Assembly (NCBI GenBank): GCA_964360835.1 | Contig: CAYHYG010000005.1 | Coordinates: 1-46,398, forward strand | Length of the DNA: 46,398 nt | Direction of reading: 5' to 3' | Source of the DNA: an uncultured Gammaproteobacteria bacterium | GTDB lineage: Bacteria > Patescibacteriota > Patescibacteriia > UBA1558 > 2-01-FULL-52-15 | Shown here: positions 1 through 46,398 of the stretch, piece after piece | Layout: every line of letters starts with the position of its first letter | Numbering within the stretch: position 1 is the first letter of the stretch | Notes under the pieces: generated by a model | Told to the model about the DNA's origin: nothing | Databases searched by the model: none | The model's input: only the letters and a program-made list of their open reading frames with translations | Made by a program: the position numbers and the translations under genes

Positions 1-213
1 TATTACATTGGCAGGACTAGCGATTTGGAACAAAGATTGAGACACCATGCCAGTGGAGCCAACAGATCGACCAGAAATAAAGGACCGTGGTTATTGATAT
101 ATAAAGAACAGTTTGATACAAAGAGCGAAGCTTGGAAGCGCGAAAAACAAATTAAATCATATAAAGGTGGTGAAGCATTTAAGAAGTTAATAGAACGTGG
201 AAGGGTCGCATAG
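1..213 (+). CDS. GIY-YIG nuclease (YhbQ/Slx-like), 5'-partial
   Basis: Frame 1 reads YYIGRTSDLEQRLRHH...STRNKGPWLLIYKE...SEAWKREKQIKS, a typical small GIY-YIG; its TAG stop lies inside the tRNA-Ser gene. Confidence 0.9.
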   Translation, partial: YYIGRTSDLEQRLRHHASGANRSTRNKGPWLLIYKEQFDTKSEAWKREKQIKSYKGGEAFKKLIERGRVA

Positions 214-288
214 TGGCCTAGTGCGCTTGCTTGGAAAGCAAGTATACTGTAACAGGTATCGGGGGTTCGAATCCCCCCCCTTCCGCCA
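199..288 (+). tRNA. tRNA-Ser(GGA)
   Basis: Cloverleaf, anticodon arm CTTGC-TTGGAAA-GCAAG, long variable arm, GGTTCGAATCC, encoded CCA. Confidence 0.97.
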
Positions 289-461
289 GAGCACAATATG
301 AATGCTGCCGAAGGCAGCTATCCAGAAAGACGATGTCCCGAGCGTAGTCGAGGGACACAGCTCATGGTCTTCGACCAGAGGAGCTGAAGAAGCGAGAAAA
401 ATGCCCTGAGCTCAAGGCCGAAGGGGCGAAGCCACGTACGACGTGGCGAAGTCGAAGGACA
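289..461 (+). repeat. Modular palindromic repeat in tRNA trailer
   Basis: 289-321 identical to 10606-10638; contains TGTCCCGAGCGTAGTCGAGGGACA, CTCATGGTCTTCGACCA and GCCACGTACGACGTGGC modules shared with other tRNA trailers. Confidence 0.85.
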
Positions 462-563
462 TCCGAATTATATCATAACAGGGAACTTTAGCTTTGTTTT
501 TTTGTTATTTAAGTACAATAGAGACTAGTTGAGATACTGTCACAATGATATAATCTGTGCTAT

Positions 564-2390
564 ATGCATACTTCAGAAGACGAAATAAAGAAGGTATCCT
601 TACAATCCTCCCGACAAGTCATATCGAATATGCGACGTTTGGGTGGTATTATTTGGCAGGATCGACGATCAGTGGTGGTGGCTATAACTACGATCGCTGT
701 TTTAGTTTCATTTTTTACTTTCATCCAGGCAGGCGTACGAGGTTGGTTGATAAATGAGTTGATAGCTCTCAGCGGCTCGCGACTTATTACTCAGCAAATA
801 ATACTGGCCATGCTACTGACGATTATTGCCAGTATTGTGCCATCAGTCCTATATACGGCTTGGGGTTATTATGGCAAGATTTTTTATTATTTTTTGGAAG
901 AGAAGTTTGAGCTGTTAATCATACGCAAACGTGCTGATCTGGATATGGCTGTTCTCGAGGATCCAAAAAACAATGATTTGTTACAGAAAATTTCCGAAGG
1001 TGGTGTCTGGAGAATTCAGAATTTTGTCGACCGTCAATTTTACTTATTACAAAATATCATTGAGGTCATCATAGCTGCTGGAGTCTTGATCTTTGCCGAG
1101 TGGTGGATTTTCCTGATCATTTTCATTAGCACCTTACCTGAGCTGATCGTAGAACTCAAGTACAGTGACACAGTTTGGACTATACATACCAGCCGGGCAG
1201 AAGTACGTAGAAAGTTTTGGGAGTATCGTTATCATTTGCAGCGACTATCTGCTTTGACCGAGTTAAAATTATTTCAGAACGTTAATCATTTCATACGGAT
1301 GATTAGCGATTTATTTCGTGGCTTTCACAAGGAAGAATTTGCCAATGAGAAGCGCAAGGTCGTCCTTAGTTTTGGTTCTCTAGTTATATCTCAGATAGCG
1401 CAAGCTTTTGTCATTATTTGGTTTGTCTGGCAGGTTATCCAAGGAAACTTACTTATCGGTACGTTGACCTTTTTTCTGGCTTCTATCCAAAATTTACGTC
1501 AGGCTTTATCGGGGTTGCTACAAAATCTGGGGCGACAATATCAAGATAGTTTGTTCGTCACTGATCTTTTCAAATTTTTGGACCTGCAACCGAGATTAGA
1601 TAAGGCAAAGAAAAGTCACAGGTTGACTATCAATAAGGCTCCAGAAATCCGTTTTGATCAAGTGACCTTCCGGTATCCGGACACTGATACAGATGTGTTG
1701 AAAAAAATATCCCTGACAATCAACCCAGGGGAAAAATTAGCCATTATCGGAATCAATGGAGCGGGCAAATCCACTATGATTAAATTACTTTGTCGTTTTT
1801 ATGACCCGACTGAAGGTAGAATCTTGATCGATGGCGTTGATTTGAAGAAGATAGATTTAGAATCATGGTATACCAATCTGGGAGTTATCTTTCAGGAGTA
1901 TTCAAATTACAGTTTGACGGTCAAAGATTTAATAGCTTTGGGTCGTAGTTCCAAACCATTGAAAATATCCAGCGTCAAAGAAGCGGCTGTCTCTAGCGAA
2001 TCAAATACCTTCATCGAACAATGGAAGGATAAGTATGATCAATTTTTGGGCAAACAATTCACTGGAGGTATCGAGCCGTCAGTTGGTCAGTGGCAAAAAC
2101 TGGCGCTGTCTAGGATGTTCTATCGGGATCCTTTTGTCATTATTTTGGATGAACCCACCTCATCTATTGACGCCGAGGCAGAAGCCAAGATTTTTGAACG
2201 ACTAGAAGCCATGCCGGATGACCGCACTGTCATTCTGATTTCTCATCGCTTTTCCACTGTACGTCAAGCCAGCCGTATCGTGGTGCTAGAGGGAGGTGGC
2301 ATAGCAGAGCTTGGTACTCATGAGGAGCTTCTGGTCAAGAATGGTCTCTATGCGCGTTTATTTACTTTGCAGGCTAAAGGATACCGTTAG
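564..2390 (+). CDS. ABC exporter, fused permease/ATPase
   Basis: N-terminal TM helices; Walker A GINGAGKST, signature variant PSVGQWQK, Walker B IILDEPTS, H-loop ISHR. Confidence 0.93.
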   Translation: MHTSEDEIKKVSLQSSRQVISNMRRLGGIIWQDRRSVVVAITTIAVLVSFFTFIQAGVRGWLINELIALSGSRLITQQIILAMLLTIIASIVPSVLYTAWGYYGKIFYYFLEEKFELLIIRKRADLDMAVLEDPKNNDLLQKISEGGVWRIQNFVDRQFYLLQNIIEVIIAAGVLIFAEWWIFLIIFISTLPELIVELKYSDTVWTIHTSRAEVRRKFWEYRYHLQRLSALTELKLFQNVNHFIRMISDLFRGFHKEEFANEKRKVVLSFGSLVISQIAQAFVIIWFVWQVIQGNLLIGTLTFFLASIQNLRQALSGLLQNLGRQYQDSLFVTDLFKFLDLQPRLDKAKKSHRLTINKAPEIRFDQVTFRYPDTDTDVLKKISLTINPGEKLAIIGINGAGKSTMIKLLCRFYDPTEGRILIDGVDLKKIDLESWYTNLGVIFQEYSNYSLTVKDLIALGRSSKPLKISSVKEAAVSSESNTFIEQWKDKYDQFLGKQFTGGIEPSVGQWQKLALSRMFYRDPFVIILDEPTSSIDAEAEAKIFERLEAMPDDRTVILISHRFSTVRQASRIVVLEGGGIAELGTHEELLVKNGLYARLFTLQAKGYR

Positions 2391-2409
2391 GAAGTGCTAT
2401 AATATCTGT

Positions 2410-3246
2410 ATGAAAAAGTCTCTATTTTTTGCCATAGCAATATTCGCACTTTTAGTTTCTTTTCAGTTAGTTTTTGTGCAGACAAACGTATTAGCGCAAA
2501 CAGGTGATGTTAGCGACGTTGCTCCTAAATTGATTCAGTTTACGCCATCTGTCGCGGGACTGGATTTAACAGGCTGTAACTCGGTTTCAAACAGAAATAG
2601 TTTTCTTGGATGTTATATTTCTTCTCTTTATACTTTTCTGGTTCAAGCGGCTATCATTTTGGCGGTCTTAATGATCGTGGTGGGTGGCTTTCAATATTTA
2701 TTTGCTCTGGGTAATCAGGGGAAAATTGGTGAGGCCAAGGAAACAATTCAAGTCTCAATCATCGGACTAGTTTTGGCGTTGACTTCATACCTTCTATTTT
2801 CTTTGATTAATCCCAATATTGTCAATTTAAATCCTTTACCAATTACGGATGTGACATTACCAGCCACAGTTCAAACACCTGGCTTTCAACTAACGATGTG
2901 TAACGGAGCAACTTCAGAACCGAATTGCGTGGCTATGAAATATTGCGTCTGGGTAAATGAAAAATGTGAATCATCCCTATTGAGAGGAGCTGATGTGGTG
3001 ACAAATTATTGTGCGGCCGTAGCCGCCGATACCTATGACTCGACATCAGAATCTTCAGATTCCTATCGTTATATCTGTTGTTCTCATGTAGATAATATGG
3101 CGAATGACCTTTTAGCAGTGCCGAGGAGAATTACAGATGATGATTTGACTATATGCACCGAGAATCTAATAAACCCAAACCCCCAATTCCCGTATCAAGT
3201 GAAAAGTATACTTAACTGCATAACAAGTAGTAGTTGCTTGCCATGA
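2410..3246 (+). CDS. CPR-type pilin-like (TrbC/VirB2-like) membrane protein with Cys-rich C-terminus
   Basis: Signal-like N-terminus; AIILAVLMIVVGGFQY...GEAKETI...IIGLVLALTSYLLFSLINP pilin core; start follows TATAAT-6 nt. Confidence 0.75.
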   Translation: MKKSLFFAIAIFALLVSFQLVFVQTNVLAQTGDVSDVAPKLIQFTPSVAGLDLTGCNSVSNRNSFLGCYISSLYTFLVQAAIILAVLMIVVGGFQYLFALGNQGKIGEAKETIQVSIIGLVLALTSYLLFSLINPNIVNLNPLPITDVTLPATVQTPGFQLTMCNGATSEPNCVAMKYCVWVNEKCESSLLRGADVVTNYCAAVAADTYDSTSESSDSYRYICCSHVDNMANDLLAVPRRITDDDLTICTENLINPNPQFPYQVKSILNCITSSSCLP

Positions 3247-4637
3247 GTGGTTTAAACGTTGTTTATATATGTTCAAAATGCGACGCTCAGGCGCCTAAAT
3301 GGTCCGGGCGCTGTTTTGAATGTGGGAGTTGGGGGACGTTAGAAGCACAAAGCTCAAAAGTCTCCACCAGAGGCGGATCCGCCTCTGGTGGAAAAGGTCA
3401 AAGTGACAGGGTGAAAGTTAAAAATAAGGCGAAGTCAAATATTCCGACGGGAAGTGTGATGACGTTTGAGGATTTGCAAGGAACCAACATTGAGAGAATT
3501 AAGGTCGGTCAATCACCGGCTGTAGAAATTTTCCCTTCAGGTATTCCTCTGGGCAGCTTGACCTTATTGGCTGGTGAGCCGGGAGCTGGTAAATCAACTT
3601 TGGCGCTGCAGCTGGCTTTGCAGTTTTCTAGTCAGTATCAAGTAATTTATTTTTCTTCGGAGGAATCTCCACTGCAAGTCAAAGAAAAGGTTACTCGTCT
3701 AGGCGCGCCTTCTGGTAATTTTCTTTTTTCAGCTGAGCATAACACAGAGATTATTGCCGCTACTATTGCTCATCACCAGCCAAAGTTGGTAGTGATCGAT
3801 TCTATTCAGACGATCATGGTGCCAGAGGTTGAGGCTGAGCCGAGTAGTCTAGCCCAGCTGAAGGCAGCGACGGCCACACTGATGGAAATAGCCAAAGAGC
3901 AGAATGTAGCTGTCATTATCATTGGTCACGTGACCAAAGAAGGTGTAGTAGCCGGACCAAAAACCCTAGAGCATCTGGTAGATGTTGTTTTCTATCTAGA
4001 AGGCGAGCGTGATAGCCGCTTCCGAATCTTGCGCAGTAGCAAGAATCGTTATGGCCAGTCAGGCAAAGTTTCTGTTTTACAAATGAGTGACAAAGGTTTG
4101 CATATTGTGCGGCAGGCGGCTACGGCCTTCATTAGCAATTATCAACCGAAACCGGGCTCTGTCATCACCGCGGTTGTCGATAGCGGACAAGTTTTTTTCC
4201 TTGAAGTCCAGTCACTGGTGACGGCGAGCAATTATGGTTATCCACGCCGGGCGGCTTCTGGCTTTCCGCCTAAACGTCTGGAGGTCCTATTGGCCGTGAT
4301 GAAGAAACGTCTGGATCTGGATTTTGATCGTTTCGATGTCTATGTCAATCTAGTCGGCGGTTTCCGTAGTAGCGATCCGGCATTGGATCTGGCTGTTTGT
4401 CTATCTCTAATCTCCAGTATAAAAAATAAAGTTTTGAGTCCGGAAACGGTGATTTTCGGAGAAGTAGGTTTGACGGGAGAATTAAGACTGGTCAAAGAAA
4501 CTCAACTGCGTTTGGAAGAAAGCGGCAAGCACAGTTTCAAAAAGATTATTACTTCGCCGCTCAAGAATTCCACAAACAAAAGCATAGTCGGTTTATCTGA
4601 CTTAGCGGCGGTGATAGAGCATCTAGGGTGGCTTTAA
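3243..4637 (+). CDS. radA: DNA repair protein RadA/Sms
   Basis: CSKC...CFEC zinc finger, GEPGAGKST, KNRYG motif, Lon-like C-terminus GEVGLTGE. Confidence 0.97.
   Translation: MSGLNVVYICSKCDAQAPKWSGRCFECGSWGTLEAQSSKVSTRGGSASGGKGQSDRVKVKNKAKSNIPTGSVMTFEDLQGTNIERIKVGQSPAVEIFPSGIPLGSLTLLAGEPGAGKSTLALQLALQFSSQYQVIYFSSEESPLQVKEKVTRLGAPSGNFLFSAEHNTEIIAATIAHHQPKLVVIDSIQTIMVPEVEAEPSSLAQLKAATATLMEIAKEQNVAVIIIGHVTKEGVVAGPKTLEHLVDVVFYLEGERDSRFRILRSSKNRYGQSGKVSVLQMSDKGLHIVRQAATAFISNYQPKPGSVITAVVDSGQVFFLEVQSLVTASNYGYPRRAASGFPPKRLEVLLAVMKKRLDLDFDRFDVYVNLVGGFRSSDPALDLAVCLSLISSIKNKVLSPETVIFGEVGLTGELRLVKETQLRLEESGKHSFKKIITSPLKNSTNKSIVGLSDLAAVIEHLGWL
3363..3392. repeat. 30-bp perfect palindrome inserted in frame in radA
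   Basis: TCCACCAGAGGCGGA|TCCGCCTCTGGTGGA, encodes STRGGSASGG. Confidence 0.9.
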
Positions 4638-4648
4638 AATTCCAAAAG

Positions 4649-4730
4649 CTATATTCTCGAACAAAGTGAGGGATCTCAAAGGCTGCCCAGTTAGTGAGAT
4701 TTCTCCTCACTCCATTCGTCGAAAATATAG
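4649..4730. repeat. Degenerate REP-like palindromic element
   Basis: CTATATT..CGA..AGTGAGGGATCTC ... GAGATTTCTCCTCACT..TCG..AATATAG imperfect hairpin just after radA. Confidence 0.6.
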
Positions 4731-4838
4731 GTACGGATTTAATCTCATACCATTTGATCTTTGCAATTTAAGTTTTTACTTTCTATTACTCCCTGTTGAC
4801 AAAAATAATCGCTATGCTACGTTAAAGAGGTACTATCT

Positions 4839-4973
4839 ATGAATACACACATGTTCATGCATAAGCATCCTACTTGGCTCCAAGTAAACTTGACTGTTTT
4901 GCCATATTCTTGGGCCCATTTTGTTGTCTCTCGCAAGAGGATGAGTATGTCTGTCATCAATGAAAATACATAG
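4839..4973 (+). CDS. 44-aa small ORF, possible leader peptide (not in ORF track)
   Basis: TTGACA at 4796, AAGAGGT SD-like, MNTHMFMHKHPTWLQVNLTVLPYSWAHFVVSRKRMSMSVINENT, stops TAG TAG TAA, then a terminator. Confidence 0.45.
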   Translation: MNTHMFMHKHPTWLQVNLTVLPYSWAHFVVSRKRMSMSVINENT

Positions 4974-5001
4974 TAGTAAGTAAATTTTCTTGATTATCAA
5001 G

Positions 5002-5032
5002 ACCCTTCCTCAAATGCGAGGAGGGGTTTTTT
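5002..5032 (+). terminator. Intrinsic terminator
   Basis: ACCCTTCCTC-AAATGC-GAGGAGGGGT plus T-tract. Confidence 0.8.
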
Positions 5033-5137
5033 GTTCTTTGCCATAGTTAAGTAAAAACTGTGAAAACACGGCGCACGTCACTTCAACTGCTGGGATTTCG
5101 ATGACGGCTTGAGCTCGTTACATGAGAGGAGGTACAA

Positions 5138-5350
5138 GTGTCCGAAGAAGTGGATGAAGATATTCCGGATGGAGTCAGTCGCACAGGTGATGATTCGATT
5201 GACGGTACAGGCAGCGAAGATCTGCATCACTGTGCTCGCTGCCAGATGCCTGCCTGGGAGCAGGAATATGAGCGGCAAGCTCATCAGGCAAGAGCCGAAG
5301 GCAAGCCATTTCGCTGGATTTTGCCTGGACTTGGTAGTCATCTGATCTAA
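5138..5350 (+). CDS. Small hypothetical protein, acidic, HHCxxC
   Basis: GTG start after GAGGAGGT; ends just before the SD of the next ORF. Confidence 0.55.
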   Translation: MSEEVDEDIPDGVSRTGDDSIDGTGSEDLHHCARCQMPAWEQEYERQAHQARAEGKPFRWILPGLGSHLI

Positions 5351-5356
5351 GGAGGT

Positions 5357-5623
5357 GTGATGCTGTCCAGGGAAGAGTACGAAGCACTGACGCAACGTGT
5401 TGTGGCTACACGTCAACGGTGGCTTGATCATGTCACCGACCTGATGGCTCAGGGTAAACCACAGGAGGACATTTTGCGAGCCCTAGAAAGGGAACGGGAG
5501 CAGATGACGCTGGGAAGTGGTTCGGAGAACCTCCAAGGATACGCTCTAGCAGTGGCCAAACTCACTGGGGCACCCGAGCCACTACTTAAATTTCCTACCT
5601 CCTCGGGCCGCTGGATGTTGTAA
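5357..5623 (+). CDS. Small hypothetical helical protein
   Basis: Strong SD TAAGGAGGTG; followed by hairpin 5630-5670. Confidence 0.7.
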   Translation: MMLSREEYEALTQRVVATRQRWLDHVTDLMAQGKPQEDILRALEREREQMTLGSGSENLQGYALAVAKLTGAPEPLLKFPTSSGRWML

Positions 5624-5629
5624 GGGCAT

Positions 5630-5670
5630 GGCAGTTCCTCCGCTCTCATCACGAGAACGGAGGAACTGCC
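5630..5670. terminator. Strong hairpin, probable terminator
   Basis: 13-bp stem GGCAGTTCCTCCG/CGGAGGAACTGCC; no immediate T-tract. Confidence 0.65.
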
Positions 5671-5709
5671 TCGCTATAATTTTTTATCAATAGTTAATAT
5701 AATAATTTT

Positions 5710-7047
5710 ATGAGTCTCAGTGGCTTACTACAAACTTATCAGAAGATTCTAAGAGAGTTTATTTCATTCCCCAGTATTTCTACTGATAGTAATTTTGTTT
5801 CAGCCTTGAGACAGACAGCCGACTTTTTGCAAAGACTATTTCAGCAGCATGGGTTTGATTGTCAACGAATCGAAGGCTATGGCAATCCCATGATCGTGGC
5901 TCGATACATAGTTGACCCAAGCTTTAAGACTTGTTTGATATATGGCCACTATGATGTACAACCGGCAAACCAAGATGATGGTTGGGCTAGTGATCCTTTT
6001 GCAGTAGTAGAAAAGGATGGACGACTGATCGCTCGGGGTATTATTGATAATAAAGGTCAAGTTTTGGTTCATATGGCCACTATCTTTGATTTAATTTCGG
6101 CCGAAAGCTTAGGTTATAATGTTGTTCTCTTTTTGGAGGGGAATGAAGAAACAGGATCACCAGCCATGGAGCAATTTGTCCGCGATCATCGGCAATTATT
6201 ACAGGCAGATTTTGCTCTTATCTCCGATGGAGAAATTAGTGGTGGCCATCCGATTATTGAGGCTGGCTTTCGTGGAGGGTTTAATTCAACCCTAACGGTT
6301 AAGACAGGGCATACAGATTTACACTCGGGTATTTATGGCGGCGCTAGCCCTAATGCTGCCTTTGAGTTGAGTAAATTTTTGGCGCAACTATTTGATGATA
6401 ATAATCGTGTGACAATCGTCAATTTTTATGATCAAGTTGATGAGATTAGCGTCGAGTTACGAAAACAGAATAAGATGATCCCGTTTCAATTTGATGAGCA
6501 TCAGAAGACAACAGGCAATAAAGCTCTGGTAAATGAACCGGAACATGATTTCTATACGCAAGTTGGTTTGCGTCCCACGATTCAAATCACCAGCCTATCT
6601 TCGGGCTATATGGGTGAGGGATATCGGAACGGAATCCCTTATCAGGCCAGTGTCAAGATTAATTTTCGTTTAGTCAAAAATCAGCAACCAGACATTATCG
6701 TTCAGCAATTTCAAGAGCATGTTAGATTATTTTTCCCGCAACATGTCGAGATTGATCTAGTTATTAATGATCCTTATGAAGGAATTAAGCTCAATCTGGA
6801 TAATGACTATGTCGTCAAAGCTAAGAATGTTCTAGAACAAGTATTTGGCAAACAGGTGTTCTTCAAATATTCTGGCGGTGGCTTGCCGATTGTTACTTAC
6901 TTTGACCAGATCCTAAGCATTCCTCAAGTTTTAGTGCCACTGGCGAATGAAGATTGTAATATGCACGCCGTTAATGAAAATTTTGAACTAGAACAATTGG
7001 AGAAATCATTGGAGTTCAGCCGGATATTTTTTAGCTCTCAGTCGTAG
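5710..7047 (+). CDS. M20/M25/M40 family metallo-dipeptidase
   Basis: YGHYDVQP, ARGIIDNKG, EGNEETGS, DLHSGIYGG and C-terminal HAVNENF motifs. Confidence 0.93.
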   Translation: MSLSGLLQTYQKILREFISFPSISTDSNFVSALRQTADFLQRLFQQHGFDCQRIEGYGNPMIVARYIVDPSFKTCLIYGHYDVQPANQDDGWASDPFAVVEKDGRLIARGIIDNKGQVLVHMATIFDLISAESLGYNVVLFLEGNEETGSPAMEQFVRDHRQLLQADFALISDGEISGGHPIIEAGFRGGFNSTLTVKTGHTDLHSGIYGGASPNAAFELSKFLAQLFDDNNRVTIVNFYDQVDEISVELRKQNKMIPFQFDEHQKTTGNKALVNEPEHDFYTQVGLRPTIQITSLSSGYMGEGYRNGIPYQASVKINFRLVKNQQPDIIVQQFQEHVRLFFPQHVEIDLVINDPYEGIKLNLDNDYVVKAKNVLEQVFGKQVFFKYSGGGLPIVTYFDQILSIPQVLVPLANEDCNMHAVNENFELEQLEKSLEFSRIFFSSQS

Positions 7048-7054
7048 ATTTTGA

Positions 7055-9121
7055 CTATTCCAAATGTATTGTAGTAGGTAATTTCTTTATCCGGGTTTGC
7101 AACTCATCATTCTCGAGATATTGTTGTTCACTTATCAATTTATTAGCCCAGTCTTGGGCTTTTTTTATTAGCTCAGTATCAGTTATCTGCGCTGCCTTGA
7201 GTTCTATCAAGCCCGATTGCTTGGTGCCAAAGACGTCCCCAGCACCGCGCAGTTCCAGATCTACTTCAGCCAGTTTGAAGCCGTCATTGGTTTCGGTCAG
7301 AGCCTTGAGACGAGTGAGGTTTAACTGATCATCACTAGTGGCAAAGAGGAAACAAAAGGCTTGCTTATCATTGCGTCCGATGCGTCCGCGGAATTGATGT
7401 AACTGTGCCAAACCAAATCGTTCCGCGCCTTCGATGATCATCATAGTGGCTCCCGGGATATCAATACCGACTTCTATGACAGAGCTAGCAACCAAGATAG
7501 GGAAGAGGCCGGCGCGGAAATCGTCAATGACAGCTTTCTTTTCCTCTAACTTCATCTTGCCGTGCAAGAAACGAATATCTAGCCCAGGATATATTTCTTC
7601 AGATAGGAGACGATATTCGGTCAGTACGGATTTGATATTCATTTGTTCGTTATCTTGGACTTGCGGGCAGACAACAAATAGTTGTTCGCCCAGTCTCAAT
7701 CTACCCAGGATCCAGTCATAAGCTTTAGCCCGATTCGTTTCAGCTACTACCTTGGTAATTATTTCTTTGCGCTGACCCGGTTTTTCTTTGATAATAGAAA
7801 TAGACAAATCGCCATAAAGAGTGAGCTGTAAGGTGCGGGGAATAGGCGTGGCAGTCAGTGATAAAAGGTGCGGTACCTGGCCATCGGCATTTTGCTCGCG
7901 CAGCTTCTGACGTTGCTGGACGCCAAAGCGGTGCTGTTCATCGATTACAGCTAATCCTAATTGTTGCCATTTGACGGCTTCATGGATCAGACTATGCGTG
8001 CCGACTACAATTTTGATATTACCGCTAGCAATATGTTTCAGCAGAGTAGGGCGTGTGACGTCTCCGCTACTACCACCCTCGGCTAGCATCTTTTGTTTGC
8101 CAGTCAGCAAAGCCAGAGAAATTTCTGGAAACCACTGTTGCAGGGTACGGAAATGTTGCTGAGCTAGTATTTCTGTGGCGGCCATAAAAGCTACTTGATA
8201 GCCGGAAGACTGACAGATATAAGTGGCCAGAGCGGCCACTACTGTTTTACCTGAACCCACATCTCCCTGGAGCAAACGATTCATAGCCAGTGGTTGCTCC
8301 AGATCATGGACAATTTCCGCCAAGGCTTTTTGTTGGTCATTGGTCAGGCCAAAAGGAAGATCAGCCATGACAGTTTGCAATTGATCCGGTGGTATGACCA
8401 GAGAAGGAGCGCTAGATTGTTGGTAGTCACGCTTGGCTATCATCACCCGTAACTGTAGCCAGAGGAGTTCCTCAAATTTGAGACGTTTCTCCGCTCGGTG
8501 TAATTCATCCCAGGATGAGGGGAAATGGATCTGCTGTAAGGCAGATTGAATGTCCAATAATTTTTCGGACGCGATGATTTCGTTCGGCAACGATTCGCTG
8601 AGTTCACCGCTGGCCTCCAGAGCTTCTTTCATCAAGAAACGTAATTGCTTATGACTCAGTCCTTCGGTCAGATGATACAGCGGTGTCAGACGCGCGGTAT
8701 GTAATTGTTCCTCCCGAACTTTTTCATAAACCGGGTTGATCATCTTCCAATTATGCAGGTCTTTCTTGACCTGACCCGAGAGATAGATTTCATCGCCGGT
8801 TTTCAATGCCTTAGCAACAAAAGCTTGTCGGAACCATACCGCCTGCAGTTGGCCGCTGTCATCCTCCAGCAGAATTTCTGTCACCATCATTTTTCGTTTC
8901 CAGGAACGGCGTGATTTGAGCAACATTACCGTGCCTCTGATGGTGGCTTTTTCTTCTTCTTGCAAATCAGAAATTTTTTTGATTTCTGACAGATCGTCGT
9001 AGCGGCTTGGTAGATACCATAGAAGATCACGGACTGTTTGTACGCCAAGTTTTTTCAACTTTGGATTAAGCCGTTTGCCGAGATAGGGGAGTTCTTTGAC
9101 CGGAGTTTCAAGGGTTATCAT
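7055..9121 (-). CDS. recG: ATP-dependent DNA helicase RecG
   Basis: MNRLLQGDVGSGKT, DEQHRFG, TATPIPRT, QLHQFRGRIGR; start MITLETP chosen because the longer ORF runs into the tRNA. Confidence 0.97.
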   Translation of the reverse strand: MITLETPVKELPYLGKRLNPKLKKLGVQTVRDLLWYLPSRYDDLSEIKKISDLQEEEKATIRGTVMLLKSRRSWKRKMMVTEILLEDDSGQLQAVWFRQAFVAKALKTGDEIYLSGQVKKDLHNWKMINPVYEKVREEQLHTARLTPLYHLTEGLSHKQLRFLMKEALEASGELSESLPNEIIASEKLLDIQSALQQIHFPSSWDELHRAEKRLKFEELLWLQLRVMIAKRDYQQSSAPSLVIPPDQLQTVMADLPFGLTNDQQKALAEIVHDLEQPLAMNRLLQGDVGSGKTVVAALATYICQSSGYQVAFMAATEILAQQHFRTLQQWFPEISLALLTGKQKMLAEGGSSGDVTRPTLLKHIASGNIKIVVGTHSLIHEAVKWQQLGLAVIDEQHRFGVQQRQKLREQNADGQVPHLLSLTATPIPRTLQLTLYGDLSISIIKEKPGQRKEIITKVVAETNRAKAYDWILGRLRLGEQLFVVCPQVQDNEQMNIKSVLTEYRLLSEEIYPGLDIRFLHGKMKLEEKKAVIDDFRAGLFPILVASSVIEVGIDIPGATMMIIEGAERFGLAQLHQFRGRIGRNDKQAFCFLFATSDDQLNLTRLKALTETNDGFKLAEVDLELRGAGDVFGTKQSGLIELKAAQITDTELIKKAQDWANKLISEQQYLENDELQTRIKKLPTTIHLE

Positions 9122-9184
9122 GGGCGAATTGTAGCATATTCTGCGATTATTTTGAGTAACAAAAAACACCCCTGTGGTGTTTCG

Positions 9185-9261
9185 TGGTGTGCCCGAGAGG
9201 ATTTGAACCTCTGACCTCCAGCTCCGCAAGCTGATGCTCTATCCAGCTGAGCTACGGGCAC
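9185..9261 (-). tRNA. tRNA-Arg(GCG)
   Basis: Minus strand GTGCCCG...TCAGC-TTGCGGA-GCTGG...CGGGCACACCA. Confidence 0.95.
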
Positions 9262-9337
9262 CCGACTTCGCTTTGATTTAAAGCAAAAAAATTCCTAACT
9301 AGGAATTTATACTATTAATCAAGAGACTAGTCAATGG

Positions 9338-9847
9338 CTAGAATTTGAATAGCCGACCCCATGTTTCGCTTTGGGGCTCTTCTTCTTTATCCAGATCTTC
9401 CTGTAAATATTGGAGAAGGATATTTCTAACTTCCACAGGATTCTGATCCATCAGGTGAACATGGATGCGTGGTTGCCAAACGCTCTTTGGTTCTAGGAAT
9501 AACGTTTTAACTACCGGTGGCTGATATATAATCCAAAAATTTTTGATTTCAGAATATCCTAACATTCTATCTTTCAGGACTACGCCTCGGTCTGTCAAAG
9601 CAAAAGTAATGGCCTCAGGCTGTCTGCGGTTGGCAATCATGAATATTCCAACTGCCATGACGACGATAATGACAAAGAAATAATTGCGGGTATATATTCC
9701 GTAGACAATAAATAAAACTGCTACCAAAACCGCGCCCAAATACCAACGCCAACCTCGTTCAAAAGGCAGATAATCAGGGTATTCCCAAGAGGCATACACC
9801 TCGTCAAAGGGTTGGTCTGGTTGTTTTTGCTCTGGTTCGATTGGCAT
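9338..9847 (-). CDS. Conserved hypothetical membrane protein (2 TM plus soluble domain)
   Basis: WEYPDY..ERGWRWY, two hydrophobic helices; TATAAT-6 nt-ATG start. Confidence 0.75.
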   Translation of the reverse strand: MPIEPEQKQPDQPFDEVYASWEYPDYLPFERGWRWYLGAVLVAVLFIVYGIYTRNYFFVIIVVMAVGIFMIANRRQPEAITFALTDRGVVLKDRMLGYSEIKNFWIIYQPPVVKTLFLEPKSVWQPRIHVHLMDQNPVEVRNILLQYLQEDLDKEEEPQSETWGRLFKF

Positions 9848-9945
9848 GAAAATATTATAGCACAAATAAGCTAAAAAGTGATTGACAGCACCTATGCACT
9901 ATAGTATAGTATAAAACGCATTTTTGCTTTACGTTAGATAAATAT

Positions 9946-10035
<90 letters not shown>

Positions 10036-10103
10036 TCCTTCGCTCGCAAGGCGAGCTACGGATGGCACTGCCACTAATGTGCGAGAGTTATAATGCTCAA
10101 CAC

Positions 10104-10514
10104 ATGAAAATATATTTTGCCGGTTCCATCAGAGGCGGTAGACAGGATCAAGGTTCATATCTGGAGATAATAACTCTTCTAGATTCTTATGGTCAGGTCC
10201 TGACAGAACACTTAGCTGATCCCGCACTCTCAAGCTACGGCGAAACTCACTTGAGCAACGAAGAAATTTATCAGCGTGATGTTGACTGGGTATTGGAAGC
10301 CGACTTAGTCATTGCTGAGGTAACGCAAACGAGTTTAGGTGTTGGCTACGAGCTTGGGTTAGCTGAAGCAGCCAAAAAAAGAATCATTTGTCTCTATCGA
10401 CCACAGCCCGACAAACGATTATCAGCAATGATTGCCGGTAACAAAAATCTAACGGTAATAGAGTATCAGACGGTAGAAGAATTACGGCCAAAATTGAAAG
10501 AAGTTTTGGGATAA
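10104..10514 (+). CDS. Nucleoside 2-deoxyribosyltransferase / DNPH1(Rcl)-like N-glycosidase
   Basis: MKIYFAGSIRGGR, VLTEH, IYQRD, SLGVGYELG, LSAMIAG. Confidence 0.9.
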   Translation: MKIYFAGSIRGGRQDQGSYLEIITLLDSYGQVLTEHLADPALSSYGETHLSNEEIYQRDVDWVLEADLVIAEVTQTSLGVGYELGLAEAAKKRIICLYRPQPDKRLSAMIAGNKNLTVIEYQTVEELRPKLKEVLG

Positions 10515-10519
10515 TACAT

Positions 10520-10605
10520 GGAGAGTTGGCAGAGTGGTCTAATGCGACGGTCTTGAAAACCGTTGTGCGAAAGCACCGGGGGTTCGAATCCCTCACTCTC
10601 CGCCA
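10520..10605 (+). tRNA. tRNA-Ser(TGA)
   Basis: ACGGT-CTTGAAA-ACCGT, variable arm, CCA. Confidence 0.97.
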
Positions 10606-10693
10606 GAGCACAATATGAATGCTGCCGAAGGCAGCTATACAAAGAGACGATGTCCTGAGCGACCACGTCAAACGTGGGAGTCGAGCGACACAG
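10606..10693 (+). repeat. tRNA trailer repeat copy
   Basis: First 33 nt identical to 289-321; TGTCCTGAGCG...GTCGAGCGACA core with a CCACGTCAAACGTGG hairpin nested inside. Confidence 0.85.
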
Positions 10694-10705
10694 TAAGTAA
10701 TATGC

Positions 10706-10790
10706 GGGCACGTGGTGAAATTGGTATACACGTACGCTTCAGGTGCGTATGGAGCAATCCGTGAGAGTTCGAGTCTCTCCGTGCCCACCA
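10706..10790 (+). tRNA. tRNA-Leu(CAG)
   Basis: TACGC-TTCAGGT-GCGTA, variable arm, CCA. Confidence 0.96.
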
Positions 10791-10806
10791 CGCGCCAAAG
10801 GCGAGG

Positions 10807-10830
10807 TGTCCCGAGCAACGTCGAGGGACA
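10807..10830. repeat. tRNA trailer repeat core
   Basis: TGTCCCGAGCAACGTCGAGGGACA. Confidence 0.8.
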
Positions 10831-10860
10831 TCCGCAAAGCGGGACTGATCAAATAAACCT

Positions 10861-11391
10861 ATGAATTTTGAACAACTAAAATCCGAGAAAGAACTAGCCT
10901 GGGAAGCAAAAAAGGAAGAGGTTGATCATATAGTAGATGGTCTGGGTTTAGGGATCGATGAAAAAATAAAGGAACCAGTTACCTCACTTTTGGCTCACGA
11001 ATTTCCTACCAATGCTTCATGCGAAGGTCATATAGCTGAGGAGAATGAAGGTCGCGGGTTACCATATCCTTGGGTTGAAATTTATGCTCCCGAACCAGAC
11101 GGCTGGGAGAAGAGCGAAGAGAAGCAGCAAGAGTGGACCGCAGAAAACTTAAAACAAAGAGCTAGAATGTCAGATTTTTTAGATGAGTTCTATAGCCAGG
11201 CAGAAAATCCTGATGAGGCGCAATTGACTTTGGAAGATAAAGGTATTTATGGAGCATTTCGTTTGCGTAGTTTTGGAGCAGACGCAGCTGAATCACTGGA
11301 TATTGAAGCCAGAAAGAAGAAATTAGAATTATACAGGGCGGAAATGAATAATTTTTCTCAATTTATGAAAAAGAAATATTTCACGGAATAA
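10861..11391 (+). CDS. Hypothetical acidic protein with T-x-x-SCEGH motif
   Basis: 176-aa ORF, GLGIDEKIKEPV...PTNASCEGH; followed by bidirectional hairpin around 11414-11439. Confidence 0.75.
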   Translation: MNFEQLKSEKELAWEAKKEEVDHIVDGLGLGIDEKIKEPVTSLLAHEFPTNASCEGHIAEENEGRGLPYPWVEIYAPEPDGWEKSEEKQQEWTAENLKQRARMSDFLDEFYSQAENPDEAQLTLEDKGIYGAFRLRSFGADAAESLDIEARKKKLELYRAEMNNFSQFMKKKYFTE

Positions 11392-11452
11392 TTGAACATC
11401 GTTCTAAATGCAGAAAAACTCCACCAAGGGAGTTTTTTTAGGAAACCTTCAA

Positions 11453-11701
11453 TTATTTTCCCCAACGCCAGCGTGGTGGCTCACCTTTAGCGTAGCTAAC
11501 GGCTATGAGAATAGCGGTGAGCACTATCATACGAGGTACAAATTTTAATAAGGTATCACTGCCAGAGTGCGAGCCGTTATCATCCCAGCTGAAACCCACA
11601 ACGATAGCCACGAGATATAGCAAGATGACGAGCCAGCCTTGCCAAGTGGCCGGATACCAACCCCAACCATAATTTTTGGCTTTGAACCAGACTTTTTTCA
11701 T
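11453..11701 (-). CDS. Small membrane protein
   Basis: WFKAKNYGWGWYPATWQGW, two TM segments, KGEPPRWRWG; TACAAT-6 nt-ATG start. Confidence 0.8.
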   Translation of the reverse strand: MKKVWFKAKNYGWGWYPATWQGWLVILLYLVAIVVGFSWDDNGSHSGSDTLLKFVPRMIVLTAILIAVSYAKGEPPRWRWGK

Positions 11702-12177
11702 AGTCTGATTGTAGTGCATTGCGCGGATGATGTAAATTGATTCAAAGGTAGAATGTATAAGGTATAAAATATGAACTAGTTACTTCGATAGAGAGTTTAT
11801 TCCTGCGGGCCGTCCTGTTATATTCTCATTGGCACTGGCACTATGAGACAGTCTAAAACAATGATTGACCGAGAGTACGCTCCCGTGAAAGAGTTTAGCG
11901 ATTTGTTTTACTGGGATCGGTTTGACCCAACACCAGAGTAAGGCCTATAATGTTCTTAAAGATAGTTTGCAGCTAGCTTACCCTAGAATATGTCCTTGTT
12001 AAATCTCAAAAAAGATGTTACAAATCGCCTACAAACATTGATGACGTGGGTACTTAATCGGGAGGCACCTCAAGGACTTTTTTGCGCTGATAGAGGCAAG
12101 GGTGTATTACTGACATATAACCAAATTTAAGAAAAGGTACCTGATCCCTTTTATGATTTGGAATATAAACAAAAACA

Positions 12178-12789
12178 ATGTCGTTTGAAGAGTATAAAAG
12201 AAATACGAGGGACACTCACTTGAATCCTCAGGAGGGAAAGAAGAGTGCAGAGACTCTTGAATTATTGCTGGAAAAGTACAAGGATCGAAGAGTGTTAGTT
12301 CTCGCATCGCCGACTGTTGGGAAAAGTACAATTTTACAACATATCAAAGATGGAGTTGACCTAGATGTAGTATTTGATGATATGCCGGATGAGTTTAAGA
12401 GACGAGTACTGCACCACGAAAACCCGTTCATGTTTATCGATGGAGATAAGCAGACTTTAAAATATACCGAAAAGGAGTTTAACCCAACAGATGATAGTCA
12501 CCAAATTTACCTTAGGGAAACAACCGAACTACTCACAAAGTATACTCAGGATAAAGTAAATATCGAAGCAGGTCATCCAGTTTTTGGTAGTATGCTTGTA
12601 GATTCTGATGTGGTAATTTATCTCAAGGTTTCTGAAGAGGAACTTAAAAAGAGAATTGATTCGCGGAATATGAACACCCATCGACTCGCTCAGCTTGATC
12701 GAGTAAAGGCGATAAAGAATAATCTCGAAGCTGATTTGGAAAGACTGAAATTAGTGGGTAAGATAGTTGTGGAATTAGAAATCTCTTAA
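12178..12789 (+). CDS. P-loop nucleoside/nucleotide kinase-like protein
   Basis: VLVLASPTVGKST Walker A variant; IYLKVSEEELKKRIDSR resembles the NMP-kinase lid region. Confidence 0.75.
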   Translation: MSFEEYKRNTRDTHLNPQEGKKSAETLELLLEKYKDRRVLVLASPTVGKSTILQHIKDGVDLDVVFDDMPDEFKRRVLHHENPFMFIDGDKQTLKYTEKEFNPTDDSHQIYLRETTELLTKYTQDKVNIEAGHPVFGSMLVDSDVVIYLKVSEEELKKRIDSRNMNTHRLAQLDRVKAIKNNLEADLERLKLVGKIVVELEIS

Positions 12790-12813
12790 ACTATCCATAA
12801 TAAGAGTAAGTAT

Positions 12814-13356
12814 ATGAAAATGAAGAAAAAAATAGTCTTCTTCGATGGCGATGGAACGCTTTGGTATCCCATGGCTACAAAACGAACTCAAAAACCTCAC
12901 TGGATTTATCATGACCCAGAGACAAAAGATAACTATCTTGAGCATTTGGAGTTGACACCACGGACCAAAGAAACCCTAGAGACCCTGAAGAAAAACGGAA
13001 TATATCTCGTAGTACTCTCAGCCAACCCTTATGCTGAAGAAGTTGCTGTCAAAGAAATTAAAGAAAGGCTTGAGTACTTTGGGCTAGGTGGCCTGTTTTA
13101 TGCCCAAAGATCCTCAAGTGGAGATGATCCGAATGGGAAGGCGTCAATCATGCTAGAGATTCTAGCTTCCTTAGGTCTTAGTAAGGAGGATGCACTTATG
13201 GTTGGGGATAGTTATTTTTATGACTATCTAGCAGCAAAAAGTATCGGAATAGAGGCTTTTTTTATAGAAAATAGTGTTTCAAAAATGCCAGAAAAGATTC
13301 CAAGGGATCTCAGGTCAATTAAGGAGATTCACGAGTTACTTGATATACTGGCTTGA
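12814..13356 (+). CDS. HAD-family phosphatase
   Basis: Motif I FFDGDGTLW, II VLSAN, III K (GKAS), IV MVGDSYFYD. Confidence 0.9.
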   Translation: MKMKKKIVFFDGDGTLWYPMATKRTQKPHWIYHDPETKDNYLEHLELTPRTKETLETLKKNGIYLVVLSANPYAEEVAVKEIKERLEYFGLGGLFYAQRSSSGDDPNGKASIMLEILASLGLSKEDALMVGDSYFYDYLAAKSIGIEAFFIENSVSKMPEKIPRDLRSIKEIHELLDILA

Positions 13357-16300
13357 TGTTTTTTATGAATGTACTTAGTGCAAAAGATAAAATTTCCCAA
13401 TTTAATCAGAAAGGTGACGCTAGTATACTGGTAAGCTTACTTAGTACTCACAATCTTGATATAAAGAATACCGTACGTTTTATCAACGCATATGTTGATA
13501 GAAAATTTTTGAAGTCACTTATATTTCAACCGTTGAAAGTTAACGAAAAATGCTTGGTGTTTATTAACTCTTCTCTTGAGATTGAGGTGATAAAAACGGA
13601 TATCATCAGTCTAAAAAAAATTTTGAATCAGATCAAACTATACGATAAGGAGAATCACCAAGGTGGGGTTTCCAGTATTACCTTAAGATCTATATTGCTT
13701 TCGATAGCAAAGTCGGAGCTGAAGTCTTATGACGTTTTTACGAACCTTGACACTTATGACATAGACAAGGTTACCTTACGAAGATGCCTCAATGATGAGA
13801 GGAATTGGGTCATCGAGAGAGCTCAGACTCACAACATACTCATACGTCAATGTTATAAAAGCGTCGAGACTTTATCGCAAAAAATGTTAGGGTCAAAGGA
13901 ATTAGGAAGAGGGATCTACTGCGTGCGAGGATCTGTTGCTTCTGGGAAATCTTCATTTATCGAGCGTACTCTCCATCAAAACATAAAGACGTTGAAAACA
14001 TTTGATCGTGTATTAAATACCGATACCGTAAAAAGACAGCTTATTTTAAACACTTCAAATGTCATGGGGCAAGCACTTTCTGGATACCTCTTTCATGAGG
14101 AGGCGTCCATTATTGGCGATAAAATCCTCAAACTTATTAGGAAATCTAATTTAGGGTATGTCATCGACAAGAGAATGCATGACGCTGCGGATCTAGATGA
14201 ATTATTAGCCGATGCTACTCAGAGAAAGTTGTTCGCTACTATATTTGACTTGAAGGTTGATTTCATAACCTCGGCATTACGAGTACTTGAACGAACGGGA
14301 ATATACCCGAGTGATCCCACTCCAGATTTTTCGACTTTATATAAAAGTTATAGGACGATCGAAGATGGTCGCTTATCTTTTTTTGAAAAATCAATTGGTT
14401 CGAAATGGGTAAAAAATTATTCGACCGTTCTAATGAATAGCAATGGGCATCCGGTTGTTACTAGTCTTAAAAGGAACTACAAAGTTAACAGGAAAAATAT
14501 AGCGCGGGAGTCTGAAGCTCGATATATAGCAAGCGCTGAAAGTTTAAAAGGCACGGTCCTTTCTAATCAGGAGACGCTTAAATCTTCCCTTGATACGCAT
14601 TCTCGCAGAAGCTATACACCATTTTTTTCTAAGGAGAAGTACTTACATAAGCTCCTGCGTAATATCGAAAACACAAGTAGAACATTTAGCGGGGAATTAA
14701 ATGTTTCTGCATCAAAAGACAAGCCCTTGCTGGTTAACCTATTTATGCCAAAGCGCTGTCTCGCTGATACTACGAGAAATAATGTAATCCAGGCTTTTAA
14801 CTTTGTGTATGATAATAAGAATTTGCTATTACTATCACCCCAGGTACTTCAAGAGTTTATCGATCAGATTGCAATGATGGTCAATCAAGGTATTGTAACT
14901 GACGAAAAGTTAATATTAAGAGGTGGCAGCAATTCACAAAAATACTTTTATGTTGATACGCGGTATTTAAAGAGGTTTTACAATTCATTTGTTAACCAGC
15001 TATACGAGAAGATAAATAGCCCAAAAAATAACCCGGTAGATTTAGCCGCCTGGATTGAATGGAATATTGATTTCTGCGGGCATATTTTTGTTGATGGCTG
15101 TGGCAGAGTCGCAAAGATTTTGAGTACTTGGTTGTTGATGAGAAATAATAGTGATTTGCCTAATTATTGCAATGGTCAGGATGGTTTTGAGTCTGTTCGG
15201 GAATCATATCGAAAAAGATTCGCGCTTGAATCCAAAGTGAAACTTCGGGTTCCAACGGACACGAAAAAATTCCATGCTTTTTTGTCATACTACGGGAGAC
15301 TTTTTGACCCCAAAGAGACTTATAAAGTTCTTGCCTCAGGTGGTTTAGTTTATAATTCAACAGGACAATTTTTAATACTCCAGACGAGTAAGGGTAAAGA
15401 TTATGGTAAATGGGTTATACCTGGTGGCAAGCTGGGTATAAATGAAACTCCAATTGAAGCCTTTGTACGCGAGATTTTTGAGGAAACTGGCCTCACAGTT
15501 AGTCATATTAGTCTTTTGGGATTACGCGACTATACGGCAAAAAGTGGTAATCACTATCATTTTTACGACTATACATCGATTGTCGTAGAGGATAAGCGAA
15601 TAAGAATCAATGGAGAATCAATTACTTTTAAGTGGATTACGAGAGATCAAATATCAAGTTTTAAATTCACGGACTCGATAGCAAACTTTATCAGTAAGTA
15701 CTTTGTATTCGGACATCCAGAAATATATAGCAAGGTAATCATGGTCCCAGAAAAGAACCTTGATGTTCCTTACCAGGACGATCATACGATGACCATTTCA
15801 CTGGAAAAATACATACAATCTAAACTACCTGTAGAAATGATAAAAAGCAGAATCAAAGAGATAGACAGAGTTGAAGTTCATGGTATATACCCAGACCTCA
15901 AGATTCTAAACGAACTCACGTTAAGATTTAATATCACAGAGGTAATTCATTTTAGTAAGCAGAAGGCTGACAATAGTAACAGTCTGCGACCTATGTTCTT
16001 AGTAGCCGAGAGCGATTCAAAAAAAATTTTAGTTTGCTGCGTTACTCCGGGCAGAGATTTACTGATTCATTATGCTTCCATGCTAAAGTATTATCTAAGA
16101 GATTTGCTAATTCCCGTAAGGGCGTACGCGTATCCGTTAGCTGAAAAAAGTATCGATAAATGGACAGGCCTAGATGACAAAATTATTATCAAGCATGACG
16201 TAGTGATACTTGGCTACAGTACATTCTTGAAAAATCAATTTGAAAAAGACTCCGACTTTTCTACACTGAGTACCTATCAAAATAAGTATTATTCATCTAC

Positions 16301-16892
16301 TAGATTTATTACTAAGAGTGGCAAGGTCATAAATTGTCTTGAAGCAAACTACGGTCACTGGGGTAATATAAGTGACTTTTTGGCGCAGAAAATATGTCAG
16401 TTACATGCAGCCGAAGTTTTACATATAGGGAAGGTCGGCGCCTTAAAGTCCCCAAACGAAGTATATACAAGAATATACATACCTAAGTCATTTGTCATAG
16501 GAAGACGGAATGAGATTATGAGTATAGGTTCTAGAATAAGTAATTCTATGGAGTATATTAAGGAATACTCTTCCTTAGCTCACGTTTCCATATCCACAAC
16601 AATGGAAGAAACATTTGCCCAACGTGAAAAGTTCTCTAAAAAAAAGATTGACACTGTAGACATCGAATCTTCAAAAATTGCCCGAGCAGTTGCTCTGTAT
16701 AATTTAGCTAATAAAACCAAAGTAAAGTTCGGAGCGATACATTTTTCTTCGGATTATTTGAAGAAGTTTGGAGAAGATAATCAGAGAGCAGGTGTTGACT
16801 TATCAACCGATAGAGAGAATTTAAGACACAAAAAGCATAGTATTCTGGTTGAAATATATTTTATAATAAAAAAACATATTTTAGAAAAATGA
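13356..16892 (+). CDS. Multidomain protein: zeta-toxin-like P-loop kinase + Fic + Nudix + PNP/nucleosidase-like
   Basis: GSVASGKS...NTDTVK...HEEAS (zeta-like); HIFVDGCGRVAK (Fic variant, 15081); G-KLGIN-E-TPIEAFV-REIFEETGL (exact Nudix box); HIGKVGAL...VDIESSKIARAV...IHFSSDY (PNP/UDP-like); TGATG overlap with the HAD gene. Confidence 0.8.
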   Translation: MFFMNVLSAKDKISQFNQKGDASILVSLLSTHNLDIKNTVRFINAYVDRKFLKSLIFQPLKVNEKCLVFINSSLEIEVIKTDIISLKKILNQIKLYDKENHQGGVSSITLRSILLSIAKSELKSYDVFTNLDTYDIDKVTLRRCLNDERNWVIERAQTHNILIRQCYKSVETLSQKMLGSKELGRGIYCVRGSVASGKSSFIERTLHQNIKTLKTFDRVLNTDTVKRQLILNTSNVMGQALSGYLFHEEASIIGDKILKLIRKSNLGYVIDKRMHDAADLDELLADATQRKLFATIFDLKVDFITSALRVLERTGIYPSDPTPDFSTLYKSYRTIEDGRLSFFEKSIGSKWVKNYSTVLMNSNGHPVVTSLKRNYKVNRKNIARESEARYIASAESLKGTVLSNQETLKSSLDTHSRRSYTPFFSKEKYLHKLLRNIENTSRTFSGELNVSASKDKPLLVNLFMPKRCLADTTRNNVIQAFNFVYDNKNLLLLSPQVLQEFIDQIAMMVNQGIVTDEKLILRGGSNSQKYFYVDTRYLKRFYNSFVNQLYEKINSPKNNPVDLAAWIEWNIDFCGHIFVDGCGRVAKILSTWLLMRNNSDLPNYCNGQDGFESVRESYRKRFALESKVKLRVPTDTKKFHAFLSYYGRLFDPKETYKVLASGGLVYNSTGQFLILQTSKGKDYGKWVIPGGKLGINETPIEAFVREIFEETGLTVSHISLLGLRDYTAKSGNHYHFYDYTSIVVEDKRIRINGESITFKWITRDQISSFKFTDSIANFISKYFVFGHPEIYSKVIMVPEKNLDVPYQDDHTMTISLEKYIQSKLPVEMIKSRIKEIDRVEVHGIYPDLKILNELTLRFNITEVIHFSKQKADNSNSLRPMFLVAESDSKKILVCCVTPGRDLLIHYASMLKYYLRDLLIPVRAYAYPLAEKSIDKWTGLDDKIIIKHDVVILGYSTFLKNQFEKDSDFSTLSTYQNKYYSSTRFITKSGKVINCLEANYGHWGNISDFLAQKICQLHAAEVLHIGKVGALKSPNEVYTRIYIPKSFVIGRRNEIMSIGSRISNSMEYIKEYSSLAHVSISTTMEETFAQREKFSKKKIDTVDIESSKIARAVALYNLANKTKVKFGAIHFSSDYLKKFGEDNQRAGVDLSTDRENLRHKKHSILVEIYFIIKKHILEK

Positions 16893-17124
16893 TCAGTCGT
16901 AATTGAGTAGGTAGGTTTCCTGGGTTTTCTAATAAAGTATTTTTTGGGACAGTATTATGTCTCAAGTTGCAAAAATGTGACAAGGTCTGCATTGTGTCTC
17001 ATTTTGTCTTCAAAACCGCGTCTTGACCTCTTTAATTGAGCTCACGCCTATACCCTGCCTGTTAAAGGTAGGTGAGAGAAGAGAAGGTTGCTTCTTTTTT
17101 CCGTACTCGCTAAACTACGCCCAT

Positions 17125-18912
17125 ATGACACCCATAGAAGAAATAAAGTCCCATCTGGATATTGTCGAGGTTATCAAGGATTACATACCCCTGAAACAAG
17201 CCGGGACCAATTGGAAAGCCAATTGTCCTTTTCATCAGGAGAAATCTCCTTCTTTTATGGTGTCCAAGGATAAGCAGATCTGGCACTGTTTTGGCTGTCA
17301 TGAAGGCGGGGACGTTATCTCCTTTGTGCAAAAGATTGAAGGATTGAGCTTTGGCGAGACACTAGGCCATCTGGCGCTGAAGGCTGGAGTGACCTTGAGT
17401 CAGATGCCACAGGATTACTCCAGTGGCGACAAAGATAATTTACGTAAATTAAATCAGCTAGCTCAGGATGTCTGGCAGAAACAATTATGGACCGACACTG
17501 CGGAAGCCAAGAAGACTTTGGCTTACCTAAAAAAGCGCGGTCTCGAGGACTCGACGGTTAAGGATTGGAACCTTGGCTTATCTGCCAATGAATGGGAAGG
17601 GTTGTCCCATTTATTACTAGAAAAATATTCTCGTTCATCGGTCACCACTTCTGGCCTGGTTATAGAAAAGGAAGGCAAAATTTTTGATCGTTTCCGTCGG
17701 CGTCTGATGTTTCCTATTGCGGATATTCAGGGTACTGTCGTAGCCTTCACAGCTCGGACGCTCCAAGGCATTGCCTATGATGAGGAAGATATTGGTGGCA
17801 AATACGTAAATTCGCCGCAGACAGCGCTCTACAATAAGAGTTCAGTTTTGTATGGTTTACATTTTGCCAAGCAAGAAATTCGTCGCCTGGATTATGTCAT
17901 AGTGGTCGAGGGCAATCTTGACGTCATCATGTCGCATCAGGCCGGCGTCAAGAATGTGGTGGCAGTGTCGGGCACGGCGTTGACCGCTGATCAGCTGAGA
18001 TTATTGAAACGTTTTACCAATAATATTGTATTAGCTTTTGACGCCGATCAAGCAGGTTCGCAGGCGATCTACAAAAGCGGACTGGTGACGGCCGGACAAT
18101 TTGATATGAACGTCAAAGTTTTGCTTTTGTCCGGCGCCAAAGACCCAGCCGAGATAGTTCAGCATGATCCGGAGGAGTGGAAAGCCATATTGAAGGAGAC
18201 AATTCCTTTGGCAGACTTTTATTACCAGGAAATATTGAAACGGGTACATCTCAGTCGGGCTGACCACAAGAAAATTGCGGCCAATAAAATATTGCAGATC
18301 ATTGTGGCCTTGGGAAATTCTATCGAGCAGGATCATTACGTGCAAAAGCTAGCCGCCGATTTGCAGATCTCAGTCCAGTTGCTGTGGAAGCAGCTGGAGT
18401 CACTGCAGCAGCAAACACCGGCGCCCGCAGCAATTGAACCAACATCAGATCAGTCCGGACGCCAAGATCCCTTCGCCATCTGGACCGAAGCATTGCTGGC
18501 TTTGCTGGCTAGACAGTCTGAGTATCTACCGCGGATTATCGATGCCGTGGAGCCGGAGCACATTCACGAAAGTTACCAGCCCCTTTACAAACAAATAATT
18601 ATTCATTATACTAAGGAACAATCGACTGACCTGCAAAGCCTTGTAACATATTTAGACTCTGAACAAGCTCATCTCTGGAGCTCAGTAGTCCATCGGGCCG
18701 AATTGCAATATCAGTCTCTAAGTGAGAAGGAACTCGAACGTGAGTTTCATAATTTACATAAGCGTATTAGAATGCGCTGGTTGAAGGAGCGTATGCACGG
18801 TATTACGCAGAGCATGGAATCAGCCGAGCTGGCCGGGGACCAAGAGTCGTTATCCCGCCTGACTTTGGAATTCAATGAGCTGAGTAAACAGCTGTCGCTA
18901 CTCCTTTCATAA
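17125..18912 (+). CDS. dnaG: DNA primase
   Basis: CPFHQEKSPSF..WHCFGC zinc finger, DRFRRRLMFPI, KYVNSP, Toprim VVEGNLD and FDADQAG. Confidence 0.97.
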   Translation: MTPIEEIKSHLDIVEVIKDYIPLKQAGTNWKANCPFHQEKSPSFMVSKDKQIWHCFGCHEGGDVISFVQKIEGLSFGETLGHLALKAGVTLSQMPQDYSSGDKDNLRKLNQLAQDVWQKQLWTDTAEAKKTLAYLKKRGLEDSTVKDWNLGLSANEWEGLSHLLLEKYSRSSVTTSGLVIEKEGKIFDRFRRRLMFPIADIQGTVVAFTARTLQGIAYDEEDIGGKYVNSPQTALYNKSSVLYGLHFAKQEIRRLDYVIVVEGNLDVIMSHQAGVKNVVAVSGTALTADQLRLLKRFTNNIVLAFDADQAGSQAIYKSGLVTAGQFDMNVKVLLLSGAKDPAEIVQHDPEEWKAILKETIPLADFYYQEILKRVHLSRADHKKIAANKILQIIVALGNSIEQDHYVQKLAADLQISVQLLWKQLESLQQQTPAPAAIEPTSDQSGRQDPFAIWTEALLALLARQSEYLPRIIDAVEPEHIHESYQPLYKQIIIHYTKEQSTDLQSLVTYLDSEQAHLWSSVVHRAELQYQSLSEKELEREFHNLHKRIRMRWLKERMHGITQSMESAELAGDQESLSRLTLEFNELSKQLSLLLS

Positions 18913-18915
18913 TAT

Positions 18916-20151
18916 ATGGCTATATCAAAGAAGAAGAAACAAGTAACCAAAAAAACTCTTCGCCGCCCATCGGTCACGGCCAAGAAAAAAAGCAAGAAAA
19001 TTTCTAAGCCAAAAGTCAAAGCCAAGCGACAGGTAGAGCCTCGTCGTAAGTTTAGGCTTGATCCTTTGGTAATACTGCAGTTGGAACAGAAAGCCCGTTC
19101 GCGCGGATTTCTGACCGAAGATGAATCATTGCGCATTTTTGTTGAGTTAGAAGAAAATGTTCCCGAGTTCGAAGAAATGTTGGATCGGTTGGAGGAAGCT
19201 GGTGTTCAGGTGGTTTCCACGGAAGGCAATATTCTGGATCTGACCAGCGGCAAGAAGTCCGAAAGCATTCTGACTTCAGCTGGTATTACCAGCGATAAGA
19301 AGCGTACTGACCTGACTGATATTTCCGCTGATTCAATTCAGATGTATCTACGTGAGATCGGTAAAGTTCCTTTGTTGACACCTGATGAGGAAATCATGTA
19401 CGCCAAACGTAAAGAAAAAGGCGATATGGAAGCTCGTCGTAAGCTGGTGGAATCTAACTTACGTTTAGTGGTCAGCATCGCCAAGAAATTTACCGGACGT
19501 TCTCTGACATTGTTGGATTTGATTCAAGAAGGAAATATTGGTTTATTCCGAGCGGTTGATAAGTTTGATTATCGCAAAGGCTACAAATTCTCTACCTACG
19601 CCACCTGGTGGATTCGTCAGGCCGTGACGCGTGCTCTAGCAGATCAATCTCGCACGATTCGTATTCCGGTGCATATGGTAGAAACGATCAACCGCTTTCA
19701 GCAGGTACAGCGTCGATTAATTCAGGATTTGGGACGCGAACCATTGCCAGAGGAAATTGCCTCAGAAATGGGTGAGGAGCTGGATAAGATTCGTCACATT
19801 ATCAAGATTTCTCAAGAAACAGTTTCTCTGGAAACCTCTGTCGGTGATGATGGTGATGATAATGATAGCACCTTGGGCGACTTCATCGAAGATGTCAAAA
19901 CTATTTCTCCTGACCGCGTGGCTGCCCTGCAACTGCTCAAAAATCATGTTACCTCGATTATCAAGGATCTCAGCCCGCGCGAACAGCGTATCCTAGAAAT
20001 GCGCTTTGGACTCAGTGATGGTATCGCTCATACTCTCGAGGAAGTAGGCCAAGAGTTCGGCGTTACTCGAGAACGTATCCGTCAGATCGAAGCCAAAGCT
20101 CTGGAAAAGATTGTCCAGCATCAGAGTATGAGGAAGCTCAAAGACTATTAA
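18916..20151 (+). CDS. rpoD: Primary sigma factor RpoD/SigA with Lys/Arg-rich N-terminal extension
   Basis: [56 protein letters not shown]. Confidence 0.98.
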
Positions 20152-20206
20152 AATAGCGAGTGGCCTGCCCGCTTCGACAAAGCAAAGCGAGGCGAGTGGC
20201 TAGTAA

Positions 20207-20239
20207 TAAAAAAGACTCTTGTGAAAGCGGGAGTTTTTT
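20207..20239 (+). terminator. Intrinsic terminator after rpoD
   Basis: AAAAAGACTCTTG...CGGGAGTTTTTT. Confidence 0.65.
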
Positions 20240-20310
20240 AATTTGCAACCTTGACATATATAGCTTCGTAATGCATACTAGACAAGCTGAAATATTTCAG
20301 TTACTTGTGA

Positions 20311-20387
20311 TGCGGGGTAGAGCAGCCTGGCAGCTCGTTTGGCTCATAACCAAAAGGTCGCTGGTTCAAATCCAGCCCCCGCTACCA
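20311..20387 (+). tRNA. Initiator tRNA-fMet(CAT)
   Basis: 1:72 mismatch (T:T), A11-T24, GCGGGG acceptor, CTCATAA loop. Confidence 0.93.
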
Positions 20388-20518
20388 TTCGATTCGGCCT
20401 TCGTCAGACATCGGCCTCTCTCATGGTCTACGACCACTCCTTTCTAACTCAATCATTTATTCTAGAGAATCGAATGTCCTGAGCGAAGCCACGTCAGATG
20501 TGGCGAAGTCGAAGGACA
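20388..20518 (+). repeat. tRNA trailer repeat copy
   Basis: CATTCGATTC (from the CCA end) pairs with GAATCGAATG 20467-20476; CTCATGGTCTACGACCA; TGTCCTGAGCGAAGCCACGTCAGATGTGGCGAAGTCGAAGGACA. Confidence 0.85.
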
Positions 20519-20526
20519 ACAATCAA

Positions 20527-20603
20527 GGCGGCGTAGCTCAGTTAGTTAGAGCGTGGGACTCATAAGCCCGAGGTCAGTGGTGCAATTCCACTCGCCGCTA
20601 CCA
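20527..20603 (+). tRNA. tRNA(CAT), probably elongator Met (Ile2 not excluded)
   Basis: GGCGGCG/CGCCGCT acceptor, CTCATAA loop, atypical T-loop TGCAATT. Confidence 0.88.
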
Positions 20604-20690
20604 CTCGACTCGTCGTCGTTTCACTCCTCCTCGCTCGTGGTTTCGGCTAACGCCTCAACCAGAATTAACGCAGACCAAGTGTCTGTTTTT

Positions 20691-21035
20691 TTAATATTCT
20701 CGCAGATAAGCCGCCAGCAAACTGCGATGGCATTTCATCCCATCTTTACTATGCCCGATCAATGTAACTGATTTATTTCTTGCCACCTTTTTTATGGTTT
20801 CCAAAAGTGATTGGAGTTCAGTCTGTTGTAGCTGCAGTTTATATCGTTCTGAAAATGTATCCCAAATATAATTCTGACCGTTCCAATTTTTGACCAACTC
20901 CAATGGACTGCCTAACTCCGGAAACCATAGGTCAAAAAAACCAAGCTCTGCTTGTTTGGGATAGTAGCTGGAGACCAAAATTCTCAAGCCATCAACATCT
21001 TCACGTGACTCATGTACTGATTTTGTCTTGATCAT
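20691..21035 (-). CDS. DUF488/YeaO-like protein
   Basis: DGLRILV, DLWFPELGSPLELV, WDTFSERYKLQL, VTL...CHRSLL. Confidence 0.8.
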   Translation of the reverse strand: MIKTKSVHESREDVDGLRILVSSYYPKQAELGFFDLWFPELGSPLELVKNWNGQNYIWDTFSERYKLQLQQTELQSLLETIKKVARNKSVTLIGHSKDGMKCHRSLLAAYLREY

Positions 21036-21618
21036 GGGAGTCTGGAGCTATATGCTTGGCTATACTGGCGCTTGATAAGACAATGGCAATGAGAGCTAAG
21101 ATAGTAGCAATCATAGCCGTAGCTTCTGTCTGCGGCGAGACAAACATAAAGAGTACGAGGATTACTTGAACAGTAAATTTGTATTTACCAAAAATATTTG
21201 CCCCCAGAGATCGTTTTTGACCCAGTGCCTCAAAAATTGGTTTTAAAATCATGCTCATAATTATCAGAAGAATTTCCAGACCAACAATACAGATAATGAG
21301 AAGCCAGGGCAGGAAATAGGCTCCAAGTAGAATTATGACCGGCAAGGCAATGAGCTTGTCGGCTAGAGGATCAAGTAGTTTGCCTAGAGTGGTGATGCGC
21401 TTGGTCAGACGCGCCAGCGGACCATCAAGATAATCCAGTAGAGCGGCAAAAATAAAGACTATCAAAGCCCACCAGCGTTGATCCATTTGTAGGAGATAGA
21501 TGAGTGGTATGGCCAGAACGACGCGTGACCAGCTTAACATTTGCGGGCTGACCCACCTAGGAAACCAGCGAACAATGGAGATTGCTAGCCGTTCTTTGTG
21601 GCGATAGACAAGGCTCAT
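21010..21618 (-). CDS. pgsA: CDP-alcohol phosphatidyltransferase (PgsA-like)
   Basis: DYLDGPLAR...TTLGKLLDPLADK signature, GKYKFTVQ. Confidence 0.9.
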   Translation of the reverse strand: MSLVYRHKERLAISIVRWFPRWVSPQMLSWSRVVLAIPLIYLLQMDQRWWALIVFIFAALLDYLDGPLARLTKRITTLGKLLDPLADKLIALPVIILLGAYFLPWLLIICIVGLEILLIIMSMILKPIFEALGQKRSLGANIFGKYKFTVQVILVLFMFVSPQTEATAMIATILALIAIVLSSASIAKHIAPDSHDQDKIST

Positions 21619-22061
21619 AGTATTGGTAGGAAGCTGACAATGATAATGGTAACAGCGGCAGCGGCCAGATCATCCAAAATAATACCCCAGACGCCAGGAA
21701 TTTTTTCTATTTTCCGTATACCGAAAGGTTTAAAAATATCCAAGAGACGAAAGATAATAAAAGCGCTCAGGTAATGGTACCAGACCGGTGGCAAGGAGCC
21801 TATAATCAGCAGACAGGCCAAGATTTCATCACCAACAATTTCTGGAAGGTCACGATACTGTTGATTGCGACTATAGAGCACCGTGGCCCAGAGAACGATG
21901 ATGATGAGTACAAGGTAGAGGAGGACTTCGGGCGTTGAAGTTAAGCGAGTAGCGATGAAAAACCAGAAAAGGAATGGTGCGGCGCTGGCCATAGTGCCAG
22001 GCATAGGCAGACGACCGAGACCAGCACCAGTGGCTATGAAACGAGCGAGTCTATTATTCAT
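21615..22061 (-). CDS. pgpA: Phosphatidylglycerophosphatase A
   Basis: PGTMAS, EIVGDEI, FRLLDIFKPFGIR, GIILDDLAA. Confidence 0.9.
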   Translation of the reverse strand: MNNRLARFIATGAGLGRLPMPGTMASAAPFLFWFFIATRLTSTPEVLLYLVLIIIVLWATVLYSRNQQYRDLPEIVGDEILACLLIIGSLPPVWYHYLSAFIIFRLLDIFKPFGIRKIEKIPGVWGIILDDLAAAAVTIIIVSFLPIL

Positions 22062-22935
22062 TGGATGCTTTGATAACAGTTAGACGCTTAGGTAGAACCT
22101 CGATTGAAAGTTGTGAGCCAGTGGCTACAATATAATCACCATCAATCTGCGGTAGACCGAGCCCTTTCATTTCAATCGAAAATTTACTACCTTCGGTCAC
22201 CAGCAGGTGACGCGCAGGTTTATGATGAAAGTAGTAATAATAAAAAGCTGGAAATAAGGACCAAAAGTTTTTGTTGGTGACGACAGTCAGCTCAAATTTG
22301 CCATCACTGAGATCATGCTTGCGTTTGGTGCGTAGGCTAAAGAGGCGAGAAGTGTTGACGATAAATAAACTATGTCCGGAAATATCGTATTGTTGACCAT
22401 CAACCGTAAAGTGAAAATGTAGCTGTCGTATCTTCCGATGGAGGAAAAATGATAGCAAGTAACCGAAGAAGCCAAAATAGGTTTTCATACGGCTATCGGC
22501 AGCGATAATACGCTCAGCCACATAGCCTAGAGCGAAGGCATCCAGGAAGTAATATTTACCGTTGATCAAACCGACGTCAATTTTTAATTTTTGTCCTGTA
22601 TGAATGAGACGTAATGCTTGGTGAATATTGCGCGGCAAGCCCAGACTTTGGGCTAGCATATTAGCCGAGCCGATAGGTACTACGGCCAAAGGGATGTCGT
22701 GCTTATCATTTAGTAAGAAGGTAGCAACTTCTCTAATGGTACCGTCGCCACCGGCTACAATAATCGTTTCATAATTCCATTCACGTTCAATCTTTTTTTC
22801 GCGTTTAAAATACTCATGAGTCATGAATTCTAGATTGTAACGTTGACGAGGAAACTCTTTTTTTATTAATCGTGTCAATCGACGATGACGACGACGGCCT
22901 GCGATGGGATTGTATATGACGAGTATTTTTTTCAT
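22054..22935 (-). CDS. Soluble diacylglycerol/lipid kinase (DagK/YegS family)
   Basis: IYNPIAG, VAGGDGTIREV, PIGSANMLA, QIDGD. Confidence 0.92.
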   Translation of the reverse strand: MKKILVIYNPIAGRRRHRRLTRLIKKEFPRQRYNLEFMTHEYFKREKKIEREWNYETIIVAGGDGTIREVATFLLNDKHDIPLAVVPIGSANMLAQSLGLPRNIHQALRLIHTGQKLKIDVGLINGKYYFLDAFALGYVAERIIAADSRMKTYFGFFGYLLSFFLHRKIRQLHFHFTVDGQQYDISGHSLFIVNTSRLFSLRTKRKHDLSDGKFELTVVTNKNFWSLFPAFYYYYFHHKPARHLLVTEGSKFSIEMKGLGLPQIDGDYIVATGSQLSIEVLPKRLTVIKASNE

Positions 22936-22936
22936 A

Positions 22937-23494
22937 TTACCACCAAACTTTTTTTATTTTTAGCCAATAGCCGGCAATATTGGTAATGGGGTGTAAGATT
23001 AAGGTAATAATCAAGGAAAGCCATATGAGCCAAGCAGATATGGGGTTTATGAGTGAAATAATCAGCAGATAGCCCAAAATAAAATCAACTTGATCAAATA
23101 TTGGCCACGGCTGTCCGGAGTTAATTTTAAATCTGCGTTTGAAAAAACTTTTGATCACGTCACCGCCGAGGGCGCCGATAGCACTGAGGATAGCTACGAT
23201 GAAGAAAGAATTTTTTTGATAATCAATCATGGTCCATGACTCCAGCCAGCCTGACCACTGTAGGTATGATTGAATACCACAGATAATCAGCGCAGCTAGA
23301 AAGCCACTGATCAGGCCTCGCCAGGTTTTGCCAGAGCCCAGGAGTCGCTGACCCCAGAGACTATGGCCGCCATCTATTGGTCGGTTCAAGTCTGGCCAGA
23401 GACCTAGTCGCATGATTATGACCGGTGTCATATTGGCAAAGTAGGCTGGCGCCAGAAAATAGATAGTGGCCAAAATTAGATTAAGATCTATCAT
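22937..23494 (-). CDS. CDP-archaeol synthase family (CarS/DUF46) cytidylyltransferase
   Basis: PAYFANMTPV, RPIDGG, LLGSGKTWRG, GDVIKSFFKRR, PIFDQVDF, LHPITNIAGY..KIKKVWW. Confidence 0.85.
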   Translation of the reverse strand: MIDLNLILATIYFLAPAYFANMTPVIIMRLGLWPDLNRPIDGGHSLWGQRLLGSGKTWRGLISGFLAALIICGIQSYLQWSGWLESWTMIDYQKNSFFIVAILSAIGALGGDVIKSFFKRRFKINSGQPWPIFDQVDFILGYLLIISLINPISAWLIWLSLIITLILHPITNIAGYWLKIKKVWW

Positions 23495-24587
23495 ATACAG
23501 CTCGTAATACTTCTAATGTTTTTTTGGCAGTGACGACCCAGGTGTACTGTTGACTGTGTGTCAGACCAGCACCGATCAATCGTTGTCTCATCTCAGGATT
23601 GTGAAGTGTTTGCTCGATAGCCATCAGGGTTGCTTCTGTATCATTAACATCTACTAGATACGCGGCCTGACCGCAGATCTCGGGTAAGCAGGTAGCATTA
23701 TTGACTACAGCTGGGGTGCCGCAGGCCATAGCTTCTAGAGGACTGAAACCAAAACCTTCATATTTAGCAAAATGTAGCAAAGCTCGAGCTCCACGAATGA
23801 GACGGAATTTTTCTTCCTCAGTAATCCAGCCGGTAGGTACGACGGCCGACTCCAAGTCATGCTTATTCATGATTGCTTCGGCTTCGTTCCAGCCACGACT
23901 AGGAAAACCAACGAGATATAGTTTCAGATTTTTGCCCCACTCGGTCTGACGGGTCGCCACGAAGACTTCCATCAACCGGGCAATATTCTTTTTACTTTCT
24001 AGCCGACTGACGAAAATGAGATACTCAGCTGGCGGTGTGACTGCATGTTCCGCCATGACCGTATTGATGACTGGCCAATTGAGACCGAGGTGAGTCACGG
24101 TGATTCGCTGAGGATTAAAATTATAATATTTAATAATTTCCTGTTTGGAGAATTCTGAGACTGTCGTTATCTGGCGACAGAACCATTTGGCCCAGTAGGT
24201 GGCCAACCGTAGGTACCAGCGACTTTTTTGCGACAGGTCATGCTTATAGACTTCATAGGCGACATCATGGATGCAGGTGACAGTATTAGGCGCGGAGATA
24301 AAAGGAATGATAGAAGCAGGGATAAAGAGCACATCTGGCCGATGCCAGACCATCTCCAATGATAGGCGAATCTGTGTCCAGAGATAGCGGAAAGGCCAGC
24401 GTAGCTGACGATATTCGACATTACTGCCTAGGTTCTGTAGCCGTGACTCTGGTTCAGAATTAAAATAAAGCCGGAAGGTAATATCAGGCGCTTGCTGTAT
24501 CATTTCTTTGATTAAAAAAAACGAGTACCATTCAACGCCAGTTTTTTGTGGTTTATTGGCCCTGGTCGCATCAATGCCGATTATCAT
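23481..24587 (-). CDS. Glycosyltransferase family 4
   Basis: IGIDA, TGVEWYS, IHDVAY, VSEFSK, KKNI, YEGFGFSPLEAMACGTP. Confidence 0.93.
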   Translation of the reverse strand: MIIGIDATRANKPQKTGVEWYSFFLIKEMIQQAPDITFRLYFNSEPESRLQNLGSNVEYRQLRWPFRYLWTQIRLSLEMVWHRPDVLFIPASIIPFISAPNTVTCIHDVAYEVYKHDLSQKSRWYLRLATYWAKWFCRQITTVSEFSKQEIIKYYNFNPQRITVTHLGLNWPVINTVMAEHAVTPPAEYLIFVSRLESKKNIARLMEVFVATRQTEWGKNLKLYLVGFPSRGWNEAEAIMNKHDLESAVVPTGWITEEEKFRLIRGARALLHFAKYEGFGFSPLEAMACGTPAVVNNATCLPEICGQAAYLVDVNDTEATLMAIEQTLHNPEMRQRLIGAGLTHSQQYTWVVTAKKTLEVLRAVYDRS

Positions 24588-24783
24588 AATGCTGGAAGTT
24601 TAGCAAAATAAGCCAAAATATCAACGCATCGATTGATTGACAATAGTGACTATATTTAGTATGTTGATTGCTGTTCTGACAAAAAATAAATTGGCCGCCG
24701 TGGTGCCCTGCACCACGTTGGGTGCAGGGTTGGCAATTAATTTTGTCGACTGTATAAAATAAGTAGGTCATAGGATTAAATAT

Positions 24784-24870
24784 GCCGCTGTGGTGAAACT
24801 GGTAGACACGCACGACTCAAAATCGTGTGAGAGTAATCTTATGTCGGTTCGAGTCCGACCAGCGGCACCA
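24784..24870 (+). tRNA. tRNA-Leu(CAA)
   Basis: CACGA-CTCAAAA-TCGTG, variable arm, CCA. Confidence 0.96.
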
Positions 24871-24990
24871 TTCGATTCGCCCTTCGCGGGGCTCAGGTCT
24901 CTCTTATGGTCTACGACCACCCTCCTAATCACTGCCGGTGTTTGAGGAGTTGAATCGAATGTCCCGAGCGAAGCCGAGGGGCACAGCTCG
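24871..24990 (+). repeat. tRNA trailer repeat copy
   Basis: CATTCGATTC pairs with GAATCGAATG 24952-24961; CTTATGGTCTACGACCA; TGTCCCGAGCGAAGCCGAGGGGCA. Confidence 0.85.
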
Positions 24991-25065
24991 CCGTTCGAGG
25001 TCCTGAGGGTCTCTCAGGCTCGATGGGTGGTTTTGGCTAAAGCCTCATATCTATTCTGGACGCAT

Positions 25066-25141
25066 CGGGGATTGGCGCAGCTGGTAGCGCGCACGCATGG
25101 GGTGCGTGAGGTCGCCCGTTCGAGTCGGGTATCCCCGACCA
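25066..25141 (+). tRNA. tRNA-Pro(GGG)
   Basis: CGGGGAT acceptor, CACGC-ATGGGGT-GCGTG, CCA. Confidence 0.96.
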
Positions 25142-25191
25142 TTGGACTTAGTTCAGTATCTATGATCAGTAGTTTGAAAAAATATGTATAT

Positions 25192-25266
25192 TCCGCGATA
25201 GCTCAGCGGTAGAGCAACTGGCTGTTAACCAGTGGGTCGTCGGTTCGAATCCGACTCGCGGAGCCA
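25192..25266 (+). tRNA. tRNA-Asn(GTT)
   Basis: ACTGG-CTGTTAA-CCAGT, GCCA end. Confidence 0.97.
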
Positions 25267-25308
25267 AAGAAAAGAAGATGAACCTTGAGTTCATCTTCTT
25301 TTCTTTTT
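25267..25308 (+). terminator. Terminator hairpin after tRNA-Asn
   Basis: AAGAAAAGAAGATGAAC-CTTGA-GTTCATCTTCTTTTCTT plus Ts. Confidence 0.8.
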
Positions 25309-25446
25309 GGGCGACGTCCAGAGGCGCATAGTTCTTGCGCCGTGGGGCGGAGCCAAAGAGCCACATTTATGGCGGAGCTCCCGAAAGCTTCGTCACAAAG
25401 TATTACGGTCAGTCATAAAAACAGGAATAATAATTATCCTGTTTTT

Positions 25447-25635
25447 ATGTTTTATACATATGTATTATTTAGCCAGAAAGATAAAGGATTATATATTGGC
25501 TATACTTCAAATCTGAAACAAAGACTTTTAAGACATTACGATGGTTTTGCGTTTTCCACAAAATCAAGACGGCCTTTCAAATTGATTTACTACGAAGCTG
25601 ACGCAAATAAATATGATGCATTAATGCGTTCTTGA
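25447..25635 (+). pseudogene. C-terminally truncated GIY-YIG nuclease
   Basis: MFYTYVL...LYIGYTSNLKQRL..H...STKSRRPFKLIYYEA...DALMRS*; stops where the R-E-x-x-x-K helix seen in the 1-213 copy should follow. Confidence 0.75.
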
Positions 25636-25695
25636 AATGGAGATCTATCAATGACAGTAGCGAAGTGTCTTCGGCTCTCACCATAGGAGGAGTGT

Positions 25696-26055
25696 ATGGC
25701 CACAGATTGTGAGAAATTAAGTGCGAATGCTCAGAGTATTTTTGAACGCCTCAAGCCGCATTTTCCGCCTGATCCATGGAACAAGCCTCAGTGGCATGAG
25801 GACGGAAGAGTCTATGACAACGGCTGGTATGATCTGCGTCTGAGCGTCGATCGTGATCGACTGATGGAGATGAGGAGAAGGTTGTTGGGTAGTCTCGTTG
25901 AAATCCAGGCTGGTGTCATCATCAAGCGAGTTGGTTCGCTGGCCAGGTTCACCTACGAGCACTTCACATCGCACATGCAGGAAGTGGTCGAGCTGATACG
26001 CGACCTGAACGAGCTCGACTTCCAGATCGAAACGCTGGACCTGATCGAATCGTGA
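25696..26055 (+). CDS. Hypothetical protein (ORFan cassette)
   Basis: SD AGGAGGAG, 119 aa, strong hairpin immediately downstream. Confidence 0.75.
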   Translation: MATDCEKLSANAQSIFERLKPHFPPDPWNKPQWHEDGRVYDNGWYDLRLSVDRDRLMEMRRRLLGSLVEIQAGVIIKRVGSLARFTYEHFTSHMQEVVELIRDLNELDFQIETLDLIES

Positions 26056-26061
26056 GCTTCA

Positions 26062-26094
26062 AAACCCGCCCCGAGCAATGCTCGGGGCGGGTTT
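26062..26094. terminator. Bidirectional terminator
   Basis: AAACCCGCCCCGAGCA-A-TGCTCGGGGCGGGTTT between convergent genes. Confidence 0.85.
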
Positions 26095-26129
26095 AAAAAC
26101 GCATTGATGCTTACGTTGACGGAGTATTA

Positions 26130-26525
26130 CTAGTTGAAGGCAATCTCAAAAGAATACATACCCATGCCGCATAAGCCTTGGAGTTTGGTACCCCTGGCTT
26201 GCGCGGGAATTTCTAAATCAGTATTGCCAGTTGGAGGTAAATATTTTCGGTAATTCAATGAAGGAATGACAATAGAGGAGGAACAGTCAAAGGTATTATT
26301 AGTGGCTATTCGTAGAGTGCCAGGAATTCCTGCTTGCGCCGTGGTTTTCCTCGGAGCGTAGCCGCCCTTAGCGGCGATAGTGATAATTTGTTTACCGTTT
26401 TCTGTGGTCACGTTTGAACCAGCTACTTGATTATCAGTCGGCTGGTCGCCGCCGCTACCTGCGAGCATAAAAACTCCAATTAGAAGGACAATGGTTAATC
26501 CCAAGAAGATATAAGCTGCTTTCAT
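26130..26525 (-). CDS. Membrane-anchored cupredoxin-domain protein
   Basis: N-terminal TM, GGYAP, DCSSSIVIP, LCGMGMYS. Confidence 0.85.
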   Translation of the reverse strand: MKAAYIFLGLTIVLLIGVFMLAGSGGDQPTDNQVAGSNVTTENGKQIITIAAKGGYAPRKTTAQAGIPGTLRIATNNTFDCSSSIVIPSLNYRKYLPPTGNTDLEIPAQARGTKLQGLCGMGMYSFEIAFN

Positions 26526-26540
26526 GATTTTATATTAGCA

Positions 26541-27560
26541 TTAAAAGTTGAAGACTGGCGAGATAATCCCCATAGCCGCCAGACTGTTGATAAGATTAAA
26601 GACACCAAAGAATAGTACTAGCAGACCAGCTGCTTTGAAGAAAACTCCGGCAAATGGTTTATTCTGAATGCTGTAGGAACTGAAACTGAGAAGGGCTAAG
26701 ACCGGCAAAGTTCCCAGTGCAAAGGCGCCCATGATCATAGCACCTGTCCAAGGGTTTCCTGTTTGCAAAGCATACAGTTGCATTGATTGGGTGAAACCAC
26801 ATGGGAGAAAAAAAGTAGCTGTGCCCAGAATAATAGGTGTCAATAAACTTTTTTTACTTTTTAATTGGTCGACTTTATGTCCAAATTTACTTGGCAAAGC
26901 CGGCTGAAGCTTTTTGAGTTGTGGGAAAAGATCTAGTAAGTTTAATCCGAGTATCAATAAAGTAACAGCTACGGCTAAACTTAATATTCCGGTGCCCCAG
27001 CTATTTAGTTGAAAAGCGGTACCTAGGAGACCCATGACAGCACCAAGAATGACAAAGCTGATTAGACGGGAGAGGTGAAAGGCGACTTGTGGTTTGGTAT
27101 TGTCACCTTGTTTAGCCTCGGTGGCGGCCAGCGAAAGGACCAATCCCCCGACAACGGCCATACAGGTCGAAACCGAGGCCACTAGACCTATAACGAAAGC
27201 TGTACCGGCCGAGGCTTCGGAACTATTAATTGCATTGATCAGACCAATTTTCTGTAGCCAGAAGAAGAAACCAATAATTAGTAGAGTTATGGGTACGGCC
27301 CAGAGTAATTCAGACCATTTTTTTGGTGGCTGTATTTTCTCCAAAGTTAGCTCATAGCCATATTGTTTTAGAGGTACTGACAATTCTTGAGCCAAGAGCT
27401 CTAGTTTTTTATCATTAAAGTTTCCTTCAATTTCCACACTTAAAGTTTTCAACGAAGCTTTGGCTTTTGTCACACCAGGCATTTGTGTTAGCTCTTGTTC
27501 GGTCAGCACCACACACGATGGGCAATGCATACCTTTGACATAGAATGTTTCAGTCGACAT
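26541..27560 (-). CDS. HMA domain + DsbD/TauE-like membrane protein
   Basis: GMHCPSC; STCMAVVGG, FFLPCGFTQSMQ, FALGTLP. Confidence 0.85.
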   Translation of the reverse strand: MSTETFYVKGMHCPSCVVLTEQELTQMPGVTKAKASLKTLSVEIEGNFNDKKLELLAQELSVPLKQYGYELTLEKIQPPKKWSELLWAVPITLLIIGFFFWLQKIGLINAINSSEASAGTAFVIGLVASVSTCMAVVGGLVLSLAATEAKQGDNTKPQVAFHLSRLISFVILGAVMGLLGTAFQLNSWGTGILSLAVAVTLLILGLNLLDLFPQLKKLQPALPSKFGHKVDQLKSKKSLLTPIILGTATFFLPCGFTQSMQLYALQTGNPWTGAMIMGAFALGTLPVLALLSFSSYSIQNKPFAGVFFKAAGLLVLFFGVFNLINSLAAMGIISPVFNF

Positions 27561-27562
27561 AA

Positions 27563-29854
27563 TTATAATTTTTTAGTTTTAAGCCGCAGAGAATTCATGA
27601 CCACCGAGACGCTACTGCCTGCCATAGCTAGACCGGCGAAGATTGGGCTCAAGGTAATACCCCAAACGGGATAGAGGAGGCCGGCGGCGATCGGTATACC
27701 GATAATATTGTAGATAAAAGCCCAAAACAAATTTTGTTTGATGCCACGCATAGTGAGACGTGATAGCTTGAAAGCTTTGGCAATCTTGGTGATATCGCCA
27801 TGGAGCAAGGTGATACCAGCTGATTCAATAGCCACATCGGTGCCGGTACCCATAGCGATGCCGACATCGGCTTGTGCCAAAGCCGGAGCATCATTGACAC
27901 CGTCACCAGCCATAACCACGATTTCCTCCTTGGCTTGGAGCTCTCTGATTACGCCTAACTTTTCGTCCGGCAATAACTCAGCCCGAACCTCATCGATGCC
28001 AACTTGCTGAGCAATATGATGAGCTGTTGCCTGGTCATCACCAGTCAGCATCATGGTTTTAACCCCAAGCTTGTGAAGATCCTTGATGGCGCTGATAGCC
28101 GTATCCTTTATCATGTCAGCCACAAAAACGATAGCTAGGATTTCTTTTTCATTGGCTAGCAATACGGGAGTCCGGCCTTTGGCGGTTTCTTGTCTCAGGT
28201 CATCAATGTTGACCGCGTGTCCAAGTTCTTTCATGAAGCGTTCATTGCCGGCAAAGTATAGCGTACTATTAATACTACCTTGCACCCCTTTTCCTTTCAC
28301 TGCCAAGAACGAGGTTACGCTTTGTAGCTTGATTTTCTGTTCAGTCGCCTGATTGACAATGGCTTGGGCAATAGGATGTTCTGACTGAGTTTCTAAGGAG
28401 GCTAGGAGAGAAACTATCTGTTCTCGGCTCAAAGTTGAAGTATTTTTGATTTCTACCAGTTCCGGCTTGCCTTTGGTAATAGTTCCCGTTTTATCAAAAA
28501 CGATTGTTGTGGCTGAGTGTAGTTTTTCTAACGTCGCCGCATCTTTGATTAAGATACCTTCTCCGGCACCTTTACCGACACCCACGATGATAGCCGTGGG
28601 AGTAGCCAGACCTAGGGCGCAGGGGCAGGCAATAACCAGAATACCGACAAATGAGGATAGGCCAAAGGATAAGGCCTGATCAAGTCCGATCACAGGCGTA
28701 CCAATGATTAACCATAGGCCTAAAGTGATTGCAGATAGTGCCAGCACGATCGGTACGAAAACAGAGGAAATCTTGTCTGCCAGATTTTGAATCGGAGCTT
28801 TACTGCCTTGAGCTTCACTCACCATAGCGATAATGTGAGCCAACATTGTCTCTGAGCCAACCTTGGTAGCACGGAAGCGGAAACTGCCGGTCGTATTGAT
28901 AGTGCCGGCGACCACCAGATCATCAGATTTTTTCTCCACTGGCACTGGTTCACCACTAATCATCGATTCGTCCACATAAGACGATCCTTCAACCACGACA
29001 CCGTCAACAGGAATTTTGCTTCCCGGTTTGATGATAATTATGGCGTCGTGCATGACACTGCTAATAGGAATTTCAATTTCCGAATTATTACGCCATACGA
29101 GAGCGGTTTTGGCTTGTAGTTCCAGCAATTTTTGGATAGCTTCACCAGTTTTTAGTTTAGCTCGCTGCTCGAGGAATTTCCCCAAGGTAATAAAGGTGAT
29201 GACTACGATGGTCACATCGTAGTAGGTAAAACTGACATTGAGACGAGAAGCTAGTTGCTCTTCAAAGGCGCTGATAATAAAACTGTAGAGAAAAGCCGTT
29301 AGCGTACCCAGACCAATAAGAGTATCCATGTTGGCGCGTCCGTAGCGGATGAATCGGTATAATCCCAAGAGATAAGGTTGGCCTACCGCAAAGAGAATGT
29401 AGGTAGCCATGATTGGTAGGAGGTGGTGGATAAATTCTTCTAGTGGTTTGCTCATTTCAGGTAACCAGCCAGAAGAAACACTAATCTCCCAGGCCATAAT
29501 GGTGGCACTGATAATGGACATAGGTATAGCTGCCCAGAGATGATGGGATAGTTTTTTTAATTCTGCTAGTTTGTCATCACGAGTTTGGTTCAATCCTAGA
29601 TGTGCGGCATGCTCATTCTCGCTCATATCCATTTCGGTTGCAGATGGTAGCTTCAATGAGTAACCAAAAGGCTTAATTTTTTCTGACAAAGCTTCAGGAC
29701 TGATTTTTGTATGATCAAAATCAACTGAAGCTGTCTCAGTACCATAGTTAATAGCCACTGATGCTACGCCGGCAGTTTTTTTGAAAGTTTTTTCAATTGT
29801 TATTGCGCAGGAGGCACAATGCATACCCTGAATTTGATATGTCTCTTTAGCCAT
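27563..29854 (-). CDS. copA: Copper-translocating P1B-type ATPase
   Basis: GMHCASC, CPCALGLATP, DKTGT, SEHP, GDGVNDAPALA, YN and MxxSS TM motifs. Confidence 0.96.
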   Translation of the reverse strand: MAKETYQIQGMHCASCAITIEKTFKKTAGVASVAINYGTETASVDFDHTKISPEALSEKIKPFGYSLKLPSATEMDMSENEHAAHLGLNQTRDDKLAELKKLSHHLWAAIPMSIISATIMAWEISVSSGWLPEMSKPLEEFIHHLLPIMATYILFAVGQPYLLGLYRFIRYGRANMDTLIGLGTLTAFLYSFIISAFEEQLASRLNVSFTYYDVTIVVITFITLGKFLEQRAKLKTGEAIQKLLELQAKTALVWRNNSEIEIPISSVMHDAIIIIKPGSKIPVDGVVVEGSSYVDESMISGEPVPVEKKSDDLVVAGTINTTGSFRFRATKVGSETMLAHIIAMVSEAQGSKAPIQNLADKISSVFVPIVLALSAITLGLWLIIGTPVIGLDQALSFGLSSFVGILVIACPCALGLATPTAIIVGVGKGAGEGILIKDAATLEKLHSATTIVFDKTGTITKGKPELVEIKNTSTLSREQIVSLLASLETQSEHPIAQAIVNQATEQKIKLQSVTSFLAVKGKGVQGSINSTLYFAGNERFMKELGHAVNIDDLRQETAKGRTPVLLANEKEILAIVFVADMIKDTAISAIKDLHKLGVKTMMLTGDDQATAHHIAQQVGIDEVRAELLPDEKLGVIRELQAKEEIVVMAGDGVNDAPALAQADVGIAMGTGTDVAIESAGITLLHGDITKIAKAFKLSRLTMRGIKQNLFWAFIYNIIGIPIAAGLLYPVWGITLSPIFAGLAMAGSSVSVVMNSLRLKTKKL

Positions 29855-29855
29855 A

Positions 29856-30119
29856 TTATTTACGTTTTAATTTATAAACTTTGAGCATTTCTTTGACGGC
29901 CGTAGCGGTATCGCCTTGCTTCACTTGTTTGACCACGCAACTACTTAAATGTTGTTCCAGTAGGGAGTCTTCGATATTGGACAAGGCCTGCTTAGCGGCA
30001 GATGTCTGGGTAATAATATCGATACAATAGGTGCCCTCTTGTATCATATGTTGTAGACCACGGATCTGGCCTTCAATAATCTTGAGACGGCGGATCAATG
30101 GCTGAGATGAATGTTTCAT
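29856..30119 (-). CDS. csoR: CsoR/RcnR-family metal-sensing repressor
   Basis: RRLKIIEGQIRG, YCIDIITQ, HLSSC (Cys-His-Cys ligands). Confidence 0.93.
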   Translation of the reverse strand: MKHSSQPLIRRLKIIEGQIRGLQHMIQEGTYCIDIITQTSAAKQALSNIEDSLLEQHLSSCVVKQVKQGDTATAVKEMLKVYKLKRK

Positions 30120-30125
30120 GGAATC

Positions 30126-30153
30126 ATTATACCCCCTAGGGGGTATCTGTCAA
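30126..30153 (-). promoter_or_regulatory. Sigma70 promoter with CsoR operator in the spacer
   Basis: Minus strand TTGACA-16 nt-TATAAT-6 nt-ATG; perfect palindrome ATACCCCCTAGGGGGTAT at 30129-30146. Confidence 0.9.
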
Positions 30154-30304
30154 TAGTGGTTTCGCAGTATCATATAGCTGTTATTTTTTGGCGAAGCGAA
30201 TAAAGTGACCAGAGACAGAAGGGCCGCTTAGTGTTATCCTTAATGTAAGGGGTCATGGCCTACCCCGTCATAGTATAGGCTTTCTAATTCTTTAAAATAA
30301 ATGT

Positions 30305-30736
30305 ATGGCAATTGAAATTCCTCGTCAGGAATCAGTATTACCCCCGGATTCTACGGGTAGCCCCACTATTGGCGCTAAGCCAGTTAACGCCGAAGCTGTG
30401 GTCGGTCCTATCCGCCGCCGTTTTCGTGGTTCACAAATAATCTGGTATGTTTTGGGCTTTATTGAAATTATTTTGGCTTTGCGTTTTTTCTTGCTTTTCA
30501 TCGGAGCCAATGTGAGTGCCGGTTTTACCCAATTTATCTATACCATTTCCGGCCCTGTAGCCAATCCCTTCATGAACGTTGTTGGCTCAGCTCGTATCGA
30601 AAGAAGTGTCTTTGACTGGTCAATTCTCCTGGCTATGGCCATCTATGCCTTGGTGGCCTGGGGAGCCATCAAACTCTTGGTCATGAGCAAGCCAGTGTCT
30701 GATGGAGAGGCCCATGATAAGTTGGACAGCCAATAG
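30305..30736 (+). CDS. YggT-like membrane protein
   Basis: IIWYVLGFIEIILALRFFL..GAN..GFTQFIY.ISGP..NPF, LLAMAIYAL. Confidence 0.75.
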   Translation: MAIEIPRQESVLPPDSTGSPTIGAKPVNAEAVVGPIRRRFRGSQIIWYVLGFIEIILALRFFLLFIGANVSAGFTQFIYTISGPVANPFMNVVGSARIERSVFDWSILLAMAIYALVAWGAIKLLVMSKPVSDGEAHDKLDSQ

Positions 30737-31222
30737 GAGAAAGTTAAACGTCAAAAGGCAAAGTTCAAAATTACAACTCAAAATTTAAATTTGGAATTTT
30801 TAAGAGGCGAGCAGTCCTGACGTGATGTCAGCTTGTTCTCCTCTTTTTGGGATGCTGGCTTTGGATTCGTTGAAGCCGATGGGGATTAGCTACTCTAATG
30901 TACTCTCCAGGATACCAGATCCTAGCTTCCTGGGAGGGCACAGCACACATAGTCTCATAGCTAACCCTTTGCATACATTGACAATACAGTTTTACATTTA
31001 TGCCATCTAACGTTTGCGGATATGAGAAGTTGCTGCCTTGTTCCGACGGTACAATATTACCACCGCCGGAATGAAGCAGTAATTTGGAAGGAGGAAATCG
31101 GGTTTGGGTATATTATGTATTGACAAAATCGCAAATCTAGCGCAGGGTAATTTTGTGCTATTCGTTGACAGTGCGACTCGTCGACTTCTCAGAGGAGCTG
31201 GTCGGTTTTCTAAGGAGGATGT

Positions 31223-31720
31223 ATGGAAACCATTCGGGCATTGGTTGCTGAAGCAGAAAAGCAGCGGGCAGCGGTTAAAAGGTTGATGTCAGAGCTGCAA
31301 GCAGAGCAACCGGAATTTCAACATCTCTTTCAGCTAGCGACTGAGACACGGACCTTGGTCATTGCTATTCGGAAGGATATAGCTCAAATGCTACTTGAAA
31401 TGGCGTCCGCAATGAACATCCATCAAGTAGGGGGAGCTGTACTTCATCTCGATCGTCCGGAATACACATTACTTCTACACCCTCAGTGCATTGAGAGTGT
31501 ACAGAAGACCGTAACTGTGGAGGGACTGGCGAACGACAGTTACTGGGAATGTGTCGTGGGGAACTTGATCACAGACATACGAAACGAAGTTCTCCACGTT
31601 GGAACGATGCAAACTGAGGTTGCAAGGGAGCTCGGACGAATTCTAGAGTTACAGAAGCAACTTCAGGGGATCAGAGAGGTAAAACTTGGACCTAGTGCTG
31701 AACCTTCACGATCATCGTGA
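31223..31720 (+). CDS. Hypothetical coiled-coil protein (ORFan cassette)
   Basis: TTGACA at 31120, SD TAAGGAGG, terminator at 31725-31763. Confidence 0.8.
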   Translation: METIRALVAEAEKQRAAVKRLMSELQAEQPEFQHLFQLATETRTLVIAIRKDIAQMLLEMASAMNIHQVGGAVLHLDRPEYTLLLHPQCIESVQKTVTVEGLANDSYWECVVGNLITDIRNEVLHVGTMQTEVARELGRILELQKQLQGIREVKLGPSAEPSRSS

Positions 31721-31724
31721 TCGT

Positions 31725-31763
31725 AACCCCCGCAAGGACATCTATGCCTTCCGGGGGTTTTTT
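31725..31763 (+). terminator. Intrinsic terminator
   Basis: AACCCCCG-C-AAGG...CCTT-C-CGGGGGTT plus T-tract. Confidence 0.8.
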
Positions 31764-31949
31764 ATTTGAATATTCGGAACCAAACCCGATTTCCTCTGTC
31801 TCATATCCGTTGTTGTACGCCATTCGCCCGTCTTTCTATAAAGCAAATTCCCTTTTTAAAAATAGCAGGAGAAATTTATATATTAAAAGACCCGGGGCTC
31901 GTTTCGCAAGACTGTAGTCTTGGAATTGAGCGCACCCGGGTAAAGGCCC

Positions 31950-32066
31950 TTATCCGATGATGGCGTAACCCAACACCAGAAGAAAGGCCACGAGGGTAAA
32001 CAGGACTGCCTTACCCCCGTTCTTCACGATGACGAACAACATGCAATCGATCAGAGCACCTTTCAT
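31950..32066 (-). CDS. 38-aa hydrophobic peptide (not in ORF track)
   Basis: SD GAAAGGA; MKGALIDCMLFVIVKNGGKAVLFTLVAFLLVLGYAIIG*. Confidence 0.55.
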   Translation of the reverse strand: MKGALIDCMLFVIVKNGGKAVLFTLVAFLLVLGYAIIG

Positions 32067-32092
32067 GACAGTATTCCTTTCGGAAGATAGAG

Positions 32093-32287
32093 TTAGTTGC
32101 GTGTGGTGAGCTTAGCCGCGAGGAACGCACTACCGAAGAGATTGATGGCGATACCCGTCATGAACCCCGTGATGAAGAGGGCGTCTCTGAGCAGATTGCC
32201 ATTCGACCGGAAGTTGTCCGCCACCAAGCATTCGAGCGCACCGACGGTTATGAACAGACTGAGGAAAATAACGATGGTCTTATTCAT
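32093..32287 (-). CDS. 64-aa two-TM small protein
   Basis: SD AAGGGAG; minus-strand promoter TTGACA(32402)-17-TATTAT; two hydrophobic segments. Confidence 0.65.
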   Translation of the reverse strand: MNKTIVIFLSLFITVGALECLVADNFRSNGNLLRDALFITGFMTGIAINLFGSAFLAAKLTTRN

Positions 32288-32474
32288 GACTTCTCCCTTG
32301 TTGAGGTTTTGGCGCTATTTAAAGGCCTGTGTTTCAGAAAAACTGTCAAAGTTAATGTACTGTATATATCTATATAATAACATATTATCTTTATATTGTC
32401 AAGTGATAACATTATTATTACCTAATATTAGCCATTTATCCTGCTTTCTAAAAAATAAATATATACTTGATTTA

Positions 32475-32895
32475 AAGAATGGGCGAACAGCACACAACAC
32501 CGAGTATGCGGTTCGCCTGCTTGTAGTCTGTTCATTGGTTTGAGTTTTTGAAAATAAACCTCTTTTAATACACTGCTCAGGCATGCTTCAAGGAGGCAGT
32601 CTCTCCTACATTCCCTCCTTACACTACTGGTGGGGCGCGCGAAGCTATCCTTGCGTCAGCTTCTTTGGCGCGCTATCCTACCAGTAGTGTCGCGTCGGGA
32701 ACGTCGCATACGCTGGCCAGTTAGACGATGCGAAGCAAGCGGAATTTCGTCTAACTGACAGATTCCGATCACCTGACCGAAAGAATGACGTGCTCATTGG
32801 AAAGGCTTTTCAGTAGGGGAATTTTTCCTTCTCTTGACTCAGTCGCCAGTCTTGGCCTGCGTCTTCATGTTGTCTCCTTGGTGGAAGTAGTTAGC
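32475..32895 (-). ncRNA. Candidate structured non-coding RNA (unassigned)
   Basis: GC-rich intergenic tract with perfect 11-bp stems (32621-32690, 32718-32757), upstream TTGACA-17-TAGGGT and a downstream hairpin. Confidence 0.4.
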
Positions 32896-33036
32896 TAGAA
32901 CCCTATATTTGAAAGCAAAAAATGTCAATATTGAAGCTAAGACTAGACAGGAGGAAGATTTTCAGGTATAGTTTTGCTGGTTAAAGATACTGGTTAGTAT
33001 AACTTTTCTTGGGCCTGAGACAGGCCTTTTATATAT

Positions 33037-34839
33037 ATGTCCGAACAAATCCGTAACATAGCTATTATTGCTCACGTTGACCATGGTAAGACTACCTTAG
33101 TTGATGCGCTTTTACGTCAATCAGAAAAGTTTACCACTAAGGTTCAGGATGATTTGATTATGGACTCCAATGAATTGGAGCGAGAGCGTGGTATTACAAT
33201 ATTCTCCAAGAATGCGGCTGTAGCTTACAAAGGGTACAAGATTAACATTGTTGATACTCCGGGGCATGCTGATTTCGGTGGAGAAGTAGAACGCATTATG
33301 AGTTTGGTTGATGGTGTTCTTTTGCTTGTTGATGCCAAAGATGGTCCTATGCCTCAGACAAAATTTGTCTTGAGCAAAGCCTTGCAGGCAGGCCATAAGG
33401 TTATCGTTGTTATTAACAAGATTGATTTACCGGAAGCACGAGCACAGTGGGTATTAAATCAGACTTTTGATTTATTCGTAGAGCTCGGAGCCACTGATGC
33501 GCAAGTGGAGTTTCCTGTTATTTATGCTTCAGCAGTAGCTGGTAAAGCGGGTTTGGAACCCCATATGGACAAAATGACTGATGTTCAGCCAGTTTTCGAT
33601 GCCGTAATTGAGCATATCCCAGCACCTCACGTGGTGGAAGGTTCAATGCAGATGTTAGTTGTAAATATCGCCTATGATAGTTTCAAAGGGCAGATTGCTA
33701 TCGGCCGCTTGTTAAGCGGCAGTCTGGTCAAAGGACAGACGGTGGCTTTACTGAAACCTGATGGCACAAAGGTGCAGAACAAGATTACAGCTGTCATGAT
33801 TTTTGACGGTCTTAGTCGTCGTGAAGTTGATCAGACTGACGCCGGCGATGTCATCGCTGTAGCCGGAGTAGAGAATATTCGTATCGGTGATACTATCGCT
33901 GATGCCCAAGACCCTCGACCGTTGCCAGCGATTGTGATTGAAGAACCGACGGTTAAAATGAATTTTGCCGTTAACAACTCTCCTTTTTACGGTCAGGAAG
34001 GAACGTTTCAAACCGCGCGACATTTGAAGGAACGCTTGATGAGAGAACTGCTCAATGATGTAGCTTTGCGGGTGGAACCGTCAGAAGACACTGATTCAGC
34101 TTTCACCGTCTCAGGACGTGGTGAGTTGCATTTGTCTATCCTGATTGAAAAAATGCGTCGCGAAGGTTTTGAGTTTCAGGTTTCCAAGCCTCAAGTAATT
34201 TTCAAAGAAGTAGATGGTCAAAAGATGGAGCCATTCGAGGAAGTATTCATCGAAGCTCCAGAGAACGCCAGCGGCACCGTTATAGAAAAAATGAGCAAGC
34301 GTAAAGGTTTGATGAAAAATATGAAGGTTGATCGTAGCCAAGCGCATTTGCACTTCGTGGTGCCCACCCGTGGTCTCATTGGCTATCGTTCGGAATTTTT
34401 GACCGATACCAAGGGTCAGGGTATTATTAACACCTTGTTTCACGGCTATGAAGCGTATAGTGGCGATCTGGAATCAACTAACAAAGGTTCCTTGATTGCC
34501 TTTGAAACTGGAACTAGTAATCTCTACGGATTGCTAGGGGCGCAGGAGCGGGGACAATTATTTATCGGACCGGCAGTCAAGGTTTACGAAGGTATGATTG
34601 TTGGCAAAAATTCCCGCTCGGAAGATCTTGAAGTCAATGTATGCAAAACCAAGCAATTATCCAATATGCGTTCTAAAGGGGACGGTAAAGCTGACCATTT
34701 TGATACACCGCTCAGTCTGAGTCTGGAAGAAGCCATAGAATACATCGGTGATGATGAATTATTGGAAGTAACTCCACAGAGTTTGCGTCTGCGCAAGACT
34801 ATCCTGAACTCTCTCCAACGAAAACGTCAGAAATCTTAG
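33037..34839 (+). CDS. typA: Translational GTPase TypA/BipA
   Basis: [50 protein letters not shown]. Confidence 0.98.
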
Positions 34840-34944
34840 GCTGAATGCCATAGAATGGTGTTTGGTTTATTTTTCAGTCTTGAAATTTTCGTCAGGATCT
34901 GTATACTGACTGTCTATTTTTATTTTTCTCTAAACCTGTATTCT

Positions 34945-35961
34945 ATGCGTACCAAAATTATCGTCACTATCGGGCCCAGCTCTGATAACTTAGCTACGCT
35001 GAAAAAATTTGTCGGCCTTGGCGTGGATATTTTTCGCATGAATTTTTCTCATTGTACCTACGCTGAATATAAACAGCGCGCTGTTATCATTCGTGCCGAA
35101 GCCAAACGTCTGAAACGTAAAGTAGCTATTATGCTGGACCTCAAGGGACCACGTTTACGTGTGGGTACTATGCCCAAAGCCGGTGTTCGCATCCGACATA
35201 ATGAGGAAATTATTTTTACCACTAATGGTGGCGGTAAAGGCGGAGCTATTCATATCGAGGATCCATATCTGCATCTCGATATTAAGGTTGGTGATCCCAT
35301 TTTTTTGGCTAACGGCTTGATGGAAATGGAGGTGACCAAAATTGTCGGAGAATATATTCACGCTCACGTTATCCGTGGAGGTCGATTGTTTAGTAATAAA
35401 GCTGTCAATGTGCCGCGTACCAAATTGACTACCTCTGGACTGACGCAAAAAGATATTGATGACGTGAAGTTTGGCTTACAGCAGAAAGTTGAGTATATTG
35501 CTTTGTCGTTTGTACAAACGCCTGAAGATGTAGAAAAGTTGCGTGCCTTAGTCGGTAAAAAAGCTAAAATTATTAGTAAGATTGAACGTGGTATCACATT
35601 GAAACACATTGATCAGATTATAACCGCTTCTGATGGCATTATGATAGCTTGAGGTGATTTAGGAGCAGAGCTTCCAATGGAACAGGTGCCATTTGTTCAG
35701 AAAAATTTGATTCGTCACGCCATATGGCACGCCAAACCGTCGATTACAGCTACCCAGATGTTGTACTCTATGGTTGATCATGAGGGTCCGACGCGGGCTG
35801 AAGTTTCTGACGTGGCTAACGCGATTTTAGATGGGACTGATGCGGTCATGTTGTCTGACGAGACAGCTTCAGGACAGTATCCGGTCCAAGCGGTCGAAAT
35901 GTTGCAGAGGATTGTCAGACAGACTGAGAGTTATCATTACGATAAGCAGAACTTGCTTTAA
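34945..35961 (+). pseudogene. pyk: Pyruvate kinase interrupted by one in-frame TGA at 35650-35652
   Basis: [58 protein letters not shown]; same frame on both sides of the stop. Confidence 0.9.
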
Positions 35962-36018
35962 ATTAAACATTTTGCGCTAGAATTATACTAAAAAAAATGG
36001 TATAATTTTTTTATCTTT

Positions 36019-36720
36019 ATGACAAAAAAGTTAAGGAAAAGCTTAGGTTTTACATTAATTGAACTGCTACTTGTTATCTCAATTATATCTATCTTGTCTG
36101 GTATAACGATAGCTAATATTCGTCTTTCTCAGGTGCGCTCTCAAGATTCTCGTCGACAGAATGATGTGGGTACCATTGTAAAGGCAATACAAACTTATTA
36201 TTTGGAACACGGAGATTGGCCTCGTATGACAGCCAGTCAAGCTAGTTCAAATGATAATATCATGTGTGTCAGTATACCACCGGCGCCGCCGCAGACAGTT
36301 ATTTATTGCGATTACTCAAATGGTATAACTACGTGTGATTCACGAAGGGCGTGTCTTTGCCAGAATGTAGACGGAACGCCCGTGACAAAAAACTGGTTTC
36401 CTCCACTGGATGGAGGTAAATTCCCTAATGGTAATTATTTTAAGGCTGGTCATGCTCCCATTGACCCATTGCATGAACGTGACTGTGCGCAAACAGCCTT
36501 TGCCCAATTCCACTATGTATATCAGGCACGGCATGATGAGAATACAGGCGAAACAATTTTTTCCCTAAGATATGTGCTTGATAGGTTTTCAGAGGCAGCG
36601 CCGGGTGCACCAGCAACAAATGGAAGTTGTGATAGTTCTGGAGAATGTGAGTATGGTTTTCATGGCGATTCCCAAGGCAACGTTATTCCTTTGCATATTG
36701 ATAATATTTCAGTTTTTTAA
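36019..36720 (+). CDS. Type IV pilin / T2SS pseudopilin-like protein
   Basis: Prepilin cleavage/N-methylation motif G|FTLIELLLVISII, DSRRQND, Cys-rich C-terminus. Confidence 0.9.
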   Translation: MTKKLRKSLGFTLIELLLVISIISILSGITIANIRLSQVRSQDSRRQNDVGTIVKAIQTYYLEHGDWPRMTASQASSNDNIMCVSIPPAPPQTVIYCDYSNGITTCDSRRACLCQNVDGTPVTKNWFPPLDGGKFPNGNYFKAGHAPIDPLHERDCAQTAFAQFHYVYQARHDENTGETIFSLRYVLDRFSEAAPGAPATNGSCDSSGECEYGFHGDSQGNVIPLHIDNISVF

Positions 36721-36723
36721 TTT

Positions 36724-37488
36724 ATGGCACGTATTATATCAGTCGTGAATCAAAAAGGCGGCGTAGGTAAGACCACGACCGCAATCAACTTAGCTGCCTA
36801 TCTGGCTGATCTGGGTAAGAGAATCTTGGTCGTGGACATGGACCCACAGGGCAACGCCACTTCAGGTTTTGGTTTACGTCCCAATGAATTGTCCCAAGGC
36901 ATTTATGAAGTCTTGGTCCAGGAGCCATTGGCTCTAACCGACGTGGTCAAGGTTATCAGAGATAATCTGCATATTGCGCCGTCCACTCCCAATCTAGCCG
37001 GAGCGGCAGTGGAGCTGGTGCAGCACCCGACACGAGAATATGTCTTGCAACAGAATCTCAAAGCAGTGTTGCCTTACTACGATTTTATTTTAATAGATAA
37101 TCCGCCGTCACTAGGACTCCTGACTATCAATGGTATGGTGGCCTGTCATGAAGTTCTGATACCGGTACAATGTGAATATTATGCCTTGGAAGGACTAGGG
37201 CAATTGTTGCATACTATACAGTTGATCAAGAACGCGCTGAATCCTGATATTCAAGTCTTGGGAGCTGTCATGACGATGTTTGACAGCCGCAATAAATTAT
37301 CAGAGGAAGTTTTCCATGAACTGTATCAATATTTTCCCAATAAAATATTTCGTTCGGTGATTCCACGTAATGTCAGATTAGCGGAAGCGCCATCACACGG
37401 CTTAACTATTAAAGAATATGACAATAGCTCACGTGGCGGCCACGCCTATCGTCAATTAGCGGAGGAAATCGTACAAGCATATGCTTAA
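36724..37488 (+). CDS. parA: ParA/Soj ATPase
   Basis: NQKGGVGKTTT, DMDPQGNAT, DNPPSLG, PVQCEYYALEG, IPRNVRLAEAPSHG. Confidence 0.97.
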   Translation: MARIISVVNQKGGVGKTTTAINLAAYLADLGKRILVVDMDPQGNATSGFGLRPNELSQGIYEVLVQEPLALTDVVKVIRDNLHIAPSTPNLAGAAVELVQHPTREYVLQQNLKAVLPYYDFILIDNPPSLGLLTINGMVACHEVLIPVQCEYYALEGLGQLLHTIQLIKNALNPDIQVLGAVMTMFDSRNKLSEEVFHELYQYFPNKIFRSVIPRNVRLAEAPSHGLTIKEYDNSSRGGHAYRQLAEEIVQAYA

Positions 37489-38347
37489 CACTACCCTAGG
37501 CAGAGGATTGGGAGCACTAATCCCCCAGTCTGAGCCAGCCAAAAATTTAACCGCTGCAACGTCATCATTACAGGCGACTGGTGGACAGTCGATTAGTCGT
37601 CTGCCTATTGATCATATTAGCAGTAACCCTTGGCAACCGCGTACTCAGTTTGATGACAAAGCTCTGGAAGAGCTAGCCAGCTCTATCAAGCAATACGGCA
37701 TTATCCAGCCGTTGGTAGTTTCATCTATTGGCCATGATTCGTATCAATTGATTGCTGGAGAACGTCGATTACAGGCCGCCAAAAAAGCTGGACTGACCGA
37801 AGTGCCAGCCATTATCCGTCAAGCCGAGGAACAGCAAAAATTAGAATTAGCTTTGGTGGAAAATATTCAGCGTCAGAACTTGAATCCGTTGGACGAAGCT
37901 CTGAGCTACAAGCGTTTACTGGAGGAATTTAACTTGACGCAGGAAGAAGTGGCGGCGCGTGTAGGCAAAAGCCGGTCGACAGTAGCCAATTTTTTGCGCA
38001 TTTTAAATTTACCAGACGAAGTTTTACAGGCTATCCGTGGGGAGCGTATCAGTTTCTCTCATGCCAAAACAATCGTAGGTTTGCCGACAGCTGAAGCGCA
38101 GATCAAGATGATGAAACGAATCATAGACGAAGGCATACCAGTCTCACAACTACAACGCAAAGAGCAAACGGTCAGCACTCATCAGCGCAGCATCAAAGAT
38201 CCGGTTTTAAAAGGAGTCGAGGAGCGTCTAGCCAAACATCTGGGTACACGTGTCAGCATACATCAAAAAGGTGCCAGCGGTACTATAGAAATATTCTGGC
38301 AATCGGAGGAGGATTTGAAACGACTCACCGACAGCTTGGGAAATTAA
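37481..38347 (+). CDS. parB: ParB/Spo0J
   Basis: LGRGLGALI, QPR, LIAGERRLQA, ENIQRQNLNP, HTH. Confidence 0.97.
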   Translation: MLNTTLGRGLGALIPQSEPAKNLTAATSSLQATGGQSISRLPIDHISSNPWQPRTQFDDKALEELASSIKQYGIIQPLVVSSIGHDSYQLIAGERRLQAAKKAGLTEVPAIIRQAEEQQKLELALVENIQRQNLNPLDEALSYKRLLEEFNLTQEEVAARVGKSRSTVANFLRILNLPDEVLQAIRGERISFSHAKTIVGLPTAEAQIKMMKRIIDEGIPVSQLQRKEQTVSTHQRSIKDPVLKGVEERLAKHLGTRVSIHQKGASGTIEIFWQSEEDLKRLTDSLGN

Positions 38348-39795
38348 TTCCAAAAGGCTTTGGGGTCGTGACGTTTTAGCTGCTCGCGTATTTTGACACG
38401 GGCACTATTGGTTTTGGCGAAGGTCAACCAGTCTTCGCTCGGGCGTTTGCGATTTTTATCCTTGATTATCTCGATGACGTCTCCGGATTTGAGCGGATGA
38501 TTGAGGGAGGACATTTGTTGATTGACCAGCACGCCAACAGTATGAGCTCCTAGCTCGGAGTGAATGTGATAAGCAAAATCAACCGGTGTGGCGTCTTCTG
38601 GCAAGTCTATGACGTCACCCTGCGGTGTAAAGACAAAAATGCGGTCAGAAAAGATATCGTTTTTTATTTCCTTGAGATATTGCAGGTTGTCTTTGATATC
38701 CTTTTGCCAGTTGATCAGCTCCGTGATCCAAGCCAGACTTTTCTTGGAATAAAAGCGATTAGTCGCTTCTTTATATTTACTATGAGCAGCGATACCGTAC
38801 TCGGCAATTTCGTGCATGACCTCATCACGGATTTGAAATTCTACCACTTTACCAAATTCGGTGAAGACAGAAGTATGTAATGATTGATAACCGTTGGGCT
38901 TTGGTTGGGCGATATAATCTTTGATACGTCCTCGCAAAGGAGTCCAGCGTCCGTGTATTACACCAAGGACAGAATAACAATCAGCCACGCTAGGTACGAT
39001 GATGCGGATGGCGATAAGGTCGTAAATCTTGCTCATATCGCGCCCATGGTTCAAAAGTTTTTTGTATAGAGAGTAGAGATGCTTGACGCGGCCTTGAATC
39101 TCTAATACCGGAATATGACCTTCGGCCAGAAGATCGCGCATGATTTTCTTGACCTTTTCAATATATTTTTTTTCATTCTTCAGTCGGTCTTCAATTAAAG
39201 CTTGGACCCAGGCGTATTCCTTGGGGTAGACATAAGGGAAAGCTAGATCCTCCAGCTGACTCTTGAGTTCAAACATGCCCAGACGGTTGGCTATAGGCGC
39301 ATATATCTCTAATGTTTCCTGGGCGATCCGTAGGGCTTTATCAGGCCGGTGAGCATCTAGGGTCTGCATATTATGCAAGCGATCAGCTAATTTGATAATC
39401 ACTATACGCAGATCCTGAGCCATGGAAACAAACATCTTGCGTAGATTTTCGGCGTAGCGTTCGATACCGCGATATTTCAGAGTCCCCAGTTTAGTAATTC
39501 CGGCCACTAAAGAAGCAATCTCAGAGCCAAAATTTGTTTCGATAGTTTCTAATGTTATCTCAGTATCTTCCGGTACGTCATGAAGCAGGCCGGCGATGAC
39601 GGTCGGCATATCCATGCGCAGTAAAGCCAGATTATAGGCGGTAGCCAGAGAGTGAAAAATATAATCTTCGCCGCTTTTGCGTTTCTGTCCGCTATGGGCT
39701 TGGCGGGCGAGTTCATAGGCCTTAGTCAAAAGCTCCAGATCGGCATCCGGATAATTCTTGATGACAGCAGATTTTAGATTTTCCCAAGTGGTCAT
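38344..39795 (-). CDS. relA: Bifunctional (p)ppGpp synthetase/hydrolase Rel (HD-SYN-TGS, no ACT domain)
   Basis: LLHDVPEDT, KLADRLHN, YQSLHT, EFQIR, TGS VDFAYHIH. Confidence 0.95.
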   Translation of the reverse strand: MTTWENLKSAVIKNYPDADLELLTKAYELARQAHSGQKRKSGEDYIFHSLATAYNLALLRMDMPTVIAGLLHDVPEDTEITLETIETNFGSEIASLVAGITKLGTLKYRGIERYAENLRKMFVSMAQDLRIVIIKLADRLHNMQTLDAHRPDKALRIAQETLEIYAPIANRLGMFELKSQLEDLAFPYVYPKEYAWVQALIEDRLKNEKKYIEKVKKIMRDLLAEGHIPVLEIQGRVKHLYSLYKKLLNHGRDMSKIYDLIAIRIIVPSVADCYSVLGVIHGRWTPLRGRIKDYIAQPKPNGYQSLHTSVFTEFGKVVEFQIRDEVMHEIAEYGIAAHSKYKEATNRFYSKKSLAWITELINWQKDIKDNLQYLKEIKNDIFSDRIFVFTPQGDVIDLPEDATPVDFAYHIHSELGAHTVGVLVNQQMSSLNHPLKSGDVIEIIKDKNRKRPSEDWLTFAKTNSARVKIREQLKRHDPKAFWN

Positions 39796-39845
39796 AGCCG
39801 TACTATAGCACGCTACATAGGAGCAAAACAGCTAAATAATAGATT

Positions 39846-42053
39846 TTAGTTTTCCACTTCTCGCGAGTAGGAGCAGGTCTTGGCTGAGCATTTGATAGTT
39901 TGTTTTGGGCCATAGACGAGGATCGAGCTGCAGGTAGGACATTTTTCACCGGTGGGTTTGCTCCAGAGCGCAAACTCGCAGTCAGGATATTGGTTACAAG
40001 CATAGAATAACTTTCCACGCTTACTTTTCTTTTCCACGATCTGACCTTTGCCGCATTTGGGGCAAGCGACACCAGTGCTATTCTCAATACGCTTAATGCC
40101 TTTACATTCAGGATAGCCGGAGCAGCCCAAAAATTTACCGTAGCGACCACGCTTGATGACCATCGGCTTACCGCAGATATCACAGGTTTCACCCGTTGGT
40201 TCTTCTGCTTCTATTTTGCCGTCAGATTTTAGTTGCTTGGTATTTTTGCAATCAGGATAACCGGTGCAGGCTAGGAATTTACCAAAACGGCCCATCTTGA
40301 TAACCATCGGCTTACCGCATTTTTCGCAGACGTAATCGCTTTTTTCTTCGGTAATTTCTTTTTTACTCAAGACTGCTTCTTTTTCCTCCAGGTTTTTCTT
40401 GAAGGGATGATAGAAGTTACTGATCAAAGGCTGCCATTCTTTTTTGCCAACAGCAATTTCATCCAAACTGTCTTCCATTTGTGCCGTAAAATCATAGTCC
40501 ACGATATCAGCAAAGTGTTCCTTCAGTAAATTCGTGACCAATATGCCCATATCGGTGGGCTTGAGGCGATTCTGGTCTTTTTCCACGTATTTTCTCTCAA
40601 TGACCGTAGCAATGGTCGGAGCGTAGGTGGAAGGTCGACCAATGCCTTTAGCTTCCAGAGCTTTGACTAGGCCAGCTTCCGAATATCTGGCAGGCGGCTG
40701 TGTCTCATGACTATGAGCGCCGATAACTTTGAGCTTGATCTCATCACCCGAAGCTAGTTTTGGTAATAACTTTTCTTCGCTACTGTCGGCATAGATTTTC
40801 ATCCAACCGGCAAAAGCTACCGTGGAACCGGTGGCGCGCAATATATAGATATTTTTTTCATCCGTGACATCAACGGTAGTGGCGTTCATCCGAGCATCAG
40901 GCATCTGGCTGGCTAGCGCGCGACTCCAGATCAGTTCGTAGATTTTTTTCTGTCGGGCATCGAGATGGGAGGCGATGCTCTCGGGTGTGCGAGTGGCGTC
41001 AGTCGGGCGGATAGCTTCGTGAGCTTCCTGAGCATTACGGCCGCTGCTGTAGGTGCGGGGTTTATCTGAGGCGTATTCAGGACCAAAGGTTTGTTTCAGA
41101 TAATCAGCTGCGGCGCTGGTAAATTCTGCCGACAAATTACGAGAGTCAGTACGCATATAGGTGATCAGACCGACGTGACCTTCATCACCCAGCTCAATAC
41201 CTTCATATAATTGTTGAGCCAGCATCATAGTCTGTTTGGTAGAAAACCCAAAGCGTCTATTGGCATCCTGTTGTAACGTGGAAGTAGTCAGGGGAGAGGG
41301 CGCTTTTTTCTTGACCTCAGAAGCTTCGACTGAAGCGGTCGCCAGATTGCTTTCACGCAAGTGTTTGACGGCGCCTTCCGCTACGGCTCGTTTCAAATCA
41401 AATTTTTTCAAAGTCTTGCCCTTGATGCTGACTAGGTGCGCGTTGAATTGTTCTTTATCTTTCAAAAGTTGAGCGTCGACTGTCCAATATTCTTGTGGTC
41501 TGAAGGCTTTGATTTCATCTTCTCGTTCTACGATTAGTCTCACTGCCACCGATTGCACACGGCCGGCTGACAGACCGCGAGCTACTTTTTTCCAGAGAAA
41601 AGGAGAAAGTTCATAGCCGACCAGACGATCGAGAATGCGGCGTGCTTGCTGAGCGTCTACTAGATGTTCATCAATACTACGGGGTGAGTCTAACGCTTTG
41701 AGAATGGCGGCTTTAGTGATCTCGTGAAAGGTAATGCGTTTTACTTGTTTGGCCGGAACTTTCAAAATAGCCTGCAAATGCCAAGCAATAGCTTCGCCCT
41801 CGCGGTCTTCGTCAGTAGCGAAGTAGATAGTCTCAGCTTTGGCCGCCAAGCTTTGTAACTCGGTTACTCGTTTTTTGGCTTTGGTGGGAATGACGTAATG
41901 TGGCGCAAAGTCGTGTTCTATATCAATACCCATCTTGCTCGTAGGTAGATCACGTACATGGCCAAGAGAAGATTCAATACGAAAATTTTTATCCAGAAAC
42001 TTACTGATAGTCTTGGCTTTGGTCGGAGATTCGACAATGACTAAATTTTTCAT
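39846..42053 (-). CDS. topA: DNA topoisomerase I with C-terminal zinc ribbons
   Basis: IVESPTKA, DEDREGE, SAGRVQS, ITYMRTDS, GIGRPSTY. Confidence 0.98.
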   Translation of the reverse strand: MKNLVIVESPTKAKTISKFLDKNFRIESSLGHVRDLPTSKMGIDIEHDFAPHYVIPTKAKKRVTELQSLAAKAETIYFATDEDREGEAIAWHLQAILKVPAKQVKRITFHEITKAAILKALDSPRSIDEHLVDAQQARRILDRLVGYELSPFLWKKVARGLSAGRVQSVAVRLIVEREDEIKAFRPQEYWTVDAQLLKDKEQFNAHLVSIKGKTLKKFDLKRAVAEGAVKHLRESNLATASVEASEVKKKAPSPLTTSTLQQDANRRFGFSTKQTMMLAQQLYEGIELGDEGHVGLITYMRTDSRNLSAEFTSAAADYLKQTFGPEYASDKPRTYSSGRNAQEAHEAIRPTDATRTPESIASHLDARQKKIYELIWSRALASQMPDARMNATTVDVTDEKNIYILRATGSTVAFAGWMKIYADSSEEKLLPKLASGDEIKLKVIGAHSHETQPPARYSEAGLVKALEAKGIGRPSTYAPTIATVIERKYVEKDQNRLKPTDMGILVTNLLKEHFADIVDYDFTAQMEDSLDEIAVGKKEWQPLISNFYHPFKKNLEEKEAVLSKKEITEEKSDYVCEKCGKPMVIKMGRFGKFLACTGYPDCKNTKQLKSDGKIEAEEPTGETCDICGKPMVIKRGRYGKFLGCSGYPECKGIKRIENSTGVACPKCGKGQIVEKKSKRGKLFYACNQYPDCEFALWSKPTGEKCPTCSSILVYGPKQTIKCSAKTCSYSREVEN

Positions 42054-42173
42054 AGCGCTGACTATAATAGAAAAAGTTTAATTTGGCAAGCTTGATACCC
42101 AAATGATAAGGTGTTATAGTCTCTTTAATTGTCCGTACGTTGTTTCTCAAGATAGCTACCAAGGAGGTTTGAA

Positions 42174-42539
42174 GTGTCACCTTTCGTGGGAATACCAGCT
42201 TTCGTTTGCTTCGGAGTGTTCATGTTTTGGTGCAGTGAACAGACCAATTTTTTTGGTCTGAATCAGAAGCAGGTGCCAAGGGGTCCAAGTAATGTAGCTT
42301 TGGGTCTGACGGTTATTTTTTTTGCTTTGATGTTCCATCTTTTTTTTGCGGGAATCGTTGCTCTGAATCTGTCAGACGAGCTCAAGATGCTCAATTTCGC
42401 TCCTTACAATCCCCTGAAAACACCTGGCGCGTCCTTCATTACAGCCGTTGGTCTGGCTGCTGTCTGTCTGGGGATCATCCAGGCGGTATTAGATAATGGT
42501 CACCAGAGGCCCAAAGCAGAGGAGATTGATCCTCACTGA
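42174..42539 (+). CDS. Small 3-TM hypothetical protein (ORFan cassette)
   Basis: Promoter TTGATA-17-TATAGT (42092-42120), SD AAGGAGGT, GTG start. Confidence 0.7.
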   Translation: MSPFVGIPAFVCFGVFMFWCSEQTNFFGLNQKQVPRGPSNVALGLTVIFFALMFHLFFAGIVALNLSDELKMLNFAPYNPLKTPGASFITAVGLAAVCLGIIQAVLDNGHQRPKAEEIDPH

Positions 42540-42552
42540 CAGCAAACCTACT

Positions 42553-43146
42553 TTATTCAGCCGTCATCAGAAATGGTGACGGCTGCTCATTTTGGTGCGA
42601 CCATTGAAGCGGATTATACTCGATGTATTCACGAATGCGATGAAGGTCAGAGTCATCACGAATAATGTGGTCGTAGTAACCGCGTTGCCAGAGATGTTGA
42701 CTGGGCGCACGTCTGATTAAGTTGATTGATTTTGCGGATAGCATTTTGAATCTGCCAATTACTATTGATAGCAGCATATGGCGACGAGCGTCGAAGGATC
42801 GATTGGCTGATCGTTGGGGCAATGGTTGGGGCGATTCATGAATCGCCCTTACGGGGTCTTCGGAGGAGTCATTCAACCTTCGTCGTCTATTTTTTATATA
42901 GATTACTGCATGAATATGATCCGGCATTATGATGAAGGCGTCATAACTACAACGACCTTCATAGCTAGGTAATTTTTTCCAAACGTGTCTAACAATGAAA
43001 CCGAATGGAGAAAGACATATCCGATTATCCTTTATAGTGCTCAAGACAATATTATTATTAACTCGTAATGTAACGAAATAATAAGCTTCATCGGAATAAT
43101 CCCACCTCTCCAGTCGCAACGAATTACGTCTACGATGAAGACTCAT
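42553..43146 (-). mobile_element. REP-associated tyrosine transposase (RAYT, Y1 HUH family)
   Basis: RRRNSLRL..DYS, YFVT, IMPDHIH, LWQRGYYDHIIR, IREYIEYNP..W. Confidence 0.92.
42829..42852 (-). repeat. REP-like palindrome inside the RAYT coding sequence
   Basis: Minus strand GTAA + 20-bp perfect palindrome GGGCGATTCATGAATCGCCC, encodes VRAIHESP. Confidence 0.85.
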
Positions 43147-44252
43147 CTTAATCGAATAACATTTCCAGGCAGACGCTCAATCCAACCTTGTAACTCCATC
43201 TGCGCTAATGCTACGGTAACCTGAGTCGGGGTTGCTGTAGGGTGTTGAGCTAGCAGGTCATCGTAATGATATGGTGTCCTTGTTAAGGTCGTCACTAAAG
43301 CATGTTGTAACGGATCGCTGGTAGTGTATGACTTTTTGGTGACCTCATTCTGTGTAGTCAGATTAAGTGCTTGCAACAGCTCTTCAGACGAGGTTATTGC
43401 TAGAGCACCTTGACGCAGCAAGGCATTTGTCCCAACTGAGGAAGTATCAGTGATCGGACCGGGAATTGTCAGTACTTCATGACCAACGTCAAGTGCTAAC
43501 TGAGCCGTGATGAGGGCGCCGGATCTCTGGGCGGCGCAGGCAACTAAGGTAACAGGACTGAGGCCAGCGATAATCGTATTACGTAGCGGAAAGTTATGTT
43601 TATCAATAGCACTGCCGGCGGCAAAAGGCGAGAGCATGAGGCCCCCACTTTTTAATATTCTTTGAGCTAGGCTAAAATTGCTTCGAGGGTAGATACTAGC
43701 ATCATCGACGGCAGATCCTAGCACAGCGATAGTCGGCAGACTGTATTCTAGCGCTAACTCATGGGCTAGAGCGTCTGCGCCAAAAGCTAGTCCACTGACG
43801 ATTACTACCTGATGTCCTACCAGACCAGCCATAACTAACCGTAATGCTTGGTGGTGATAATTAGTCAGCTGTCTACTGCCGACGACTGAGAGAAATGCGG
43901 AATTATTCAAGCTATCTAATGAGCCACGATAGTACAGCACCGGGTGAGGGTAGGAATTTTGCAGCCGCGCTGGGTATTCATTGTCCAGTAAGGTTACGAT
44001 CTGCGGGTTATTTGCTACCAACTTATTAAAATATAGCTCGGGGTCGATAGACTGACGTGACTGTTTGGTTCTTTGGAGCCAGGCTTGCCAGAGAGGGTCA
44101 AGGTCATGGGTTGCAGTCCAAGCCACAAAAAAAGAACCAAAATGGTCCCTGATTTTTAGTAGTTGTTGTGGTCCGACACCTTTGATGGCTAGCCAGGCCA
44201 GATAGTACTGGCGTTCAATCACCGGGTCGGTCCCAGGTGAATCGCTTTTCAT
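43143..44252 (-). CDS. dprA: DNA-processing protein DprA
   Basis: VVGSR, VSGLAFGADALAH, NFPLRNTIIAGLS, SGALITA, GTNALLRQGA, C-terminal winged helix. Confidence 0.95.
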   Translation of the reverse strand: MKSDSPGTDPVIERQYYLAWLAIKGVGPQQLLKIRDHFGSFFVAWTATHDLDPLWQAWLQRTKQSRQSIDPELYFNKLVANNPQIVTLLDNEYPARLQNSYPHPVLYYRGSLDSLNNSAFLSVVGSRQLTNYHHQALRLVMAGLVGHQVVIVSGLAFGADALAHELALEYSLPTIAVLGSAVDDASIYPRSNFSLAQRILKSGGLMLSPFAAGSAIDKHNFPLRNTIIAGLSPVTLVACAAQRSGALITAQLALDVGHEVLTIPGPITDTSSVGTNALLRQGALAITSSEELLQALNLTTQNEVTKKSYTTSDPLQHALVTTLTRTPYHYDDLLAQHPTATPTQVTVALAQMELQGWIERLPGNVIRLR

Positions 44253-44343
44253 ATCAAGCTATGATAGCTGATTGTTTTGGTTAAGGCAATGAGGCCAAAA
44301 CCTCTGCTTGTTAGTTCTAGGATAAAAGTCGTATACTTATGGC

Positions 44344-44757
44344 ATGAATAATAATTTTCTCAATCAAAATCAACCGCTGACCGATCAGGAGCCGGCGGTG
44401 CCAATGGTACCAAGTCATAGCCGTCGACCTGGTCTTATCATTGGTTTAACTCTGGCAATAGTAGCCTGTCTATTGGCTGGAGCTTATTTCTTCTTTTTTC
44501 AGTCAAAACTCAGAAATCTACCGCCGTTGCAGGCCAGAGCAGTCGATGCAGAAACCGCTCTCATGATTCAATCATTGGATGTATCAGCGGCTGATCTGAA
44601 GCATGTCGACTCTCCGCCAACGTTACGTTTGGTCACGGATTTAGCAAAAAAATGGGATTTACAACCGCTTATCCTCGGGCAGAAAAATCTCTACGATCTC
44701 AATGGTCAAGCCGATAATACCACCGGTTATATCAACGCCGTCTTTCAAGAAAAATAA
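44344..44757 (+). CDS. Single-TM hypothetical protein
   Basis: One hydrophobic helix; TATACT-6 nt-ATG start. Confidence 0.65.
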   Translation: MNNNFLNQNQPLTDQEPAVPMVPSHSRRPGLIIGLTLAIVACLLAGAYFFFFQSKLRNLPPLQARAVDAETALMIQSLDVSAADLKHVDSPPTLRLVTDLAKKWDLQPLILGQKNLYDLNGQADNTTGYINAVFQEK

Positions 44758-44893
44758 TCAAACTAACAAAGAAGGGCTCGAGACGAGAGTTCTTTTTTGA
44801 CATATTTTCTCAATTTGTTATTTTAGGGGTATCAGAGCACTTTGGTGCTAGTTCGTTGAAGAAGGGACCCAAACCGCAGAAAGGAGGTGAGCC

Positions 44894-45139
44894 ATGTCCG
44901 GTAATCGAATAGAAGACCAGGCGCGGACGGAAGAATTGACGGAAATCATACGTCAGTTTATCCGCTACGCCCGGAGCCGTGGTTACAACTTGCAAGCAAG
45001 TGATTTCCTACAGTATGGAGAGGAGGTTTTGCGTCGCGAGTATGAAGATTTTTTGCGTCAGGGAGTCAACAGTTGGGTGACAAGTGTCGTGGGCGAGACG
45101 GTTGTCCGCTCGAGAGTCAACCGAGAGCGCGGGAGGTAG
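44894..45139 (+). CDS. Small hypothetical protein (ORFan cassette)
   Basis: TTGACA at 44797, full SD GAAAGGAGGTGA, terminator at 45169-45207. Confidence 0.75.
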   Translation: MSGNRIEDQARTEELTEIIRQFIRYARSRGYNLQASDFLQYGEEVLRREYEDFLRQGVNSWVTSVVGETVVRSRVNRERGR

Positions 45140-45168
45140 TGATGGGCACATGGTCTCTTCTTCAAGAA

Positions 45169-45207
45169 AAACCCCGCCAAACAGTCAAAGAGACAATGGC
45201 GGGGTTT
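45169..45207. terminator. Bidirectional terminator
   Basis: AAACCCCGCCA...TGGCGGGGTTT between convergent genes. Confidence 0.8.
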
Positions 45208-45209
45208 AA

Positions 45210-46398
45210 TTATTCTTGGCGTAGTGAGGTTATAGCCGCCTCTAGACTTTTTTCCCAGTCAGATCCAAGCTGGCTTTGTTTTATTTTCAGCGATCCTGGT
45301 TTTATCAACCAATCGTCATGGATAGCCAGCAGTCGCTGCAATTGAAGTGGACTTAATTGTTTGACGATTAATTCTATCCAGGTATCGGCTCCAGTAGAGC
45401 GGCTAGAAATCTTGATAATAGGAGTGTCTTGCGCCAGGATGCGTAGACGCTGTAAATAAAAGACATTAGAGATAGCTTCCAGCTCTTGGGTATAGGTAGC
45501 TTCTTTCCTGGACAATTCATCAAGATCTGCTAGTAGTGAAATTTCCTGCCAAAAATAAATCTTGGCGCTGTCCGATTCAAAATAATCTCCAGAGGTTGAT
45601 TGATTCAGCGGCAAGTCTATATCGATGTCACGCCATTGGGCGCGTTGGCGATGCTGTAAATCATCGACCGCCGCCTGCAGTAAATCCTCATACAGATTGA
45701 GGCCAATGGTTCGCAAGTGTCCGTGCTGACGATTGCCAATTATTTGACCAACACCGCGGAGCTCCATATCGCGACTGGCTATACGAAAGCCAGCTCCTAG
45801 CTCGTTGGTATCGGCCAGTGTCCGCAGTCGCTCCAGAGCATCGCCTTGTAATTTCTGTTCACGATGCAACAGATAGCAGTAGGCTTGTCTGTCACTACGG
45901 CCGACCCGTCCGCGTAGCTGATGTAATTGGGATAAACCAAAATTGGCGGCGTCATTAATAATAATAGTATTAACATTCGGTAGATCGAGACCATTGGAAA
46001 TAATGGTAGAGCAGACCAAGACATCAATCTCGCCCTGATCAAAAGCGTGCATAGTAGTAGCTAATTTTTTGTCATCCATCTGACCGTGAGCGATGGCTAG
46101 GCGGGCCTTGGGTAGAAGTTGCTGCAGATCCTTGGCCGCTAGCTCGATAGTTTCAACTTTGTTGTGTAAATAATAGATTTGACCGCCGCGAGAGATTTCA
46201 TAATCACAGGCCTGTTGGATTGTGGTCGTATTCCACGGCTTAACAGTAGTAATGATATTATGCCGGCCTCGCAGCGGATCAGTCAGTAAAGAAATATTTT
46301 TTAGCGGTGATAGCGCTAAATGTAAGGTACGAGGAATGGGGGTAGCTGATAAGGAGAGAATATGCGTGGCTTGAGACAATTGTGTTAATTTTTCTTTA
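45210..46398 (-). CDS. mfd: Transcription-repair coupling factor Mfd, 5'-partial
   Basis: SATPIPRTL, RGGQIYYLHN, AHGQM, QLHQLRGRVGRS, GAGFRIASRDMELRG, degenerate TRCF C-terminus. Confidence 0.92.
   Translation of the reverse strand, partial: KEKLTQLSQATHILSLSATPIPRTLHLALSPLKNISLLTDPLRGRHNIITTVKPWNTTTIQQACDYEISRGGQIYYLHNKVETIELAAKDLQQLLPKARLAIAHGQMDDKKLATTMHAFDQGEIDVLVCSTIISNGLDLPNVNTIIINDAANFGLSQLHQLRGRVGRSDRQAYCYLLHREQKLQGDALERLRTLADTNELGAGFRIASRDMELRGVGQIIGNRQHGHLRTIGLNLYEDLLQAAVDDLQHRQRAQWRDIDIDLPLNQSTSGDYFESDSAKIYFWQEISLLADLDELSRKEATYTQELEAISNVFYLQRLRILAQDTPIIKISSRSTGADTWIELIVKQLSPLQLQRLLAIHDDWLIKPGSLKIKQSQLGSDWEKSLEAAITSLRQE

Follow-up and report, generated by a model that had tools for sequence, protein, structure and literature searches.

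A putative nucleotide-targeting conflict cassette with an AvrRxo1-type kinase, Fic, Nudix and nucleoside phosphorylase-like domains in a small groundwater bacterium

The epsilon/zeta and PezAT toxins are UDP-GlcNAc 3'-kinases, and Detocs DtcC and CBASS Cap17 are immune effectors whose PNP (NP-I) domain cleaves ATP. AvrRxo1:Arc1 (AvrRxo1-ORF1/ORF2) of Xanthomonas oryzae pv. oryzicola comprises a zeta-type NAD 3'-kinase that is both a toxin and a type III effector. According to the sections of the literature drawn on here, AvrRxo1 yields 3'-NADP as well as 3'-NAADP and has a bacteriostatic effect on E. coli (PMC5087710, PMC5491322, PMC4938570), with D193 as the catalytic aspartate (PMC5087710, PMC5491322), and AvrRxo1-like proteins with a C-terminal Fic/Doc domain occur in Parcubacteria and Saccharimonas (Triplett et al. 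2016, PMC4938570). Zeta-like kinase domains are also listed among the parts of polyvalent proteins of phages and conjugative elements in the section of Iyer et al. 2017 considered (PMC5512222).

In the window, the whole stretch of 46,398 nucleotides that was analysed, a small groundwater bacterium carries three co-oriented genes encoding a P-loop kinase, a HAD phosphatase and a large multidomain protein (Table 1). Our best explanation, put forward tentatively, is that the three genes form a self-contained conflict cassette of the toxin or abortive-infection type, acquired horizontally and directed at NAD or a closely related adenine nucleotide. The preliminary description had placed three co-oriented genes in an AT-rich block between a tRNA cluster and dnaG, with a TGATG overlap of the second and third genes, and this layout was borne out: GC content is 35-38% at 12-17 kb and 42-48% in most other 1-kb windows, the cassette is followed by DnaG and then a sigma-70 factor, and in GGCTTGATGTTT the TGA stop of the HAD gene (13354-13356) overlaps an ATG of the large gene (13356-13358), for which an in-frame TTG at 13353 is the alternative start. 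The genes are judged real rather than chance open reading frames because homologues exist for both the large protein (37) and the small kinase (47). The promoter-like site scores 11/12, as a consensus match only. The 3' element is probably a terminator; by blastn it was found in 3/8 loci aligned and lies directly downstream of the large genes of loci L015 (78% identity) and L014 (73%). No open reading frame of the cassette follows the large gene, a point that counts, with the failure to find an antitoxin, against a conflict function.

Table 1. Cassette features, large-protein domains and neighbouring genes in the window
Feature	Position	Strand	Description
tRNA-Ser, tRNA-Ser, tRNA-Leu	9946-10790		before the cassette
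5' non-coding part of insertion	11775-12177	+	holds the best promoter-like site
Promoter-like site	11922-11951		TTGACC-18-TATAAT
Gene 1	12178-12789	+	203 aa, P-loop small-molecule kinase
Gene 2	12814-13356	+	180 aa, HAD phosphatase
Gene 3	13353-16892 (TTG start) or 13356-16892 (ATG start)	+	1179-aa multidomain protein
Residues 1-143	13353-13781	+	conserved N-terminal extension of kinase module
Residues 144-400	13782-14552	+	AvrRxo1-type zeta kinase
Walker A, residues 193-200	13929-13952		GSVASGKS
Asp224	14022-14024		kinase catalytic residue
Residues 401-655	14553-15317	+	predicted Fic-fold domain, variant motif
Fic variant motif, residues 577-585	15081-15107		HIFVDGCGR
Residues 656-795	15318-15737	+	Nudix hydrolase
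Nudix box, residues 692-714	15426-15494		GX5EX7REUXEEXGU
Residues 796-1179	15738-16889	+	two-part C-terminal module
Conserved 3' cassette element	16941-17015	+	two GAGACA/TGTCTC-type palindromes, then T-run
DnaG	17023-18912		after the cassette

The cassette is a discrete low-GC insertion of ~5.3 kb. It starts after about 11775, since positions 11730-11774 match (84% over 45 nt) the region beside the P0005 homologue in G006, a relative of the same family whose site is empty and whose flanks are collinear with the window (RecG, tRNA-Arg, a 175-aa gene, two tRNA-Ser, an 88-aa gene, DnaG). No cassette lies upstream of dnaG in any of six relatives, and a large protein matching past the Nudix region was found in 0/40 genomes of the same family or order. 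Among 401 genomes of the phylum the N-terminal half of the large protein was matched in three and the C-terminal module in one, the source genome (G000) itself, which alone has the full architecture. Across loci, cassette GC is 3-13 points below that of the flanks at 9/10, the tenth having just 203 nt of flank, and the cassette proteins are 66-81% identical to those of L014, where RecG is 40% identical. The flanks vary, and four are of mobile-element or defence type: a serine recombinase with an HNH nuclease (L013), Schlafen AlbA_2/PDC-S19 (L015, E 5.6e-28), TraG/VirD4-like and VirB4-like ATPases (L020), and AbiEii (L021). Low GC and variable flanks are also described for avrRxo1 in the part of PMC4938570 considered. 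These comparisons indicate that the cassette behaves like an accessory element that moves laterally. In the window, the cassette has housekeeping neighbours (tRNAs, RecG, DnaG, RpoD), which count against a conflict function, as does the failure to find the cassette in the phage records and IMG/VR contigs searched or its kinase-Fic half on plasmids.

Such a distribution bears on a serious though unlikely rival, an accessory metabolic cassette serving the salvage or breakdown of nucleotides or cofactors, with which an auxotrophic ultrasmall bacterium would dismantle and re-phosphorylate scavenged NAD, nucleotides and nucleosides using kinase, nucleotidase, pyrophosphatase and nucleosidase/phosphorylase activities. 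All six recognisable domains come from families with housekeeping nucleotide enzymes; that each family includes ordinary metabolic members was counted against the conflict interpretation. Moreover, a canonical PNP_UDP_1 gene is lacking from the source genome (97.6% complete), and the NP-I domain could therefore provide the missing function. However, PNP_UDP_1 is also missing from 32/40 relatives, and the cassette thus fills no special gap; a canonical NAD kinase is retained in G000; and neither the 40 relatives nor the 400 other genomes sampled from the phylum were found to carry the cassette, although the lifestyle and auxotrophies are common to all. The low-GC insertion and the mobile-element neighbours at other loci likewise argue against salvage.

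Linkage of the three genes is strict. The order kinase-HAD-large gene was kept in 8/8 loci with enough upstream DNA, the HAD gene was present at 9/9 testable loci, and a large protein with HAD fused at its N-terminal end occurs in L021 and in P0037-P0039 (3/37 database homologues), so the co-occurrence that the preliminary description had set as a check was found. Its count of six nucleotide-handling domains was fair, and two further conserved parts of the large protein have no recognised fold (residues 1-143 and about 796-931). Large-protein homologues extend down to 41% identity, and 31 full-length ones (42-84% identity) show little or no variation in the catalytic motifs of any of the five enzymatic domain types; those of the HAD protein and small kinase are similarly conserved. 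The HAD assignment held, with Pfam matches above cut-off (Hydrolase 4.3e-14, HAD_2 9.4e-12), matches to the NCBIfam HAD-IIIA and HAD-IIIC domain models, motif I DGDGT at residues 11-15, Ser69, Lys109, GDSxxD at 131-137, and a mean column identity of 89% (8 sequences). The small kinase has Walker A ASPTVGKS at residues 43-50, which is invariant, as are 66 columns (9 sequences); its Pfam matches are weak and under cut-off (dNK 1.5e-5, AAA_18 6.6e-5), the Atlas clusters closest to it (PRK/uridine kinase, AAA_33, CoaE) lie at 0.93-0.94, and its homologues form 47 clusters, close ones only (56-98% identity).

The zeta-like P-loop noted earlier in the large protein proved to belong to an AvrRxo1-type kinase. 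It matches NCBIfam NF041405 (XopAJ/AvrRxo1) with E 1.7e-24, and its best solved relative is AvrRxo1-ORF1 (PDB 4z8q; profile E 7e-17 and 1.2e-13), a toxin and not a metabolic kinase, which weighs against the salvage alternative. About 225-260 residues of the kinase align with AvrRxo1, and both proteins have the Walker A motif and catalytic Asp; Walker A is invariant, and the invariant D224 aligns with AvrRxo1 D193. The score of 86.6 bits is far under the 300-bit family cut-off, a difference from AvrRxo1, so NAD as the substrate is an extrapolation, and the missed cut-off counts against the conflict interpretation. Also unlike AvrRxo1:Arc1, the cassette has no Arc1-like small antitoxin: no Arc1/AvrRxo2-type motif was found in the window or at 10 related loci, which again weighs against conflict. 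The obligatory partners are instead a kinase and a HAD phosphatase, upstream rather than downstream; Nudix and NP-I domains are added; and a type III secretion context is lacking. The kinase shares its P-loop superfamily with epsilon/zeta and PezAT, and Pfam Zeta_toxin is found in 3/37 direct homologues and 16/23 proteins carrying related modules, but the window's large protein (P0003) has no Zeta_toxin match at E<=0.1, no PezT/zeta chain appears among the kinase-profile PDB matches at E<=1, and no epsilon or PezA antitoxin was found.

Downstream of the kinase, the Fic-like motif reported earlier was placed by modelling in a domain for which a Fic fold is confirmed at the level of an AF2 model of moderate quality (pLDDT 76.3). 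All Foldseek matches listed are Fic proteins (best FICD 6i7l, E 2.7e-3; TM 0.36-0.49); Fic proteins were also the top two in a PDB profile search (E 0.32 and 1.1), and Pfam Fic scored E 0.05, under cut-off. H, F, D, G, C and R of the motif are invariant (31 sequences), the Cys standing where the usual motif has Asn, and a second conserved motif, TSRTxxG...SASxDK, spans residues 441-457. A Fic-type domain C-terminal to the kinase is also found in the candidate-phyla AvrRxo1 homologues, as far as PMC4938570 describes them. The earlier remark that this architecture was not recognised from any named system holds only in part: PADLOC returned no system match, which counts against conflict, and only weak single-domain matches (VakA 1.9e-6 for gene 1, PDC-S07 2e-11, a HAD model 6.4e-5), but the AvrRxo1-Fic pair is not new, having been published by Triplett et al. 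2016 (PMC4938570).

The Nudix assignment stood without change (exact box by regular expression; Pfam NUDIX 1.8e-16; PDB 3grn 9.8e-9). The C-terminal module has no sequence match in Pfam, NCBIfam or PDB. Its first part (796-931) is an alpha/beta sub-domain with motifs DHTM, RP, PGxD..HY and YPxAE, and its second (about 932-1179), with VDIESS at 1102-1107 and HFSSDY at 1130-1135, was confirmed in the AF2 model (pLDDT 64.9) as an NP-I (PNP/UDP-like) fold, in line with the phosphorylase/nucleosidase-like C-terminus first proposed. Foldseek gave 58 matches at E<=1e-3, those listed being PNP, uridine phosphorylase, MTIP phosphorylase, AMP nucleosidase and one function-unknown protein, and VIA-align reached Z 10.8 to PNP 1odi and UP 4lnh over model residues 137-384. 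Non-NP-I folds reach Z 9.4-9.5, and this, like the moderate quality of both models (pLDDT 65, 76), counts against the conflict interpretation. A C-terminal NP-I-fold domain in a mobile-cassette protein resembles Detocs DtcC and CBASS Cap17; unlike these effectors, the region has no sequence match to PNP_UDP_1 or any PADLOC model and contains the additional conserved sub-domain, and the cassette lacks a receiver domain and any cyclic-nucleotide sensor. That no sensor domain was recognised is a further point against conflict.

Carrying several unrelated enzymatic effector domains on one polypeptide, in horizontally moving DNA, the cassette recalls polyvalent proteins (PMC5512222). Unlike them it was not found on phage records, IMG/VR contigs or, as judged from the kinase-Fic half, plasmids, and that paper makes no mention of Fic, Nudix and NP-I in combination (term counts: Fic 0, nucleoside phosphorylase 0, Nudix 1 in another context).

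Among 1.84 billion representatives searched, kinase plus Fic, or the Fic-like module alone, was found at the very C-terminal end of proteins 1099-2607 aa long, and in two proteins the Fic-like module directly follows a Csx3 domain; of the 23 module carriers scanned, two have cNMP-binding domains and one a WXG100-like domain. These placements are toxin-like and immune-like, and they argue against salvage. In a rather improbable alternative, this bacterium, as an episymbiont, would export the large protein, for instance through a type IV system, and so poison the nucleotide pool of a host or competitor, with HAD and the small kinase shielding the producer. The kinase-Fic pair forms the tip of giant proteins, one with the WXG100-like domain; the L020 cassette adjoins TraG/VirD4-like and VirB4-like ATPase genes; and, in the passages of PMC4938570 considered, AvrRxo1 acts both as an injected effector and as the toxin of a toxin-antitoxin pair, and Triplett et al. 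speculated on a symbiotic-lifestyle link for the Parcubacteria/Saccharimonas genes. However, neither Pfam nor NCBIfam detected a secretion or trafficking domain in the 1179-aa protein. Residues 1-143, with no Pfam, NCBIfam or Atlas match, accompany the kinase in giant proteins (matches begin at profile positions 13-29), marking them as part of the kinase module and not a delivery domain. Type IV secretion genes are adjacent in only 1/6 long-flank loci (window, L013, L014, L015, L020, L021), and three extra catabolic domains would be unusual cargo.

The C-terminal module is common on its own. On a Klebsiella plasmid a 26%-identical relative lies in an operon of biosynthetic or metabolic appearance, together with a DMT transporter, a separate Nudix gene and a DegT aminotransferase, and 15/41 other carriers are fused to a squalene-hopene-cyclase-like alpha/alpha toroid rather than a conflict domain. 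Both were counted against conflict, and the Klebsiella operon keeps a non-defence reading alive; salvage further draws on the failure to find an antitoxin, sensor or delivery domain. Sugar aminotransferase, transporter and terpene-cyclase-like toroids are typical natural-product tailoring contexts, and co-inheritance of writer and eraser activities is strict, which would suit a biosynthetic cassette making and trimming a modified nucleoside or nucleotide (antimetabolite or signal) by kinase, Fic-type transferase, Nudix, nucleosidase and phosphatase steps. This alternative is the least probable of those considered: the cassette has no transporter, scaffold-forming enzyme or resistance gene, and the kinase-Fic pair acts as a toxin tip elsewhere.

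For the conflict interpretation we counted the kinase identity, conserved motifs, gene linkage, accessory and mobile character, flanks elsewhere and module behaviour. In the mechanism that we infer, including its writer/eraser logic, toxicity and any trigger, the kinase would add a 3'-phosphate to the adenosine ribose of NAD, or of a related nucleotide, giving an analogue that is unusable or inhibitory. As partners fused in cis, the Nudix and NP-I domains would cleave pyrophosphate and N-glycosidic bonds, and the nucleotide would therefore be demolished and not merely masked. The Cys-variant Fic domain, the kinase's constant companion, may be a second effector (nucleotidyl or phosphoryl transfer to a target) or a regulatory switch. 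Through genes coupled in translation to that of the large protein, HAD and the small kinase would set the phosphorylation state of substrate or product, HAD most plausibly as an enzymatic antidote or reset that strips the phosphate added by the toxin kinase. With this putative function, the cassette is probably a new nucleotide-targeting conflict system.

The three genes at window positions 12178-16892 are co-oriented on the plus strand in a block of 35-38% GC, compared with 42-48% in most of the other 1-kb windows, just as the preliminary description of an AT-rich block had it. The overlap reported there between genes 2 and 3 also holds: the TGA stop of the HAD phosphatase gene (13354-13356) shares bases with an ATG at 13356, and an in-frame TTG lies at 13353. 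Upstream of the cassette are RecG, tRNA-Arg, two tRNA-Ser, tRNA-Leu and two family-less small ORFs, and downstream are DnaG and then a sigma-70 factor. No ORF was found between the large gene and dnaG and no convincing terminator within the cassette block, and an Rfam scan of 9-18 kb returned the tRNAs as its sole matches. The non-coding element directly 3' of the large gene recurs at the same place in two related loci (L015, 13556-13623; L014, 13545-17); it is probably a terminator, and could instead be a protein-binding site. The DnaG ORF (17023-18912) begins with TTG at 17023, and since the alignment to relatives sets in no earlier than residue 21-39, the true start probably lies 60-110 nt further 3', which would leave a gap of more than 130 nt between cassette and dnaG. 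Ten sequencing runs matching this DNA were listed, all of them DNA runs (groundwater metagenome where labelled) and none an RNA run.

Comparison with a same-family relative (G006) shows the cassette to be an insertion. This genome keeps the order RecG, tRNA-Arg, a 175-aa gene, two tRNA-Ser, an 88-aa membrane-protein gene and DnaG, and has about 95 nt in place of the 5.3 kb found in the window, the left junction being set by a 45-nt match (window 11730-11774). None of six relatives carries the cassette upstream of dnaG. Neither an integrase nor direct or inverted flanking repeats marking attachment sites were found at the insertion. A prophage or plasmid fragment was rejected, as the insertion contains no phage or plasmid genes. 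Searches for the cassette gave no match in phage records and none in IMG/VR viral contigs, the kinase-Fic half gave none in plasmids, and PHROGs matches were confined to Nudix and HAD families. In the same region, a 176-aa acidic ORF (10861-11391, plus strand) has no match in Pfam, NCBIfam, PADLOC or PHROGs and no counterpart in the otherwise collinear G006 region (L028, 7433-7993); next to the tRNA cluster, it may represent another addition specific to this lineage.

Features of the cassette, domains of its large protein, and genes flanking related loci
Feature	Location	Strand	Basis or remark
Best promoter-like site, TTGACC-18-TATAAT	11922-11951		11/12 consensus match
Gene 1, P-loop kinase, 203 aa	12178-12789	+	ORF
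Gene 2, HAD phosphatase, 180 aa	12814-13356	+	ORF
Gene 3, large protein, 1179 aa	13353-16892	+	ORF
Conserved N-terminal part, fold unassigned	large protein, residues 1-143		no family match, no usable Atlas match
AvrRxo1-type zeta kinase	large protein, residues 144-400		NCBIfam E 1.7e-24; PDB 4z8q profile E 7e-17
Fic fold	large protein, residues ~401-655		AF2 pLDDT 76.3; Foldseek
Nudix hydrolase domain	large protein, residues 656-795		Pfam PF00293 E 1.8e-16, 60.8 bits vs cut-off 21.1
Conserved alpha/beta sub-domain, fold unassigned	large protein, residues 796-931		invariant DHTM, RP, PGxD..HY and YPxAE motifs
NP-I (PNP/UDP-like) fold	large protein, residues ~932-1179		AF2 pLDDT 64.9; Foldseek; VIA-align
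3' non-coding element, ~75 nt, two GAGACA/TGTCTC palindromes and T-run	16941-17015		directly 3' of large gene
Serine recombinase and HNH nuclease	L013 flank
Schlafen AlbA_2/PDC-S19 protein	L015 flank
TraG/VirD4-like and VirB4-like ATPases	L020 flank
AbiEii	L021 flank
Histidine kinase	L016 flank
RecG and aminotransferase	L014 flank
Klebsiella operon	L032, K. pneumoniae plasmid NZ_CP055107.1, 7037-10523		flanks: IS elements, toxin-antitoxin genes

The zeta-like P-loop previously noticed in the large protein (P0003) can now be named more precisely as AvrRxo1-type, after the zeta-type NAD 3'-kinase toxin of Xanthomonas oryzae pv. oryzicola. Its Walker A motif GSVASGKS (GxxxxGK[ST], residues 193-200), with G193, A196, G198 and K199 invariant in 31 sequences, aligns with the RGNTATGKT stretch of the AvrRxo1-ORF1 structure (4z8q), and the invariant D224 aligns with chain residue 105 of 4z8q, which corresponds to AvrRxo1 D193 (offset 88). 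Published work describes D193 as catalytic, with D193N/T abolishing activity and toxicity (PMC5087710, PMC5491322), and presents AvrRxo1 as a bacteriostatic protein that moves an ATP phosphate onto the adenosine 3'-OH of NAD and NAAD and is inhibited by a small binding partner (PMC5087710, PMC5491322, PMC4938570). The large protein scores 86.6 bits against the AvrRxo1/XopAJ model NF041405, short of the curated cut-off of 300 bits, and by this measure its kinase is a distant relative outside the curated subfamily. A six-frame scan of the window and ten related loci found no Arc1/AvrRxo2 antitoxin motif (KExFD...[YL]ExxYY). AvrRxo1:Arc1 is the closest named system, sharing the catalytic residues, but differs in these two respects, the family cut-off and the Arc1-type antitoxin.

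The three further domains read from motifs in the preliminary description were likewise confirmed, with differing kinds of evidence, so that all four of its domain calls hold. For the Fic region, Foldseek listed only Fic proteins (probability 0.89-1.00, TM 0.36-0.49), with a best E of 2.7e-3 and none at E<=1e-3, and the Pfam Fic model PF02661 gave 14.9 bits (E 0.05), below its gathering score of 24 bits. The Fic core motif has the consensus HxFx(D/E)GN(G/K)R; the corresponding stretch here, HIFVDGCGR, keeps the His, Phe, Asp, both Gly and the Arg, and has Cys in place of Asn. All 31 homologues share this Cys, and so do 23 more distant carriers of the module. The Nudix box is exact (GX5EX7REUXEEXGU, residues 692-714). 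The nucleoside phosphorylase- or nucleosidase-like C-terminus is recovered at the level of fold: the model gave 58 Foldseek matches at E<=1e-3, with PNP and uridine phosphorylase on top, and VIA-align (model residues 137-384) gave Z 10.8-9.0 for PNP, UP, MTAN and AMP nucleosidase. By sequence, there was no PF01048 match at E<=0.1, a whole-genome PF01048 scan likewise missed the domain, and a search of the C-terminal module against the PDB returned nothing meaningful (best E 0.46). The modelled NP-I assignment is good, with some doubt remaining because related folds, PbaA and peptidyl-tRNA hydrolase, score nearly as high (Z 9.4-9.5). In E. coli, PNP and MTAN possess a ribose-binding (E)ME-type motif and a catalytic Ser-Asp motif; judged by position, two invariant stretches, D1103-I-E1105 and S-D1134-Y, may correspond to these.

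Gene 1 carries the Walker A motif ASPTVGKS and otherwise matches families weakly (Pfam dNK and AAA_18, NCBIfam adenylate-kinase and dephospho-CoA-kinase models, PADLOC VakA), its closest Atlas clusters being uridine kinase/PRK, AAA_33 and CoaE. The homologues found for it are all close (47 clusters, 56-98% identity). The top PDB match of the small-kinase profile (A6) was the methyltransferase-like 1ve3 (E 1.6e-5, residues 13-102), the P-loop strand falling on methyltransferase motif I. We take this match to be a coincidental, probably convergent likeness of a beta-strand/Gly-loop to the P-loop, since the Walker A motif fits [AG]x4GK[ST] and lid regions of dNK and adenylate kinase are matched by the C-terminal half. 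Gene 2 is above the Pfam cut-off (PF00702, 53.8 bits versus 26.4) and has all four HAD motifs intact, with DGDGT, S69, K109 and GDSxxD invariant in eight sequences. Among the three proteins it shows the highest conservation (mean column identity 89% in the eight sequences), and PDB searches by sequence returned generic HAD hydrolases only. Complex prediction between the HAD and large-protein residues 1-400 scored 0.00 in both runs, which were made without controls, and weighs neither way.

Outside the Nudix region, the large protein matched none of 40 same-family or same-order genomes. Among 400 further genomes of the phylum, its N-terminal half found two partial relatives only (a kinase in G372 and a Fic protein in G340) and its C-terminal module none. 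The G372 relative (L024, G372:C6, 1165-2736), from another lineage of the phylum, is a stand-alone 523-aa AvrRxo1-like kinase with a low-complexity N-terminus, 25% identical over large-protein residues 50-366 and without kinase or HAD partners. On this patchy distribution, together with the empty site, we rejected a core housekeeping operon. Ten related loci were collected, three from species-representative genomes and seven from metagenome contigs, and the three-gene synteny proposed earlier as a check is conserved in them: the order kinase-HAD-large is kept in 8/8 loci that reach far enough upstream, and the HAD is present in 9/9. The HAD is joined to the large-protein N-terminus in L021 and in 3/37 database homologues. 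L022, which begins inside the large gene, has the Fic-containing part, Nudix domain and C-terminal module as three abutting ORFs split at domain borders (52-2107), and the frame is broken near the C-terminus/NP-I domain in L016 (8356-8679) and L018 (5831-6178); these breaks may reflect sequencing errors, decay or natural splits. In nine of the ten loci the cassette has a GC content 3-13 points under that of the flanks, the tenth having a flank of 203 nt only, and the flanking genes vary among all of them. Between the window and L014, cassette proteins are 66-81% identical compared with 40% for RecG, so on these sequence identities a transfer later than the host split fits, with strong constraint as a possible contributor.

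A profile search with the large protein against 1.84 billion representatives gave 236 matches below 1e-30 and divided the protein into two modules, kinase plus Fic and C-terminal. The first (positions ~13-650), or its Fic-like part alone (~420-650), sits at the extreme C-terminus of 1099-2607-aa proteins and occurs also in 225-870-aa proteins. Among 23 carriers scanned, 16 matched Pfam Zeta_toxin, two have cNMP-binding domains, two have Csx3 and one has a WXG100-like domain; the motif's His, Asp, Gly and Cys are invariant in these carriers, as is an upstream S-R-T...G...K motif, and Fic domains with HxFxDGCG(K/R) are nearly always coupled to a zeta-type kinase. In P0171 and P0185 (~730 aa) the CRISPR-associated Csx3 domain lies immediately before the Cys-variant Fic-like module; such a protein might serve type III CRISPR signalling as an accessory effector. 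At the protein level, toxin tips and immune effectors under signal control are placed in just this way. That the large protein is itself a delivered effector is improbable: Pfam and NCBIfam found no polymorphic-toxin trafficking or secretion domain in it, and its layout is not that of a polymorphic toxin, in which such a domain at the N-terminus goes with a toxin tip at the C-terminus and an immunity gene downstream.

The C-terminal module (~788-1175; ~385 aa, window 15738-16889) belongs to no Pfam or NCBIfam family and is far commoner alone, in proteins of ~400-450 aa, than in the large-protein architecture. About 100 of the best 150 clusters (P0044-P0170 region; 50%-identity clusters, E to ~1e-43) match this module only, and 15/41 carriers scanned have an N-terminal squalene-hopene-cyclase-like alpha/alpha toroid. 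Single carriers combine it with DUF4062, with a GFO/IDH oxidoreductase or with PAS plus LuxR. On Klebsiella IncFIB plasmids, a relative with 26% identity stands first in an operon of four genes, the others encoding a DMT transporter, a Nudix protein and a DegT/DnrJ aminotransferase. The pairing of Nudix and NP-I module thus recurs in Klebsiella, in a setting that looks biosynthetic, not defensive; a biosynthetic role for the cassette itself is very unlikely in our estimation. On a related plasmid (AP014952.1), a shortened copy of this relative is annotated as RHS core protein.

The preliminary description had recognised the architecture from no named system, and this stands in part. PADLOC-DB v2.0.0 matched no system, giving isolated weak single-domain matches only (gene 1, VakA 1.9e-6 and PDC-M51B 7.7e-4; gene 2, a HAD model 6.4e-5; Nudix, PDC-S07 2e-11); the term VakA was not found in the open-access literature matches listed. 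The pairing of AvrRxo1 with Fic is not new, because AvrRxo1-like proteins with C-terminal Fic/Doc in Parcubacteria and Saccharimonas were noted by Triplett et al. 2016 (PMC4938570). Searches of open-access full text found no description of the Nudix and NP-I additions, of kinase and HAD as obligatory partners, of an invariant Cys in the Fic motif or of the C-terminal family, and none of an architecture that unites zeta toxin, Nudix, Fic and nucleoside phosphorylase. AvrRxo1 with Nudix gave unrelated open-access matches only, and AvrRxo1 with a candidate-phyla term none among the literature matches listed.

What survives of the proposed nucleotide-targeting defence or toxin system is an operon of nucleotide enzymes that is real and mobile, unusual in its build and equipped with toxin-family parts. 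On distribution, insertion and the behaviour of the modules we tentatively favour a conflict module. Three other readings (metabolic, delivered effector and biosynthetic) stay in contention because the cassette has no sensor, no antitoxin and no system-level match, and because of the Klebsiella operon. A metabolic role is less likely than a conflict module, but a serious alternative. The source genome retains a canonical NAD kinase, and a canonical PNP_UDP_1 gene is missing from it but also from 32/40 relatives, so that the cassette fills no obvious gap specific to this genome. The NAD kinase (PF01513, above cut-off) is encoded by a 299-aa ORF about 6 kb 3' of the cassette (~22594-22788, minus strand).

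For a conflict module, the kinase domain would 3'-phosphorylate NAD or a similar adenine nucleotide, and the Nudix and NP-I domains, fixed in cis, would split the pyrophosphate bond and the glycosidic bond. The phosphatase, which is either coupled to the large gene or fused with it, would take off a phosphate, either the one added by the kinase, as antidote or reset, or a 5'-phosphate, finishing breakdown. The small kinase may tune a precursor or product, and the Fic domain may supply a further warhead or serve as a switch. Should the protein be toxic, it must be held in check by the HAD, by the small kinase or by some part of itself, since the window and ten loci hold no Arc1-type motif. One specific version, which we consider a long shot, is a toxin-antidote or immune module acting on a cofactor wholly through write/erase enzymology: the kinase would make 3'-phospho-NAD, a dedicated HAD (in some lineages part of the large protein) would reverse this in normal growth, and once triggered the Nudix and an NP-I-like nucleosidase of a family not recognised before would destroy the nucleotide irreversibly, with the Cys-variant Fic as switch or second warhead. 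This would resemble the reversible style of DarT/DarG, with NAD as the target in place of DNA.

The motif HxFxDGCG(K/R) defines a Fic subgroup, and the C-terminal module represents a widespread NP-I-fold family without a name, often joined to a terpene-cyclase-like toroid; were the write/erase reading true, this uncharacterised family would be assigned a function. The known agents of NAD-pool warfare have so far been NADases, TIR and SIR2 among them, and to our knowledge few defence or toxin systems have been characterised in ultrasmall candidate-phyla bacteria. A conflict role for the cassette, if true, would add a kinase-based route to such warfare in these organisms.

Follow-up and report, generated by a model that had tools for sequence, protein, structure and literature searches.

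The segment at positions 31005-31818 of the window, the whole stretch of 46,398 bases that was analysed, is best explained, at a probability of roughly 60%, as one attC-like recombination site of the integron-like cassette system of a family of small-genome bacteria, in which the position of the second hairpin has been expanded around a complete gene, ORF165. The window is contig C5 of a genome (G000; 971,834 bases in 50 contigs, 97.6% complete) that originates from groundwater metagenomes; because of the small size and the groundwater habitat, this genome and its family are probably bacteria of the Patescibacteria type.

Architecture of the ORF165-bearing site

The features of the site and of the DNA that follows it are listed below in window coordinates.

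31005..31011, + strand: R''-like core ATCTAAC, which fits RYYYAAC and aligns with the invariant AAC of the profile R'' box
31012..31016, + strand: 5-nt spacer GTTTG from R'' to L'', of the same length in 18 aligned attC-like sites
31017..31027, + strand: L'' arm CGGATATGAGA, which pairs with 31799-31809 and aligns to the L'' box G..TAT..GA.GTT
31028..31090, + strand: hairpin 1, local, 63 nt, with the loop GGTACAAT and then an AATTTGG motif; on the left side only
31091..31107, + strand: 5' arm of the private closing stem, GAGGAAATCGGGTTTGG, 17 nt, 100% complementary to its partner and otherwise single-copy
31212..31218, + strand: Shine-Dalgarno sequence AAGGAGG, 4 nt ahead of the ATG
31223..31720, + strand: ORF165, the payload, an ORFan of 165 aa, predicted to be helical
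31725..31769, + strand: intrinsic-terminator-like hairpin and T run, within the loop
31780..31796, + strand: 3' arm of the private closing stem, CCAAACCCGATTTCCTC, partner of 31091..31107
31799..31809, + strand: L' arm TCTCATATCCG, partner of 31017..31027
31812..31818, + strand: R'-like core GTTGTAC, after the 2-nt spacer TT, with one mismatch to GTTRRRY
31819..32497, - strand: neighbouring cassette-type unit with two small membrane-protein ORFs inside
31950-32066 (38 aa) and 32093-32287 (64 aa), - strand: the small membrane-protein ORFs of that unit
32482..32733, - strand: regular attC-like junction element without payload, in the orientation opposite to that of the ORF165-bearing site

An earlier note on this DNA had described two pairs of perfect inverted repeats around the gene, and both were recovered exactly where it had placed them, the arms of 17 nt (31091-31107 and 31780-31796) being 100% complementary across 672 nt and those of 11 nt (31017-31027 and 31799-31809) 100% complementary across 771 nt. 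The gap between the 17-nt and the 11-nt arms measures 63 nt on the left and 2 nt on the right, and on its inner side the 17-bp repeat is extended, in a gapped alignment, by GTATATT/GAATATT. Perfect inverted repeats of at least 17 bp with arms 30-3000 nt apart number six in the genome and zero in each of three block shuffles, in which the longest was 16 bp, and the start/stop inverted repeat of ORF165 ranks second among 1068 coding-like ORFs. Neither the inner 17-mer nor the full 11-mer has a further copy in the genome.

The same note had read the outer ends as integron core motifs. ATCTAAC does fit RYYYAAC and GTTGTAC departs from GTTRRRY at one position, but the motif match taken alone is at chance level: the window holds 31 matches to RYYYAAC and 588 to GTTRRRY with at most one mismatch, which combine into 69 pairs at a distance of 700-900 nt. 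The GTTGT(A/G)C variant is the R' box in about half of the sites of relatives, which show GTTGTGC or GTTAGGT.

The flanks share only a trivial TTG when searched for a target-site duplication. In the genome contig collection the 17-mer arms gave at least 120 single matches in unrelated taxa, none of them two-armed, and these were set aside as chance matches. Viral contigs yielded no match to the two-arm pattern and one single match to the 17-mer, a distant blastn search against phages found no match to the locus, and no Rfam family matched within 30700-33060.

The payload gene

The Shine-Dalgarno sequence, the ORFan of 165 aa and the terminator that had been reported between the arms are all present. 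The terminator consists of a 13-bp stem (31725-31737/31747-31759, 92%) followed by TTTTTTATTT, and is absent from the list of the consensus scan. The -35 box said to lie upstream of ORF165 was not recovered, the promoter scan listing no site on the + strand in 30880-31222.

In hexamer scoring the frame of ORF165 reaches +0.160 and the other five frames -0.26 to -0.73, where core genes score 0.41 ± 0.13 and the other array genes 0.07-0.29; judged by this coding score, ORF165 is taken as a real gene. A word-index protein search matched ORF165 only to itself, and a full HMMER search, run against 1.84 billion representatives, brought up ORF165 itself and three long repetitive proteins, which were judged spurious as relatives. 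Pfam and NCBIfam gave nothing above cut-off, and an Atlas search produced no usable match. A single-sequence AlphaFold2 model (mean pLDDT 57.7) places helices at residues 2-64 and 105-154 and is too poor for a fold search.

A family of attC-like sites in related genomes

In a relative (G003), 30 attC-like elements lie on a single strand in the first 24.6 kb of contig C1 (C1:7 to C1:24601), where they separate unrelated genes carried on the other strand. Each consists, in this order, of R'' (ACCTAAC or GTACAAC), a spacer of 5 nt, L'', some 170-200 nt, L', GT and R' (GTTAGGT or GTTGTGC). Ordinary sites span ~190-240 nt, and the L''-to-L' stretch of about 170-200 nt is made of non-coding hairpins. 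A consensus fold was derived from 18 sites, 17 of G003 and the one regular element of the window. It pairs R'' with R' and L'' with L', leaves spacers of 5 nt against 2 nt, and contains in addition a co-varying hairpin 1, with compensatory changes in 11 of the 31 predicted pairs. The same geometry is found in G008 and on contig C21 of the source genome.

Where units are duplicated in G003 (D8, D13), the borders fall at the R boxes. The cargo of the arrays, which includes Fic, HigB/HigA, a receiver domain and LVIVD, is typical of cassettes. Private inverted repeats, 23-30 nt long (86-93%) and beginning at the R boxes, are likewise present in ordinary cassette units of G003.

A conserved site of the form RCCTAAC-AA-CGGATATCCG-ATTCNCGAGC occurs in the source genome at C8:9757, C20:796 and C20:4906, and reversed at C21:11317. 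Allowing at most two mismatches, this 21-mer site is present in 4 of the 86 genomes of the order (G000, G003, G012 and G008), all of one family and intergenic in every case, and a reversed control pattern is found in none of the 86.

On contig C5 the regular element (nhmmer E 3.6e-14, then 1.8e-28; profile match 32487-32728, - strand) lies 664 nt from the ORF165-bearing site in inverted orientation, and the contig holds no other further site. The ends of the neighbouring unit, 31819..32497, form an imperfect inverted repeat of about 16/22 as judged by eye, and a 36-nt empty unit is present at 32722-32757.

Placing the ORF165-bearing site in the family

A profile built from the G003 sites finds six full sites in the source genome and two partial matches to the 5' third, one at C20:1464-1537 and the other at window positions 31001-31075, the left end of the ORF165-bearing site. 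This left end aligns to profile positions 4-68, which comprise R'', L'' and hairpin 1, with a score of 10.1-10.5 bits that is weak genome-wide (E 0.11-0.14) and concerns the 5' third only. Hairpin 1 is a local stem-loop in both the minimum-free-energy and the centroid folds and aligns with hairpin 1 of the relatives, the invariant GGTA..AT included, and in the relatives this hairpin co-varies.

The arms were also joined in silico, as the earlier note had proposed, and scored against the family profile, which took the place of the IntegronFinder model. The join reaches 10.1 bits. Of 3000 random control joins three exceed it, each of them a fragment of a full site; among the other 2997, which lie outside true sites, the best score is 6.9 bits and none attains that of the ORF165-bearing site.

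The right end on its own is too short for a profile score. It reads ATATCCG-TT-GTTGTAC, and ATATCCG-TT-GTT is found again at the L'-R' ends C8:9765, C20:804, C20:4914 and C21:11328. A blast search of the region showed the 17-mer ATATCCGTTGTTGTACG, which joins the right L arm to the R' core, to be identical at C21:11331-11347. Paralogy of C21:11300-11560 with the right flank of the window beyond this 17-mer was considered and dismissed (local alignment 38 against a shuffle mean of 35).

The order seen in the family, R''-5 nt-L''-hairpin 1 (GGTAnAAT loop)-AAT(G/T)T(A/G)G ... L'-2 nt-R', is found in the ORF165-bearing site, and its spacer asymmetry of 5 nt against 2 nt is that of the other family sites. 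As judged by sequence comparison, it is a complete site of the family except that a 17-bp stem enclosing 672 nt stands in place of the second-hairpin region, because the left end aligns with R'', spacer, L'' and hairpin 1 and the right end reads L'-TT-R'. The claim of an attC-like palindrome with a complete gene in its loop is thus upheld at both ends, the left by its fit to the family profile and the right by its match to L'-R' ends.

Recurrence of the gene-in-loop topology

The same topology, in which L'' and hairpin 1 precede a payload enclosed by a private perfect stem and 2-3 nt separate that stem from L', recurs in three genera. Three further sites were found in two other genera, those of G008 and G003, the private perfect stems measuring 13-20 bp overall, and the source genome has looser forms.

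G008, C12, about 8873-8060: 20-bp stem, NYN-domain gene
G003, 11665-12101: 4+12-bp stem, 85-aa ORF
G003, 4392-4818: 13-bp stem, no clear ORF
G000, C21 10241-11346: looser form, 9-bp stem, 263-aa gene
G000, C20 795-1532: looser form, 12-bp helix, 191-aa gene

Two truncated versions also occur in the source genome, at C8 and at C20:4906. The possibility that all payload-holding sites share a CGGATAT L box was ruled out, the G008 site having GCGTATCTGA.

The recombinase

The integrase that the earlier note advised seeking elsewhere in the genome has a counterpart in a Xer-like tyrosine recombinase encoded on contig C21, beside such arrays. Three recombinases are encoded in the genome, two of the tyrosine and one of the serine type, none of them on contig C5. 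The ORF165-bearing site does not lie in the array beside the recombinase gene, the former being on C5 and the latter on C21 of the 50-contig assembly.

In G003 an ortholog with 54% identity lies 2.9 kb past the array on the same strand as the sites. The gene adjoins an array in G003 (2.9 kb), in G008 (0.7 kb) and on C21, in each case on the strand of the sites and with its 5' end towards the array; this arrangement of recombinase and array is the integron geometry. In G012 the ortholog and one conserved site are 0.9 kb apart and on opposite strands.

The C21 recombinase is intact, with its catalytic residues aligned. Against VchIntIA (2a3v) it aligns in two stretches that are separated by 20 residues where IntI has 63; it is thus without about 43 residues at the integron-specific insert of VchIntIA, and its best match is XerA. 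It scores 209.8 with TIGR02249, for which the cut-off is 265, and 230.5 with NF040815 (XerA/integron integrase), for which the cut-off is 220. As far as these alignments tell, the platform is integron-like and not a classical integron, because its recombinase is without the IntI-specific insert.

Folding and proposed working of the site

With DNA parameters, the 11-bp and the 17-bp helices are both present in the minimum-free-energy structure of either strand despite the 672-nt loop, with pair probabilities of 0.95-0.98 for the L arms and 0.96-0.99 for the 17-bp stem; the pairing of the R''/R' cores is weak, with 3-5 of 7 pairs and a probability of 0.22-0.34. Sections of PMC8946536 describe attC sites as folding from single-stranded DNA or via cruciform extrusion, and report that in classical integrons long variable loops lower recombination by up to 4 logs under replicative conditions; the same sections report no such cost of long variable structures for DNA that is delivered single-stranded.

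From these sections on attC folding and loop cost, we infer that a site of 814 nt can still fold thanks to its closing stem, that it acts for the most part when single-stranded, and that ORF165 is carried with it. Because long variable loops cost up to 4 logs in those reports, the 814-nt site may, by analogy, have almost no activity except when delivered single-stranded. In the model that we propose, the 17-bp stem would shut the gene in a side loop once the DNA is single-stranded, as lagging-strand template or as DNA taken up. The 11-bp L arms would then pair and rebuild the hairpin of R box, spacer and L box, the presumed substrate of the Xer-like recombinase encoded on C21. ORF165 would be a stowaway that travels with the site, self-expressed and on the strand opposite to that of the neighbouring cassette genes. 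The anatomy of the site, its homology to the family, its recurrence and its predicted folding are what the analysis shows; on the model, the site would in addition be recombined and would need its closing stem.

A more far-reaching proposal, which we hold to be improbable, is that in these integron-like systems of ultra-small bacteria the hairpin itself, gene-bearing loop included, is what is captured and moved. Payloads inside junction elements and payloads between them would all be shut in by a perfect stem of their own, which would originate together with the unit, for instance by template switching or hairpin-primed synthesis, and would let sites of several hundred bases refold from single-stranded DNA taken up. 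Sites would then double as carriers, and stems would record cassette birth.

Alternative explanations

Contigs of four runs from three studies bear on whether the locus moves. Its arrangement is identical in all of them, with 0-1 differences (contig X3, which corresponds to 30079-31845, has 0), and no excised, inverted or payload-free form was seen; this absence is weak evidence, because contigs drop rare variants. The check for excised circles that had been suggested accordingly produced no excision or inversion joint in these contigs. Within the regular site, a joint 32517->32705 that has only 20 nt on one of its sides is taken to come from other array members. No RNA run contains the stretch. 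No relative close enough for a comparison of the locus was present in the collections searched: a DNA search of 40 relatives gave short motif matches only, the yggT-like neighbour occurs in 2 of 13 family genomes without synteny, and a metagenome scan with the yggT-like protein gave 10 loci (33-53% identity), none with ORF165 or the arms. The earlier inference, that a gene had landed in the apex of the repeat or that the whole is a mobile unit with pairing ends, gained no support from these data, the private arms being single-copy and the contigs of the four runs showing no empty or alternative-cargo allele.

A related explanation is that ORF165 and the private 17-bp arms are a separate mobile module inserted in the loop of a pre-existing attC-like site, as a second layer of mobility, the arms then marking the two ends of the module, be they terminal inverted repeats or halves of a palindromic site that belongs to it. 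We consider it unlikely, although the payload sits at a constant position in every payload-holding site, after hairpin 1 and AAT(G/T)T(A/G)G and 2-3 nt before L', which looks like a preferred insertion point. A distinct perfect stem of 13-20 bp for each payload would also arise more easily via copying or insertion than by gradual selection, the cassette units of G003 have private inverted repeats too (23-30 nt, 86-93%), and group IIC-attC introns and IS1111-attC elements are described as targeting attC sites in portions of PMC3001079. What speaks against a module is that the arms are single-copy and neither a second copy nor an empty target was found, that ORF165 is unlike any transposase, recombinase or reverse transcriptase, that the stems of different payloads have no common motif for one enzyme, and that no minimal unoccupied site R''-5-CGGATATCCG-2-R' is present in the source genome or in the G003 array. 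Less probable still is that the site is a fossil, a decayed array remnant that no longer recombines, whose perfect arms would have arisen recently as a neutral by-product, of template switching in replication for example, and would serve no purpose today. Far from being arbitrary, the 63-nt insert is the conserved hairpin 1 in the correct place and orientation, a one-off mutation leaves the perfect-stem design in three genera unexplained, and an intact recombinase with aligned catalytic residues is present in the genome. For decay there are the two sites only on contig C5, in opposite orientations, with the 36-nt empty unit and no recombinase, the invariance of the sequence in four runs of three studies (0-1 differences) and the poor pairing of the R cores; a template switch skipping an extruded hairpin would, as an inference, account for the difference between 63 nt and 2 nt.

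That the arms act in another way, by pairing the 5' leader of the ORF165 RNA with post-terminator sequence or as the repeats of an inverton, is very improbable. Both helices do appear when 831 nt are folded as RNA (z = -7.9 relative to 20 shuffles), an SD-like GGAGG overlaps the 17-bp arm on the left, and two tyrosine recombinases and one serine recombinase are encoded in the genome. One transcript would rarely hold both arms, however, because the right arms sit at least 13 nt past a strong terminator, in the gap between two convergent terminators; the real SD (31212-31218) lies outside the arms, no strand-changing joint was seen in the contigs of the four runs (contigs hide rare forms), no recombinase gene is on C5, and neither idea explains the homology to attC-like sites. 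The reading as an attC-like site of the family has its own difficulties: no recombinase lies on C5 and the sole other site there is inverted, the profile match is weak genome-wide and limited to the 5' third, the R''/R' cores pair poorly, ORF165 has no relatives, and a second copy of the unit is not known.

Relation to known systems and significance

Read as an attC-like site of the family, the locus shares much with the attC sites of integrons, including those of sedentary chromosomal integrons such as the Vibrio superintegron and of CALIN: an imperfect palindrome whose cores R'' and R' are RYYYAAC/GTTRRRY-like and whose L'' and L' arms are set off by unpaired spacers of unequal length, a terminal structure that varies, and sites that differ in sequence and yet share a fold. 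The unequal unpaired spacer is present here as 5 nt and 2 nt beside an 11-bp L stem. Common to both systems are also arrays of unrelated small genes, toxin-antitoxin pairs included, that lie 5' of a tyrosine recombinase gene and are read away from it.

Classical attC sites have a length of about 57-141 nt and a short non-coding variable terminal structure. The ordinary sites of the family, in contrast, measure about 190-240 nt, and the ORF165-bearing site is 814 nt from core to core, with a variable structure of about 770 nt that holds a gene, its SD and its terminator; its 11-bp L stem is perfect, without extrahelical bases. The family differs from integrons further in that its recombinase is without about 43 residues at the VchIntIA insert and matches XerA best, and in that its cassette units have private inverted repeats that run 16-23 nt past the R box. 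The terms UCS, EHB and VTS are to be understood as in the sections of PMC8946536 referred to above.

Extra coding DNA within an attC site is also described, in portions of PMC3001079, for group IIC-attC introns and IS1111-attC insertion sequences, which insert into such sites; these differ in having their own reverse transcriptase or transposase and many copies, whereas ORF165 matches neither and is single-copy. Synthetic attC sites have been embedded in arbitrary sequence, and the parts of Nivina et al. (2020; PMC7439510) that deal with them indicate that the fold and not the sequence defines attC and that coding DNA may overlap it; there, a site was designed into coding sequence, unlike the natural site with a whole gene in its loop. 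The transposon side was compared as well. In mobile insertion cassettes and MITEs, the terminal inverted repeats of an insertion sequence enclose a passenger gene. A gene without transposase between perfect inverted repeats is what the present site has in common with them, but the genome holds no matching insertion sequence or second copy, and the arms are nested within recombination-site boxes. The sole IS-like element of the genome (C39) has ends unrelated to the arms, and against transposon-type criteria the locus shows no transposase-like ORF and single-copy arms. Full-text searches of the literature on integrons or attC in Patescibacteria, the Candidate Phyla Radiation or Parcubacteria returned unrelated papers only, and neither these nor searches that brought up work on attC structure and on attC-targeting elements gave an account of a gene-in-loop site.

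In the current view of integrons, attC sites flank the genes, a long variable loop severely impairs recombination, and the IntI-specific domain is thought essential for the recognition of folded attC sites. A gene inside the loop of a site, closed by a perfect private stem, in three genera and with a recombinase that is without the IntI-specific domain, departs from this view. If the sites are active, loops of about 0.7 kb would be no bar to structure-specific recombination, and recombination sites could themselves ferry genes. The private stems, which also flank ordinary G003 cassettes, may trace how cassettes are made, and the finding bears on gene flow in minimal-genome bacteria that depend on DNA uptake.

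Regular attC-like site and adjoining unit

The window's regular, payload-free attC-like site, which lies at the following position, adjoins a 36-nt unit that has cassette-like bounds (R' ... R'') but is empty, consisting of GTTAGACGA, 18 nt and TCGTCTAAC.

32482-32733, minus strand, regular attC-like site
32722-32757, empty 36-nt unit

Contigs from three of the sequencing runs compared with the window join position 32517 to 32705, thereby skipping 187 nt inside this site, one side of the joint being supported by 20 nt only; these contigs probably represent other members of the attC-like site family.

Hairpin 1 box and repeats

In the cassette array of the relative G003 (C1, 1-18000), the hairpin 1 loop of most attC-like sites has a conserved box, TGnTAnAAT, which resembles an extended -10 element and is directed away from the cassette genes. 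Its counterpart in the attC-like site that carries ORF165 in its hairpin loop is GGTACAAT, which is directed towards ORF165.

Perfect inverted repeats are also found elsewhere in the source genome. An IS-like element, whose transposase-like frame is broken into two ORFs, has perfect 19-bp terminal inverted repeats. Two further pairs lie within genes of the cassette arrays, one in the coding sequence of a Fic gene and one in that of a 171-aa ORF. In the Fic gene, the DNA that codes for the final residues of the protein is the reverse complement of a stretch nearer the start of the gene.

C39:3145-4055, IS-like element
C20:348-366/745-763, perfect inverted repeat, 19 bp
C8:9242-9257/9616-9631, perfect inverted repeat, 16 bp

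Directly after the yggT-like gene, a motif of about 50 nt (window 30738-30790) recurs in the source genome at C4:41825, C17:18778 and C2:52906 and in several copies in the relatives G011, G013 and G006; contig depth is raised over it in all four runs.

The source genome has five copies (95-100% identity) of a non-coding element roughly 180 bp long, all within cassette arrays.

C7:513-694, element copy
C7:2236-2417, element copy
C20:4027-4208, minus strand, element copy
C21:11581-11777, element copy
C21:12420-12593, element copy

The element ends in GCATAAC/T, which is the R'' core of the following attC-like site, and the gene of the Xer-like tyrosine recombinase lies 78 nt past the end of the last copy.
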